64,000 nt of DNA from an uncultured Acidobacteriota bacterium (lineage in GTDB: Bacteria > Acidobacteriota > Blastocatellia > RBC074): assembly GCA_963796275.1 (NCBI GenBank), contig CAWCKY010000001.1, forward strand, positions 256,001 through 320,000, in the 5' to 3' direction. The notes under the pieces are model-generated. The model was not told the DNA's origin and did no database searches. It was given only the letters and a program-made list of their open reading frames with translations. A program made the translations under genes and the position numbers. Below are positions 1-64,000 of this stretch, in pieces (position 1 is the first letter of the stretch; every line of letters starts with the position of its first letter).

Positions 1-193
1 ACGGGCTCGGATGAAGCGGGACTCGGGCTCGCGATCGCAAAAGCGGTTGGTGGAAGCCCACGTCGGGCAGTTTACCGCGCAATCCGATGTCGGACGGGGA
101 AGCACATTCACTTTCACTTTGCCAATTGAAAGATGCCGGAAGGCGATGTTGATGGACGGCCATATCTATGATGAGAAAATTCATCGCAGATAA
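1..193 (+). CDS. C-terminal end of a sensor histidine kinase (HATPase_c), partial, with an apparent +1 frameshift at 39-42
   Basis: Frame 1 reads ...[10 protein letters not shown] (G2 box). Frame 2 continues [28 protein letters not shown]. Removing one A from the AAAA run at 39-42 joins them. Confidence 0.8.
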
Positions 194-199
194 AAACAG

Positions 200-250
200 A
201 TGCGACGGACAGACACGAAATTATAAAAATATTGTGTCGATCCGTCGCAT
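200..250. terminator. Hairpin between convergent genes (putative bidirectional terminator)
   Basis: ATGCGACGGA-cagacac ... gtgtc-ga-TCCGTCGCAT inverted repeat. Confidence 0.55.
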
Positions 251-296
251 ATTTCCTGTGGCGAAGTTCGCCCCGCTCCAATCCTTTTCCCGGCCT

Positions 297-599
297 TTAC
301 TTCTTCCCCGGGACGATGGCGTCCTTGGCAGCCTTTGCCACGCGGAATTTGACCACCGTTTTGGCGGGTATCTTGATCGGTGTGCCTGTCATCGGATTCC
401 TACCCATACGAGCTTTGCGGTGCGCTTTAACAAGCTTTCCCAGCCCAGGGAGCGTGAATGCGCCGACCTTTTTGGTCTGCATGACGGCAACAGAGGCGAG
501 TTCATCCAGTATCTCATTCGCCGACTTCTTCGAGAAATTGAATTTTTCGGCGATATGGGCCGCCAATTGGCTCTTGGTCATCTGTTTTGTTGTAGCCAT
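297..599 (-). CDS. HU family DNA-binding protein
   Basis: MTKSQLAAHIAEK...LPGLGKLVKAHRKARMGRNPMTGTPIKIPAKTVVKFR; AGGAGA Shine-Dalgarno upstream of ATG 599. Confidence 0.95.
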   Translation of the reverse strand: MATTKQMTKSQLAAHIAEKFNFSKKSANEILDELASVAVMQTKKVGAFTLPGLGKLVKAHRKARMGRNPMTGTPIKIPAKTVVKFRVAKAAKDAIVPGKK

Positions 600-1231
600 A
601 TTTTTTCTCCTTGTTGTTTGTTTCTTTAGGGTGTGCAACACCGCGCTTCTTCTAGCACCAAAGCGCGAGGGCAGCCTCCGTGGCCGAACCTGCTCTCAGC
701 TCTGCGTAGCAACTATTGCAGCGTCGATCTACTGCAGCGTCAATGCCGCACGGTTCCTGCATAAAATACCACGCAATTCCGGGCGTTTCGCGTCAAGTGA
801 AACGAGGCAAAACTGCGATCACATTATCTAGTGCAGAACCGCGGCGCAGTATACCGAATCTTGTATGGAGGCGCAAGAAAAATTTTCGAAGAAAATGCAT
901 AAAATACCTTATTTTTCGGGGTGATAAGACGACTACCTCTGTAATGCCCCTATCAATATTGGCTGATAACACCTCGAGCTGAGCGAGTGGAGCAAACTCC
1001 GGCGTGCCGGCGACCAACTCATATCGCAGAAGGGGGCAGCGCTGCCGTTGACTGAAAGAGGGCTGGGGTTGAATCTGTCTCAGCAGCATTGCCAACATCG
1101 AAGCTTTGGTTTAGATTTTCCGCTCGTGCGCCAAGGGTATCGTTTGCAAATTCACCTGCCCGCTGGCGAATGGGTCTTTATTACTGCGCGCACAGAAAAT
1201 CATACTTGCTATATTACGGAGGATAAATATT

Positions 1232-1420
1232 GTGCCACTAGCTGCCTGTCCTGAATGTGAGGCTGAAATTCATGTCGATGAAGACGTCGATAAGGGTGAG
1301 ATCCTCAATTGTGAGGAATGTGAAGTTATGCTCGAGGTCGTCGGGCTCGATCCGATTGAACTCGATATCGCACCGGACGAGGATGATGAAGATGATTATG
1401 ACGATGAAGAGGGATATTGA
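1232..1420 (+). CDS. LysW-like zinc-ribbon protein with acidic tail (no EDWGE terminus)
   Basis: CPECEAEI...GEILNCEECEVMLEVVGLDPIEL matches the LysW fold; GGAGG SD before GTG. Confidence 0.8.
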   Translation: MPLAACPECEAEIHVDEDVDKGEILNCEECEVMLEVVGLDPIELDIAPDEDDEDDYDDEEGY

Positions 1421-1424
1421 ACGC

Positions 1425-2384
1425 CTATTTTACCGGGGCTGTATATCCATTGCGGCTGACGCGTAGCATCACGCCCGGGCGCGATGTTTTCACCCGCAGT
1501 TCGTGGAACTTGCCATCGCGCAAATCCGGATAGTACGACAGCGCATAGCTCGCACGAATCTCTTCGGCCAGCGCCTTGAAGACGGGGGTGAAATCCTGAG
1601 CATCAGCGGCGAAATCGCGACCGCCCGTCCCATTCACGACCTGCGTGGCATCCAATGGAGTAATAACGCGGTCTATCGAGCGACTCGGCGAAAGCATATA
1701 GGATGGCAGTGTGATGGAATATACCGTCACTCCTGCAGCATTTGCTCGGCGCACCAGTTCCTTCCTGTCGATGACGCTGGCTGAATCGAAGCCATCGCTG
1801 ATTACTATCACGACGCGCCGGAGCGGGCGGTTCTTGCGTATGCGCGGAGCCTTTCGATCGAGCATCACGATGGCTTGATCGATCGCGTCATATATTCTGG
1901 TCGAACCCTCGAACCCGCGTATCTTTCCGAGCGCGCTCTCGATCTTTCGCGAATCGCCCGTGAAATCCTGGAGTATTCTCACCTTATCGTTGAATGCCAT
2001 GGCGGCAAAGACCGATTCGCCTTTCATCAACTCAGCAAATTTGAGAGCCGCTTCGCGCAAGGTGACGGTCTCTTCCGGTTTGAGGCTACCGGAAATATCG
2101 AGCGCGAATATCGCCGCCAACGGCCGCGAGAGTGTGGACTCATCCGTCATCGTAAAGAAATCTATCTTCCGCGGCTTCCCATCCTCAAACAGCACGAATT
2201 CGTCGGCACGCAGGTCTCTTATATAATTTCCGTTGGCATCCGTGGCCGTGACGTCGATGGCGACCAGATCTGTGTCCATCCGAATAGTCAGTGGCGGGCG
2301 AGGTTCCTGTGGCCGGCGGTCTTGTGCGACGGCGATCGTCGAATCTAAAATCAACAGTGCTGAAATGATGAATAGTGATTTCAT
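1425..2384 (-). CDS. Secreted VWA domain protein (Acidobacterial VWFA-related type)
   Basis: Signal peptide; DLVAIDVTATDANGNYIRDL; MIDAS DISGS; T-RIYDA; ISDGFD; EIRASYALSYYP. Confidence 0.9.
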   Translation of the reverse strand: MKSLFIISALLILDSTIAVAQDRRPQEPRPPLTIRMDTDLVAIDVTATDANGNYIRDLRADEFVLFEDGKPRKIDFFTMTDESTLSRPLAAIFALDISGSLKPEETVTLREAALKFAELMKGESVFAAMAFNDKVRILQDFTGDSRKIESALGKIRGFEGSTRIYDAIDQAIVMLDRKAPRIRKNRPLRRVVIVISDGFDSASVIDRKELVRRANAAGVTVYSITLPSYMLSPSRSIDRVITPLDATQVVNGTGGRDFAADAQDFTPVFKALAEEIRASYALSYYPDLRDGKFHELRVKTSRPGVMLRVSRNGYTAPVK

Positions 2385-2421
2385 GGCAGCCTCAATCTTC
2401 GACAACGATCTGAATACTATT

Positions 2422-3036
2422 ATGAAGCATCAACTGAAATACGCAATGGTGATCGGGCTTTTTCTCATGATCCAGGCGAACGCCCAAACGGGAACGGTCA
2501 AAGGACGAGTGAAAGAGCAAAACGGCAAGGCCCTCGAGGGTGTACTTGTGCGCGCCAACAGCGCGAACGACAAAGATGAGAGTCATGAAACCCGGAGCGA
2601 CAGCAAGGGGGATTTTGAATTCATCGGGCTGCAGCCAGGCGATTATTCATTCACTTTTGAAAAACAGGGATTCAAGACATTCAGCACGCGCAAACTCGAG
2701 CTGGCTGCCGGTGATACCCTCAAACTGAGCCGCGGCATAGAGCTCAAACGCGAAGGAGAACCATTCTCCGTTATTCGAGGGGCGGTACTCTATGATGCCG
2801 GGTTCACGCTGCCCAATGCGGCTGTTACGATTGAGCGCATCGACGGGGGAAAGAAATTCAAACAGGAGACCGTATCGCGCGAGGGAGGCGAATTCGCTTT
2901 CCGGGTTAAATCCGAGAAGGCTCGATATCGCATATCTGCCAGCTCCCGCGGCTTCCAGCCTGGGTCCATTGAAATAGATATCGTGGGAGATGAATTGCGG
3001 TCGGTGGTGGTGACGCTGCAAAAAGAAAAAGAATGA
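2422..3036 (+). CDS. Secreted protein with two carboxypeptidase regulatory-like (transthyretin-like) domains
   Basis: Signal peptide; GTVKGRVKEQNGKALEGVLV...SDSKGDFEFIGLQPGDYSFTFEKQGF, with a second similar repeat. Confidence 0.8.
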   Translation: MKHQLKYAMVIGLFLMIQANAQTGTVKGRVKEQNGKALEGVLVRANSANDKDESHETRSDSKGDFEFIGLQPGDYSFTFEKQGFKTFSTRKLELAAGDTLKLSRGIELKREGEPFSVIRGAVLYDAGFTLPNAAVTIERIDGGKKFKQETVSREGGEFAFRVKSEKARYRISASSRGFQPGSIEIDIVGDELRSVVVTLQKEKE

Positions 3037-3140
3037 TCGCGTAAAGATTCTCCGCAAAAACAAAAGACAAAAAACACAAATATACTTTTGTGTCTTTTGT
3101 CCCCCCTATAATTGTTGGCGGTGAATCACTGCGCGATCTC

Positions 3141-4475
3141 TTACGAGTTCATCGAAGCCAGAAACTCCGCGTTCGTCTTCGTCTTCTCGAGACGCTCGAG
3201 CACGAGTTCCATCTGTTCAACCGGAGAAAGCGGGTTGAGCACGCGGCGTAAGACCCAGATGCGGTCGAGGTCTTTCTTCAGAATCAGCAATTCTTCTTTG
3301 CGCGTCCCTGATTTTTGCAGGTCGATCGCCGGGAAGACGCGTTTGTCGGAGAGCTTGCGGTCGAGATGGATTTCCATGTTACCCGTTCCTTTGAACTCCT
3401 CGAAGATAACGTCGTCCATCCTGCTGCCCGTTTCGATCAAAGCCGTCGCGATGATCGTCAGCGAGCCGCCCTCTTCGATGTTTCGTGCCGCTCCGAAGAA
3501 ACGCTTCGGGCGCTGTAGCGCGTTGGAATCGACGCCGCCCGAGAGGATTTTGCCGGATGGCGGTACCACCGCGTTATGCGCGCGCGCGAGGCGCGTGATC
3601 GAATCGAGCAGGATCACCACATCGCGTTTGTGCTCGACCAGGCGCTTCGCCTTCTCGATCACCATGTCGGCCACCTGCACGTGGCGCGATGCGGGTTCGT
3701 CGAAGGTGGATGAAATCACCTCGCCATTGACCGAACGCTGCATGTCCGTTACCTCCTCCGGACGTTCATCGATCAACAGAACGATAAGCGTCACTTCGGG
3801 ATGGTTCTCCGTAATGGAGTTGGCGATCGATTGCAGAAGCATGGTCTTGCCCGTCCGCGGCGGCGCAACGATCAAACCGCGTTGCCCTTTGCCGATCGGC
3901 ATAAAGAGGTCGATGACGCGCGCTGATGCGTTCTCCGTCGCCGTCTCCATTCTCAGATGTTCGTTCGGATAGAGCGGCGTGAGGTTGTCGAAGAAGACCT
4001 TGTCGCGGGCTATCTCGGGCGGCTCGAAGTTGATCGCCTCGACCTTGATCAGGGCGAAATATCGCTCACCCTCCTTGGGAGGACGTATCTGACCGGAGAT
4101 CGTATCGCCCGTCCGCAAATCGAATTTGCGAATCTGCGATGGGCTGACGTAGATGTCATCCGGACCTGGTAAATAGTTATATTCCGGAGCCCGTAGGAAT
4201 CCGAATCCATCAGGTAAGGTCTCGAGCACACCCTCCGAGAAGATCAACCCCGACTTCTCGGTCTGCGCCTGCAGGATTTTGAAGATCAACTCTTGCTTCC
4301 GCATTCCTGTGGCGCCGGGCACGTCCAACTCTTTGGCGATCTGCGTCAGCTTGGAGATATTCATCTCCTTCAGGTCCGCTATATCCAAAAAGCTGTCATA
4401 ACTTTCATCAAAGTCGCTGATTTCATCGTCGTTGTTGCTATGGTTTCTTGGTCTATTTGTGATTTTCTCTGGCAT
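3141..4475 (-). CDS. rho: Transcription termination factor Rho
   Basis: DGFGFLR RNA-binding motif; [17 protein letters not shown]; [13 protein letters not shown]. Confidence 0.99.
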
Positions 4476-4663
4476 AAAATTACCTCTGGTTCTTCAACAT
4501 AGGGTATGCATGCATCCTCAGTCATTACTCAATGCCATAATCGATGTAAGCCGGGAAATCAGTGCGCGAGAAATCCGTGTCGTTGCGGTGAGTATCGCAA
4601 TTGACTTGTCAGGGAGATGTGTCTCGTTATTGTTCTATTTCTATGTTACTGGTATAAGGGGTT

Positions 4664-5248
4664 TTATTGTTTTTCTGCGATGCTGGCCAGGATCACATCC
4701 CAAACCTGACTCGCGCCGTCGCGCGTGATTGATGAATACTGGATAATATCTTCTGTATCAAAAATCTTCTTTGTAAGTTGCCGGGATTTGCTTTGTTCGT
4801 TAGCTTTCAGTTTATCAATTTTCGTTGAGACCACCAGAAAAGGAAGCCCATAGTGCTGGAGCCAGGATTTCATCTGAAGGTCTAACGGGGAAGGCTCATG
4901 CCGAGCATCTACGATTAAAATAGATAACACAAGCTGCTTCCGTTCTGCAAGGTATCTCTCGATTAATTTGCCCCAAGCGCGGCGATTTTCCTTTGATGTC
5001 TTGGCAAATCCGTACCCGGGTAGATCTACGAAATAGAACTCTTCATTGATCAGAAAAAAATTGATTGATTGAGTCCTTCCCGGCGTCGAACTGGTACGCG
5101 CGAGCCCTTTCACTTCCAAAAGGCTATTGATCAGGCTCGATTTGCCCACATTGGAACGGCCGATGAAAACAATCTCCGGACGCCTGTCGCTTGGAAATGA
5201 ATCCACATTTGTGGCGGCAGCAATGAATTTTGCGCTTCTGACTCTCAT
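4664..5248 (-). CDS. engB: Ribosome biogenesis GTP-binding protein YihA/YsxC
   Basis: GRSNVGKSSLIN, TPGRTQ, DLPGYGFA, TKIDK; position downstream of lon. Confidence 0.96.
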   Translation of the reverse strand: MRVRSAKFIAAATNVDSFPSDRRPEIVFIGRSNVGKSSLINSLLEVKGLARTSSTPGRTQSINFFLINEEFYFVDLPGYGFAKTSKENRRAWGKLIERYLAERKQLVLSILIVDARHEPSPLDLQMKSWLQHYGLPFLVVSTKIDKLKANEQSKSRQLTKKIFDTEDIIQYSSITRDGASQVWDVILASIAEKQ

Positions 5249-5348
5249 CAAAAGGCCTTCACCACAAGACCACAAAATGAAAGCCCGATGGGCGAAAGAA
5301 TTTTGCTCTCGCCGTTCGGGGTTTCATTTTGCGTATTTTGTCGTGAAC

Positions 5349-7796
5349 CTATCCGGTCACCGGCCCTTCCGCGGGCACAGTGCCTGACGGCGGCTGCTGC
5401 CAGACCGGAGCCGCCATTTCTAGATTTGTTGGCGGAATGCGTTCGAGAGCTAATTGCAATACTTCATCCATACCGTCCACGAGGTTGATTTGTATGGCAT
5501 CGAGCACTTCCGGAGGGACATCGCTCAGGTCCTTCTCGTTCTCTTTGGGCAGAATGATCATGGTCAGGCCGATGCGGTGAGCCGCCAGCAGCTTCTCTTT
5601 CACTCCGCCGATCGGGAGGACTTTGCCCCTCAGCGTGATTTCACCGGTCATCGCTACTTCTTTATGGACCGGGACCCTCGTCAATGCCGAAGCCATCGCG
5701 GTGGCCATCGTTATTCCGGCTGATGGGCCGTCTTTCGGGATAGCGCCTTCCGGCACGTGCACGTGCAGATCGTAGTTTTTGTGGAGGTCGGTTGGGATGC
5801 CCAGTTCCGCCGCGCGCGACCTGATGTATGTGATTGCGGCGTGCGCCGATTCCTGCATGACATCGCCCAGCTTGCCGGTGAGCGTCAGCTTGCCTGAGCC
5901 TTCGATAAGCGTGGCTTCAATCTGCAGCACATCGCCGCCGACTTCGGTGACGGCCAAACCGTTCGCCAGGCCCACTTCGCTCCGTTCCGTCATGCGCTGC
6001 GATCGATATTTCAAAGGACCAAGCATCTTTTTGACCGCCGCGCCATCGACCACGTAATGGAACTGATCCTCTTCACCGCCATCTTTATCGGTCAACTGCA
6101 CCACCTGGCGAGCCACTTTGCGGCAGAGCGATCCGATCTCGCGTTCGAGATTGCGCACACCCGCCTCGCGCGTGTAATTTTCGATGATCGTCTTGATTCC
6201 CTCGTCGAGAAACTCCACCTGCGCGTCCTTCAGTCCATTGCTTTCCGTCTGTTTCCTGACGAGATGCCGCTTGGCGATCTCCATCTTTTCGCGCTCCGTG
6301 TAACCTGCCAGCCTGATGATCTCCAGCCGGTCCTGCAACGCCGGCGGGATGGTATGCAAAACGTTGGCCGTCCCGATGAACATGACCTGCGACAGGTCGT
6401 ATTCGACATCGAGATAATGATCGTGAAATGTGTGGTTCTGCTCGGGGTCCAGCACCTCCAGGAGTGCGGCCGACGGATCTCCGCGGAAATCCGAGCCTAA
6501 TTTGTCCACCTCATCGAGCAGGATGAGCGGGTTGATTGTGCCGGCCTTCTTCATCATCTGGATGATCTGTCCGGGGAGAGCGCCGATGTAAGTGCGGCGA
6601 TGCCCGCGGATTTCCGCTTCGTCGCGCACGCCGCCCAGCGAAAGCCGCACGAAATTTCTCCCCGTGGCTTTTGCGATCGATCGGCCGAGCGATGTCTTTC
6701 CGACGCCGGGCGGGCCGACGAAACAAAGGATCGAGCCGCGCGGCTTCTCGACGAGCTGGCGCACAGCCAGGTATTCCAGGATGCGCTCTTTAACTTTTTC
6801 GAGCCCGTAGTGATCGGCCTCCAGGACTTCCTGGGCGTGCCGGATATCGCGGATCTCCTCGCTTCGCTTATTCCACGGAACGTTGAGCAGCCAGTCCAGA
6901 TAGTTGCGCGAGACGGTAGATTCGGCTGACATCGGCGGCATCTGCTCGAGCCGCTTCAACTCGTTGATCGCCTTTTCGTACGCCTCCTGCGTCATCCCCG
7001 CATCGTCGATCTTCTGCCGCAACTCCTCGAATTCGGCACGTTCGTCCTTGCGCCCCAACTCCTTGTGGATGGCCTTGATCTTCTCGTTTAGATAGTACTC
7101 GCGCTGCTGTTTCTCCATCTGTCGTTTGACGCGCGTCTGGATGGTCCGGTCTACATTGAGTTTGTCTATTTCGATCTCGAGCACCTCGATCATCCGCAGC
7201 ATCCGCTCGTAGGTCGAATAGGTCTCGAGCAATCCCTGTTTGTCCTCGATCTCGAGCTTCATTCTGTCGGCGAGCTGATCGACCAGCTGCCCCGGATCGT
7301 TGGCCCGCAGCGCCGCCTGTATCTGCTCGGGATTTCCCTCCTGCGCCAGCTTCATGTACTGCTCGACCAGCGAAACGACGCGAGAAACGAGCGGAGCTAT
7401 CTTCTTGTTGTTCTCCGCCACGACGGGCGCGCGACGCAGAGTCGCGAGATAATACCCGTCGCGCTCCTCCACCCGAACTGCGCGCGCTCGCTCCCTGCCC
7501 TCTACCAGGACCTTAATCGTCGATTCTTCCGGCTTGCGGAGAAAATTTTTGATAATGGCGAGCGTTCCCACCTGATAAATCTGATCGGGAGTCGGGTCTT
7601 CGACCGTGGCGTCGTGTTGGGTCGCCAGAAAGATAATACGATCCTCCGTCGCCAACGCCTCTTCCAGAGCCCGCACCGATGAGGGACGGCCGATATTGAA
7701 GGGCGCTTTCGTATGCGGAAAGGCGACAATATCGCGAATAGGAACCATCGGATATTGGACTACATCGCTCGGTGTACCATCGTGGAATTCTTGCAT
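5349..7796 (-). CDS. lon: ATP-dependent protease La
   Basis: GPPGVGKTS Walker A; [10 protein letters not shown]; PKDGPSAG catalytic Ser; GGVKEK. Confidence 0.99.
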
Positions 7797-7967
7797 CGTT
7801 GCCTAGACCTCGGAATTATGGGGCTATTAATGAACGAGAGCTATTTCAATGGAGTTAGGAGAAGTTAAAAAGGGCAATAATTTGCAAAAAAGGCAAAAAG
7901 CCTGCAATTTTGTTTCAATTTGCCCTTAATGCCTCTTCTGCTTCCCTTTTTACCTTTGAGCTCTATT

Positions 7968-9197
<1,230 letters not shown>

Positions 9198-9305
9198 CTT
9201 GCGGCCTCCACCTTGGGTTCATATATTTGCATTACGGATGATTACCTTTAGGATGATTACGTTTGATTGATGTTTATGATAAACAAGTGTCCGACTGCGC
9301 GCAAG

Positions 9306-9722
9306 CTATCCTCCCAGACCGGGGCTGGGACCGGACTTGAGTATTTCGCATGCGCGTATGCATTTATCGCATATCCGCGCGTCGATGCCCGGGAAAAGGC
9401 GCTCTCCCTGTTGATTGCTGCGGTCATGGTTGTTGAAGCTGCAGGCATTGGTCCCGCTCAGAGAGTCGCCGAGAATTTTCTTATACCACGGCTGTTCGAT
9501 TTTCGGCGGGCTCATTCCCATCTCGCGATAGTCGTGCAGGAGTTGCACGCAGACATCAACGCATTCATCGCAGATATAACCCGAGTGTCCCTCGAAGAGA
9601 CGTGCGACTTCACCATAGGCGAGGCCGCAGAATGAGCAGCGCAAAACCTCTCGCTGCCCTTGTAAGTCCATCGTCCCGATGTAGTTATTTAGCGAATTGG
9701 AAGGGGAATTGCCGCTGTTCAT
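9306..9722 (-). CDS. Stand-alone protein with two tandem ClpX C4-type zinc-finger domains
   Basis: LRCSFCG...YICDECVDVC and a degenerate ACSFNNH...RICDKCIRAC; co-oriented between clpP and clpX. Confidence 0.85.
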   Translation of the reverse strand: MNSGNSPSNSLNNYIGTMDLQGQREVLRCSFCGLAYGEVARLFEGHSGYICDECVDVCVQLLHDYREMGMSPPKIEQPWYKKILGDSLSGTNACSFNNHDRSNQQGERLFPGIDARICDKCIRACEILKSGPSPGLGG

Positions 9723-9743
9723 AATATTTTTCTTCTTAAACTA

Positions 9744-10346
9744 TTATTCGCGGTGTTTGATCACCTGATCGATGATCCCATATTCCTTAGCCTGACTGGC
9801 CCCCATAATCCGGTCCCGTTCGACATCGCGTTCGATCGCTTCTACCGTCTGCCCCGTATGAAATGCGAGGATTTCATTGAGACGTTCGCGCAATCGCAGT
9901 ATCTCTTCCGCCTGAATTTTAATATCCGTCGCCTGCCCTGATATCCCGCCCGCAGAGGGTTGATGGATGAGAATTCGGGAATTCGGTAGCGCGAACCGCC
10001 TGCCTTTGGTCCCGGCAGCGAGCAGAACGGCGGCCATCGATGCGCACTGCCCGATACAGAAGGTCGTTACCGGGCACCTGACAAACTGCATCGTGTCATA
10101 GATCGCCATTCCGGCAGTGACGGCTCCGCCCGGCGAATTTATATAAAGCGATATCTCGCGATCGGGATCTTCCGATTCGAGGAAGAGCATCTGTGCCACG
10201 ACGAGGTTCGCGATAATGTCGTCGATCGGCACTCCGATGAAGATGATATTGTCTTTGAGCAGACGCGAGTAAATATCGAACGCGCGCTCGCCGCGCGCCG
10301 TCTGCTCGACGACCATTGGCACTAAATGAGCGTTTGGATTAATCAT
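9744..10346 (-). CDS. clpP: ATP-dependent Clp protease proteolytic subunit
   Basis: [20 protein letters not shown] (Ser), IHQP (His). Confidence 0.99.
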
Positions 10347-11701
10347 ACAGCTTCCTGTTCTTCGGTCTTCGTTTCAGTCTGATTTTCAATATCCGGTTCT
10401 TCACTGAGTTCTGTTAATGTGACCTCGGCGCTTTCTGTAATGACCCCCAGCGCCTTTTGATTGATCAACCTGCTCTCGATACTAGAAAGCGACTCTTCCT
10501 TTGTCAAGCGCGCTTTCAGTTGTTCGTATCGTTCGCCTCTCTCGTGCGCCATCCGCGCGATCTCTTGATCGATTTCCTCCGGCGTTGCTTCGATCCCTTC
10601 GGCATTTGCGATGCGGGCGAGCACGATATAAGTCCGCATATCGGCCACCGCTTGCGCGCGCAAACCTTTCATCTGCTCTTCCCAGTTCATCGCTCTGATC
10701 GATTCGGGCGAATATCCCCGGCGCATCAGGTCGTAGCTGAACTCGCGCGCCAGCTGGGTCGCCTGCTCATCGACCAGCGAATCGGGCACCTCGAAATCGT
10801 ATCCGCTGATGACCTGCGACAGGAGCTCATTGCGCAATCTCATATCGGCATGAAGTTCGGCGGTTCGATTGAGGTCTGCGTTTATTTCCTCGCGCAGCTG
10901 TTGGAGGGTCTCGCGCTCGCCGTATTCCTGGGCAAATTCGTCGTCGAGTTGGGGCAGCTCCAGTTTGCGAACGGCGACTACATCGGTGGTGAAGTCGACG
11001 CTCTTTCCCGCCAGCCTTTTCGTTCCGAAGTTTTCGGGATAATTTACGCGAAACTCGCGCTTATCGCCCGCTTTGACGCCGCGCAGGTTTTCGTTGAACT
11101 CAGCTTGCACGTCATCGGACCCCAGTTTGATCTGGGCGTCATCGGTTTTAATGGCTTCGGCATCCGGTTCATCGACGAATTTACCGGTGAGATTGACCGA
11201 AACAAAATCGCCGTCTTCCGAGGGGCGGTCTTCGATCGGAATGAATTCGGCGGAATTTTCGCGCCACCGCTCGAGGGCCGCGTCGACATCTTGTTCGGTT
11301 ACGCGCGCCAACGGCTTATTTGCTTTCAGCCCTTTGTAAGGTATGAGCTCGAAGTCGGGCAGGACTTCGATGCTCGCCTTGAACCTGAGCGGTTCGCCTT
11401 CATCGAATTTGACTTCGCCAATGTGGGGTTGTCCGATGATATTAAGATTGCGATCGACGACGGCGTGTTGTAATGCGTGTATCATCAGGCGCTCGAGCAC
11501 ATCGTCTTTGACCTCTTTAGCGAAGCGTTGTTTGACAACTCCGCGAGGCACATGGCCGGGGCGGAAGCCGGGCACGCTAACTCTTCGAGCCAAATTCTCG
11601 TAGGCTTTCTCGAACTCCGCTTTCACTTCGGCCGCGTCAACTTCGATACTCAGATCCTTCTTTGATTGCGAGATGTCCGCGACGTCAACTGCCAATTTCA
11701 A
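10343..11701 (-). CDS. tig: Trigger factor
   Basis: [10 protein letters not shown] signature and FKBP-like domain; TTG start after AAAGGCGG; overlaps clpP by 4 nt. Confidence 0.96.
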
Positions 11702-11903
11702 CTTAATTCCGCCTTTCTTCTTTATTGATTTCTCCGTATCTCTTTCTTCGCGCCCGTGCCGCAGTGGCTGATCTCGGTGGTTCGAAGTAGTAGGCAAGGA
11801 TGTAATATGGGGAAGCATTAGCGGATCGAATCTCGTCAAAGAAACTTTTCAATCGCACCTCATGCGCATCTCAACGTCGCTTGCGCTCCCCCGTACTGTA
11901 TAG

Positions 11904-11986
<83 letters not shown>

Positions 11987-11991
11987 AGATC

Positions 11992-12059
11992 ATTGCTACT
12001 CTGATTGCTACTCTGATTGCCACTCTGATTGCCACTCTGATTGCCACTCTGATTGCCAC
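11992..12059. repeat. 12-bp tandem repeat ATTGC(C/T)ACTCTG, about 5.7 copies
   Basis: Read directly: two ATTGCTACTCTG, three ATTGCCACTCTG and a partial copy. Confidence 0.95.
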
Positions 12060-12139
12060 ACGATAGCAAGCCGATAAGTAGAGAGTCAGAGAGACTAACA
12101 AATTTCGCATGGTGGCGCAACCAATGCGCACGAAGCGGT

Positions 12140-12168
12140 TTGACAGCGACTTGCGTGCAACCTATAAA
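12140..12168 (+). promoter_or_regulatory. Sigma70-type promoter of yqeY
   Basis: TTGACA-17 nt-TATAAA. Confidence 0.65.
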
Positions 12169-12214
12169 CTAATGGCACATTCCGAATGACGATCAATAAG
12201 AGGGGGGGATTGCG

Positions 12215-12670
12215 ATGACATTCCTGGATCGGATCAACGGCGACCTGGTGGCCGCAATGAAGAATAAAGAGGCCGAGCGCCTCTCGACCCTGCGCATGGT
12301 GAAGACCGCCATCAAGAACCGCGAGATAGAGAAGATGTCGCCAATCAGCGACGAAGAGGCGATCAAGATATTGCAGTCGCTCGTCAAGCAGCGGCGCGAT
12401 AGCATTGAGCAATATAAACAGGGCGGTCGCCCGGAACTCGCCGAAAAGGAAGCGGTCGAGATCAAAATCATTGAAGAGTATCTACCCGCCGCCTTAGACG
12501 AAGCTGCGATCATCAAAATCGTCGAGGAAGCTATCGTTCAGACCGGCGCCAGCTCGATGAAAGACATGGGAAACGTCATGAAAGACGTCATGGCCAGGCT
12601 CGCCGGGCAAACCGTCGACGGTAAAGCAGTCAATCAAATCGTCAAGTCGAAGCTGGGAGATGCCGGCTGA
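12215..12670 (+). CDS. yqeY: GatB/YqeY domain protein
   Basis: [19 protein letters not shown]...[22 protein letters not shown]...YLP...KDMGNVMK. Confidence 0.95.
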
Positions 12671-12854
12671 TGCGGAACAAAGATTTCCATAGCGTCGTAA
12701 GCCGATCTGTAAGGCAGCGTTATTTTATCAATTTGCCGAAAAACCGCTGCTCTCTGTTTGACGGCAGGGTGCAACGAGATTGATTGTGATGATCGGGGTT
12801 GAAATATGATGATTTGCGAATAGCCGATCGAACTTTAGGAGACAAATAACTGCG

Positions 12855-13025
12855 ATGAAAACTTTCCTGCTAGCCGCGTATGCGATTCTCAGCCTCTATG
12901 CGATCTCTGACGTGCTGAAATCGTCGCGCGACTGGGCAACCAAGGTTGTATTGGTGGCTATCATTTTAATCCCGTTCGTCGGCGCCGGCCTCTATCTATT
13001 CGCCTTCCGAGATAAGGGTTACTAA
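12855..13025 (+). CDS. Small 56-aa two-TM membrane protein, PLDc_N-like (not in ORF track)
   Basis: MKTFLLAAYAILSLYAISDVLKSSRDWATKVVLVAIILIPFVGAGLYLFAFRDKGY; AGGAGA upstream; K..(W)...I...P..G...YL pattern. Confidence 0.8.
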   Translation: MKTFLLAAYAILSLYAISDVLKSSRDWATKVVLVAIILIPFVGAGLYLFAFRDKGY

Positions 13026-13380
13026 CGAGAACAAAATTCACCTCAAAAATTATTAACCGGTAAAAACTATAAACTTAAATCGCGAATTTGTACTTTATTT
13101 GTCCGGTTTATGATTTGCGGTGGATTTTGCTCTGAGTCGCTTAATTTATTGAGTTGTCATGGGGGCTTGCGCTTGGTATGTTATCCGAAGTAAATTTAGT
13201 AAGAATAATTCTCACCCCCGCGTCATTTCCCCTTGCCTAGTTGCTCCAACCAACAATGCGCATTCATACATTTATGGAGGCGTTAATGGTTTGGATTTCG
13301 ATGGGGGAATCAATAATAAACACGAGGACACTGTAGCCACACGGCGTGGATATTATTCTGCGCTGCGAAGGAGAAACCAA

Positions 13381-14133
13381 ATGAGCAACATTTCCAGACG
13401 CAAAGCGATTGAAACCATGACTCTCGGCAGCGTTGCGCTGCCGTTTGCCAGCCTGGTGACGGGTGAAGCCCAGACCCCGCCGGCTGCGGCCCAATCCAAT
13501 CAGATCAAGGCTTTTGCGGGCCAACATCAACCGAAGCCGCTGCCCTTCAATCCGGCGAAGCTCAATGGCCTCTCTGAGAGGTTGATCAAATCACATTGGG
13601 AGAATAACTACGGCGGGACGGTTAAAGCGCTCAACACGGTTGAGCTGAAGCTGGCAACGATGGTGAACGATAAGGACCTCCCGGCATATATGTATGGCGA
13701 TTTGAAACGCGAGGAGTTGATCCGCACCGGGTCGGTTATTATGCACGATCTCTATTTCGGCAACCTCGGCGGTGAGGGCAAACCGGGTAGCGAAATCCTG
13801 TTTGCGATCAGGCAGACCTGGGGCAGCTTTGAACAATGGGAAGTGGAATTCAAAAAGACGGGAAATGCGCTCGCCGGCGGATCGGGATGGGTCACTCTCG
13901 GGTATAACTTCCACACCGGCGTATTGCACAATTACTGGGGCTGGGATCATATGCATAACGCCCCGTTCAGCTGCCCGCTGCTAGTCATGGATATGTACGA
14001 ACATGCCTATGCTATCGATTTTGGCGCGGCCGCCGCAAAATACGTCGATGGCTTTATGCTCAACGCTGATTGGGAAGAAGTCAATCGCCGGTATAAGCGA
14101 GTGATGAAGGCGACCCAGGAATTGACCGTCTAA
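13381..14133 (+). CDS. Fe/Mn superoxide dismutase with Tat-type signal peptide (ChrC-like subgroup)
   Basis: SRRKAI twin-arginine leader; [25 protein letters not shown]; AAGGAG SD. Confidence 0.9.
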
Positions 14134-14209
14134 CTGGGGGTAATACCGGATACTAGGAAGCCTCATAATAACAGCGCTGAAATTATTACTATTATCTTCA
14201 CCAACCGTC

Positions 14210-14248
14210 GGGACGCCGTCTGCTATTTACTTGCGTCAACGGCGTCCC
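14210..14248 (+). terminator. Hairpin downstream of SOD
   Basis: GGGACGCCGT ... ACGGCGTCCC inverted repeat. Confidence 0.5.
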
Positions 14249-14417
14249 AGCGGTTTTCTGTCAAATTGCACCCAACTTTATAAGCTGCTGTCTTTTCTAA
14301 CCTTTTTACGCCTGCCTCTTGTCAGCCATACAGATTGAAGCTCGGCCTCTATAGGATGTACTGGACTCCGTATCCGTGCGGGGGAGAGAATAAGAGCACT
14401 GAAAGAGGAACAAAACC

Positions 14418-15440
14418 ATGCATGTATCAACGAAATCCGTTGGGGTTTCTCGTTTCGCTATTCATCGATCGGTCTCGCAATCGAATCCCGACAGGTTTGC
14501 CTATGATGTCCGGCTCGGATTGTCCAAAGAGCCGAAATCTTTAGCGCCCAAATATTTCTACGACGCGCTCGGGTCGCAGCTATTCGAGGCGATCTGCCTC
14601 CTGCCCGAATATTATCTTACGCGCGCCGAGGCCGAAATTTTCCAATCTCATGCGATGGAGATCATCGCGCCGATGTATGCCGCGCTTCCCACGTTTGGCT
14701 CGGTTGGTATCGTCGAACTGGGGAGCGGCAGTTCGGTCAAGACAAGGCTATTGATCGAAGCGATCAGGGCGCGGCAAGATCGATTGCATTACCGCCCGAT
14801 TGATATTTCGGCGACGATCCTCGAACAGAGCGCGAGTAAATTGCTGGGAGATTACCCGGATTTATATATCACGGGCCATGTCAGCGATTACACGCAGGGC
14901 TTGAGCTCCATAGTCAGGCGCGATGGCGAGAGGATTTTGGTACTCTTCCTCGGCTCCAACATCGGCAATTACACCCCGGATGAAGGCCGGGCGCTTCTCG
15001 TTCAGATTCGCCGCGCCCTACGTCCTGGCGATGGATTACTGCTCGGAGCCGATTTGAGGAAATCTCCCGGCATTATCGAGCCGGCATACAATGACGCCCT
15101 GGGAGTGACGGCGGCTTTCAATCTGAACCTTTTATTACGCATGAATCGCGAGCTGGATGCGAATTTCGCCCCAGATCGCTTTCAACATCACGCGTATTAC
15201 AACGAACGCGAAGGGCGGGTTGAGATCTTCATCCGAAGTCGCGTCTGGCAGAAAGTCGAGATCAACAAAATCGGATTGCAGCTGGAGTTTCGCGAAGGGG
15301 AGTTGATCCATACCGAAAACTCGTATAAATACGATCCGGAGCAGCTTGAAGCGTTGGCTCGGGAGACGGGCTTTAAATCACAACGGACCTGGCTCGATTC
15401 GGAGAAGCGATTCAGCTGCAATTTCTGGGCTGCCGATTGA
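14418..15440 (+). CDS. egtD: L-histidine N-alpha-methyltransferase (EgtD family)
   Basis: [28 protein letters not shown]; [11 protein letters not shown]; FLGSNIGN; [15 protein letters not shown]; IHTENSYKY. Confidence 0.93.
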
Positions 15441-15449
15441 TCCGATACC

Positions 15450-16124
15450 GTGCTGATTTCTATCATCATTCCCACCCTGAACGAGAGGACCACCATGCGC
15501 GATGCGGCGGTCTCGCTCGCCGGCCTGTCCGGCGAATTCGAGGTCATCGTCGTCGATGGTGGCAGCGATGATGGAACAGTCGATATCGCTGTTGAATGCG
15601 GTTTGACGATAATCGACGCACCACGCGGGCGCGGCCATCAGATGAATGCCGGCGCGGCTCGGGCGAAAGGCGATGTATTGGTTTTTCTGCATGCCGATAC
15701 GCGATTGCCCGCGAACGCCCTGCTTTATATCGAAAAGGCGTGTGAGGATAAGCGGGTTTGCGGCGGCAATTTCCGCCTGAGATTCGATGGCGACACGATC
15801 AGCGCCCGGGCGTTGAGTCTGCTCTATCCTTTTTTGCGATTGGGAGGCATGTGTTATGGCGATTCGGCTCTCTTTGTGCGGCGCGCAATCTTCGAGAAGT
15901 CCGGGGGATATCGCAATTATCCGATTTTCGAAGATTGCGATCTCTATCGCCGGATGAAGCGAATGGGTAGATTCGTGCGGTTGCCCGCAGAGGCGGCGAC
16001 CTCATCGCGTCGATTCGAGGGCCGGTTCGTCCGCACCTTCGCGTTCTGGTCCGTACTTCAGATTCTCTACTGGCTGGGGGTCGATCCGGTAGTGCTCGGG
16101 AGACTTTATAAGCCTGTTCGTTAG
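15450..16124 (+). CDS. GT2 glycosyltransferase, TIGR04283-like (rSAM/selenodomain-associated, arsenosugar-type)
   Basis: [54 protein letters not shown]. Confidence 0.85.
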
Positions 16125-16189
16125 CTGTGAGTCAAAGATTTTCAGCTTATCATCTCATCTCTCGCACATTTCTAGATATCGGCGTCAAG

Positions 16190-16780
16190 TTAAAGACGCG
16201 GCGTGACCAATCCGACTTGGTCCTGATATTTACCTGAGCGGTCTCCGTAGGATACCTCGCAATCCTCGTCAGACTCGAAGAAGGTCACTTGAGCGATGCC
16301 TTCGTTGGCGTAAATACGGATCGGCAGATCGGCGGAGTTGGAAAATTCGAGCACCAGCCGCCCGCGCCAGCCTGGTTCGAGCGGCGTCGTATTCACAATC
16401 AATCCGCTGCGCGCATAAGTGCTCTTCCCGACACAAAGCCCTATCACTCTTCGCGGCATATTGAATGTCTCCACCGTCACCCCGAGCGCATATGAATGGG
16501 GAGGTAGGAGCCAGTACTGTGATCCGTCCTCGGTTACCCGCAGCGGCGATTCGACAAGGGAATTCTCATCGAAGTTTTTGGGATCGATCTCTGCGCTCGC
16601 GATCGGGGAAAATACCCGAAATCCATCCTGGGCGAGCCGCATATCATAACCATAGGAAGATATTCCCGATGATATGATTCTCCTGCCCTCGACTTCGCGC
16701 ACCAGCCTCTCCTGAAACGGCGTGATCATCCCCTGCTCACGGCACATCCCCAATATCCACCGGTCAGATTTAACGCTCAT
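16190..16780 (-). CDS. dcd: dCTP deaminase
   Basis: SSYGYDMRL, VGKSTYARSG, TPLEPGWRG, YANEGIAQ, GKYQDQ. Confidence 0.96.
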   Translation of the reverse strand: MSVKSDRWILGMCREQGMITPFQERLVREVEGRRIISSGISSYGYDMRLAQDGFRVFSPIASAEIDPKNFDENSLVESPLRVTEDGSQYWLLPPHSYALGVTVETFNMPRRVIGLCVGKSTYARSGLIVNTTPLEPGWRGRLVLEFSNSADLPIRIYANEGIAQVTFFESDEDCEVSYGDRSGKYQDQVGLVTPRL

Positions 16781-16872
16781 TAATTTAGCCCTTCCTAAAA
16801 TAAAATTGTCAGTATTCGGGGGTACATTACGTGATCTCGATCAGCGACTGAAACTGGAATCTGGAAACAATC

Positions 16873-16901
16873 TTGACACTCCAGAAGTGCGTTTCTATAA
16901 T
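16873..16901 (+). promoter_or_regulatory. Perfect consensus sigma70 promoter of the HU/IHF gene
   Basis: TTGACA-17 nt-TATAAT. Confidence 0.85.
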
Positions 16902-16990
16902 TCGCCCTGATTTAGCATAGTAACCTCAAATCAACGAAACAGATAAATGTGATATAGCGAAGTTCTTCCTTAATTGGAAGGGGAGGTAAT

Positions 16991-17254
16991 GTGATTAAAC
17001 TAGACATCATTAACAATGTCGCGGAAAAGACCGGTGTTCCGAAAATGAAAGCGGAAGTTGCGGTTGAGGCTCTCTTTGAAGCTATGAAGGATGCGATGAA
17101 GCGAGGGGAGCGCATCGAGTTGCGCGGCTTCGGCGTTTTCGTAGTAAAACCTCGTAAACGCGGCATTGGGCGCAACCCGCGCACTGGGACTCAGGTAGCG
17201 ATACCTGAAGGCAAGACGATTCGCTTCAAACCCGGAAAAGAACTGCAATCATAA
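16991..17254 (+). CDS. HU/IHF family DNA-binding protein
   Basis: GERIELRGFGVFVVKPRKRGIGRNPRTG...FKPGKEL; GGAGGT SD, GTG start. Confidence 0.95.
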   Translation: MIKLDIINNVAEKTGVPKMKAEVAVEALFEAMKDAMKRGERIELRGFGVFVVKPRKRGIGRNPRTGTQVAIPEGKTIRFKPGKELQS

Positions 17255-17290
17255 TTTTCTAGCTCACACTTTCACTCTTTGACTCTACCG

Positions 17291-17325
17291 GCGGCTCCCG
17301 ATGGTCCGGAGCCGCTATTTTTTTT
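17291..17325 (+). terminator. Rho-independent terminator
   Basis: GCGGCTCC-cgatggtcc-GGAGCCGC followed by a T8 tract. Confidence 0.85.
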
Positions 17326-17371
17326 GTCTGTGCAGTTGCAGGCAGGGTGGAATCAAAAGCAAGAAGCGGTA

Positions 17372-17404
17372 AAAGCGACAAAAATTCCAAGCTTTTTGTC
17401 GCTT
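17372..17404. terminator. Strong hairpin, terminator-like on the minus strand
   Basis: AAGCGACAAAAA-ttccaagc-TTTTTGTCGCTT. Confidence 0.6.
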
Positions 17405-17612
17405 CATACCGCGTCTCTCTTTTAACTTTTTCCGTCTTTTGGCTTATTTCTTGGCTACCCGCCGGCATAGGGGCGGCTAGAGATCATCCCAGCAAAGCTC
17501 TTAATCCCAAATCTAGAGAATCGGCTCTCCTTCCCTCCTTCTCCTGCGCTTTCGCACTAAACCAGATAAGGAGACATACCGATCACATACGTTAATCGCG
17601 AAAGCTGAGTAT

Positions 17613-17678
17613 ATTATGGTGACCGAGTTGCCATTTGTCCAACTCATTGTTCTAATCCATCCAATCAATTATGCTAAT
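17613..17678 (-). promoter_or_regulatory. Putative divergent promoter with a LysR T-N11-A box
   Basis: Minus-strand CATAAT (17613-18) and TTGGAC (17637-42); ATCaattatgctaAT box at about -65. Confidence 0.45.
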
Positions 17679-17725
17679 GGCTTGTATGTCGATATCAAGG
17701 CAGGAGACCTGAGGGGGGGTAAAAA

Positions 17726-18655
17726 ATGGAAATGTCGCAACTGCGCACATTCAGGGCAGTGGCTGAGACGCTCAATTTCACGCGAGCGGCGGAACGGCTG
17801 AATTTGACGCAATCGGCCGTCAGTCATCAGATCAAAGCGCTCGAAGAAGAGCTAGGTGAGCCGCTCTTCATACGCGCCAAGCGCGGAGTAAAATTATCGC
17901 AGGCAGGCAAGACAGCTCTCGAGTATGTAGAGCGGATACTCGACGGCGCCGAGGAATTAAGGGAGAGAATATCCGGCCGCGAGCGTTACCCGATAGGCCG
18001 TGTGCGGGTGGCGGCAGCCACACAGGCTCTCGTGCATTTATTTGCGCCGCTTTTCGAATCGTTTATGGATTCGCATCACGGCATCGATCTTTCATTTAGA
18101 ACCACGGTCAGCACCGAGCAGACAGTCGCCGATATATTGAACGGAGCTGCTGATGTCGGGTTCGCATCATTAGCGGTCTACTCGCCGAATTTGCAGGTGA
18201 CCAAGCTTTTTGATGACGAACTGGTTTTGGTGGTGAGCACGGACCACCGGCTGGCGAAGAAGCGCGCGGCAACGATCGAAGAGATTCATCAGGAGAAACT
18301 GATTCTATTCGAACGCGGGGCATCTATTCGCCGCGCGACCGATCAGTTCTTCGATCAGATCGGAGTGCGGCCCGGTCTGGCGCTCGAATCGAATGACACA
18401 TATTTCATCAAGCGGATGATCGAGCGTGGTCTTGGGGCTTCGCTGCTGCCGAGTTGGGCGATCCGGGATGAAGTGCAGGCCGGCAAGCTGGCTCAGCTGC
18501 AGATCACTGGCCATCGCCTGCGCCGATCGGTCTCAATGGTTTCGCTCGGGCGCTTTCAGCCTTCACCGACGAGGGCATTTATCGATTTTATCTTGCGCCA
18601 AAAAGACAGGCTGCAAATGATGGCCGATGGCGAGAAGCGACTGAAATCTGCTTGA
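17726..18655 (+). CDS. LysR family transcriptional regulator
   Basis: QLRTFRAVAETLNFTRAAERLNLTQSAVSHQIKALEEELG HTH plus substrate-binding domain. Confidence 0.97.
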   Translation: MEMSQLRTFRAVAETLNFTRAAERLNLTQSAVSHQIKALEEELGEPLFIRAKRGVKLSQAGKTALEYVERILDGAEELRERISGRERYPIGRVRVAAATQALVHLFAPLFESFMDSHHGIDLSFRTTVSTEQTVADILNGAADVGFASLAVYSPNLQVTKLFDDELVLVVSTDHRLAKKRAATIEEIHQEKLILFERGASIRRATDQFFDQIGVRPGLALESNDTYFIKRMIERGLGASLLPSWAIRDEVQAGKLAQLQITGHRLRRSVSMVSLGRFQPSPTRAFIDFILRQKDRLQMMADGEKRLKSA

Positions 18656-18703
18656 GAAGGCTGGACTTAACAAGCTCAAATCTTAAATTTGAGATTTAAC
18701 GTA

Positions 18704-19156
18704 ATGAGAATCATGGCGATCGATTACGGGTCTAAAGCGATCGGAATTGCCATTTCTGATGAATTGCAATTAACCGTGCGCCCGTTAACGACGATCAGGC
18801 GCAGCCGCAAAAAATATACGCGCGTGATCGAGGAAATCTGCTCACTGGCCGGCGCAAACGAAATCGGCGTATTGGCTGTGGGCTTACCCCTCAATATGGA
18901 TGGGACTCGCGGCGAGGCGGCCGCCCGCGTCGAAAAGTTCATTGGCGACTTGCAAATTCGCCTTGCCATCCCCATTGTTATGGTCGATGAAAGGCTAACC
19001 TCATATGAAGCAGACCGGATATTACGCGACCGGGGTGTGAGAGAACGGCGCGCACGGTCTGATGAATACGCTGCTGCTATCATCCTGCAAGATTATCTGG
19101 ATCAGGAAGAGCGCAGGCATAAAACTGAGAGCGCACCATCTCAGTCCTCACAATAA
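18704..19156 (+). CDS. ruvX: Holliday junction resolvase-like / pre-16S rRNA nuclease RuvX (YqgF)
   Basis: MAIDYGSKAIGIAISD, VGLPLNMDG, DERLTS, AAAIILQDYL. Confidence 0.95.
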   Translation: MRIMAIDYGSKAIGIAISDELQLTVRPLTTIRRSRKKYTRVIEEICSLAGANEIGVLAVGLPLNMDGTRGEAAARVEKFIGDLQIRLAIPIVMVDERLTSYEADRILRDRGVRERRARSDEYAAAIILQDYLDQEERRHKTESAPSQSSQ

Positions 19157-19165
19157 ATTTATAAA

Positions 19166-20254
19166 ATGAATAAGATTCCACGAAAAAAGTCCTGGCTGGG
19201 CTTGGCATTCAGAACATTACTCGTTCTCTTTACCTTTCTATTCATATCGACGGTCGCGGGCTGGTTTTGGTTGAGCCAGGAGATCGATCGCCCGCACACT
19301 CACGAGGCGGCAGACAGGACGATCACGATCGAACAGGGGACCGGAACGGGCGCTATTACCGAACGTCTCAATAAAGAGGGAATTCTGGCGAGCCCCTGGC
19401 CCACTCGTATATGGCTGCGAACGATCGCACGCAATCAGAGTTTCAAGGCGGGGGAATATGAATTCAAATCGCCCATTTCCCCCCGCCAGGTCATAGATAT
19501 TCTGGTGCGAGCCGTCATCGCAACGCGCGAGTACACGATACCCGAAGGCTACAACCAATATGACATAGCGCGGGTGCTTGCGGGACTGACGGCAATAAGA
19601 CAGCAGGAATCGAGTCCGGAAAAGGTCTTGCGATTGTTCAAGAAGACGAGTCTCGTCGCCGATATCGATCCGGAAGCTCAGACGCTCGAAGGCTATCTAT
19701 TCCCGGATACCTATGAATATTCGCCCAACACTACGCGCGAGCAGCAGGTTGATGCGATGGTCAAGCGGTTCCGTAAAGTATATACGCCAGAGATGCAAAA
19801 ACGGGCCAAGGAACTGGGGATGACATCGCGTCAGGTCATCACGCTTGCCTCGCTCATCGAAAAAGAGGCGAGGGTCGACAGTGAACGCGAGCTCATCTCA
19901 TCGGTCTTCCACCGGCGCTTGAAGCTGGGAGCCCCGCTGGCTTGCGATCCGACGTTGATCTATGCAGCGTTGCTCGAGAATAAATATCGGGGAAAGATTT
20001 ACAGGAGCGATCTCGAGCGCAAGTCTCCATACAACACATACAAGAACGCCGGGCTGCCTCCCGGCCCGATAGCCTCGCCGGGGCGTCGCTCGATCCAGGC
20101 TGCGCTCTTCCCGGCCGATACGGACTATCTATTCTTCGTCGTCGATGTCACAAAGAACGACGGCTCGCATAAGTTTTCATCCAGCTCGAGAGATCACGAT
20201 GCGGCGGTCAAGCGTCTGCGGGAACAGGAACGCGAGCAGAGTTCACAGCGCTGA
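19166..20254 (+). CDS. mltG: Endolytic transglycosylase MltG
   Basis: N-terminal TM; TIPEG; LEGYLFPDTY; LASLIEKE; SPYNTY..GLPPGPIASPG. Confidence 0.96.
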   Translation: MNKIPRKKSWLGLAFRTLLVLFTFLFISTVAGWFWLSQEIDRPHTHEAADRTITIEQGTGTGAITERLNKEGILASPWPTRIWLRTIARNQSFKAGEYEFKSPISPRQVIDILVRAVIATREYTIPEGYNQYDIARVLAGLTAIRQQESSPEKVLRLFKKTSLVADIDPEAQTLEGYLFPDTYEYSPNTTREQQVDAMVKRFRKVYTPEMQKRAKELGMTSRQVITLASLIEKEARVDSERELISSVFHRRLKLGAPLACDPTLIYAALLENKYRGKIYRSDLERKSPYNTYKNAGLPPGPIASPGRRSIQAALFPADTDYLFFVVDVTKNDGSHKFSSSSRDHDAAVKRLREQEREQSSQR

Positions 20255-20406
20255 ATCGGCTTTGCATGATCGAGGAAATATCCTCACGCGAAGTCGCAAA
20301 ATAGAAGAGAAGGGCAAAGAGGATTTATCGATATCTTCATCTTTGCCACTTCTCTTCTTTTTCTTTAAGTTTGAGTCTTTGCCGCTTTTTGCGAGGTTCA
20401 TTCGCG

Positions 20407-21417
<1,011 letters not shown>

Positions 21418-21675
21418 ATTAATTGCAAATCGATAATTGAACGTGTAAAAGGGAGACGCAAATCTATACCATCAAACAATTGCCATCAACTGACAAACGT
21501 AGATTAGCAAGTTTCGCCAGGGACAGATCACGCTTGAAAAAAGTCGGTTTGAGGAGATTCGGCGGATTGGAAATGAACAGGAAGATGTGAGGCAGGAAAA
21601 AAGGCGCTTTTAACCGCCTCACACGTTCCTCTTTAAAAATCGGAAAGACTGTCAATGATATCTTTAGATAATGAT

Positions 21676-22332
21676 TTAGAAACGGAACCCGAAACCGACA
21701 TTTAGTTGCAGGTTGTTGGAATTTATCCCATTAGAGACGCCTCCATCATTGCTCGGGAATAAACCTTTGAGGCGAATTATCGTATCGCCCAGGTCGAAAC
21801 GAACCATGGTGTTTCGCGATGGATAATATTCGAGCACACCGCCAATATCCATTGCGAAGGAGGTGTAGCCCCCGGCAATCTGGGAAAGCGGGTTCGGATT
21901 AAGATTGCCGTTGGGTAGAAATGCATCGATTCCGCCTTGCCCGGATCCGTTGAAACGCATAAATCCCGGTCGGAGTTTACCGCCGATCCCAAACTTATCT
22001 CCGCGCAGGAAGGTGTACTTGACCCCGAACAGCCCCTGTGTGCGGCTCTGACTATAATTCAAATCAGAGGTGCCTCCTCCGAGTGTCGGGACGGTGACGG
22101 ATAGATTTTTACCGAAATAACTGAATTCGCCCTCGGCGGCAATGGTGCTCGTGAGGTTATATGTAACGCGAAGGCCCATTCCCGGATCGGTCTCCTGTAA
22201 ATCTCGTAGCCTGAGTAAGGAGAATTGCGCGCCGACTTCCAGTTTCGGGATATCCGATTGGGCAAAAGCCAATGCCGTGGCGAATGACATCATGATGGTG
22301 ACAGATAGCATGCGAACGCAGTGTTTCAACAT
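21676..22332 (-). CDS. Outer-membrane beta-barrel protein
   Basis: Signal peptide; alternating beta-strand pattern; C-terminal LNVGFGFRF; GGAGGT SD. Confidence 0.85.
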   Translation of the reverse strand: MLKHCVRMLSVTIMMSFATALAFAQSDIPKLEVGAQFSLLRLRDLQETDPGMGLRVTYNLTSTIAAEGEFSYFGKNLSVTVPTLGGGTSDLNYSQSRTQGLFGVKYTFLRGDKFGIGGKLRPGFMRFNGSGQGGIDAFLPNGNLNPNPLSQIAGGYTSFAMDIGGVLEYYPSRNTMVRFDLGDTIIRLKGLFPSNDGGVSNGINSNNLQLNVGFGFRF

Positions 22333-22670
22333 ATATTAAATTTACCTCCGTGAGGGCGTCTCCGCGCTGATATCTCGACTATCTGGGCAGGGACGCATCG
22401 TTAGTGAAACGAACGTTAATGATGTGAAAAGAACCGCCTATGAAATAAGCTGAACCAGTGAGGGGCATGCGGTTCTTGGGCTAGGGGTGGGGCTCAGCAT
22501 AGCACAACTCTCATGCCACAGCTATGATCATGTCTGCTTTTTAATTATTCCATGAGGAGTCCGCTGTTCGTCGTCCGGGCATTCATGTTAGCTCCGAACC
22601 AGAGCACAGTTGCGGCTATCCCGCCGTGGGTTATAATTTAAGTTCGCATAGATTTGGAGGAAAAGATTAA

Positions 22671-23051
22671 ATGCCAACCCGCGAAGTAATGATCCAGATG
22701 GATTTTTCATCCGCACACGCTCTGCGCGGATATCAGGGCAAGTGTGAAAATACGCACGGACACAATTATAAAGTGGAGGTCTACGTGCGCGGTAATGAGC
22801 TCAACACCATAGGGCTGCTGATCGATTTCAAGGATCTTAAGGCGGCGACCAGAGAAGTGGTTGATTATCTCGATCATAAAAATATCAACGATCTTCCGCC
22901 GTTCGATAAAGAACTCAATCCGTCGGCGGAGGAATTGGCCGGTTATTTCCTGCACGAAGTCGCGAGGCAGATTAACAACGGTCGCGTAGAAGTCTTCAAG
23001 GTGCGCGTGTGGGAGACGGATACTTGTGCGGCGACCTATTCAATCGACTGA
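22671..23051 (+). CDS. queD: 6-carboxytetrahydropterin synthase QueD
   Basis: FSSAHAL..Y.GKCENTHGHNY, IDF..LK, LDH, NPSAEE, VWET. Confidence 0.94.
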   Translation: MPTREVMIQMDFSSAHALRGYQGKCENTHGHNYKVEVYVRGNELNTIGLLIDFKDLKAATREVVDYLDHKNINDLPPFDKELNPSAEELAGYFLHEVARQINNGRVEVFKVRVWETDTCAATYSID

Positions 23052-23080
23052 TCGCTGATTGGTCGAATGGAGTATTACCA

Positions 23081-23332
23081 ATGGCAGACAAAGAGACAGA
23101 CAATAATCCTTTTTGTTTTCTGATCGATTCATTCTGGGCTAGTCTACCTGAAAAGACCGCCGATCAACTGGCAACCTTCAAGAAAGACGTGCTCAAAGCG
23201 ATCAAAGAATCGGTCGACTCGTGCGTTGATCGGGAAATCAGGTGGACTGATCAGCACCTGGAAAACGCCCGTCGGATGCGCGAGCAATACCGGGAGAAGA
23301 GGTCTGAAGGGGCACCGCCGAATCCCGCCTGA
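23081..23332 (+). CDS. Hypothetical 83-aa helical protein
   Basis: Fills the gap between queD and thiO, co-oriented; GGAG upstream of ATG. Confidence 0.65.
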   Translation: MADKETDNNPFCFLIDSFWASLPEKTADQLATFKKDVLKAIKESVDSCVDREIRWTDQHLENARRMREQYREKRSEGAPPNPA

Positions 23333-23357
23333 GTAATTCCGGCTGATCTATCTTTTA

Positions 23358-24536
23358 ATGACCGGATTCGTCGCACAATTTGACGCAGTCATCATCGGCG
23401 GCGGCGTTATCGGCTGCTCGATCGCGTGGAGGTTGGGCCAGGCCGGACTGCGCGTCGTCGTGGTCGAGCGCGGCAGCATAGGCAAGGAAGCCTCATGGGC
23501 GGCGGGAGGAATCTTGTCGCCATTAGCCGAAGCCGACAGCCCGGATGAGTTCTTCCAGTTATGTGCGGCAAGCCGTGCGCTGTATCCCGATTTTGCCAGC
23601 GAATTGCGCGGAGCATCAGGCCTGGATATCGAATACCGCACCGATGGCACAATCTACCTGGCGCTGACAAAAGAAGACGAGGAGGAGCTCGAGGTCCGCT
23701 GGCGGTGGCAGCACGAGATCGGGTTGAACGTGAAGCGTTTGAACGCTGCTTGCGTTCATAAACTTGAGCCGTCGGTCAGCGACCGGCTGCGCTGGGCACT
23801 GAAATTCCCGGACGACCATCAGATCGATAATCGGCGCTTGATAAAAGCGCTCGAAATCGCATGCAGAAGAGCCGGCGTAGCATTTTTAACGCACACCGAA
23901 GTAATCTCCCTATCGCTCGAGGGCCAGCACGTCCGGGGCGTCTTCACCCCTCATAACGAGTTGAAGGCGAAAACGGTCATCGTCGCTGCCGGGGCCTGGT
24001 CTTCGCTGATCGGAGCACGGAGAGATGAGCCCGAGTTCGCAAGATCTTTTTCCATCGAACCGATCCGCGGTCAAATGCTGGCGATCGAGATGGCCGATCG
24101 ACCTCTGAATCACATCGTCTACTCGCGGAGGGCGTATCTCATACCGCGCTACAGCGGATACGTAATCGCCGGATCGACGGTCGAAGAGGCGGGATACGAT
24201 GCGCGCGTGACAGCCGGGGGGATCGGCTCGATCATTCAACGGGCAATTGAAATCGCACCTCCGCTGGCCGATCGCGTAATAGTCGAGACCTGGGCCGGAT
24301 TAAGGCCGAAAGTGAATCGCGCGTGTTTTCGCGACGAATGGCCGGTGCTTGGTGAAGATGCGGTCATCAGCGGCCTGATATATGCGACCGGCCATTTTCG
24401 TAACGGCATACTGCTGACGCCTATCACCGCCGAAACGATAAGCGAGCTCGTTTTGCGAGGAGAGTCTTCGCAAAAGATCGCTCCTTTCAGCCCTCTAAGG
24501 TTTTATGCGCCGGAGGGCGAAAAACAGACCGACTAA
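23358..24536 (+). CDS. thiO: Glycine oxidase ThiO (DAO family)
   Basis: IIGGGVIG; ASWAAGGIL; PIRGQM; WAGLRP; GHFRNGILLTP. Confidence 0.92.
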   Translation: MTGFVAQFDAVIIGGGVIGCSIAWRLGQAGLRVVVVERGSIGKEASWAAGGILSPLAEADSPDEFFQLCAASRALYPDFASELRGASGLDIEYRTDGTIYLALTKEDEEELEVRWRWQHEIGLNVKRLNAACVHKLEPSVSDRLRWALKFPDDHQIDNRRLIKALEIACRRAGVAFLTHTEVISLSLEGQHVRGVFTPHNELKAKTVIVAAGAWSSLIGARRDEPEFARSFSIEPIRGQMLAIEMADRPLNHIVYSRRAYLIPRYSGYVIAGSTVEEAGYDARVTAGGIGSIIQRAIEIAPPLADRVIVETWAGLRPKVNRACFRDEWPVLGEDAVISGLIYATGHFRNGILLTPITAETISELVLRGESSQKIAPFSPLRFYAPEGEKQTD

Positions 24537-25091
24537 AGTCTTGGCGTCGCGTATCTGGCCGTTTCCGATCGACGCTTCAATCTCAGAGACGCTGAACCCC
24601 CTGATTTCATAGATTATCTCTCCGCTATCGAGATCCTGCTGGCGTTTAATCAGGTCTCGCGCGAAGAAGAGATGAATGAGTTCGTCGCTGCTGCCCGGCA
24701 TCGCGTAACATTCGCATATCTTCTCCCACCGCGCAGCCTCGTAACCTGTCTCCTCCGACAGCTCCCGCGCGGCGCACTGATCAGGAGATTCGATCGGAAC
24801 CATTCGCGAATTTTCCTCGCGCCCCTCGATTGTACCGGCCGGCAATTCCCAGAGAATCTCATTTGCGGCATAACGGTATTGATGCATCATCACTATATGT
24901 TCGTTATCGAGGAAAGGTACGATGACGCAAATTCCGGGATGTCGCAGAGTAGAGAGCGTCTGAGTCCGTCCGGTGGCGACGTTTAATATCGTCTCGCGGT
25001 TGACGAGCCAGCGTAGTTCCGTGCCGTGTTTCCCTTCTCTCAATTCGCGGTATTCAGTCTTGGTCTCCAACCATTTGAATTGATTGTTCAT
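24495..25091 (-). CDS. NUDIX hydrolase (ADP-ribose pyrophosphatase-like)
   Basis: QYRY...WELPAG...AARELSEETG; IRDAKT. Confidence 0.92.
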   Translation of the reverse strand: MNNQFKWLETKTEYRELREGKHGTELRWLVNRETILNVATGRTQTLSTLRHPGICVIVPFLDNEHIVMMHQYRYAANEILWELPAGTIEGREENSRMVPIESPDQCAARELSEETGYEAARWEKICECYAMPGSSDELIHLFFARDLIKRQQDLDSGEIIYEIRGFSVSEIEASIGNGQIRDAKTLVGLFFALRRIKP

Positions 25092-25208
25092 GCAAAACTC
25101 CCAGAAAAAGTTGATTTTAACGGGTTATTCGGACTGCTATGCGGTAAATGTCGATAAAATCCTGAAAAATCCTATCACTCCAAAAATTGACAAAGATGCA
25201 ATCCGGTG

Positions 25209-25237
25209 TTGACACATAGAATCTCATCCGTCAGAAT
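25209..25237 (+). promoter_or_regulatory. Sigma70 promoter of the lysine operon
   Basis: TTGACA-17 nt-CAGAAT about 40 nt before the riboswitch. Confidence 0.65.
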
Positions 25238-25276
25238 CACGATTCTTTTTAACCACGATCTTTATAGATTTGCAAT

Positions 25277-25462
25277 CGAGTAGAGGCGCGGCTTTCAAGA
25301 GTAACTCATCCGACAGCGCGGATATCTGGGTGAAGATGAGCGAAAGGGAAGAGCCGCCGAAGCCAACGCGAACCTTCGCAATCGCGCTGGCTGGCCGTCA
25401 GGGCTAAATCCCTCAGGCTGTCATCGCTCACCCAACTTAATTGGGCGTTGGAGTGCTCTCGG
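25277..25462 (+). ncRNA. Lysine riboswitch (L-box) aptamer
   Basis: AGAGGCGC...AAGAGTA...GAAAGGG...GCCGAA...TGG...CTGTCA...GGAGTGCT conserved blocks; CGAG/CTCG P1 pairing; lies upstream of lysC. Confidence 0.92.
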
Positions 25463-25517
25463 TAACCGCAGTCATCATTTTAGCGCCAGGCGCTCCCGCC
25501 TGGTATGAAATAAAGGC

Positions 25518-25554
25518 ATGGGTTAGCAGGCATTCCGCTGCTAACCCATTTTTT
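25518..25554 (+). terminator. Riboswitch expression-platform terminator
   Basis: ATGGGTTAGCAG-gcattccg-CTGCTAACCCAT followed by TTTTT. Confidence 0.88.
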
Positions 25555-25671
25555 CATGTGAGAGAAGAGTCGGGATTCTTATAGCGTGGTCAAGTATTTC
25601 GCAGCGACAGGGTTGGACAACGTGTCATACCCCGTGTGCGTTCGAAGCTATCCGTCGATAATTAAGGAAAG

Positions 25672-27085
25672 GTGAATGGAAAAATGATCGTCATGAAATT
25701 CGGCGGCTCCTCCGTAGAAGATGTATCCGCCATAAAACGCCTGGTCTCCGATGTTCGGACACAACTACACCGTCATCCGGTCGTTGTCGTTTCAGCCATG
25801 GGTAAGACGACAAATGGCCTTCTTGAATGCGCGCGGCTGGCAGCGGGAAAAGATTTACCAAAGGCGCTCTCCCGGCTCGAGTCGATCTCTGCGCATCACT
25901 TCAACACGGCGAAGGATCTGGCTCTGCCAGAAGATATAGATACATTGCGCGTGGCGTTGAGCCGTCGTTTTGATGAAGTCTGTCGGGTCATCAAGGAAAT
26001 CGGCGAAGAGGAGGAGTTAACTCCCAAGCTCTCCGACGCGCTGTCATCCAATGGCGAGTTGCTCTCCTCGCTCATCGTAGCTGCCGCTTTACGCGCTGAC
26101 GGGATGGGCGGAGTGTGGGTCGATATCCGACCTGCGATGCGGACAAGCGATGATTTCACGCGCGCGGCGGTACGCTTCGATACGGCGAATCCGACAATAA
26201 ATGAGGTTTTCCAGTTTGCCCGGACTGATGGCGCAGTTCCTGTCACACAAGGGTTCATCGGGTCAACCTCTGACGGTCTGACGACGACGATCGGACGCGG
26301 CGGCTCGGATTATTCGGCCTCGATCATTGGAGCGGCGCTCGATGCCGAAGAGATACAGATCTGGACCGATGTCGACGGTATCATGACGACGGACCCGCGA
26401 ATTGTGCCCGAGGCTGTCAAGGTGAAAGTCATTTCATTTGCTGAGGCTTCGGAATTGGCTTATTTCGGTGCGAAGGTTCTACATCCGAGCACCCTGCTCC
26501 CCGCGATGGCTAAGGACATTCCGGTCTGCGTCTGCAATTCGCGCCGTCCGGAGATACCTGGCACCGCCATCGTGCGGAAATCTCCGGCATCGCGCGCGTT
26601 AATCAAGGCCATCGCCTTCAAGCGTGGTATCAGCGTGGTCAACGTCGCATCGGATCGGCATGCTGATGTCGCACGGTTTTCTGGCCCGTCTGTTCGATGT
26701 CTTCAACAAACACGAAACATCGGTAGACATGGTCGCGACATCCGAGGTCAGCGTGTCGATGACGCTCGACGATACGCGCCATCTCGAACTGATCATCGCG
26801 GATTTGAGGGAGTTCGGCGAGGTTGTGGTAGAACGTGATCAGGCCCTCATTTGTCTGGTTGGAGAGAATCTGAAATTCACCCCGGGCGTTGCCGCGCGTA
26901 TCTTCTCGAGCATCGAACAGGTGAACGTATCGATGATCTCGCACGGCGCCTCCGCTATCAATGTCAGTTTCATTGTCAGCGATAAGGATACCGAACGAGC
27001 CGTCAAAGCGTTGCATAGTGAATTGTTCAGAGAGCTCGATGCCGAGACTTTCGAAGCGCCCGCGTCGATGATGGCCGGGGCGTAA
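25672..27085 (+). CDS. lysC: Lysine-sensitive aspartokinase, split by a +1 frameshift at about 26659
   Basis: MKFGGSSV, VVVSAMG, GRGGSDYSA, WTDVDG, FGAKVLHP in one frame; ACT domains (MLMSHGFLARLF...SVDMVATSEVSVS) in the next frame. Confidence 0.9.
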
Positions 27086-27132
27086 TGGTGAACGAAACGG
27101 AACCATGCGTGATCTGCTGAGGAAAAAAAACG

Positions 27133-27825
27133 ATGAAGATAGCCATTGTCGGCTACGGCAAGATGGGGCGAATGATTGAGCGCATCGCTAGCGCGCGAGG
27201 AAACGAAGTCTCCGTGCGCTTCGATGTTGACAACAACATAGCCGGCGCAGGATTGACTGCCGAAACTCTGGCCGGGGTCGATGTGGCGCTTGAATTTTCG
27301 ACGCCCGAGACGGCGGTCGAAAACATTCGCCGGCTCGTCTCCCTGCGTGTTCCGGTCGTAGTCGGAACCACCGGCTGGTACTCGCGGCTCGACCAGGTCA
27401 GAGACATGGTTGGAAAAGCGAATAGCGCACTCGTTTATGGCGCCAACTTTTCCATTGGTATGAATATTTTCTTCAAAATCACCCAACAAGCGGCGGCGCT
27501 CTTTGCGCGGCATGACGAATATGCTCCGTTTCTATTCGAGCATCATCATCAGTTCAAAAAAGACGCGCCATCGGGCACCGCGCTTGTCATCTCAGGGCTG
27601 CTGCGCGAAAGTTATGGTGACGGAACTCCTGAAGCGGTAAGTCTTCGAGCGGGCTATGCGCCGGGCACGCATGAGGTCGGATTCGATTCGGAGGCGGATA
27701 CCATAACGCTCACGCACACTGCGCGCAGCCGCGAGGGGTTTGCTGCCGGCGCCCTGCTGGCGGCTGAAAAGATCATCGGAAAACGGGGAGTATACGAATT
27801 TTCCGAATTACTATTCGATAATTGA
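27133..27825 (+). CDS. dapB: 4-hydroxy-tetrahydrodipicolinate reductase
   Basis: GYGKMG; VGTTGW; ANFSIG; EHHHQFKKDAPSGTA. Confidence 0.96.
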   Translation: MKIAIVGYGKMGRMIERIASARGNEVSVRFDVDNNIAGAGLTAETLAGVDVALEFSTPETAVENIRRLVSLRVPVVVGTTGWYSRLDQVRDMVGKANSALVYGANFSIGMNIFFKITQQAAALFARHDEYAPFLFEHHHQFKKDAPSGTALVISGLLRESYGDGTPEAVSLRAGYAPGTHEVGFDSEADTITLTHTARSREGFAAGALLAAEKIIGKRGVYEFSELLFDN

Positions 27826-27844
27826 ATTTGAAAGCAGAGGGACA

Positions 27845-28771
27845 ATGGCAAATTTAAATCGACTATCTAAAGTCATACGAGGGTGTGGCACTGCGCTGAT
27901 CACCCCGTTCAATCGCGACGAAGCAATCGATGAAAACGCGCTACGCCGACTGGTCGACTTTCAAATCGAGGGGGGCGTCGATTTTCTGGTCTCTTGCGGT
28001 ACGACCGGGGAAAGCGTCACGATGAGCGAAGATGAACAGGCGCGGGTAATAGAAATCACCATCGACGCGGCGGCGGGACGAGTCCCGGTAGTAGCCGGTG
28101 CAGGTGGATATAATACGCGCGAAGTGATCGAGAAGATCGGTCGTTTCACAGAGCTGGGGGCCGATGCGATTTTGTCGGTCACGCCTTACTACAATAAACC
28201 GACGCAGGAGGGGCTTTTCCAGCATTATCGTGCGATCGCCGAGGCCAGTTCGCTGCCGATCATCCTCTATAACGTGCCGGGAAGAACCGGCTGCAATCTT
28301 GAGCCGGCGACGGTCGAGCGCTTGTCACACTGGAAACCGATCCACGGGATCAAAGAAGCATCGGGCAATATCTCGCAGATCGCCGAAACCGCTTCGCTGG
28401 TCGATGAATCATTCAAGATTTTTGCGGGAGACGACAGCGTGGTTCTGCCGGTCGCGGCGCTCGGGGGAGTCGGCGTGGTCTCGGTAGCATCGAACCTGCT
28501 GCCGAAACTGGTGAGCGATCTCTGTCATGCATGCATCGAAGGCCGGTTCGCGGAGGCTCGTCAATTGAACCGCGAGCTCACCCCGATCTTCAAAGCGATG
28601 TTCATAGAGAGCAATCCGATCCCGGTTAAGGCTGCGCTGGCTATGATAGGAATGATCGAGGAGAATTATCGGTTGCCGCTCGTACCCATAAGCCCGGGAA
28701 ATCGCGATCGCCTGGTACAGGTGCTGGCCGAGAGCGGTGTTCTGGCGAAAGTCGCGAGTGAGGCGAAATAA
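27845..28771 (+). CDS. dapA: 4-hydroxy-tetrahydrodipicolinate synthase
   Basis: ALITPF; GTTGES; PYYNKP; YNVPGRT; IKEASG; NPIPVK. Confidence 0.97.
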   Translation: MANLNRLSKVIRGCGTALITPFNRDEAIDENALRRLVDFQIEGGVDFLVSCGTTGESVTMSEDEQARVIEITIDAAAGRVPVVAGAGGYNTREVIEKIGRFTELGADAILSVTPYYNKPTQEGLFQHYRAIAEASSLPIILYNVPGRTGCNLEPATVERLSHWKPIHGIKEASGNISQIAETASLVDESFKIFAGDDSVVLPVAALGGVGVVSVASNLLPKLVSDLCHACIEGRFAEARQLNRELTPIFKAMFIESNPIPVKAALAMIGMIEENYRLPLVPISPGNRDRLVQVLAESGVLAKVASEAK

Positions 28772-28870
28772 ACGCGCCGATCAGGAAGATCTTCATTACA
28801 AAAGCGCTGAAGGAAAGGGCGATATCCTATTGTGTTTTTATCTTTTGTAATCTTGTGGTGAATCAATCAT

Positions 28871-30058
28871 TCAGAGGCAGGCTTCGAAAAGCCCCGCAGC
28901 GCCTTGCCCTCCGCCGATGCACATCGTCACGACGCCATACTTCGCCTTGCGCCGAACCATCTCATTGGCCAATGTGCCCACCATCCTCGAGCCTGTCATC
29001 CCGAACGGATGGCCGATCGAGATCGAGCCGCCATTGACGTTGAGCTTCTCCGGATCGATACCCAGCCGGTCGCGGCAATAGATGACCTGTACCGCGAAGG
29101 CCTCGTTCAGCTCCCATAAATCTATGTCGTCGATCTTCAGTCCATGCCGATTGAGCAGCTTGGGAACGGCGAAAACGGGCCCGATGCCCATTTCGTCGGG
29201 CTCGCATCCGGCGACAGCAAATCCGCGAAAGATCAGTTTCGGTTTAATACCAAGCTTCTCGGCTCGTTCGAGCGACAGCATCAATGTGGCCGAAGCTCCG
29301 TCGGAGAGTTGCGATGAATTGCCCGCAGTCACCGTCCCCTGTCCGCTGTTGGGATCGAAGTGCGGTTTCAAGGCGAGTAATCCCGCCAGCGTGGTATCCG
29401 GGCGATTGCATTCGTCCTTCTCGAGTAAATATTCCTCGTTCCCAGTGATCTCGCCGGTCTTTTTGTCTACGATTCCGCGAGCGACTTGCATCGGCGCTAT
29501 CTCTTGCTCGAAAAACCCCTCGGCCTGGGCGTGCGCCGTGCGTTGCTGGCTGGCGAGCGCGTACTCGTCCTGGGCCTCGCGGCTGATGCGATAGCGCTTG
29601 GCCACAACTTCGGCAGTCTCGCCCATCACCATATAAATACCGGGATAATGCTCCTGCACCCAGGGATTGGGCTTATTGTTGCGCTCCATCATGGTGATGC
29701 TTTCCACTCCCCCGCCGATCGCCGCATCGGCGCCGCCAATAATGATCTGGTGCGCCGCCATCGCGATCGCCTGCAGACCGGAAGAGCAGAAACGGTTGAC
29801 CGTGGTTCCCGCGACGGTGACCGGCAGCCCCGCCAGCAGCGATGCGATGCGCGCGACGTTCGAGCCTTGTACGCCAGCCGGATAGCCGCAGCCGATAATC
29901 ACGTCTTCGATCTCCTCACGGACGAGTTCCGGAGTCTTGCGGAATACGTCTTTTAAACAATGCGCGAGTTGATTATCGGGGCGAGTCAGATTGAATGATC
30001 CGCGGAATGACTTGGCAAGCGCTGTGCGCGAACTGGCGACAACTACTGCTTCTTTCAT
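28871..30058 (-). CDS. Acetyl-CoA C-acyltransferase (thiolase)
   Basis: NRFCSSG; ELNEAF; GHPFGMTG; MCIGGGQG. Confidence 0.96.
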   Translation of the reverse strand: MKEAVVVASSRTALAKSFRGSFNLTRPDNQLAHCLKDVFRKTPELVREEIEDVIIGCGYPAGVQGSNVARIASLLAGLPVTVAGTTVNRFCSSGLQAIAMAAHQIIIGGADAAIGGGVESITMMERNNKPNPWVQEHYPGIYMVMGETAEVVAKRYRISREAQDEYALASQQRTAHAQAEGFFEQEIAPMQVARGIVDKKTGEITGNEEYLLEKDECNRPDTTLAGLLALKPHFDPNSGQGTVTAGNSSQLSDGASATLMLSLERAEKLGIKPKLIFRGFAVAGCEPDEMGIGPVFAVPKLLNRHGLKIDDIDLWELNEAFAVQVIYCRDRLGIDPEKLNVNGGSISIGHPFGMTGSRMVGTLANEMVRRKAKYGVVTMCIGGGQGAAGLFEACL

Positions 30059-30138
30059 GTCTACTCATCTTTCACAATTTTGACCGGAATCGGTCAGATT
30101 TGATTTCACTGCAGAAAATGGGCGATCTCAATGGACGA

Positions 30139-30780
30139 TCAGCTCAATTTCCGATTAAACCGACTGCGGCTGCGTAAATGTTCAACAACTTCCGCCGGAG
30201 CTTTGCCTGGCGAACCGGCATCGAAAGGCGGTTGCGGATCGTACTCTATTCCGAGTTGAATTGCCTGAGCGGTGCGCTCACCGCATTCGCGCGCAACCAG
30301 CGTTAACGCCATATCGATGCCCGCAGAAACTCCGGCAGATGTAATTATCTTGCCCTCGATCACGATTCGCTCCGCCACCGGCTCTGCGCCAAGCGAACGC
30401 AGTACATCATAGGCCAGCCAGTGACTCGTGGCTTTCAATCCTTTGAGCAAACCGGCTGCGCCCAATATCAATGAGCCGGTGCAGACCGATGCAGTCCAGC
30501 GCGACGTTTCGTGCGACCGCCTTATCCAGCTCAGCACATATTCGTCATCCATGAGGGCATCCTGACCCGGCCCGCCTGGAACGACTATGATGTCTGGGCG
30601 CAGAACCTGATCGATACAGAACTCGGCCACGAGCGCAAGGCTGCCGATATCGGTGCGTTTTGGCCCCGGTTCTCTCGCCGCGAATTTCACAGTGGCGTTG
30701 GGAATACGGCTCAGCACTTCGTACGGGCCGACTGCGTCAAGCGCGGTCAACCGGTCGAAGAGCAGGATGGCGATCTCCAT
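30139..30780 (-). CDS. DJ-1/PfpI family protein (isonitrile hydratase-like)
   Basis: LDAVGPYEVL; VPGG; SVCTGS; TSAGVSAGIDMAL; EYDPQPPF. Confidence 0.92.
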   Translation of the reverse strand: MEIAILLFDRLTALDAVGPYEVLSRIPNATVKFAAREPGPKRTDIGSLALVAEFCIDQVLRPDIIVVPGGPGQDALMDDEYVLSWIRRSHETSRWTASVCTGSLILGAAGLLKGLKATSHWLAYDVLRSLGAEPVAERIVIEGKIITSAGVSAGIDMALTLVARECGERTAQAIQLGIEYDPQPPFDAGSPGKAPAEVVEHLRSRSRFNRKLS

Positions 30781-30861
30781 GGAGCCTCCTGTATGAATCT
30801 TGAGAATGCGGGGCAAATTACAAACCAGACGAAAACCATTCGTACCGATTGTATATTTTCC

Positions 30862-32982
30862 CTATTTCGCACTCTCCTTGTCGAATTCGGCAAATGTCTT
30901 ACCAGATTCGGCAAGCTTTTTAAGTAGCGGCGCCGGCTTCCACAATTCGCCGTGCTCCTGGTGGAACTGGCAGACGCGCTCGTAGACTCGCTTCAGTCCG
31001 ATGGAATCCGCATACCACATCGGCCCGCCGCGCCACGCCGGGTACCCATAACCGTTGATATAAATGATGTCGATATCGACCGCCCGCAGCGCTATCCGTT
31101 CCTCCAGAATCTTCGCCCCCTCATTGATCAATGAATATTGAGTGCGTTCGATGATCTCCTCATCGCCGATCGCGCGGCGCGTTATTCCGGCTGCAGCGGC
31201 GATCTCATCAATAAGTTTTTCGACATCGGGATCGGGAATCGCCTTGCGGTTCTCATCGTAAATGTACCAGCCCGCCCCGGTCTTCTGTCCGAATCGTCCG
31301 AGTTCGCACAAACGATCGGCGATAAGCGGCGTGCGCACGCCGGGCTGCTCCAGATGCTTGTGTTCCTTGCGTATCCGCCAGCCGACATCGAGCCCCGCCA
31401 GGTCGCCGACTGCCAACGGTCCCATTGCCATTCCGAATTGATAAAGAGCGCCGTCGACGTCCTGCGGTTTCGCTCCCTCTTCGACCAGGAACTGCGCCTC
31501 GCGGCCATACTGGTGGAGCATCCGGTTGCCGACGAACCCGTAGCAGTTTCCGACGAGCACTCCGACTTTCTTCAACCGCCTCGCCAGCGCCATCGAAGTC
31601 GCTATCACGCTTTTGCTTGATGTCTCCCCGCGCACGATTTCGAGGAGCCGCATGACATTTGCAGGGCTGAAGAAATGATGGCCGATGACGAACTCGGGGC
31701 GCGAGGTTGCCGAAGCGATCTCATCGATGTTCAAGGTCGAGGTATTCGAAGCCAGGAGGGTGCCGGGTTTGCACACCTGATCGAGTTCCGCGAATATCTG
31801 TTTCTTCAATTCCATCCCTTCAAATACCGCTTCGGTAACGATATCGACCGCTTCGAATCCATCGTAGGTCAGAGTGGGAGAGATGAGTGCCATTCGCCGA
31901 TCCATCTCTTCCTGAGTGAAGCGGCCCTTCTTGACGGAATTTGTGTAATTTTTTCGGATCGTCGTCAGGCCGCGATCGAGGGCTTCCTGAGTCGTCTCTT
32001 TGATGATGACGGGAATGCCGGCGTTCGCATAATTCATCGCGATGCCGCCCCCCATTGTCCCCGCCCCGACGACGGCGGCCCGTTTGATGTCGATCTGCTT
32101 GGTATCTTTCGGTATGTCGGGGATCTTGGTAACCTCGCGCTCACCGAAGAAGACATGGATCAAGGCCTTCGATTGATCGGAGAAGAGACATTCCTTGAAC
32201 AGCTCCGCTTCCTTCGCGCAGCCTTCTTCAAAAGAAAGCTTCGTCGCCGCCTCGACCGCATCGATGGCGGCTAGCGGGGCGATCATCCCGCGCGCACTCT
32301 TTCTGGCGCCCGCGCGCGCGGTTTCGAAGATCGCGCTATTCGCCGTTTCCGTGCCGAGTTTGCCGTTTCTTTCCCTGGTTTTCTGCGGTTTTTCCGAGAT
32401 TTTCTCGCGCAGGAAAGCGATTGCGCCCTGCAGGAGATCGCCTTCGATAATGCGATCGACGATGCCGCACGAGCTGGCCTCTTTAGCGCTGATCGGGTTT
32501 CCTTCGACGCACATCTGTACAGCCTTGGCTACGCCGGCGAGCCGCGGAAGTCGCTGAGTGCCGGCAGCGCCGGGGATCAATCCGAGTTTAACCTCGGGCT
32601 GGCCGACTTGCGCCGAGAGCACGGCGACGCGGTAATGAAAGGCCATCGCGACCTCGAGTCCGCCGCCGAAGGCAGTCCCATGAATTGCAGCCACGACCGG
32701 CTTGGGACAATCTTCTATGGAGAGGAGCATATTGAGGAATTCAATACCTCTCTTTCGTTCACCGGAGGTTATCTTTCCGAATTCGCGGATATCGGCCCCG
32801 GCGATGAAAGTTTGTCCCGCGCCGATCATCACTGCGCCTTTGAGCGAAGCATCATTCCTCACCTGCTCGATAGCTGCGCTGATGCCTTCGGGAACGCCGG
32901 GGCTGAGCGCGTTGACTGGTGGGTTGTTGACGGTGATGATTCCGACTTCGCCGTCCCTGGTCAGTGTTACGAGTTCACTCAT
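30862..32982 (-). CDS. Enoyl-CoA hydratase / 3-hydroxyacyl-CoA dehydrogenase multifunctional enzyme
   Basis: FIAGADI, GGGLE, PEVKLG; VGAGTMGGGIA, SNTST, HFFSPA. Confidence 0.96.
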   Translation of the reverse strand: MSELVTLTRDGEVGIITVNNPPVNALSPGVPEGISAAIEQVRNDASLKGAVMIGAGQTFIAGADIREFGKITSGERKRGIEFLNMLLSIEDCPKPVVAAIHGTAFGGGLEVAMAFHYRVAVLSAQVGQPEVKLGLIPGAAGTQRLPRLAGVAKAVQMCVEGNPISAKEASSCGIVDRIIEGDLLQGAIAFLREKISEKPQKTRERNGKLGTETANSAIFETARAGARKSARGMIAPLAAIDAVEAATKLSFEEGCAKEAELFKECLFSDQSKALIHVFFGEREVTKIPDIPKDTKQIDIKRAAVVGAGTMGGGIAMNYANAGIPVIIKETTQEALDRGLTTIRKNYTNSVKKGRFTQEEMDRRMALISPTLTYDGFEAVDIVTEAVFEGMELKKQIFAELDQVCKPGTLLASNTSTLNIDEIASATSRPEFVIGHHFFSPANVMRLLEIVRGETSSKSVIATSMALARRLKKVGVLVGNCYGFVGNRMLHQYGREAQFLVEEGAKPQDVDGALYQFGMAMGPLAVGDLAGLDVGWRIRKEHKHLEQPGVRTPLIADRLCELGRFGQKTGAGWYIYDENRKAIPDPDVEKLIDEIAAAAGITRRAIGDEEIIERTQYSLINEGAKILEERIALRAVDIDIIYINGYGYPAWRGGPMWYADSIGLKRVYERVCQFHQEHGELWKPAPLLKKLAESGKTFAEFDKESAK

Positions 32983-32985
32983 TGG

Positions 32986-33546
32986 TCATTGCTCCTGTTG
33001 TTTGTTCTTCATTTTTTCGATCATCAACTGGTTGATCTTTTCCGACATCCCGCGCGGGACGCTGAGAGTATTCCATTCAGATGATTTCAGGTGCTTCGCC
33101 AGGAAGACGATCTGGCCGATGTGCGAGGCATAGTGCGTCAACTGGCGATTTATAGCTTGAACAACCGTATGCGGTTCGTGCCGGATCATGACTGTTAGCA
33201 TTACGTCTTCCGGCTGAAGCCCTTCAATAGCATGGAAGACATATTGCCAGCCATTCTCCCACCACTGCATCACTTGAGCCCGAGTGGTGTTTTCATCAAT
33301 TATGAACTCCTGGTCGCGATGGCGATCGGGTTTTTCGCCGTCGCTGGTCAAAAAATCCTCCCATCTCGACCGCAAATTACCCGCCAGGTGTTTGACGATG
33401 ACCGCTATGCTGTTGCTTTCGCGATCGAGCGCGACTAGGAACTGTGAGCCGTCGATCTGCTCGAGGGCGCGGTCGCCGAGCTTTTTGAGTTGGCGGAATT
33501 CCGCGAGGGCATTTTCGAGGTAGTGTTTTGATATGTCGCCAGGCAT
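32986..33546 (-). CDS. DUF1572 / DinB-like protein
   Basis: SNSIAVIVKHLAGNLRSRWEDFLTSDGEKPDRHRDQEF; HYASHIGQIV. Confidence 0.88.
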   Translation of the reverse strand: MPGDISKHYLENALAEFRQLKKLGDRALEQIDGSQFLVALDRESNSIAVIVKHLAGNLRSRWEDFLTSDGEKPDRHRDQEFIIDENTTRAQVMQWWENGWQYVFHAIEGLQPEDVMLTVMIRHEPHTVVQAINRQLTHYASHIGQIVFLAKHLKSSEWNTLSVPRGMSEKINQLMIEKMKNKQQEQ

Positions 33547-33619
33547 AGTGGTGAAGAGCCCTTCTGCCGCTAGGTGCAGAGGGACGTCCGATATCAAATC
33601 TCAAATTTGAAACTCAGCG

Positions 33620-35104
33620 CTAGCCTAATATTTGAAACCAATCGATCAATCCCCTCGCGACCGCCAACTGCAATAAACCGCATATAAAAATGATTACCAC
33701 CGGGTTCAGTTTTGCGCGCAGCATCAGCAGGAACGCGAGAGTCGCCACTCCATAACTGAGCGGCGTGTTCAAACCATTTTTCGCCAGGCTCACTCCCGCC
33801 GCCGCGAGCATTCCGACCACTGCGGGAGCGACGCCCGCGAGAAAGGCCTGAAAGAAGAAGTTGGTCCGAAAGCGATTGATCGATGTTCCGGCGATTACTG
33901 TCATGACGAATGATGGCAGAAACGCGGCCACCGTAGCTGCAATTGCGCCGGTCGCGCCGGCAACTTTGTAACCGATGAATGTGGCAGTGATCAAAACCGG
34001 ACCGGGGGTAATCTGTCCGAATGCCATCCCATCCGCAAACGTTTGCCGGTCCATCCATCGGTTTGTGTCAACTATATCGGTTTCGATCTGCGGGATCATG
34101 ACAAATCCGCCGCCGAAAGTCACTGTGCCGACGCGCAGAAAGATAGTCATAAGCTGCCAGACCGTGATCATTTTCGAGAGAACAGGCCAGGAGAGGATCA
34201 GAAGCAGCAGTATGGGCGCAATGGAATGAAGTTTGCCGCTCCCTTTACCCGCGGCGGGAGTGGTCAGCCCATCGCTCTTAGCTTCTGTCTCGGGTGAATT
34301 CCTGTCGGGCAGGGATACCTCGACTTTATAATCGCCCGATAATTTATCGGGGCTATCCATAATTTCAGCGGCTTGCTGGCGAGCGTGCTGTTCGACTACT
34401 TTGGTTCGCACGGTGGTCTGCCGCTCTTTGCGCAGGCGTTGCCGCACACGGTGGCGGACGCGTGTCTTATAGGTTTTGATGAAAACGCCGATCATCCCCG
34501 CCACCAGCACCACTTCGACAACCGTCGTTTGCGTGAAGATGAGCATAAAAGCGACGGCGACGCCAAGTTCTAGGTGCCACTGCTGCTGTACCGCCGTCTT
34601 CCCGAGCCGTGAGATGGTAGCCGCGATGAGCCCGACGACTGCGGCGTTGAAGCCCTGAAAGACGCGTTGCGCGTCGGGCAACTGGTGCAGGTAGGTGTGC
34701 GCAATGGTAAGCGCAATCATGAAAAGAAAAGACGGTAGGATGAAACTTCCGGTCGAGACGAGCGCGCCGCGCACGCCGCCGAGTTTGAGGCCGACATAAG
34801 TGATGGCATTTGCAGCATTCGCCCCGGGAAGGCTTTGTGCCAGAGAGACGGCGTCGAGAAACTCTTCTTCCGAAAGCCAGCGCCGCTCGCGCACGACCAT
34901 CCGCCGGACTTGCGCTATTACTGTAATTCCGCCACCGAACCCCGTGGCTCCCAGCTTGAGGAACGTCCTGGCCAATGCGCGCCAGTTGACTTTCGCTTCT
35001 TCCGGTGCGAATTGATCAGCCACCCACTCACGTATTTGTTTAAAATATGTAACAGAAATGACTTTTAACTCATTGATATATCTTCTCTCTCTCACTGCTC
35101 GCAT
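33620..35104 (-). CDS. chrA: Chromate efflux transporter, long-chain CHR family (start uncertain)
   Basis: Two CHR domains: FLKLGATGFGGG...QSLPGA and GTVTFGGG...GQITPGP. Confidence 0.9.
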   Translation of the reverse strand: MRAVRERRYINELKVISVTYFKQIREWVADQFAPEEAKVNWRALARTFLKLGATGFGGGITVIAQVRRMVVRERRWLSEEEFLDAVSLAQSLPGANAANAITYVGLKLGGVRGALVSTGSFILPSFLFMIALTIAHTYLHQLPDAQRVFQGFNAAVVGLIAATISRLGKTAVQQQWHLELGVAVAFMLIFTQTTVVEVVLVAGMIGVFIKTYKTRVRHRVRQRLRKERQTTVRTKVVEQHARQQAAEIMDSPDKLSGDYKVEVSLPDRNSPETEAKSDGLTTPAAGKGSGKLHSIAPILLLLILSWPVLSKMITVWQLMTIFLRVGTVTFGGGFVMIPQIETDIVDTNRWMDRQTFADGMAFGQITPGPVLITATFIGYKVAGATGAIAATVAAFLPSFVMTVIAGTSINRFRTNFFFQAFLAGVAPAVVGMLAAAGVSLAKNGLNTPLSYGVATLAFLLMLRAKLNPVVIIFICGLLQLAVARGLIDWFQILG

Positions 35105-35150
35105 TCTTTCTTCAATAGTTTGGTTACAGGGGGGATGTTACAATTCGCAC

Positions 35151-35837
35151 ATGTCCAAGCAACAGATTGCTATTATCGGCGGGACGGGCGATCAGGGCAA
35201 AGGCCTCGCACTCAGATGGGCGCGAGCGGGTTTTTCGATCACTATCGGCTCACGCTCTGCCGAACGCGCGATGAGCTCAGCGGCGGAATTGCGCGCGTCG
35301 CTCGATAGTGCGGTCGAGAATAATGGCGCAATCGAGGGTTCGATCAATGGCGAAGCGGCAGCGAATGCATCGATCATCGTTTTGACGGTTCCATTCGACG
35401 CTCAGATATCGACCATGAAGGAGATCAGCGGGAGAATTCAAGCGGGAGCGGTGCTGATCGATGTCACCGTGCCACTCGAGACCGCAATCGGCGGCAGGCC
35501 CGCTCGCACTCTCGGCGTTTGGGCCGGGTCGGCGGCGCAACAGTGCGCGGAGCTTGCGCCCGCAGGCGTTCACGTCGTCTCCGCATTCCACAACGTAGGA
35601 GCCGCCGCTTTGGCAAAGATCGATCATGAAGTGGAGTGCGATGTCATCGTCTGTGGCGATGACAAAAGCGCGAAAGAACGGATTAGACCGCTCGTCGAGG
35701 CGATCTCCGGTTGCCGATACATCGATGGCGGAGCGCTCGCCAACTCCCGCACAGTCGAGGCGATGACCGCCCTGTTGATCGGCATCAACATCCGTTACAA
35801 GGCGCACAGCGGTATTCGAATCACAGGAATAAGTTAA
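35151..35837 (+). CDS. npdG: NADPH-dependent F420 reductase
   Basis: IAIIGGTGDQGKGLALRWA..IGSR; VPL; SAAQ; SAFHNV; VEAMTALLI.IN..Y. Confidence 0.85.
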   Translation: MSKQQIAIIGGTGDQGKGLALRWARAGFSITIGSRSAERAMSSAAELRASLDSAVENNGAIEGSINGEAAANASIIVLTVPFDAQISTMKEISGRIQAGAVLIDVTVPLETAIGGRPARTLGVWAGSAAQQCAELAPAGVHVVSAFHNVGAAALAKIDHEVECDVIVCGDDKSAKERIRPLVEAISGCRYIDGGALANSRTVEAMTALLIGINIRYKAHSGIRITGIS

Positions 35838-35936
35838 TTGATAATTGATAAGGGATAATTGATAATTTGCAATTTCGAAAGGAACAAGTCGGTAACGGAA
35901 TAAACATTATCAATTATCAATAATCAATTATCAATT
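35836..35936. repeat. Palindromic element with (AATTGAT)n and (ATCAATT)n arms, copy 1
   Basis: Heptamer arms read directly; core contains TTCGAAA and GTAAC. Confidence 0.85.
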
Positions 35937-35943
35937 AACATCT

Positions 35944-36870
35944 ATGTCTCCCTATATTGAATTAACGAGAGATCAATGGAGCCTGTTACGCAATTCTACT
36001 CCTCTGACTCTCATCGAAGATGATCTCGTGAAACTACGAGGCATCAACGAAAACGTCTCGCTGCAAGAGGTGGAAGAGATTTTTCTGCCGCTTTCGCGCT
36101 TGCTCAATCTCTATGTGGGAGCGACGCAGAACCTGCACAGCGCATCTGCCACCTTCCTCGGCGACAAAACTGAGAAAGTGCCATACGTCATCGGCATCGC
36201 CGGCAGCGTAGCAGTCGGCAAAAGCACGACGGCGCGCATTCTGCAGGCGCTGCTCGCCCGTTGGGCCAATCATCCGAAAGTCGATTTGATAACGACCGAC
36301 GGATTCCTGTTTCCCAACGCTCTGCTCGAAGCCCGCGGGTTGATGAAACGAAAGGGATTTCCGGAGAGCTATGATCGACGGCGCCTGGTGAAGTTTGTTG
36401 CGAATGTAAAATCGGGTAAGACCGAGGTGAGCTGCCCGGTCTATTCGCATCTCGCTTACGATATTCTGTCCGATCAGGTTCAGCGCGTCAGGCAGCCGGA
36501 CATCGTGATTCTCGAAGGGTTGAATGTTTTGCAGACGGGAGTCGGAAGCGCAGACCGATCGCCGGTATTTGTCTCTGACTATTTCGATTTTTCTATTTAT
36601 GTCGACGCGGATGAGCGGCACATCAGGCAGTGGTATATCGATCGCTTTCTGACCCTGCGGCGCACGGCCTTTCGCGATCCCGCTTCATACTTTCACCGGT
36701 ACTCTAAATTGACTGATGATGAGGCGCGCAAGACGGCGTTGAAGATATGGAATGAGATCAATGGTATCAACCTGAAAGAGAATATTCTCCCGACTCGCTC
36801 GCGCGCGGATTTGATCCTCGAGAAAGGTCCCGATCATTCAGTGCGGCGTGTCAGGTTGAGGAAATTGTGA
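35944..36870 (+). CDS. coaA: Type I pantothenate kinase
   Basis: [15 protein letters not shown]; TTDGFL; KGFPESYD; EGLNVLQ. Confidence 0.98.
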
Positions 36871-36876
36871 ATAATA

Positions 36877-36966
36877 AGTTTTCAGTTTTTAGTTGGGAAC
36901 GATCAAACAATTTTAGATCAAATCTAAAATCTAAAATCTAAAATCTGAAAACTATCAACTATCAAC
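36877..36966. repeat. Heptamer-repeat palindromic intergenic element
   Basis: AGTTTTCAGTTTTTAGTT ... (AAATCTA)3 AAATCTGAAAACT. Confidence 0.7.
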
Positions 36967-38257
36967 TCTCTATCGCATCCATCTTCCCCGTAATGAGGGT
37001 GAGGTAGGCGATGATCCCAACGATCAGTACGACGCCGGTCAGTCCTAAGGCCAGGGCGAACGATCCGGTACTGTGAGCGATAAAGCCTGTCAATGCGGGC
37101 GCGATTATCCCGCCCAGATTGCCTCCGAAGTTTTGAATACCTGACACGGTGCCGACGATCTTCTTGTCGCAGACCGCTTGCGTCAATGTCCAGGTGTTCG
37201 GTGAGGCGATACCTATGCCGCCTAGTGAAATGGTGAGCAACCACACGGCTGTCATCTTATCTTCGACCATACCCGCAGGCACGATGAGGCAGCCTATGAA
37301 CAGCCCCGTGACGATAAACATTTTACGAACCTTCGTCTCTTCGTATCCGCGACGGACTAGCCAATCGCTCAGTATGCCTGAAATCAGGATGATGACCGAC
37401 ATCGTGAGGTAGGGCAGGGCGCTATAGATTCCCATCTCGCTCGCGGTGAACTTGCGTTCCAGCCTCAGATAACCTGGCAGCCAGGCTACATAGACGAACC
37501 AGGCATAATCATAAGCGAAAAAGCCGAGGAAGATGCCGAAAACACTGCGATTCTTAAGTAACGAAATGCTTTTGAGAAATGATGGCACCTGTGACGGAAC
37601 TGGCTCAGCGGTGACGGCAGGCGTCTGTTTAACCTCCCATTTCCCTAAAAACCATGTCCAGGGGAAGAGCCAGATCAGAGGTATTGTGCCGATGACCAGA
37701 AAAAATAGCCGCCAATCGTATTTGCTCAGAAACCACGCTCCGACTATGTTGATTAACGCCGTGCCATATCTCACGCCTGCCAGATAGAGGCCCGTGACGG
37801 TTCCCCGCTCTCGCTCCTGAAACCAATTGGCCACCGCCCGCGCGCTTGCCGGAAAGGCCACCGCCTGTCCGATGCCCAGGGAAATGCGCAATGAAATGAG
37901 CGCCGTCAGATTTTTCGCCAGACCCGTCAAAATTGATGAGATGGACCAGAAAAGAAAACCTAAGGCATAGGCCCGCCGAACGCCGAATCGGTCAACCAGC
38001 CAACCCATTGGCATCTGCATGAAGGCGTACATCCAGAAGAATGCCGAGAGCAAGATACCCATCCCCGCCTTTGACAGGCTGAGGTCTTCGATCATGAATG
38101 GGGCAGCAACGCTTAACGCTCCGCGATGCCCATAACATATAAGCATCGCCGTGATGAGCAGGATCATTAGCCACCATCGCTGCCGGGAGTCTTTCAGCGC
38201 AGGTCGAGATTCTTCTGTCGCTGCTTCGGGGGCAGTCTTGATTTCTACTGGTGTCAT
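36962..38257 (-). CDS. MFS transporter, sugar-acid/anion:cation symporter-like
   Basis: SAFFWMYAFMQMPMGWLVDRFG; VAFPASARAVANWF..ERG; about 12 TM. Confidence 0.9.
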   Translation of the reverse strand: MTPVEIKTAPEAATEESRPALKDSRQRWWLMILLITAMLICYGHRGALSVAAPFMIEDLSLSKAGMGILLSAFFWMYAFMQMPMGWLVDRFGVRRAYALGFLFWSISSILTGLAKNLTALISLRISLGIGQAVAFPASARAVANWFQERERGTVTGLYLAGVRYGTALINIVGAWFLSKYDWRLFFLVIGTIPLIWLFPWTWFLGKWEVKQTPAVTAEPVPSQVPSFLKSISLLKNRSVFGIFLGFFAYDYAWFVYVAWLPGYLRLERKFTASEMGIYSALPYLTMSVIILISGILSDWLVRRGYEETKVRKMFIVTGLFIGCLIVPAGMVEDKMTAVWLLTISLGGIGIASPNTWTLTQAVCDKKIVGTVSGIQNFGGNLGGIIAPALTGFIAHSTGSFALALGLTGVVLIVGIIAYLTLITGKMDAIES

Positions 38258-38488
38258 TTGTCGCCTCAGGTTGTTGGGATGAACTGCTATGTGGCGGGTA
38301 TCCTCTCACGTTCCGGAGGGGCTTGCAATTATGTGTAGTTTGAATGCCCGCAGACCTTAATTTGGAATTTTTATAGCGAACTTCCCCGTCCGATTGTTCA
38401 ATCAGGCCCATTGAAGTAATAATTGGGGCAACTTTCTCAACGAACTAATAAACAATATCGCAATTCGCATTCGACCAAGGAGAACAGC

Positions 38489-40216
38489 ATGCAAAACAAA
38501 CGAACTCCTGAACAACTGCGCAGTCATCGTTGGATGGGCCTCAATGACCTGCGTTCATTCACTCATCGGTCGCGAGCCAAGCAGATGGGCTATGGGCGCC
38601 AGGATTATGCGGGTAAACCGGTCATCGCGATCGTCAACACGTGGAGCGATCTGACCACTTGCCACAGTCACTTTCGCGAGCGCGCCCAGGAGGTCAAGCG
38701 CGGCGTGTGGCAGGCGGGCGGGTTCCCGGTAGAGATCCCGGCATTACCACTCAATGAGACTTTTATGAAGCCCAGCCCGATGATGTATCGCAATCTGCTG
38801 GCGATGGAAGTCGAAGAGCTCCTGCGCTGCCAACCGATAGACGGGGTAGTCCTCATGGGCGGTTGCGACAAGACTACGCCGGGGCTATTGATGGGAGCTA
38901 TCACGATGGACTTGCCGGCGATCTATCTGCCCGCCGGGCCGATGCTGCGCGGCAACTGGAACGGCCGGATACTCGGCAGCGGAAGCGATGTCTGGAAGTT
39001 CTGGGCTGAGAAGTGCGCCGGCAATATCAGTGATGCCGAATGGAACGAGATGGAGGACGGCATCGCGCGTTCGCCCGGTCATTGTATGACGATGGGTACG
39101 GCCTCGACGATGACGGCGATCGCCGAAACGCTCGGGTTCACTCTCCCTGGCGCCTCGTCCATTCCGGCGGTCGACGCCAACCATTCTCGTCTGGCCGCGA
39201 GTTGCGGCCGGCGCATCGTCGAGATGGTTTGGGAGGATTTGAAGCCCAGCAGTTTTCTAACGGCGAACTCGTTCGATAATGCGATCACTGCCGATATGGC
39301 AATCGGTGGCTCGACCAATGCAATCATTCATCTGGTCGCGCTCGCCGGCCGCGCGGGGGTCAAGCTGGAACTGAAGAAGTTCGATGATATCTCCCACCGC
39401 ACCCCGATGATCGCCAACCTCCGGCCATCCGGAAGTTTTCTGATGGAGGATTTCTATTATTCAGGCGGATTGCGCGCGCTGCTCTGGCGCATCAGCCATC
39501 TGCTTCACCTCGATTGCCTGACCATAAACGGGAACACGATCGGTGAAAACGTCAAAGGCGCAGAGGTCTATAACGGGGAGGTGATCCGCGGGCTCGATGC
39601 CCCGGTCGCACCGCAGGGTGGGACTGCGATCCTGTACGGCAACCTGGCACCCAATGGGGCGGTGATAAAACCGACGGCGGCGGAAGAACGGTTACTGCGG
39701 CATACTGGAAAAGCGGTGGTCTTCAAAGATTACAACGATATGGCGGCGCGGATCGATGATGAGAGTCTGGCTTGCGATGAGGATTCGGTCATCGTCCTGC
39801 AGAATGCCGGGCCGCTGGGCGGACCCGGGATGCCGGAATGGGGTATGCTACCGATACCCAAAAAGCTCTTGAAGAAGGGCGTGCGCGATATGGTCCGCAT
39901 CTCAGATGCGCGCATGAGCGGCACTGCCTATGGAGCATGCGTGCTGCACGTCTCACCGGAGAGTTACATCGGCGGACCGCTGGCTTTTGTATGCGATGGG
40001 GATCTCATCGAACTTGATGTCCCGAACCGCAAGCTGAACCTGCGGATTAGCGATGAAGAGATGGCGAAGCGGCGGGCGGCATGGGTGAAACCCGAGCGGC
40101 ATTACCAGCGGGGTTTCGGCGCTCTCTTCAGCGAACATGTGACGCAGGCGGACCAGGGATGCGATTTCGATTTCTTGCATGCGGGAGCCCGCACACCCGA
40201 GCCGGAAATTCATTAA
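38489..40216 (+). CDS. IlvD/Edd-family sugar-acid dehydratase (L-arabinonate dehydratase-like)
   Basis: LRSHRW; CHSHFR; GGCDKTTP; [10 protein letters not shown]; PGMPEWG; DARMSGT. Confidence 0.92.
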
Positions 40217-40450
40217 TGCCTGAGTGAAAGCGAGCCATAGAGTTGTAAAAAAGACGCGGGAGGATGGAAAGAAGAAGACAAGATTCCAAATGCACAATGC
40301 AAAAGGTCCCCTTGTCTTCTTTTTCTCTTGCGCTAATCTCCTTTTCTCTGTTTCTCCGTCTCTCGGTGGCTAGTTTCCTCGCTAGCTGTTAAAGTGAAGT
40401 CACCCCTTGAAGATTCTTTTCCCTTCAAATATTTACGAGGGACATAGATT

Positions 40451-41719
40451 ATGCAAATTAAGAAGACGCTTCGTCGCGTCGTCATCACTGGTATCGGGTG
40501 CGTCAGCCCTATTGGTATCGGGAAGGAACAGTTCTGGCAATCAGTCAGAGAGGGTCGAAGCGGTATAGGCGGAATCACGCGTTTTGACGCCTCTGATCTT
40601 CCTGTACAGATAGCGGGCGAAGTGAAGAACTTCGACCCTGATCTTTATATAGCTCCCAAAGACCGGCAACACGTCTCTCACGCCGTCGCACTTGCCGTCG
40701 CGGCAGCTGATCTGACATTTCTCGACGCCGGATTGAAACCCAGAGAGATGACTCTTGACGAGCGCCGCGATGTTGGGGTTGTCCTCGGCAGCGGCGGAGC
40801 GAGCCTCGGCTTTATCGAGAAGCAATACCGGTACTACTTCGCGAACGAGGCGAAGAGAGCGAGCGTTTATACGATCCCGACGGCGACTCCGGGATCGCTT
40901 CCCAGCGAAATCTCCATGTCTTTGGGATTGAAAGGATTCAGCCACCTTCTCTCGACCGGATGCACTTCTTCCACGGATGCGATTGCCTATGCTTCGCAGA
41001 TGATCGCGCTCGGCCGCATCAATCGGGTGTTGGCCGGTGGAGTCGATGCACCGCTGACTCACAGCTTTATGCTCGCTTTTTGTGTGATGAAGGTGTTGAC
41101 GCCGTCCTGGAACCACCAACCGCCGCGTGGTTCTCGCCCTTTCAGTAAAGACCGCGACGGGTTCGTGCTCGCTGAAGGCGCCTATTTTTTTATCCTGGAA
41201 GACCTCGGGAGCGCCCTCGATCGCGGCGCGAGAATCTATGCCGAACTCGCCGGCTACGGTTCCACGTGCGATGCGTATCATCGAGTGCGGTTGGACGAGA
41301 CCGGCGAAGAGCCGGCGCGTGCAATGGGACTCGCGCTGGATGATGCCGAGCTCAAGCCAGAGGAGATAGATTACGTCAACTTGCACGGCACCTCGACCGA
41401 ATTGAACGACCGGATCGAGACGCGTGCCATCAAAAAAGCCTTCGGCAATGCGGCTTACCGGGTTGCGGCGAGCGCAACCAAGTCTATGATCGGACACCCA
41501 CAGGGAGCATCGGGAGCTGCGGGGCTGACGGCGACGCTCGGTGGGATGGCCCTTGGCTTTCTACCGCCCACGATAAATCTGGATATCCAGGATCCCGAAT
41601 GCGATCTCGATTATGTCCCGAACGTGGCGCGTCCGGCCAACATCAGGCATGCTCTGTGCAATTGCATTGGGTTCGGGTCAAAAAATTCGGCACTGGTTGT
41701 AAAAAAATGCGAAATCTGA
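40451..41719 (+). CDS. Beta-ketoacyl synthase (FabF / type II PKS KS-alpha-like)
   Basis: RRVVITGIG; STGCTSSTDA (Cys); HGTST and KSMIGH (His-His); GFGSKN. Confidence 0.9.
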   Translation: MQIKKTLRRVVITGIGCVSPIGIGKEQFWQSVREGRSGIGGITRFDASDLPVQIAGEVKNFDPDLYIAPKDRQHVSHAVALAVAAADLTFLDAGLKPREMTLDERRDVGVVLGSGGASLGFIEKQYRYYFANEAKRASVYTIPTATPGSLPSEISMSLGLKGFSHLLSTGCTSSTDAIAYASQMIALGRINRVLAGGVDAPLTHSFMLAFCVMKVLTPSWNHQPPRGSRPFSKDRDGFVLAEGAYFFILEDLGSALDRGARIYAELAGYGSTCDAYHRVRLDETGEEPARAMGLALDDAELKPEEIDYVNLHGTSTELNDRIETRAIKKAFGNAAYRVAASATKSMIGHPQGASGAAGLTATLGGMALGFLPPTINLDIQDPECDLDYVPNVARPANIRHALCNCIGFGSKNSALVVKKCEI

Positions 41720-41832
41720 CCGGGAAACAAAAGGCAAATGGCAAAGCTCAGGAATTTGTTCATCTTTTGTTACTCGCCCTTTTTGTTTCTTCTTTTGGAT
41801 GATCGGTAATTTGGAATAGTTGGAATAGATCG

Positions 41833-42543
41833 ATGTTCGCTAATTTCATTGCCAATTTTGAAAAAAGGAGCAACGAGGCTGAACTGATGGACGGCTCGGA
41901 TTACAGCCTCGATGAGCTCGTTGAAAACCTGGCCGATCTGCGGCGCGTCAATCGCTACCTGGGCGGACAGCACGCCCTCACTAAACGTCTGTTCCCGATG
42001 ATCGAGAGCCTGGGAAGAAGAAAGGTTCGATTACTCGATATCGGTACAGGTTCAGCAGATATTCCGCAAATGATAGTCAAATGGGCGCGCTCTCGCGGAA
42101 TCGACATCGAATTCGTCGTCCTCGATCTCAACCAGATTGCGGCGCGGGAAGCGCGGACGCAGACATTAGGATATCCCGAAATCGATGTCATACGCGCCGA
42201 TGCACTGCGGATGCCGTTCGCTGACCACAGTTTCGACTTTGTGATAGCTTCTTTGTTCCTTCACCATTTCGAGAATCGTGATGCCGCGCGATTGCTTAAG
42301 GCGTTTGCCAGGGTGGCGCGCGTCGCATTCCTCGTTAACGACCTACGCCGCCACCCGGTGGCCTATTACTCAATTAAACTCCTAACGCGCGTCTTCACTC
42401 GCAATCGCCTCGTTCGCAACGATGCCGCCGTATCAGTATTGCGGGGCTTCTCCCCATGCGATATAGATGAGATCGAACGAGAGTCGCGGATTAAGCTGCA
42501 AACTTATTACCATTTTCCTTATCGCATCATATTGATTGGATAG
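41833..42543 (+). CDS. Class I SAM-dependent methyltransferase
   Basis: ELMD; LRRVNRYLGG; LLDIGTGSAD; SLFLHHF; VNDLRR; DAAVSVLRGF. Confidence 0.9.
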   Translation: MFANFIANFEKRSNEAELMDGSDYSLDELVENLADLRRVNRYLGGQHALTKRLFPMIESLGRRKVRLLDIGTGSADIPQMIVKWARSRGIDIEFVVLDLNQIAAREARTQTLGYPEIDVIRADALRMPFADHSFDFVIASLFLHHFENRDAARLLKAFARVARVAFLVNDLRRHPVAYYSIKLLTRVFTRNRLVRNDAAVSVLRGFSPCDIDEIERESRIKLQTYYHFPYRIILIG

Positions 42544-42551
42544 GATTTGTT

Positions 42552-43130
42552 ATGAACGAGAACGATGTCCTGCAAATCTTTGAAGAAAAAGGGGCGCTGC
42601 TCAGCGGGCATTTTCTCCTCACGTCCGGGTTGCACAGCCCGCGCTATTTGCAATGCGCGCTGGTGCTTCAGCATCCGGAGATCGCAGAGGAGCTATGCTC
42701 TGCATTGGCAGTCAGGTCTGGTGCGGATGATCGCCTGGGAGAAATCGATCTGGTGATCGCGCCCGCGCTGGGAGGCGTGATCGTCGCCCACGAAGTTGCG
42801 CGCGCTTTCGGCGTGCGCGCAATGTTCGCCGAGCGGCAGAATGGAACGATGACGCTGCGACGCGGATTCCGGATCGATCCGGGAGAACGGGCTTTCGTCG
42901 TCGAAGATGTCGTCACCACCGGCGGCTCGACTCGTGAGGTGATGAGGGTCGTAGCAGAACACGGCGGGAAAGTGGCCGGCGCGGGATCATTGATCGATCG
43001 GAGCGGAGGTAAGATCGATCTGGGAGTGACATTGTACTCGCTGTCCGTGCTCGAAGTGCCCGTCTATAAACCTGAAGTTTGCCCGCTCTGCCAGGAAGGT
43101 TCGGTCGCGATCAAACCTGGAAGTAGGTAA
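42552..43130 (+). CDS. pyrE: Orotate phosphoribosyltransferase
   Basis: GHFLLTSGLHS..YLQC; VVEDVVTTGGS; KPGSR. Confidence 0.96.
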   Translation: MNENDVLQIFEEKGALLSGHFLLTSGLHSPRYLQCALVLQHPEIAEELCSALAVRSGADDRLGEIDLVIAPALGGVIVAHEVARAFGVRAMFAERQNGTMTLRRGFRIDPGERAFVVEDVVTTGGSTREVMRVVAEHGGKVAGAGSLIDRSGGKIDLGVTLYSLSVLEVPVYKPEVCPLCQEGSVAIKPGSR

Positions 43131-43137
43131 TTTATAA

Positions 43138-43223
43138 AATTGATAATTGATAATTGATAGTTCGAAAATAGCTCTTGTAACAATTTATACGAATTATCAA
43201 TTATCAATTATCAATTATCAATT
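43138..43223. repeat. Palindromic element with (AATTGAT)n and (ATCAATT)n arms, copy 2
   Basis: Three left and four right heptamers; same TTCGAAA/GTAAC core as 35836. Confidence 0.88.
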
Positions 43224-43237
43224 GTTTTCAAATCCCT

Positions 43238-43977
<740 letters not shown>

Positions 43978-44010
43978 TCTGCCTGTCCAGTACCCGACGG
44001 CGAGAGGAAC

Positions 44011-44817
44011 ATGCATCAAGATTTTACCGGAATGATTGAGCCCGGCTCGCGTGATGAGCAATTGCTCAATCAAATCGAATTCAACCGATTACCGAGTCAC
44101 ATAGCAGTAATTATGGACGGCAATGGCCGGTGGGCGAAGCGCCGCCATCTCCCGCGAATCGCGGGGCATCGAGCAGGCGTCGATGCGGTGCGCGCTACCG
44201 TCGAATCGGCGGCGCGCCTCGGCATTGGCGCTCTGACGCTTTACGCATTCTCGGTCGAGAACTGGAAGCGCCCTCCATTCGAGATCGAAGCGTTGATGAC
44301 ATTCCTGAAGGAATATCTGCGCAAAGAGCTGGAGAATATCCATCGCAATAACATCCGTTTTCAAACTATCGGCCGGACGGTCGAACTCGATGAATCGGTT
44401 CAATTCGAACTGCGTTCCGCGGTTCGCAAAACGGCCGGCAATACCGGCATGATATTAAACGTGGCCTTGAATTACGGTGGCCGAGTCGAAATGGTGGATG
44501 CCTTCCGTAAGCTCTTGGAGAGGTGCCAGCGCGAAGGCCGCTCTCCCGAATCGATCAACGAAACCGATATCGCGCGTCAGTTGTACACGGCGAATCTGCC
44601 CGATCCCGACCTCCTCATCCGAACCAGCGGCGAGATGCGGGTGAGCAACTTCCTCCTCTGGCAGATCGCCTATTCGGAGATTTACGTGACAGACCTTCTG
44701 TGGCCCGATTTCCGCCGACCCGACCTTTTCGCCGCCATCATCGAATTTCAGAAGCGTGAGCGCCGTTACGGCGGTTTGAGCGATAGCGCACAACGGGCCG
44801 TCGTCAACGCCTCTTAA
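44011..44817 (+). CDS. uppS: Undecaprenyl diphosphate synthase
   Basis: HIAVIMDGNGRWA; FSVENWKR; DLLIRTSGE.RVSNFLLWQ. Confidence 0.98.
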   Translation: MHQDFTGMIEPGSRDEQLLNQIEFNRLPSHIAVIMDGNGRWAKRRHLPRIAGHRAGVDAVRATVESAARLGIGALTLYAFSVENWKRPPFEIEALMTFLKEYLRKELENIHRNNIRFQTIGRTVELDESVQFELRSAVRKTAGNTGMILNVALNYGGRVEMVDAFRKLLERCQREGRSPESINETDIARQLYTANLPDPDLLIRTSGEMRVSNFLLWQIAYSEIYVTDLLWPDFRRPDLFAAIIEFQKRERRYGGLSDSAQRAVVNAS

Positions 44818-44873
44818 GATTTGAGATTTGAAATCGACCTCAAATATCAAATCGCGAATCTTAAAATCTCTTT

Positions 44874-45680
44874 ATGGCTCGTGTTCTAACTGCAATTGTC
44901 TTTCTGCCGATACTCTTCGCCGCCTTGTGGGCTGGCTCGCCCGTTTGGTTTGCCGGATTGGCCATGGCCGGCATACTTATCGGTCTGTTCGAATTCTACG
45001 CGCTGACAAAACATGGGGGCGAGACTCAGGGAGTAATCGCGGCCGCCTCTATCCTCGCCGCCTTTTATTTTCAACGTCACGACCTGATCCCCGCGATAGT
45101 GGCCTTTCTGGTGATCGTTGAATTGGTCGTGCAACTTGGAGTCAACGCCAAAAAGGAAGATTTGAGCGATGTTCTGACAGCGGCGTCTATCAATGTCTTC
45201 GGTGTGCTCTATACGGCTCTTCTGGGCGGTTATATTATCGCGCTTCGTGTGATCGAGAGCCCGATATCCAATCTGGCCGCGAAACTCCTGACGCTTTTCT
45301 TCATAGTTGTTTTTGCAGGCGATACTGCCGCATATTACACGGGCCGCGCATTCGGGCGGATCAAGCTGGCACCCAAGATCAGTCCGGGAAAAACCATCGA
45401 AGGAGCATTTGGCGGACTATTCGGAAATGTGCTCGCCGCGTTGATCGCGTCTCTGACGTTCTTTCCCGAGTTGAATGTAACCTTGGCGGTTCCTCTCGCT
45501 TTGGTTATGGGCGCGGCCGGCATAACCGGCGATCTGTGCGAATCGATGATCAAGCGAGGCGCGAAAGCGAAAGATGCGAGCAAGTTGATTCCCGGTCACG
45601 GCGGTTTGCTCGACCGGCTGGATAGCATGCTCTTCAATGCGCCGTTGTTATATTACTTTTATTATATTTGGATGAAGTAA
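44874..45680 (+). CDS. cdsA: Phosphatidate cytidylyltransferase
   Basis: DTAAYYTG; ISPGKTIEG; GDLCESMIKR..KD..IPGHGGLLDRLDS. Confidence 0.97.
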   Translation: MARVLTAIVFLPILFAALWAGSPVWFAGLAMAGILIGLFEFYALTKHGGETQGVIAAASILAAFYFQRHDLIPAIVAFLVIVELVVQLGVNAKKEDLSDVLTAASINVFGVLYTALLGGYIIALRVIESPISNLAAKLLTLFFIVVFAGDTAAYYTGRAFGRIKLAPKISPGKTIEGAFGGLFGNVLAALIASLTFFPELNVTLAVPLALVMGAAGITGDLCESMIKRGAKAKDASKLIPGHGGLLDRLDSMLFNAPLLYYFYYIWMK

Positions 45681-45682
45681 AT

Positions 45683-46849
45683 ATGAAACGGATTGCGATT
45701 CTCGGTTCAACGGGTTCGATCGGCTGCAACACGCTGCGCGTCGTCGAGACGCTCGCGCGTGAATTCGGCGTGGCTGCGCTCGGCGCAGGATCCAATGTTG
45801 AATTGCTGGCCGAACAGATCGAACGGCACCGTCCCGAAGTCGTTTCCGTTTTAGATGAAGAGAACGCGGAAAGACTGCTCTTCGAGCTCAATAGGCGGAG
45901 CGTGACCGCCAAACCGAAGATCGGCGTCGGCATCGATGGTTTGAGCGATGTCGCCACTTGCCCGGGCGTCGAGATCGTGATCGGAGCCCTGGTCGGGGCG
46001 ATCGGATTGTTACCGACCTACCGCGCCCTCGAAATGGGGCGCCGTGTCGCGCTGGCCAACAAAGAGACGATGGTAATCGCCGGCGAACTCATGACGCAGG
46101 CCGCCGAAAAATCGGGCGCTGAACTGTTGCCGGTCGATAGCGAGCATAATGCCTTGCACCAATGCCTAAATGGCGTGAAGCGTGCGGAGCTGAAGCGGTT
46201 GATATTGACCGCTTCAGGAGGGCCTTTCCGATCGTCCGATAAGGAAAATATCGAGAATGCGACGCCGGCCCAGGCGCTCAAACATCCGACCTGGCAAATG
46301 GGGGCCAAGATCACGATCGATTCGGCGACCTTGATGAATAAAGGTCTGGAGGTGATCGAAGCACATTGGCTCTTCAAATGTTCCGCCGATGAGATCGATA
46401 TAGTCGTTCATCCGCAATCGGTCGTGCATTCGATGATCGAACTGGTCGACGGCTCGATCATCGCTCAACTCGGCATGACCGACATGCGGCACGCCATTCA
46501 ATACTCGTTGACATACCCCGACCGCCTTCCATCCCAGCTCCCCAGGCTCGACCTGATGTCGTTGGGGAAACTCGAGTTTTTCGCTCCCGATACAGAAAAA
46601 TTCCCATGTATAACAATAGCCTACGACGCCTTACGGAATGGAGGCACGATGCCGGCCGTTTTAAATGCGGCCAATGAAGTTGCGGTCGCCGCATTTTTCG
46701 AAGAAAAGATCAAATTCGGTGACATCCCGCGGTTGATTCGCGCTGCATGCGAGGCTCATGCGCCGCAGCCGGCAACTAGCCTGGAGACAGTGCTCGCCGC
46801 AGATAAGTGGGCGAGGGAATGGGTGAGAGGGAGAACAGAGAATGGATGA
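45683..46849 (+). CDS. dxr: 1-deoxy-D-xylulose 5-phosphate reductoisomerase
   Basis: LGSTGSIG; LANKE; PVDSEH; TASGGPF; HPTWQMG.KITIDSAT; NAANE. Confidence 0.98.
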   Translation: MKRIAILGSTGSIGCNTLRVVETLAREFGVAALGAGSNVELLAEQIERHRPEVVSVLDEENAERLLFELNRRSVTAKPKIGVGIDGLSDVATCPGVEIVIGALVGAIGLLPTYRALEMGRRVALANKETMVIAGELMTQAAEKSGAELLPVDSEHNALHQCLNGVKRAELKRLILTASGGPFRSSDKENIENATPAQALKHPTWQMGAKITIDSATLMNKGLEVIEAHWLFKCSADEIDIVVHPQSVVHSMIELVDGSIIAQLGMTDMRHAIQYSLTYPDRLPSQLPRLDLMSLGKLEFFAPDTEKFPCITIAYDALRNGGTMPAVLNAANEVAVAAFFEEKIKFGDIPRLIRAACEAHAPQPATSLETVLAADKWAREWVRGRTENG

Positions 46850-46949
46850 TAATCAGACAAATTGGCAAACGGCAAAGAGTCCTGAGGAGGAGGCAACCGA
46901 TAAAATACAGAGTTCTCTTCACCTGCCCCTGGCCGTACCACTGACTACT

Positions 46950-46978
46950 TTGACACATCAGATCGCCTGCAATACACT
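46950..46978 (+). promoter_or_regulatory. Sigma70 promoter of rseP
   Basis: TTGACA-17 nt-TACACT. Confidence 0.65.
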
Positions 46979-47038
46979 TAGATATAATTATAATGATATT
47001 TGCTGTTGGAGTGGACCAGCCAAAAAAGGAGTAATAAG

Positions 47039-48421
47039 GTGGGTATAATTGCGTTCGTCGTTATTCTATGCGCGATGATAGTTATTCACGAATTTGGTCA
47101 TTTCATCGTCGCAAAAATGCTGGGAATTGCAGTTGAAACATTTTCTGTCGGCTTTGGGCCGCGACTTCTCGGGTTCAAGATCGGCGATACAGATTATCGC
47201 CTGAGCGCGATTCCTCTGGGAGGATATGTCAAATTTCGCGGCGAGAACCTTGAAATGCTGCAAGGCAAGAGTGAAGGCACGATTGACGAATTCCTCGCGC
47301 ACCCGAAATGGAAGCGCTTCCTCGTTGCATTCGCCGGCCCTGCATTCAACATCGCCACTGCTCTCTTGATTCCGGCAATCGCGATAATGATCGGTTTCCG
47401 CGGCATCTCCGATCAGATTCCCAAACCGGTCATTAGCTATGTCGGCACCGGTTCCGCGGCCGAAAAAGCGGGTTTTCAACAGGGCGATCGTATCATCGCT
47501 TTCCACGGTATCAGTAATCCAACCTGGCGCGACGTCGAGTTGGACGTCTATTTGCACCCGAATGAAGATATCCCGGCCAGAGTCGAGCGTGGAGAAAAGG
47601 TGCTCGATCTTACACTCACGCCTCAGGCCCGACAAATTGAAAGAGAAGTCATCGGCGATTCGGGAATGAGCGCGGATACCAATCTCGATAGCGTTCGTGT
47701 AGTGGAAGTGACTTCCGGCTCGCCGGCCGAGCAGGCGGGTCTCAAAGCCGGGGATAAGATTCTTGCGATTAACGGCCAGCCGATCAAAGCATGGAGTCAG
47801 TTCAAAAATCAATTACGCGACAGCAACGGCCAGCCTGTGACTCTCGGGCTGGTGCGCGATCAGGGCACGTCGGAGATTCGGGTCACTCCGTTCATGCAAT
47901 CGGGCGAGTATCGCCTGGGATTCAGACCGGATCTTACAGTCACCATCAAAACAAATTCCATCATTACGGCCTTGCAATACGGTTGGGATTTCAACTGGAT
48001 GATCGTGCGTGTGACCGGCGTTGCGCTCCAACAGATATTCAACGGTCGCCGTTCGGCGCGGGATGCTCTCGGTGGTCCGGTCAGAATCGCGCAGGAGACG
48101 GTAACCACTTATGACGCCTTCGGCTGGGCCGGGATTATCAACTGGATGGGCATGCTCAGCCTCAATCTGGGCCTGATCAATCTGCTTCCCATACCGGTTC
48201 TCGATGGCGGGGTGATAATGCTGATTATCGTCGAATGGATCATGGGGCTCGTCGGATTGAGCCTTACAATGAACGTTCGCGAGCGCATACAGCAAGTCGG
48301 ATTCGTTATGGTACTGCTGTTGATGGGATTTGTGATTGTTAATGATTTCGTGAACCTTGGTAAAAGGTGGTTGAGCGATCCCCCGGCGCAGGAACAACCT
48401 GCATCACAACCTACTAAGTAA
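47039..48421 (+). CDS. rseP: RIP metalloprotease RseP (two PDZ domains)
   Basis: HEFGH; FSVGFGP; PLGGYV; AGPAFN; NLLPIPVLDGG; AAGGAG SD, GTG start. Confidence 0.96.
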   Translation: MGIIAFVVILCAMIVIHEFGHFIVAKMLGIAVETFSVGFGPRLLGFKIGDTDYRLSAIPLGGYVKFRGENLEMLQGKSEGTIDEFLAHPKWKRFLVAFAGPAFNIATALLIPAIAIMIGFRGISDQIPKPVISYVGTGSAAEKAGFQQGDRIIAFHGISNPTWRDVELDVYLHPNEDIPARVERGEKVLDLTLTPQARQIEREVIGDSGMSADTNLDSVRVVEVTSGSPAEQAGLKAGDKILAINGQPIKAWSQFKNQLRDSNGQPVTLGLVRDQGTSEIRVTPFMQSGEYRLGFRPDLTVTIKTNSIITALQYGWDFNWMIVRVTGVALQQIFNGRRSARDALGGPVRIAQETVTTYDAFGWAGIINWMGMLSLNLGLINLLPIPVLDGGVIMLIIVEWIMGLVGLSLTMNVRERIQQVGFVMVLLLMGFVIVNDFVNLGKRWLSDPPAQEQPASQPTK

Positions 48422-48558
48422 GCTTCTTTTCAGGAAATAGTCGGGATTAACGGGAATACTCCGGATTTGCGGATCGAGGTAAATCTGGATAATTCCTGTT
48501 AATCAGGACTGAATCTCATTAGCTTTAAGGCGTCGCCCCCCTAACCCCCCCCCCAAAT

Positions 48559-50070
48559 ATGGCGCAAGAAGAAAAATTCGTTCGCGGTCTGGGCCTCTTC
48601 GATTCAACAATGATCGTCGCGGGAGCGATGATCGGTTCCGGCATCTTCATCGTTTCTGCCGACATAGCTAGACAGGTTGGCGCCCCGGGCTGGTTGCTCG
48701 TGGTCTGGGTGGTCACCGGTCTGCTCACGCTGATGGCAGCTCTCAGCTATGGCGAACTCGCAGCTATGATGCCCAGGGCTGGCGGGCAATACGTTTATCT
48801 GCGCGAGGCCTATTCGCCGCTATGGGGGTTTCTCTACGGCTGGACTTTGTTTCTGGTGATTCAGACGGGCACGATCGCAGCGGTGGCCATCGGTTTCGCG
48901 CGTTATCTCGGCATACTATGGCCGGCAATTTCCGAGAACAATTACATTATCAGTCCGATTCATCTGAGTTCCGGGTATGCGATCTCGCTTTCCACGGCGC
49001 AGCTAGTCGGGGTTTTGATAATCGCCCTGCTGACGTGGATGAATACGCGCGGGTTGAAGCTGGGCAAGCTTGTCCAGAATGTATTTACGGTTTCGAAGAC
49101 TGGCGCCTTGATCGCTTTGATCGTCCTGGGAGTGACGGTCGGTTATCAGGCCGTTGCGGCGGGCGCCAACTTCGGCGACCTGTGGACTGTTCGCGGTCAA
49201 TTGCAAGATGTCGGTCAGGGGCTCACGGCAGCCACAGCATTCGGATTGTTCGTTGGCATTTGTGTAGCTCAGACCAATTCCCTTTTCTCCGCCGATTCCT
49301 GGCATAACATCACATTCACCGCGGGCGAGGTAAAAGAACCGAAACGCAATATCCCGCTATCTCTTGCGCTCGGCACCGGTTTAGTGATCATCCTTTATCT
49401 GCTGGCGAACATCGCTTATCTGGCGTCATTGCCGTTTTCGGAGATTCAAACGGTGGCGAGCGATCGGGTGGCTTCGGCGACAGCCGAGGTCATCTTCCCC
49501 GGCTACGGCGCGACGTTGATGGCAGCTGCGATCATGGTCTCGACTTTCGGCTGCAACAATGGGTTGATCCTGGCGGGCGCGCGCGCTTACTACGCGATGG
49601 CTCGCGATGGGCTTTTCTTCCAACGGGCCGGGCAACTCAATCGCTTCGCGGTTCCCGCCTGGGGACTGGCGATTCAAGGTATCTGGGCGGCATTTTACGT
49701 GTTGCCCCGAACAGTAAGGCGGGCGGCAGATGGCACCGTCAGCGGCTACGGCAATCTTTACGGCGATCTGCTGACCTACGTCATCTCGGCTGCATTGATC
49801 TTCTACATCCTGACGATCACCGGAATTTATGTTCTGCGCGTCAAACAACCGCATGCGGATAGGCCGTATCGTGCGTTCGGTTATCCGGTGGTTCCTGCGC
49901 TATACATCATCGGCGCGTCTGTGATACTAGCGGTTCTCTTCATTTATCAAACGGCGACCACTTGGCCGGGATTGGTGATAGTGATGACCGGCGTCCCTGT
50001 CTATTTCCTCTGGCGTGCCTTGGCGCGCAAACGCGGAATTGCACCTGCGGAAGCGATCGAAGTGAAGTAG
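48559..50070 (+). CDS. APC-family amino acid permease
   Basis: GAMIGSGIF; YGELAAMMPRAGGQYVYL; GEVKEPKRN; RPYRAFGYP. Confidence 0.93.
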   Translation: MAQEEKFVRGLGLFDSTMIVAGAMIGSGIFIVSADIARQVGAPGWLLVVWVVTGLLTLMAALSYGELAAMMPRAGGQYVYLREAYSPLWGFLYGWTLFLVIQTGTIAAVAIGFARYLGILWPAISENNYIISPIHLSSGYAISLSTAQLVGVLIIALLTWMNTRGLKLGKLVQNVFTVSKTGALIALIVLGVTVGYQAVAAGANFGDLWTVRGQLQDVGQGLTAATAFGLFVGICVAQTNSLFSADSWHNITFTAGEVKEPKRNIPLSLALGTGLVIILYLLANIAYLASLPFSEIQTVASDRVASATAEVIFPGYGATLMAAAIMVSTFGCNNGLILAGARAYYAMARDGLFFQRAGQLNRFAVPAWGLAIQGIWAAFYVLPRTVRRAADGTVSGYGNLYGDLLTYVISAALIFYILTITGIYVLRVKQPHADRPYRAFGYPVVPALYIIGASVILAVLFIYQTATTWPGLVIVMTGVPVYFLWRALARKRGIAPAEAIEVK

Positions 50071-50195
50071 CGACGATTAGGGATTGACCGATTTAATGCT
50101 TAGGTTTAGAGTTAGCCGCCTCTATTTTGGAGATCCATTACATCGCATCACCCCTGTTTGGACTAATCCAAAAATTCTCTACCTGGAGGGTATAG

Positions 50196-51698
50196 ATGTC
50201 ATTATTTGCGATCAAATCGATAGATAAGATCAAGGCTGAAGCCGAATCCAGCGGCGAACATTCGCTGAAGCGCGCGCTCGGCCCGGTGAACCTTGTGACG
50301 CTCGGCATCGGCGCGATTATCGGGACAGGCATCTTCGTGTTGACCGGCCAGGCGGCCGCATTGCACGCGGGCCCGGCCATCGTAATTTCAATGATCATAG
50401 CGGGCCTGGTCAGCGCGCTCGCAGGGCTTTGCTATTCTGAGTTCGCCTCTACCGTACCGATCGCCGGTTCGGCATACACCTATGGCTATGCGACGCTCGG
50501 GGAATTCGTCGCATGGATTATCGGGTGGGACCTCATTCTCGAATACGCGCTGGGCGCAGCGACAGTCGCGGTCGGATGGTCAGGATATCTCATAAGTATC
50601 TTCAAGGATTTCGGCATTCAGTTTCCCGCCGCACTCAGCGCCGCGCCGGGCACCCCCGTTCAGACGCTGGGAGGAGAAGTCACTGCCGTATTCAATCTGC
50701 CTGCCGTGGTGATCACCGCAATCGTGACGACGCTGCTCGTCATAGGTATCAAGGAATCGGCAAACGTCAACTCCGCCATTGTGATCATCAAAGTTGCGGT
50801 CATTATCATGATCATTGCCCTCGGCGCGATCTTCATCGACTCTGGTTTATGGAGTCCGTTCATTCCCGAAAACACCGGCAAATTCGGAGAGTTCGGTTGG
50901 AGCGGGATTATGCGCGGAGCAGGTGTGATCTTTTTCGCTTATATCGGATTTGACGCGGTATCGACGGCGGCCCAGGAAGCAAAGAATCCGCAGAAGGATA
51001 TGCCGTGGGGGATTCTCGGGTCACTCGCCATCTGTACGGTACTATACGTCCTGGTCTCCGGCGTTATGGTGGGACTCGTGCCCTATAAAGAATTGAGCGG
51101 TGCTGCGCCGATGGCGACCGCCGTCAATTATGCTCGCCAGCTGTCGACGGGAACGGTATGGGAACCGATAATGAGATTCATGCCGTTTCTGGTGAAGCTG
51201 GGAGCCATTGCTGGATTGAGCTCGACGATGGTGGTTATGATGCTGGGTCAGCCGCGTATCTTCTACTCGATGGGGAAAGATGGGCTACTGCCCGGCTGGG
51301 CGAGCAGAGTTCATAAGAAGTACCGTACGCCGTACATCACCACCATCGTAACCGGTGTGGTGGTCTCGATAGCTGCGGGCTTCACGCCGATAAATGTGCT
51401 CGGCGAGTTAGTCAGCATCGGTACTCTGTTCGCTTTCGTCATTGTATCGATCGGGATTATTTTCATGCGCTACCGGCGTCCCGATATGTACCGTCCGTTC
51501 AAGACGCCACTCGTGCCGCTTGTCCCTATACTCTCGGCGGTTGCGAGCATTGCGTTGATGGCAAGTCTGCCGGGTGAGACCTGGGAGCGGCTGCTCATCT
51601 GGATGGGCATCGGATTGATTATCTACTTCGCGTATGGCTACCGGAAAAGTAAACTGCGTCACCAGGAAGCTTCTAGCGACTCCATAGCAGCGGACTGA
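50196..51698 (+). CDS. APC-family amino acid permease (cationic amino acid transporter-like)
   Basis: GIGAIIGTGIF; CYSEFAS.VP.AGSAYTY; FFAYIGFDAVST.AQE. Confidence 0.94.
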   Translation: MSLFAIKSIDKIKAEAESSGEHSLKRALGPVNLVTLGIGAIIGTGIFVLTGQAAALHAGPAIVISMIIAGLVSALAGLCYSEFASTVPIAGSAYTYGYATLGEFVAWIIGWDLILEYALGAATVAVGWSGYLISIFKDFGIQFPAALSAAPGTPVQTLGGEVTAVFNLPAVVITAIVTTLLVIGIKESANVNSAIVIIKVAVIIMIIALGAIFIDSGLWSPFIPENTGKFGEFGWSGIMRGAGVIFFAYIGFDAVSTAAQEAKNPQKDMPWGILGSLAICTVLYVLVSGVMVGLVPYKELSGAAPMATAVNYARQLSTGTVWEPIMRFMPFLVKLGAIAGLSSTMVVMMLGQPRIFYSMGKDGLLPGWASRVHKKYRTPYITTIVTGVVVSIAAGFTPINVLGELVSIGTLFAFVIVSIGIIFMRYRRPDMYRPFKTPLVPLVPILSAVASIALMASLPGETWERLLIWMGIGLIIYFAYGYRKSKLRHQEASSDSIAAD

Positions 51699-52090
51699 GT
51701 GAGAAATACTCACCACACGGAACACTAAAGAAGGAGATCAGGCGGTACAAAGAGCAGGTGGAAAGGGGAACCACGGGTTCGACTTCTTCCCCATCTTTGT
51801 GCAGATTGATCTCCTTTTGTACTATTTGTGGTGAATTTCCGATTCCCTTGACTCATCGATATCCGGCATTGTATTGTGATTTTTTCGCAGATTCTATCTA
51901 TATATCTCATGGCAAGCCTTCCTAAGAATTATTCCCAACACTGGCGATGCGGGCGCGACCGTTGTCGATTCGACTAGCGTCCTGACCATTGCTACATCAA
52001 AGCTGCAGCAGTAATTACAACTAGAATATGCGAATGTAATAATCTTTCCTGCTGTAGAGTTCATCAATACCAACATAAGAAGGAGAAAAG

Positions 52091-52726
52091 ATGTCATTAC
52101 GTATTGGCGAAGTCGTCCCTGATTTCACGGCGGAAACGACCGAGGGCACGATAAAGTTTCACGAATGGATTGGCGATAATTGGGCGATTCTCTTCTCGCA
52201 TCCGAAGAATTTCACTCCGGTTTGTACGACCGAGCTCGGTTATATGGCCGGTCTCAAACCAGAGTTCGAGAAGAGGAAGGTCAAAGTAATCGGGCTGAGC
52301 GTCGATAATGTGGACTCGCACAAGAAATGGTCGGAGGACATTAAGGAGACGCAGGGCAACGCGCTCAACTTCCCCGTCATCGCCGACTCTGACCAGAAAG
52401 TAGCGAAGCTTTACGATATGATCCATCCCGAGGTGAGCGATATCTTCACCGTTCGTTCAGTATTCGTGATCGGGCCGGATAAGAAGGTTAAGGCGATGCT
52501 CACCTATCCGGCGAGTACCGGCCGCAACTTCGATGAGATTCTGCGCCTCGTAGATTCGGTGCAGCTCACCGCTAAACACAGCGTCGCAACCCCTGTCAAT
52601 TGGAAGCAGGGTGATGATTGCATCATCGTCCCTTCACTCTCCGACGAGCAGGCAAAGGAGAAATTCCCCGGCGGGTGGAAGACGCTCAAACCATACCTGC
52701 GCATCGTTGCGCAACCCGGGAAGTAA
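52091..52726 (+). CDS. 1-Cys peroxiredoxin (Prx6)
   Basis: FSHPKNFTPVCTTE; YPASTGRNFDE; ATPVNW; KPYLR. Confidence 0.95.
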   Translation: MSLRIGEVVPDFTAETTEGTIKFHEWIGDNWAILFSHPKNFTPVCTTELGYMAGLKPEFEKRKVKVIGLSVDNVDSHKKWSEDIKETQGNALNFPVIADSDQKVAKLYDMIHPEVSDIFTVRSVFVIGPDKKVKAMLTYPASTGRNFDEILRLVDSVQLTAKHSVATPVNWKQGDDCIIVPSLSDEQAKEKFPGGWKTLKPYLRIVAQPGK

Positions 52727-52804
52727 GGTGAGATAGGGCGACGGGGTGAATCTTCGTAGGCGAAATCGCTTCGTCGCTCATCAGCTCCGTCGCCCAGTCC
52801 CGTT

Positions 52805-53839
52805 TCAGACTGTTTTCGTCACTTTTGACAGCATCCTCGGGTTATCCGGACTTAAACCTTTAGCCTCGGCCAGATAAGCGGCGAAGAGTTGCGCTGGTAT
52901 GATGTATGGGATCGGCGAGAGGATTTCGCTGATGCGCTGTGGAATTTTAAGGGTGCGCGACCCTGCTTTGAGCGCTGACGCTTCGCTTGAAATCACCACG
53001 GTCTCGGCGCCGATTTCGCTCAGTTTTTCCAATAATTCCTTGGTTCCCTTCATGGTAGGCCCGGGGGGCGCGAACAGGAAAACGGGAAAACCTCTATCGA
53101 CCATTGCAATTGGCCCATGCAGAAAGTCAGCGCCGGAAAACCGCTCAGCCACGACATAACAGGTCTCCATCAGCTTGATCGCAAATTCGTAAGCGTTGGC
53201 GTAATTCAAACCGCGGCCGACGACGACGCAATTCTCCATAAAGGCATAACGCTCGACTATCTCTTTCACCTGCGGCTGAATCTTGAGCGATTCCGCCGCC
53301 AGTTGCGGCAGAACCTCGATCTCCGCTTCATCTTTGTTCCGGCTGAGAGCTCGCGCGAGCATATGAAAGATCAACAATTGTCCGGTGTAAGTTTTGGTAG
53401 CGGCGACGCTGCGTTCGCGTCCGGCGTGGATCAGGAATGTTTCGTCCGCTTTCTTCGCCATCGATGACTCAGCCTCGTTAGTGATAGCCAGAGTTGTCGC
53501 TCCGCAGCGTTTGGCATTTTCAAGGACAATGTTGATATCGACTCCTTCTCCTGATTGCGAGATGCCGACGACGAGGGTGTTTTGCAAATCTAGCTTTGCT
53601 TTATAAAGTGTATGAATCGCGGGGGCGGCTAGCGATACCGGGATCCCGGTTGTCATCTCGAGCAAATAACGGCCGAAAAGTGCGGCATTATCCGAGCTGC
53701 CGCGCGCGACCAGTACGATCAAGCGCGGGCGATGATCGTTCAACGTAGCTCCGAAACGCGCTATCTTCTTAGCTTCTCTTTTGATCGTCCGTTCGATGAC
53801 GCTCGGCTGTTCTTCGATTTCCGTTAGCATTAAGGACAT
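52805..53839 (-). CDS. SIS-domain amino-sugar isomerase/deaminase (GlmS C-terminal-like)
   Basis: EIEEQP; ARGSSDNAA; ISQSGE; SVAATKTY; KLMET; DFLHGP; PDNPRMLSKVT. Confidence 0.9.
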   Translation of the reverse strand: MSLMLTEIEEQPSVIERTIKREAKKIARFGATLNDHRPRLIVLVARGSSDNAALFGRYLLEMTTGIPVSLAAPAIHTLYKAKLDLQNTLVVGISQSGEGVDINIVLENAKRCGATTLAITNEAESSMAKKADETFLIHAGRERSVAATKTYTGQLLIFHMLARALSRNKDEAEIEVLPQLAAESLKIQPQVKEIVERYAFMENCVVVGRGLNYANAYEFAIKLMETCYVVAERFSGADFLHGPIAMVDRGFPVFLFAPPGPTMKGTKELLEKLSEIGAETVVISSEASALKAGSRTLKIPQRISEILSPIPYIIPAQLFAAYLAEAKGLSPDNPRMLSKVTKTV

Positions 53840-53887
53840 ATGAAATAAAGAAATTTTGATGACTGTCGATGTTCAGGATATTGCATC

Positions 53888-54050
53888 CACAGCCCCCCGG
53901 AAGGGCGGGATACTTCTAAAGTATTCGATTTAGGAATGTATTGCGCTCCGTCAGGAGCGAAATGTGATGCGTCAGATATCGCCCTGCTGAGGCTGGAATC
54001 GATGGTGGACGTTGATCTAAAATCTGGGCCCCGCTGAGGGAATGAATTCC
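53888..54050. repeat. REP-like cluster of short GC hairpins
   Basis: GCCCCCCGGAAGGGC, GCTCCGTCAGGAGC, GCCCTGCTGAGGC and GCCCCGCTGAGGG spaced through an intergenic gap. Confidence 0.55.
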
Positions 54051-54086
54051 ACATTCAGCGTTTGCCTCGATTTCTCCTGCCAGCCT

Positions 54087-56831
54087 CTACTCTTCCTTCT
54101 TGGTTGAGTTCCCGCCATGCAGCGCCTCTTGCACGCGGGTTACGAATTGTGCGAGCTCACCCCGTAAGAGCCCGCGCTCCCTGGTACCGCTGATCGATTC
54201 CAGCGCAACCTGGAGATCCGCTAGTCTTCGTTCGATCAGCTCGCGGTTAATATCGCTGATGTTTTTCGTCTTACGGCAATCTTCGAAATGCTGCACCCAG
54301 GTCCGCAATCCGGTGCGCGATTTTTCATCATAGAGCAGGTTCAGCGCGCTGTTCCATGCCCGGCCGGCATCGTAGCTGCTACCATTCCAGGCCTGTTCCG
54401 AAGCTTTCGCGGCTATTAGTTTGGTGATCTGCAGTTGGTCCGCGGCCGCGATCAGATAAGCAGACTGATTTTCACCCGCGACCGTCCCGCTCCAGGGCTC
54501 GTGACAGAGTTGTTCGGCGGGATCGAAAACGATTCTCGGCCGATTTTTATTGGGGGCGCCCGCCTCGTGATTCGGCCAAAATGACAATTCAACATTGGTC
54601 GATCGATTAAGGTTCTCGCGGATACGACTGATGATGCGGGTCGGCTCGAGAGGACCGCCGGCGTGCTTCTCCCGGTCATTCGAGAAACCGATGACGAAGC
54701 TGCGGGCGCCGAGCGCGGCCAACCGATCGAGTTCGCGCGCAATCGATGCGATGCTTCGGTCATCGAAAGCAGAGTCAGATAGGATGAATCCGAAAACCAA
54801 CTGCACAAAGTTTTCATCAGCCGCACGCAGCAGCTCGCTCACATTATCGTCGCTGTTCTCTGCCTCTCCTTCGCTAACCGCAGCATCGAAATGCCGGAGA
54901 TAGTGATAGCGGTTCATGCGAATCCGGCCGAGAAAGCGCAGCATCTCAATGCGATCGCGGTGCGACCAATAAGAAGACCTTTCGACGAGTCCACGCTGCG
55001 CGACCGCCGGCTTTTCGTCGATCTGAAAATCCCGATTGAGCTGGCCATCTGCGCCCATCCGTTCTAGCTTGCCGATAGCGTAGAAGGCGCCCCGAGGCGT
55101 CGTCGCGGTGATCTGGACCCGGCGGGTTTCTCCCGAGCGTTTGCTCGCGATCGCGTAGCTTTGTAACGTGTCGGGATGTGCCGAGGATGGAGATGCAACT
55201 TTAATAGTCATTTCAACAGATTGTGCGTCGGTTTTAAATAACGGCCAGTCGACCGCATTCCACCGCTTCCCAACGCGCTCGTCCAGCTCATCGTTGATGA
55301 GCTCCCAGTACTTTTGCGTTCGCATCTGCGGCACAATCTCATTTCCATGATGAAAATTATAGATCGAGGGTTTTATTTCAACCTCGAAAGATTGTGACTT
55401 GGAGGGGTATAACCGGACCATCAGCCGCTGCAGCAGATGAACCTCGAAATCGGCGCGTTCACCGTGGCTGAGCAGATAAGAGTGGGCATTACGTTTGAAC
55501 TGCTCTAAGAATATCTCATCGGCCAGCGGCTTCAATTGATTGAGCGCAAATGTCTCGGCTGCTTCCCTGTTATCGCCGCTTTTGATCCCCGCGGTATCGG
55601 ATGACTGTAATTTTGGACGGACGTAAAAAGGAAATGCCCAATCGCTCAGATAACGGCTGAGCAGGAGGGCAGCCTGCGCGCGATCGATGCGCCGGACGCG
55701 ATCGAGATCATCCCGGAGAAATCTGATTCCCGCCTGATATGAGGAGGCCTGCGCGATCGCGCGTGTGATAACCTCCGCCGGACCGTCGTTTGCGGGATCT
55801 ACGGCGGCGAATGTGCCCAGTCGATCGAGCAATTTGCGGCGGCGCAGGTTCGAGATGAGCGCGTCGCCGCTTTCGCGCATCCCCGTAAGATCGACGAGCG
55901 CGATCCTCACATTTTTTTCAGATGTTTGAGCGATCGCATCAATAAGAGCATTCCGCTCAGAATCGCGCGATTGATCGGTATGAATGAAGAGAGCGATATC
56001 GACGCTTTTTGCTCCATCGGAGTTCTGACGCACCTCAATCCCGCCCGTCTTTTTGATCAGATCCCGGACGAGTTGATGAAGCGGGAGCGATTGGCCGGAA
56101 AGCGTCGCATCACGGGCCGCGTTCGAAGAATAGACCGGCAGTATCCTGGGAGCGAAACCGAAGCGCTGATTGAGCATCCTCACCAGCAACGAGATGGCAA
56201 CCGAGTCTGGTTCACCGGAGAATAGGACTCTGTTTACGAGCCTGCGCGAAGCGGCCTTCTCCTCGATGCTTTTCTGCCATTCATCAGTTGATTGATCTTG
56301 AGCGCTGATCGTTAATAAATTGATTAATTTTTCATCGCCCAATTCAGCTAACAGGCCATCGATCTGAGCCGACGATTCTTTTAAATTTATATATCCGTAG
56401 ATGGGGATGTGGGGGCGCTGCGATCGGATGATTTTGATGAGCTCCAATTGATCGCGCGGTTGCTGCTTACGCTGCCGTGGTGCGTGCCCTTGCCCCTGCG
56501 GGTTTTCAGACTGTTTTGGTGGGGCGTCCAGATAAACGATGGCACCGTCGATCCCGTCGAAATCGACAGATTTAGCCCAGTCGATGATCTGATCGGCATT
56601 ACCCAGAATTCTTGCTGGAGGCGTGATCAGCTCGTGATCGGCAATAGCCGCTATCATCTGCGGCTGCTGGTACGAGGATGGGCGATCATCCCGGGGGACC
56701 AGGAGAAATCTGCCCGCGAAATAATTGCGGTTCATGGGGCGCAGTTTGGGCCGCTGGGTCGCCTGGATAAAAATGGTGGAGAGGAGAATGAGCAGGGAGA
56801 AGAGGATTGCTATCTTTTTTTTATCTTGCAT
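54087..56831 (-). CDS. Secreted DUF4127-like protein fused to GH20b-like and degenerate GH84-like domains
   Basis: Signal peptide; VPRDDRP...ITPP..LG (DUF4127-like); ITATTPRGAFYAI; IDEKP..RGLVE..WSHRDR...MNRY. Confidence 0.7.
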   Translation of the reverse strand: MQDKKKIAILFSLLILLSTIFIQATQRPKLRPMNRNYFAGRFLLVPRDDRPSSYQQPQMIAAIADHELITPPARILGNADQIIDWAKSVDFDGIDGAIVYLDAPPKQSENPQGQGHAPRQRKQQPRDQLELIKIIRSQRPHIPIYGYINLKESSAQIDGLLAELGDEKLINLLTISAQDQSTDEWQKSIEEKAASRRLVNRVLFSGEPDSVAISLLVRMLNQRFGFAPRILPVYSSNAARDATLSGQSLPLHQLVRDLIKKTGGIEVRQNSDGAKSVDIALFIHTDQSRDSERNALIDAIAQTSEKNVRIALVDLTGMRESGDALISNLRRRKLLDRLGTFAAVDPANDGPAEVITRAIAQASSYQAGIRFLRDDLDRVRRIDRAQAALLLSRYLSDWAFPFYVRPKLQSSDTAGIKSGDNREAAETFALNQLKPLADEIFLEQFKRNAHSYLLSHGERADFEVHLLQRLMVRLYPSKSQSFEVEIKPSIYNFHHGNEIVPQMRTQKYWELINDELDERVGKRWNAVDWPLFKTDAQSVEMTIKVASPSSAHPDTLQSYAIASKRSGETRRVQITATTPRGAFYAIGKLERMGADGQLNRDFQIDEKPAVAQRGLVERSSYWSHRDRIEMLRFLGRIRMNRYHYLRHFDAAVSEGEAENSDDNVSELLRAADENFVQLVFGFILSDSAFDDRSIASIARELDRLAALGARSFVIGFSNDREKHAGGPLEPTRIISRIRENLNRSTNVELSFWPNHEAGAPNKNRPRIVFDPAEQLCHEPWSGTVAGENQSAYLIAAADQLQITKLIAAKASEQAWNGSSYDAGRAWNSALNLLYDEKSRTGLRTWVQHFEDCRKTKNISDINRELIERRLADLQVALESISGTRERGLLRGELAQFVTRVQEALHGGNSTKKEE

Positions 56832-56845
56832 TCTCTCCTCAAATT

Positions 56846-56916
56846 GTTTTTAGTTTTCAGTTTTTAGTTATCAGGTGTCGATCGAGACAATCCACTGAAA
56901 CTAAAAACTGAAAACT
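56846..56916. repeat. Heptamer-repeat palindromic intergenic element
   Basis: AGTTTTCAGTTTTTAGTT ... AACTAAAAACTGAAAACT perfect arms. Confidence 0.8.
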
Positions 56917-56927
56917 TCCATCACATT

Positions 56928-57821
56928 TCAATTGCGCGGACGAACACGGCGCGGGGTGATGGGTGCCGGCGTTGTCCCTTTTATACGTTGAAATTCTTCT
57001 GTGTTAGATATGCCGCGCTGATCGGTGCCACGCAGCTTCTGATCGATCTCGACACGCGTGTTGCTTGCTCGCTCCGTCGGAGCCGGATGGCTGGCCATAA
57101 TCGAGCCCAGCGTGTCAGGCTGGCTCTGACTGATTTTCCCGAGGATCTGGAACATTTCAACCATCCCAACAGTGTTGTAACCCGCCCGATTCATATTGTA
57201 GAGGCCGAGATAATCGGCTTCGCGTTCCGCATCCCGGCTGTGCTTCATCAATTTGCCGCCCAGAACCAGATTGCCTGCGAGATTGCCGAGGCTCGCGCCG
57301 CCCTGACCGCCGAGTACGGCCCCGGCAATAGTTGCGATGCCTGCCAGAGTGCCGTATCTATTGGCTTTTTTGACGTTCTCGAGTCCATGTCGCCCGACAA
57401 TATGCCCTATCTCATGACCCATCACGCTGGCCAATTGCGCCTCGCTATTGGCTTTCGCTATCAACCCGGTGTGGACATAAACACGGCCGCCGAGCGTCGC
57501 GAAGGCGTTGATCGCGCCGTCGTCGACGACGTAAAACTTCCACGGTATGTTGGTGCGCCTCGAACTTTGCGCCAGCCTGTTCCCCAGCGTTTCGACGTAT
57601 GTGTTGAGGGCGGAGTTTCGGATAAATTTCACCTGCCCCGATAGTTGCTTGTGAACCTCTTCAGCCAGCTTCAGTTCCTCTTCTTCAGAGATATAGCCCT
57701 TATTAGAATACTCGCGTTCTCGGAACTTGTCGTATACATTTTTATCTGCAAATGCAGTTATAACCAGCAAACCGACGATCGCGACTGCCATCGTACGTTG
57801 CCAGGTGACTAGGAATTTCAT
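56928..57821 (-). CDS. M48 family metallopeptidase
   Basis: INAFATLGG; EAQLASVMGHEIGH; SRDAEREAD; SHP. Confidence 0.94.
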   Translation of the reverse strand: MKFLVTWQRTMAVAIVGLLVITAFADKNVYDKFREREYSNKGYISEEEELKLAEEVHKQLSGQVKFIRNSALNTYVETLGNRLAQSSRRTNIPWKFYVVDDGAINAFATLGGRVYVHTGLIAKANSEAQLASVMGHEIGHIVGRHGLENVKKANRYGTLAGIATIAGAVLGGQGGASLGNLAGNLVLGGKLMKHSRDAEREADYLGLYNMNRAGYNTVGMVEMFQILGKISQSQPDTLGSIMASHPAPTERASNTRVEIDQKLRGTDQRGISNTEEFQRIKGTTPAPITPRRVRPRN

Positions 57822-57832
57822 GAAACGTCCTC

Positions 57833-58300
57833 CTATTCTGATAATAACGAAACCGCATGAGTTAATGTACGTATGATTGCGGCCAGGTTTTCTCGCGCTC
57901 CGCGAACGCTGCCGGGAAGGTTGATGATCAACGTTCGCTTTCTAGCGCCGCAGACCGAACGCGACAGAGCGGCCAGCGGTGTGATCTTCAGACTCTCGGC
58001 GCGCATCAACTCTGCGAGTCCCGGCGCTTCGCGTTCGATCACATCTCTCGTAGCTTCAGGCGTTACATCGCGAGGGCCGAGCCCTGTTCCGCCGGTAGTC
58101 ACGATCAGGTTCGCCAGTCCTTCATCGGCGTAATATCTCAATCGAGCCGCAATCTCGCCGCGTTCGTCCGGCACTATCTCCGTTGCAACTATATCCGCCT
58201 TCAACGCTCGCAACTCCGTTACGACCGCCGGCCCGGACAAGTCTTCACGTTCGCCGTGCGAGGCTGAATCACTAACAGTAATTACCACAGCTCTGATCAT
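57833..58300 (-). CDS. mogA: MogA/MoaB molybdopterin adenylyltransferase
   Basis: ITVSD; DLSGP; TTGGTGLGPRDVTPEA; NLPGS. Confidence 0.92.
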   Translation of the reverse strand: MIRAVVITVSDSASHGEREDLSGPAVVTELRALKADIVATEIVPDERGEIAARLRYYADEGLANLIVTTGGTGLGPRDVTPEATRDVIEREAPGLAELMRAESLKITPLAALSRSVCGARKRTLIINLPGSVRGARENLAAIIRTLTHAVSLLSE

Positions 58301-58512
58301 TAACTCTTGTCTTTGCTAATAACATAAGGGGGCGCCAAAATTCTAATTCCTCAACTCTCGCGATTCAACCTTAGATCAAGAGTATTAACCACGGATTAAT
58401 ACGGTTTCCCAGGATAGATGCGGATTTCTTTAGCGAAAATTAAGTTGTTATTCCTCTGAATGTGCTGAATCGCGTTGACGACAATCAATCTGTCTCGAAA
58501 TTATACGAGACT

Positions 58513-59652
58513 CTATGAATGATTCTTTTGAATGATTCTTTCATAAAGATTTTCATACTGCGGTATGACGCGGTCGGTATTGAAGCGCTCGACCGCCCAT
58601 GCGCGACCGCGCTCTCCCATCTCGCGTCTCTTCCTGTCATTGGAAATAATGGAGATTGCGCATTCAGCCATGGTCTTGGTATCTCCCAGATCGACCAGGT
58701 ATCCGGTCTCGCCGTGGAGCACGACTTCCGGCAAGCCGCCGGTTCGGGTCGCAATTACGGGCACTTCGCAGGCCATCGCCTCGAGCGCCGCCAGGCCGAA
58801 AGATTCGGTCTCGCTCGGCAAGAGCAGAAGATCGGCTACCGAAAGGTAGTCGGCGATGTTGGGAACCTGGCCGACAAACAGCACATCGTTATCCAGACCG
58901 TAATCTCGCACCAGGATTTCTGCGCCCAGCCGTTCCGGGCCGTCACCGCACATTACCAGCCGGACGGGCAGATCGCTCCTCTCGCTTCTGATCCGTGCCA
59001 ACGTGTGAATGCAATCGGTGATTCGTTTGACGGGGCGGAAATTCGAGACATGGATCAGCAGCTTTTGGCCGGCCGGAGCGAGGCTCGATCTCAGCTCATC
59101 ATTGGTGCGCCGCCTATAATCTTGCGCGTTGATGAAATTCGGGATCACTTCGACCGCACAGTTGCCGAACGTGCGGCACGTTTCATCAGCCAGATATTGC
59201 GAGATGGCAGTGACCGCATCCGACTGCGCTATTGAGAAACGAGTGATGGGGAGAAAGCTTTTCCTCGACCCAACGAGTGTGATGTCCGTTCCGTGGAGCG
59301 TCGTGACGAATGGCAGATAAACCCTGGGCTTGTACATCTCGCGCGCCAGATAGGCGGCGGTAGCGTGCGGGATAGCGTAGTGCATATGTAGCACATCGAG
59401 TTTCCGGCTTTCGGCGACTTCGAGTATCTTGGAAGCCAGCGCGAGATCATAGGGCGGGAACTCGAAGAGCGGGTAATCGAACAGATCGACCTGGTGAAAC
59501 TGCATGCGCTCATTCAGCTCGCAAAGGCGCGTCGGCAGGGCATAGCTGATGAAATGCACGGTATGTCCGCGTTCCGACAACTCGCGACCCAGTTCCGATC
59601 CAACGATCCCGCTACCGCCATAGGTCGGGAAGACTGTAATGCCGATGTTCAT
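58513..59652 (-). CDS. bshA: N-acetyl-alpha-D-glucosaminyl L-malate synthase
   Basis: PTYGGSG; HYAIPHA; [12 protein letters not shown]; [10 protein letters not shown]; [10 protein letters not shown]. Confidence 0.96.
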
Positions 59653-59721
59653 ATAGAGAAGTTTTCAGATTTCAGGTTTCAGTTTGGAGTCGAAAATAAG
59701 AACAGAAAACTTAAACTTTGC

Positions 59722-60471
59722 TCAAGAATACATGTTCATCTGCCGCGTCAGCAGTTCGACAGGGTCGGCGACGTTGAGCGCTTCGCGAACATAGAAGGCT
59801 TCGCCGTACTGAGCCCCGATCAGAGCCCCGAAATAACGGTCGCGCGCGTCGATCTCAAGCAAAAAGGCCTCCGTGCTCACGCGCGATTGCGGCTCCGTGC
59901 TGTTCGCATTAAAAAATTGCGAAGCGTGAGCCTGTATCGCTCTCCGTTTTTGCTCTCTCGTTTCGCTGACATCGACGATAAAAGTCGGCGCGACGGTGCG
60001 CGGAAAAAGGAAATAGCCTACGCAGGAGGGCCGCCATCGGCTCTGTCCGGCTTCGCCGTCATATTTCATTAGTCCGGAGATGTGCGCCGCTTCACGTACG
60101 AGTTGCGAGGTGTGAGCGTGATCGGGATGAGGGTCCTCCCAGTACTGAGTGAATACGATGCGCGGCCGAATTCGCCGCAGAGCGCGCACGAGCTTGACCC
60201 GCGACTCTTCGTTAACCCAGACGTGCGAATCGCCCAGATTGAGATTTTCGCGCAGCGACAAGCCAAGAATTTGCGCGGCTCGCGTCGATTCGATGGCGCG
60301 CATCTCCGGCATCCCGCGAGTGGCGGCTTCGCCGCGCGTCAGATCGAGTATTCCGATTTTGTAGCCTGATTTTGAGAGCCTGGCGAGCGTTCCGCCGATC
60401 GAGAGTTCGGCGTCATCCGGATGAGCTGCTATCGCCAGGACATCGAGCAGCGCTTTTTCATTTTCGGACAT
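59722..60471 (-). CDS. bshB1: Bacillithiol biosynthesis deacetylase
   Basis: AHPDDAE; DLTRGE; HPDH; directly upstream of bshA. Confidence 0.93.
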
Positions 60472-60570
60472 GATGACGAAAGAGTAGCACAGACCGATCC
60501 GCAAATGGTAATTTGCCTCGTTTTGTTTTACTCTAATCCCGCATTGTTCGATTCAACTCGTGAATTATCC

Positions 60571-61518
60571 GTGAAGACCAAAATCACACATTCATCCACC
60601 ATTGCCGCACGCTTTATTCAACACGGTGAAATCGTCGCTTTCCCGACGGAGACAGTCTATGGGCTGGGCGCGCATATCTTCAACGAAAGTGCAATCAGGA
60701 AAGTTTTCATCGCGAAAGGGCGACCATCGGACAACCCGCTGATCGCACATATTTCTGATATCTCGCAGCTTGAATTCATCACGAGCATGGTTCCGTTGAT
60801 CGCGCAGAGGCTGATCAGCCGGTTTTTTCCCGGGCCGCTCACCCTCGTCCTGCCTAAGAGCGATAAGGTCCCAGCGCTTGCTACGGGAGGTCTGAAGACG
60901 ATAGGCGTGCGGATGCCGCGATACCCGCTCGCACAGCAGTTCCTCCGCGCATGCGGTGTCCCTGTCGTCGCTCCTTCGGCCAATATCTCGGGCCGACCGA
61001 GTTCGACCACCTGGCAGTCGGTGCGAGCAGACCTCGACGGGCGCATCGGCTGCATCCTGAGAGGGGATCAGTGCCAGGTTGGCATCGAATCGACGGTCGT
61101 TGATTGCACTACCCGAACGCCGATAGTGCTGCGCGCGGGAGCAATTACGCTCGAACAGCTGAGAGAAGTCAGCCTCGATGCGAGAGTCGCCGAGCGCCGG
61201 CTCCCGATCGCGCCGCGAAGTCCGGGCCAAAAATACCGTCACTACTCGCCCAGGGCCAAGGTCATCATCTGTTCCTACCCGCAATACACCATTGCTTCGC
61301 CCGATGCGGCTTACATCGGACTGGAGCCGACCCCGCACGTCGATGTATTCAAAAAACATCTCATCTGCAATAACCTGGAAGATTATGCGAAATCGCTCTT
61401 CAAGTTCTTTCGCGAGTGTGACGAAGCGCTGGTGAGAACCATCTACTGCCAGCTGGTCAGCGAAGAGGGGCTAGGCCTGGCGCTGATGGAGCGGCTCGAA
61501 CGAGCCTCTGAGGATTGA
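60571..61518 (+). CDS. sua5: L-threonylcarbamoyladenylate synthase (Sua5)
   Basis: VAFPTETVYGLGA; KGRPSDNPLI.H; PGPLT; APSAN.SG; PG.KYRHYSP. Confidence 0.96.
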   Translation: MKTKITHSSTIAARFIQHGEIVAFPTETVYGLGAHIFNESAIRKVFIAKGRPSDNPLIAHISDISQLEFITSMVPLIAQRLISRFFPGPLTLVLPKSDKVPALATGGLKTIGVRMPRYPLAQQFLRACGVPVVAPSANISGRPSSTTWQSVRADLDGRIGCILRGDQCQVGIESTVVDCTTRTPIVLRAGAITLEQLREVSLDARVAERRLPIAPRSPGQKYRHYSPRAKVIICSYPQYTIASPDAAYIGLEPTPHVDVFKKHLICNNLEDYAKSLFKFFRECDEALVRTIYCQLVSEEGLGLALMERLERASED

Positions 61519-61745
61519 ATAGTCTTCAGCCCAGGCATTTACTAAAAACTAGAAACTAAAATCTATCGCAAAAAACAAAAGCAGCAGGAATAGCCAAATA
61601 TATTGCCTCTCTGGTCTTTTCTCACCTTTGTTTTCTCTTAGTTTTTGCTTCCTTGTTTTCGTTTCCTCCGGAATTCGGTATTATTACTATTCTTGTTCTA
61701 CTTAATTTTAAATATAAATTAAGCGAGTTATCGCTTTAGGCTGTT

Positions 61746-61970
61746 ATGATTCGGCAGTGCCCGTTATGTCGTCGCGAGACGAACTGGGAAGACAATCTGT
61801 GGCGCCCTTTTTGTTCTGAGCGATGCCAGACCATTGATTTGGGGAACTGGGCGAGTGAAGAATATCGCGTTCCTTTGACCGAACCTCCCGAAACGCCAGA
61901 GACTTCCGATACATCCGACGAGTTGAATACAGAATTAGATCTCGAGGTGAATAGAGATGAGCAAGTTTAG
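61746..61970 (+). CDS. yacG: DNA gyrase inhibitor YacG
   Basis: CPLC...RPFCSERCQTIDLGNWASEEYRVP. Confidence 0.94.
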   Translation: MIRQCPLCRRETNWEDNLWRPFCSERCQTIDLGNWASEEYRVPLTEPPETPETSDTSDELNTELDLEVNRDEQV

Positions 61971-62559
61971 CAATTCAATCCCGTTCAACATAATGACTGC
62001 TGCGCTGGTGATGACGGCGTTTTTTTCGATTGCTTGCAATTCGACGCCGGAGACGCCCGTCTCGAGCGCCGCAACCGCCAAAGACTTGCGTTTGTCGGCT
62101 AACGAAAAAGCGATGAACGATGCCTTCGATGTTCCACTAGCGAAACTTGACGGAACGACAATGAAGCTCTCCGATCTCAAAGGCAAGGTTGTAGTGCTGG
62201 ATTTCTGGGCTACAGATTGTGCGCCTTGCGTCAAGTTGGTGCCGCAACTGGCAAAGCTTTATGATCGGTATCGAGATCGGGGGCTTGAGATCGTCGGATT
62301 GACTTCCGATGAGAAATCGGATCAGAAACTGGTAGAAGATTTCATCAGACAAAGAGGGCTCAATTACACGGTCGCATATGGGAACACCTGGGTCTCTCGC
62401 GCATTTCTCAAAGGGAGTGAAGACGAAACCGGCGCCCCTCCCATCCCACAGCTCTACGTGATTGCACGTGATGGACGCGTGGTCGAACATCACACGGGTT
62501 ACGATGGCGAGAAGGATATGGAGTCGATCGAAAAAGCGATCGTGCAAGAATTACGGTAA
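61957..62559 (+). CDS. TlpA-like thiol:disulfide oxidoreductase, probable lipoprotein (CAPC)
   Basis: Lipobox SIAC; LKGKVVVLDFWATDCAPC; IPQ cis-Pro loop. Confidence 0.9.
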   Translation: MSKFSNSIPFNIMTAALVMTAFFSIACNSTPETPVSSAATAKDLRLSANEKAMNDAFDVPLAKLDGTTMKLSDLKGKVVVLDFWATDCAPCVKLVPQLAKLYDRYRDRGLEIVGLTSDEKSDQKLVEDFIRQRGLNYTVAYGNTWVSRAFLKGSEDETGAPPIPQLYVIARDGRVVEHHTGYDGEKDMESIEKAIVQELR

Positions 62560-62637
62560 GCGGTAATCGATTGCCGGCAATAATAGTCGGCAAACCAGGC
62601 AACGGATTATAGATTAATAGACTAAGGAAACATTGCT

Positions 62638-63306
62638 ATGTCACGAACCCCTATTAAATCACTCTTTATACCCGGCCTGATTCTTCGCGCGTGGATAACG
62701 TGCTGTGCCTTTGTTCTCCTCTCGTTCGCCGGAACGATCCGGCTCGGGACTTCAGACGTGCCTGAATTACCGACCGGAGACGGCACCGGAGACACGCCGG
62801 ATATGTTCATCAAGCTGGTGCCGAACACGCTGGCGCCGGCAGGCAAAGGCGATGAATTGAGACTATCGAGTTTACGCGGCCACATCGTTCTGCTCGATAT
62901 GTTCTGGTCGCAATGCCCTCATTGTGAAGAACATGCGCCGCACGTCGTCGAATTTTATAACCAATATCGGCAGCGCGGTTTCACCGTGCTAGGTCTCGCC
63001 ACCGACAGGCCGGAAAGATCCGACGATGTGCGGTCGTTTATAAAGAAGACAAAAATCAACTATCCAGTTGGCTATATCACCACTGAAGTCATCGCTTATT
63101 ACGCCGACAGCCAGAATCAGGGTGTGCCCCAGATGATACTCTTCGGGACCGATGGCAAAATGTTCAAGCGTCTGATCGGATGGAATCCGGAGATCAGTAA
63201 AGAACTGAAGCTGGCGATCGAAGCGCTGATGGCTAAACAGCCGACGGTCAAACCCGGTAGCAAAGCCAGCAGCAAAGTCAGCCCGCGCAAAATTAAACAG
63301 GCCTAG
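62638..63306 (+). CDS. TlpA-like thiol:disulfide oxidoreductase (CPHC)
   Basis: [18 protein letters not shown]; VPQ. Confidence 0.88.
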
Positions 63307-63397
63307 ATCAAACATAGAGAAATAAGTGGCAGATTTATAATCTGCTCAATAAAGAATCGGGCGGGTCCAACCCGCCCTACTCATTCGGAGGAGGAAT

Positions 63398-63979
63398 ATG
63401 ACGAAAACAAGCCCCAATAATTATCGACGCTCCAATTCTCGCCCGGCACTCCTCCCGGCAATTTCTTGTATCTGTCTGGCTTTCGCGCTCCTGTTACCCG
63501 GAATGGGAACAGAGGCTCAAGTGAAAGTCGGTAAATCTCCCAAAGATTCGGTGGCAAAACGTCAAATTCGCACGCTCGATGGAAAGCAGTTCACTATCGC
63601 CGGATTACGCGGACAGGTGGTCGTGCTCGATTTCTTCGCTGTCTGGTGTGGTCATTCGAAGAAACATATCCCCACACTCACTCAGTTCGGTGATGAAGAA
63701 CGGCAACAAGGTCTGCAAATCATCGGATTTGCTGTGCAGGATAATGAATCAACCGCTGAGCGGATCGCACAATTTATCAAAGACTTCAATATCACCTATC
63801 CGGTGGGTACAGTGCAGGACGCCGACTTCTCGAAGTATGTTCAATCGCGCGACGTTTCAGTCCCGCAGACCCTGGTCTACGGGCGTGACGGACGTCTGGT
63901 TGCACATTTCGCCGGGCATGACTCCAAGATCGATGCCGATCTGACCGAGACTATCAAACGCGAATTAGCAAAACAGTAA
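63398..63979 (+). CDS. TlpA-like redoxin with monothiol CGHS site
   Basis: [18 protein letters not shown]; VPQ; GGAGG SD. Confidence 0.88.
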
Positions 63980-64000
63980 TGGATGAGAAGAGCTAAGATT

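Follow-up and report, generated by a model that had tools for sequence, protein, structure and literature searches.

ClpX has a zinc-binding domain (ZBD) that works as a dimer, and two studies describe this dimer as the docking site of SspB-type tails (PMC12373786) and of RssB (PMC7226468). When supplied in trans, the isolated E. coli ZBD inhibits the RssB-mediated breakdown of sigma-S by ClpXP (PMC7226468), and E. coli trigger factor binds the hydrophobic face of the ZBD with a Kd of 12.8 uM (PMC7804408). ClpXP choice is also redirected by anti-adaptors (IraD, IraM, and IraP for RssB; YirB for YjbH), which are reported to be small proteins that bind the docking component and not the protease. 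They are a class defined by activity only, with no shared sequence. To our knowledge, ClpXP adaptors and anti-adaptors are known from a handful of model bacteria, and none is derived from ClpX itself. We likewise know of almost nothing on ClpXP substrate choice in the Acidobacteriota, which are abundant in soil.

The window analyzed here is a stretch of 64,000 nucleotides from an uncultured Acidobacteriota bacterium of the class Blastocatellia. Between its clpP and clpX genes, the minus strand encodes a 138-amino-acid (aa) product with two ClpX-type ZBDs (positions 9306 to 9722), which we refer to as ZZ. Copy 1 shares its family and fold with the ClpX ZBD, having a beta-hairpin and a helix along with the CxxC...CxxC zinc site, and the two copies of ZZ are predicted to form one unit, as the ZBDs do in the ClpX dimer. 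Unlike ClpX, ZZ lacks the AAA+ module, carries two ZBDs per chain, has C-x4-H and not CxxC in copy 2, and presents a different surface on copy 1.

The activity that we propose for ZZ would be analogous to that of the isolated E. coli ClpX ZBD in trans, where the free dimer is reported to vie with ClpX for adaptor docking (PMC7226468). That dimer, however, is a laboratory fragment with the ClpX surface, whereas ZZ is natural, separately encoded, diverged, and single-chain. ZZ is also small like the anti-adaptors and, by analogy, may redirect ClpXP choice in a similar way. It has no sequence or fold relation to them, and the anti-adaptors are reported to bind the body of the adaptor, are stress-induced, are encoded at separate loci, and include none derived from ClpX.

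The ZZ gene is conserved and under purifying selection

We delimited the ZZ coding sequence by its open reading frame (ORF), which runs from an ATG to a TAG, and by a match to Pfam zf-C4_ClpX in two stretches. In minus-strand order, the neighborhood reads tRNA-Leu (11903-11986), tig, encoding trigger factor (10343-11839), clpP (9744-10346), ZZ, clpX (7968-9197), and lon (5349-7796, from the ORF list). The gap between the clpP stop and the ZZ start is 21 nt (9723-9743), and that between the ZZ stop and the clpX start is 108 nt. The clpP gene directly upstream of ZZ (Pfam CLP_protease, 3.4e-81) is a single match across the whole genome, and clpX matches Pfam AAA_2, zf-C4_ClpX, and ClpB_D2-small, with its own ZBD intact. 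A first-pass annotation of this DNA had described a co-oriented 138-aa ORF beginning 21 nt past the clpP stop, and its coordinates and peptide strings agree exactly with ours.

Two observations concern the upstream end of this neighborhood. The longest tig ORF (498 aa, TTG start) begins with about 50 residues that have no counterpart in relatives, and tblastn matches begin at residue 51; the true tig start is probably further downstream than this TTG. Just upstream of tRNA-Leu, a 12-nt tandem repeat, ATTGCCACTCTG, is present in 5.7 copies with 98% matches (11992-12059).

A word-indexed protein search returned 117 ZZ homologues of 75 to 242 aa, and those that are named carry the name ClpX C4-type zinc finger protein [Blastocatellia bacterium]. 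Within the window's own order of Blastocatellia, which consists of a single family with 17 genera and 87 genomes, we found ZZ in 85 genomes, including 55 of 55 high-quality genomes, and in 16 of the 17 genera. Completeness is 78% and 67% for the two genomes of the order without ZZ. Among 401 evenly sampled Acidobacteriota, full-length matches occurred in only 3 genomes, all from the window's family; for the other 398, 36 of them from the same class, there was no full-length match, and only their ClpX was matched. Four genomes are flagged as unpublished (G462, with locus L037, among the 85, and G152, G049, and G024 among the 398), and dropping them shifts any affected count by at most 1. A profile search against 1.84 billion representatives yielded 8 clusters at an E value of 1e-30 or lower. 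By these searches, the ZZ family forms a clade of its own, and its gene order shows a constant position behind clpP.

Among loci of the order, ZZ identity ranges from 36 to 78%. We estimated pairwise dN/dS by the Nei-Gojobori method, with medians over pairs with dS between 0.2 and 2, and the values are rough since most pairs are saturated. The median for ZZ overall was 0.12 (136 pairs), which is purifying and not neutral. Within ZZ, the linker had the highest value (0.36), followed by copy 2 (0.18) and copy 1 (0.086); ClpP and ClpX gave 0.064 and 0.040. ZZ is a real protein-coding gene under purifying selection. One ZZ sequence (genome G424, locus L080) ends early, with an altered C terminus after the third ligand of copy 2, which could reflect a frameshift or a sequencing error.

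A metatranscriptome signal for the ZZ region was present at small shares (0.05 to 0.09) in four soil runs from one study. Contigs from these RNA libraries, 90 to 97% identical to the window, cover positions 9192-9371 (all four runs), 9369-9504, 9484-9597, and 9568-9686. These contigs are weak evidence for ZZ expression; they come from a relative of the window genome, and DNA carry-over is possible.

Domain content and zinc sites of ZZ

We searched ZZ for known domains and obtained a single Pfam family above threshold, zf-C4_ClpX (PF06689), at 64.1 bits (cut-off, 27; E value, 1.1e-17). The match falls in two stretches, as expected for a tandem, and the Pfam scan found no AAA domain, in line with the first-pass description of two ClpX-type ZBDs without an ATPase. 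In a genome-wide scan, copy 1 scored 52 bits and copy 2 scored 21.3 bits (E value, 0.003) against PF06689. Taken alone, copy 2 (residues 94 to 138) reached 24.9 bits (E value, 1.9e-5), slightly below the cut-off and over profile positions 8 to 34 only, because its first zinc knuckle is altered and is missed by the profile. The canonical copy 2 of relatives scores fully, and in the ZZ copy at locus L075, copy 2 is the best stretch (profile positions 2 to 36). By BLASTP, copy 1 and the neighboring ClpX had 16 identical residues out of 30 (E value, 5e-7).

ZZ is not a ClpX unfoldase, with 45.8 bits against the TIGR00382/NF003745 models (cut-off, 370.75) over positions 5 to 49 of 414 only. It is also not an SspB-type adaptor, as the Pfam scan gave no PF04386 match above threshold. 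A weak search for a longer, fused form of ZZ found none.

The protein can be divided into four parts. An N-terminal tail (residues 1 to 25; 9648-9722, minus strand) is variable and poorly conserved, and it is predicted to be disordered, with pLDDT below 50 for residues 1 to 23. ZBD copy 1 (residues 26 to 66; 9525-9647, minus strand) has a canonical C4 site of C29, C32, C51, and C54. The linker (residues 67 to 92; 9447-9524, minus strand) is 26 to 30 residues long across the family and contains an invariant W79 in a PWY motif, with a short helix at residues 79 to 83 in the model. ZBD copy 2 (residues 93 to 131; 9330-9446, minus strand) has a putative C3H site of C94, H99, C118, and C121. Across 106 aligned ZZ sequences, the four copy 1 cysteines are invariant, as are F31, G37, R41-L42-F43, G45, W79, F96, and G106, and at least 90% of the sequences conserve P78, Y80, C94, H99, D100, C118, C121, and C125.

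We considered whether the linker (RPP...PWYKKLFG) descends from the ClpX linker between ZBD and AAA+ module (RPPLPKP...YVIGQ) and found no support for this, as the hhalign alignment stops just past the ZBD helix. ClpX docks on ClpP through an [LIV]-G-[FL] tripeptide, and this tripeptide is absent from the linker in ZZ family sequences.

Copy 1 has the CxxC...CxxC pattern of ClpX; copy 2 in the window does not and instead reads C94-x4-H99...C118-x2-C121. Three genera (g233, g236, and g240), along with the stray copy at L075, have the canonical copy 2 form CSFCG, and the remaining genera have C-(S/G)-F-(N/T/A)-x-H, which is longer by two residues. The counts are 14 CxxC and 36 C-x4-H among 50 loci and 8 CxxC and 107 C-x4-H among 116 database proteins; in one odd database member, P0021, a Gly replaces the first Cys of copy 2. 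Wherever the second Cys is missing, a His is present at +5, as seen in all 36 such loci and all 107 such database proteins. In an unrooted maximum-likelihood tree, one branch splits the two forms with support of 100/98, and a single change accounts for both. Every ClpX ZBD and every other ZBD protein has CxxC, and by this outgroup comparison the C-x4-H form is the derived state. The His is fixed across three subclades despite differing neighboring residues, which makes it a putative replacement ligand. This agrees with the earlier suggestion that a His may stand in for the lost Cys of copy 2.

ZZ is linked to clpP, and clpX probably forms a separate unit

We compared gene order across 50 loci from 49 genomes. 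In 49 of these, clpP lies directly upstream of ZZ, at a median distance of 48 nt (range, 6 to 131 nt), and tblastn placed tig upstream of clpP in 48, the other two being a contig end and a stray second copy. The clpX gene lies downstream of ZZ in 40 of the 50. In one genus (g236), tig, clpP, and ZZ are intact in 9 of 9 loci, with clpX absent for at least 3.9 kb downstream and located on other contigs. ZZ had been described as inserted between clpP and clpX; its place directly after clpP held up, but the gene is tied to clpP and not to clpX, which has moved away in g236.

The lone exception to the clpP linkage is a second ZZ copy in genome G417. This diverged copy of the CxxC type (locus L075, 3986-4402) is away from clp genes, and it adjoins three paralogous proteins of about 330 aa with signal-peptide-like N termini.

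A promoter-like element, CTTGCG-N-TTGTTTATCAT, lies between ZZ and clpX (9276-9305, minus strand), beginning immediately after the ZZ stop and preceding the clpX start by 108 nt. From a comparison of ZZ-clpX spacers, the consensus is CTTGCG-N(14-20)-T[AT]TNAT, mostly CTTGCG...TTGTTTAT(C/G)AT. The element is present 90 to 234 nt upstream of the clpX start in 43 of 49 loci (among L034 to L092), and it is kept at the relocated clpX of g236 in 8 of 8 cases. Its -35/-10 shape suggests that it is the clpX promoter. A terminator and promoter scan of positions 7700 to 12300 found nothing above shuffled expectation and also missed this conserved element.

The terminator scan found no terminator between clpP and ZZ in the window genome, and the 21-nt spacer there has no hairpin followed by a T run. 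In three relatives (L050, L046, and L047), the clpP-ZZ spacer contains a GC-rich hairpin followed by a T run; this terminator-like structure could attenuate ZZ relative to ClpP. We place ZZ in the clpP unit, given the separate promoter-like element of clpX and the relocation of clpX in g236. ZZ would most simply be the last cistron of a tig-clpP unit, with clpX forming a unit of its own.

The spacer between ZZ and clpX is 88 to 265 nt long across relatives. We rejected a ZZ-clpX read-through fusion: ZZ and clpX are in the same frame in the window, yet the spacer holds an extra in-frame TGA, and spacer lengths in relatives are not divisible by three. The clpX leader contains 1.9 copies of a 15-nt direct repeat, GGATGATTACCTTTA (9236-9264), and the motif CAATGCA, which occurs about 25 to 35 nt before the clpX ribosome-binding site, recurs in the spacers of relatives. 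Both are possibly regulatory.

Predicted fold of ZZ

We modeled ZZ with AlphaFold2. The full-length model had a mean pLDDT of 66 and a pTM of 0.56, with pLDDT below 50 in the N-terminal tail (residues 1 to 23), at residues 85 to 90, and in the C-terminal tail. Modeling of the core alone (residues 24 to 134; alignment of 115 rows) gave a pLDDT of 84.5, with 80.6 to 84.5 across five models, and a pTM of 0.77. Both copies have the same strand-strand-helix order by DSSP, with a hairpin and a helix in both models. Given the pTM of 0.77, the mutual placement of the two ZBDs of about 40 residues each appears to be confidently predicted. The model is consistent with the two ZBDs packing as one compact unit, a single-chain counterpart of the ClpX ZBD dimer, and this predicted arrangement fits the single-chain pseudo-dimer that had been suggested from the sequence.

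Copy 1 superimposed on the E. coli ClpX ZBD structures 2ds5 to 2ds8 by Foldseek with TM scores (target) of 0.82 to 0.91 and an rmsd of 0.5 to 0.7 over 38 columns, at about 53% identity. VIA-align matched ZZ to 2ds5_A with a Z of 4.8 and 43 residues aligned. Searches for a two-domain match, by Foldseek against the PDB and by VIA-align against 48,161 chains, returned single ZBDs only. A predicted complex of ZZ residues 22 to 138 with two copies of ClpX residues 1 to 60, run without controls, gave ipSAE values of 0.01 and 0.00 against a mark of 0.32; these values count neither for binding nor against it.

The surface of ZZ differs from that of the ClpX ZBD

The ClpX ZBD is near-frozen in the window's order: among 25 distinct N termini, the core varies only between K and R at one position and between A and V near the helix end. 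Across the phylum, 34 ClpX ZBDs have K16, Q18, I25, A26, and V30 without exception. Copy 1 of ZZ has L34, E36, F43, E44, and G48 at these positions, each of them conserved in ZZ. Copy 1 has the stretch LGEGEVARLFEGx, in which RLFEG stands where ClpX has KLIAGP. By median net charge, copy 1 is at -4, copy 2 at +1, and the ClpX ZBDs at -2.

Judged by these residues, ZZ is a diverged ZBD pair with its own surface and not a plain copy. Since copy 1 has conserved residues of its own where ClpX ZBDs show no variation, it probably does not recognize exactly the ligands of the ClpX ZBD. This makes less likely the earlier idea of a pure mimic that sequesters the same ligands.

Other ZBD-only proteins

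ZBDs of the ClpX type also occur without an ATPase elsewhere, often in tandem, in proteins that are unnamed or named after the domain. Our profile search found two-ZBD proteins of 111 to 136 aa (P0130, P0139, P0144, P0145, P0150, P0165, and P0176) and four-ZBD proteins of 216 to 254 aa (P0124 to P0128). Overall, ATPase-free ZBDs recur in twos to fives, with two the commonest number, either alone or fused to unrelated enzymes. The fusions (P0221, P0183, P0135, P0245, and P0155) include ornithine/aspartate carbamoyltransferase with two ZBDs, a sigma-54-type AAA+ module with three, TPR arrays with two and with five, and a glyoxalase-like domain with two. Three phage families (phrog_6797, phrog_12435, and phrog_5259) have one ZBD stretch each. 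In another Acidobacteriota family, genome G057 encodes an independent two-ZBD protein of 125 aa (locus L102, 1255-1632), with clpP and clpX not nearby.

Database names of these other proteins, where they exist, refer to the domain only, and the ESM Atlas likewise has only clusters named after the domain. We found no study of stand-alone ClpX ZBD proteins in the literature covered, which mostly leaves out subscription journals. From the profile matches, ZBD-only and ZBD-pair modules are widespread, and the two-ZBD architecture is not unique to the ZZ family. The other multi-ZBD proteins differ from ZZ in having unrelated linkers and all-canonical CxxC sites, whereas ZZ is fixed after clpP. What sets the ZZ family apart is its constant position in the clp locus, its occurrence in 85 of the order's 87 genomes, its zinc-site switch, and its testable link to ClpXP.

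Proposed role of ZZ and alternatives

We tentatively favor a role for ZZ as a trans modulator of docking at the ClpX N-domain, competing for or re-sorting ClpXP clients. ZZ would be made together with ClpP and, acting in trans, would target the system for docking at the N-domain of ClpXP. There it would bind tethering motifs of adaptors or substrates that otherwise dock on ClpX ZBD dimers. Bound clients would be withheld from ClpXP or re-sorted, in the manner of an anti-adaptor or decoy with its own ligand preference, and substrates recognized at the pore would be left unaffected.

Several observations argue against a simple decoy. The surface is altered, and a search of the whole genome, at 94.7% completeness, gave no match to the SspB family; the best-known adaptor that docks on the ZBD would thus not be among the sequestered ligands. 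An inhibitor that is always co-expressed with the protease would also need a further layer of control, and we identified no such control over ZZ.

The altered surface gives weight to a second explanation, which we regard as possible but doubtful, that ZZ is an adaptor or auxiliary receptor. It would dock on ClpX, either via heterotypic contacts between ZBDs or at the AAA+ ring, and its own diverged ZBD surfaces would bring in specific substrates, which would broaden the specificity of ClpX and not block it. A conserved copy 1 surface that differs from the ClpX ZBD is what would be expected for a new ligand specificity, the invariant PWY motif of the linker could serve as a docking element, and ZZ is strictly co-located with clpP and clpX. 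The ZBD pairs fused to enzymes and TPR proteins also look like a portable interaction module. However, the predicted compact packing would leave no free ZBD face for a dimer-type pairing with the ClpX ZBD, and the almost invariant ClpX ZBD gives no sign of co-adaptation with a ZZ that evolves as fast as its identity range indicates.

Set against the trans modulator of docking that we favor, it seems unlikely that ZZ has a job apart from ClpX docking, as a zinc- or redox-responsive protein or a generic zinc finger, whose position next to clpP is a leftover of its origin from the 5' end of clpX. Zn-Cys sites are redox sensitive, and the Cys-to-His swap in copy 2 alters the chemistry of the site. 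The second copy in G417 is away from any clp gene, the independent tandem-ZBD gene in G057 is not clp-linked, and ZBD pairs are fused to proteins without a Clp connection. Against these points, ZZ has stayed behind clpP in 49 of 50 loci and across 16 genera, even where clpX is gone, and this would be hard to account for without a functional or expression link.

The persistence of ZZ with tig and clpP when clpX moves (9 of 9 g236 loci) could also point to a factor aimed at ClpP or trigger factor, for instance one that binds trigger factor or the ClpP surface, which we consider quite unlikely. The affinity of E. coli trigger factor for the ZBD (PMC7804408) would be in its favor, but that study reports no binding of trigger factor to ClpP. 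A ClpP-directed factor is also disfavored by the lack of the docking tripeptide in the linker. The kept linkage is equally well explained by shared transcription with clpP.

Finally, ZZ lies immediately upstream of clpX and resembles its 5' end, but a decaying duplication of that end, or a spurious ORF, is so improbable that we dismiss it, because orthologues, conserved synteny, and purifying selection refute it: both copies are conserved and frames are open throughout, a read-through extension of clpX would meet the in-frame stops and variable length of the spacer, and the first-pass annotation had likewise read the open ORF as something other than a fresh duplication scar.

Implications for ClpXP in Acidobacteriota

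The trans modulator that we favor has a further-reaching version, which we hold to be possible rather than probable: a protease regulator built from the protease's own docking domain. ZZ would here be a single-chain ClpX N-domain dimer, coexpressed with ClpP as a decoy or sorter, in which the Cys-to-His switch tunes the zinc site or its redox behavior so that stress frees the clients.

A conserved, ClpP-coexpressed, single-chain ZBD pair would be a simple and directly testable new form of ClpXP regulation. The clean switch from CxxC to C-x4-H amounts to a natural experiment with the ZBD zinc site. ZZ would also give a first way into the ZBD-only proteins and ZBD-pair fusions of metagenomes and phages, which are many and unstudied. 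If the further-reaching version is true and other ZBD pairs act alike, ZBD pairs would be a general, unrecognized currency for entering or escaping degradation by ClpXP.
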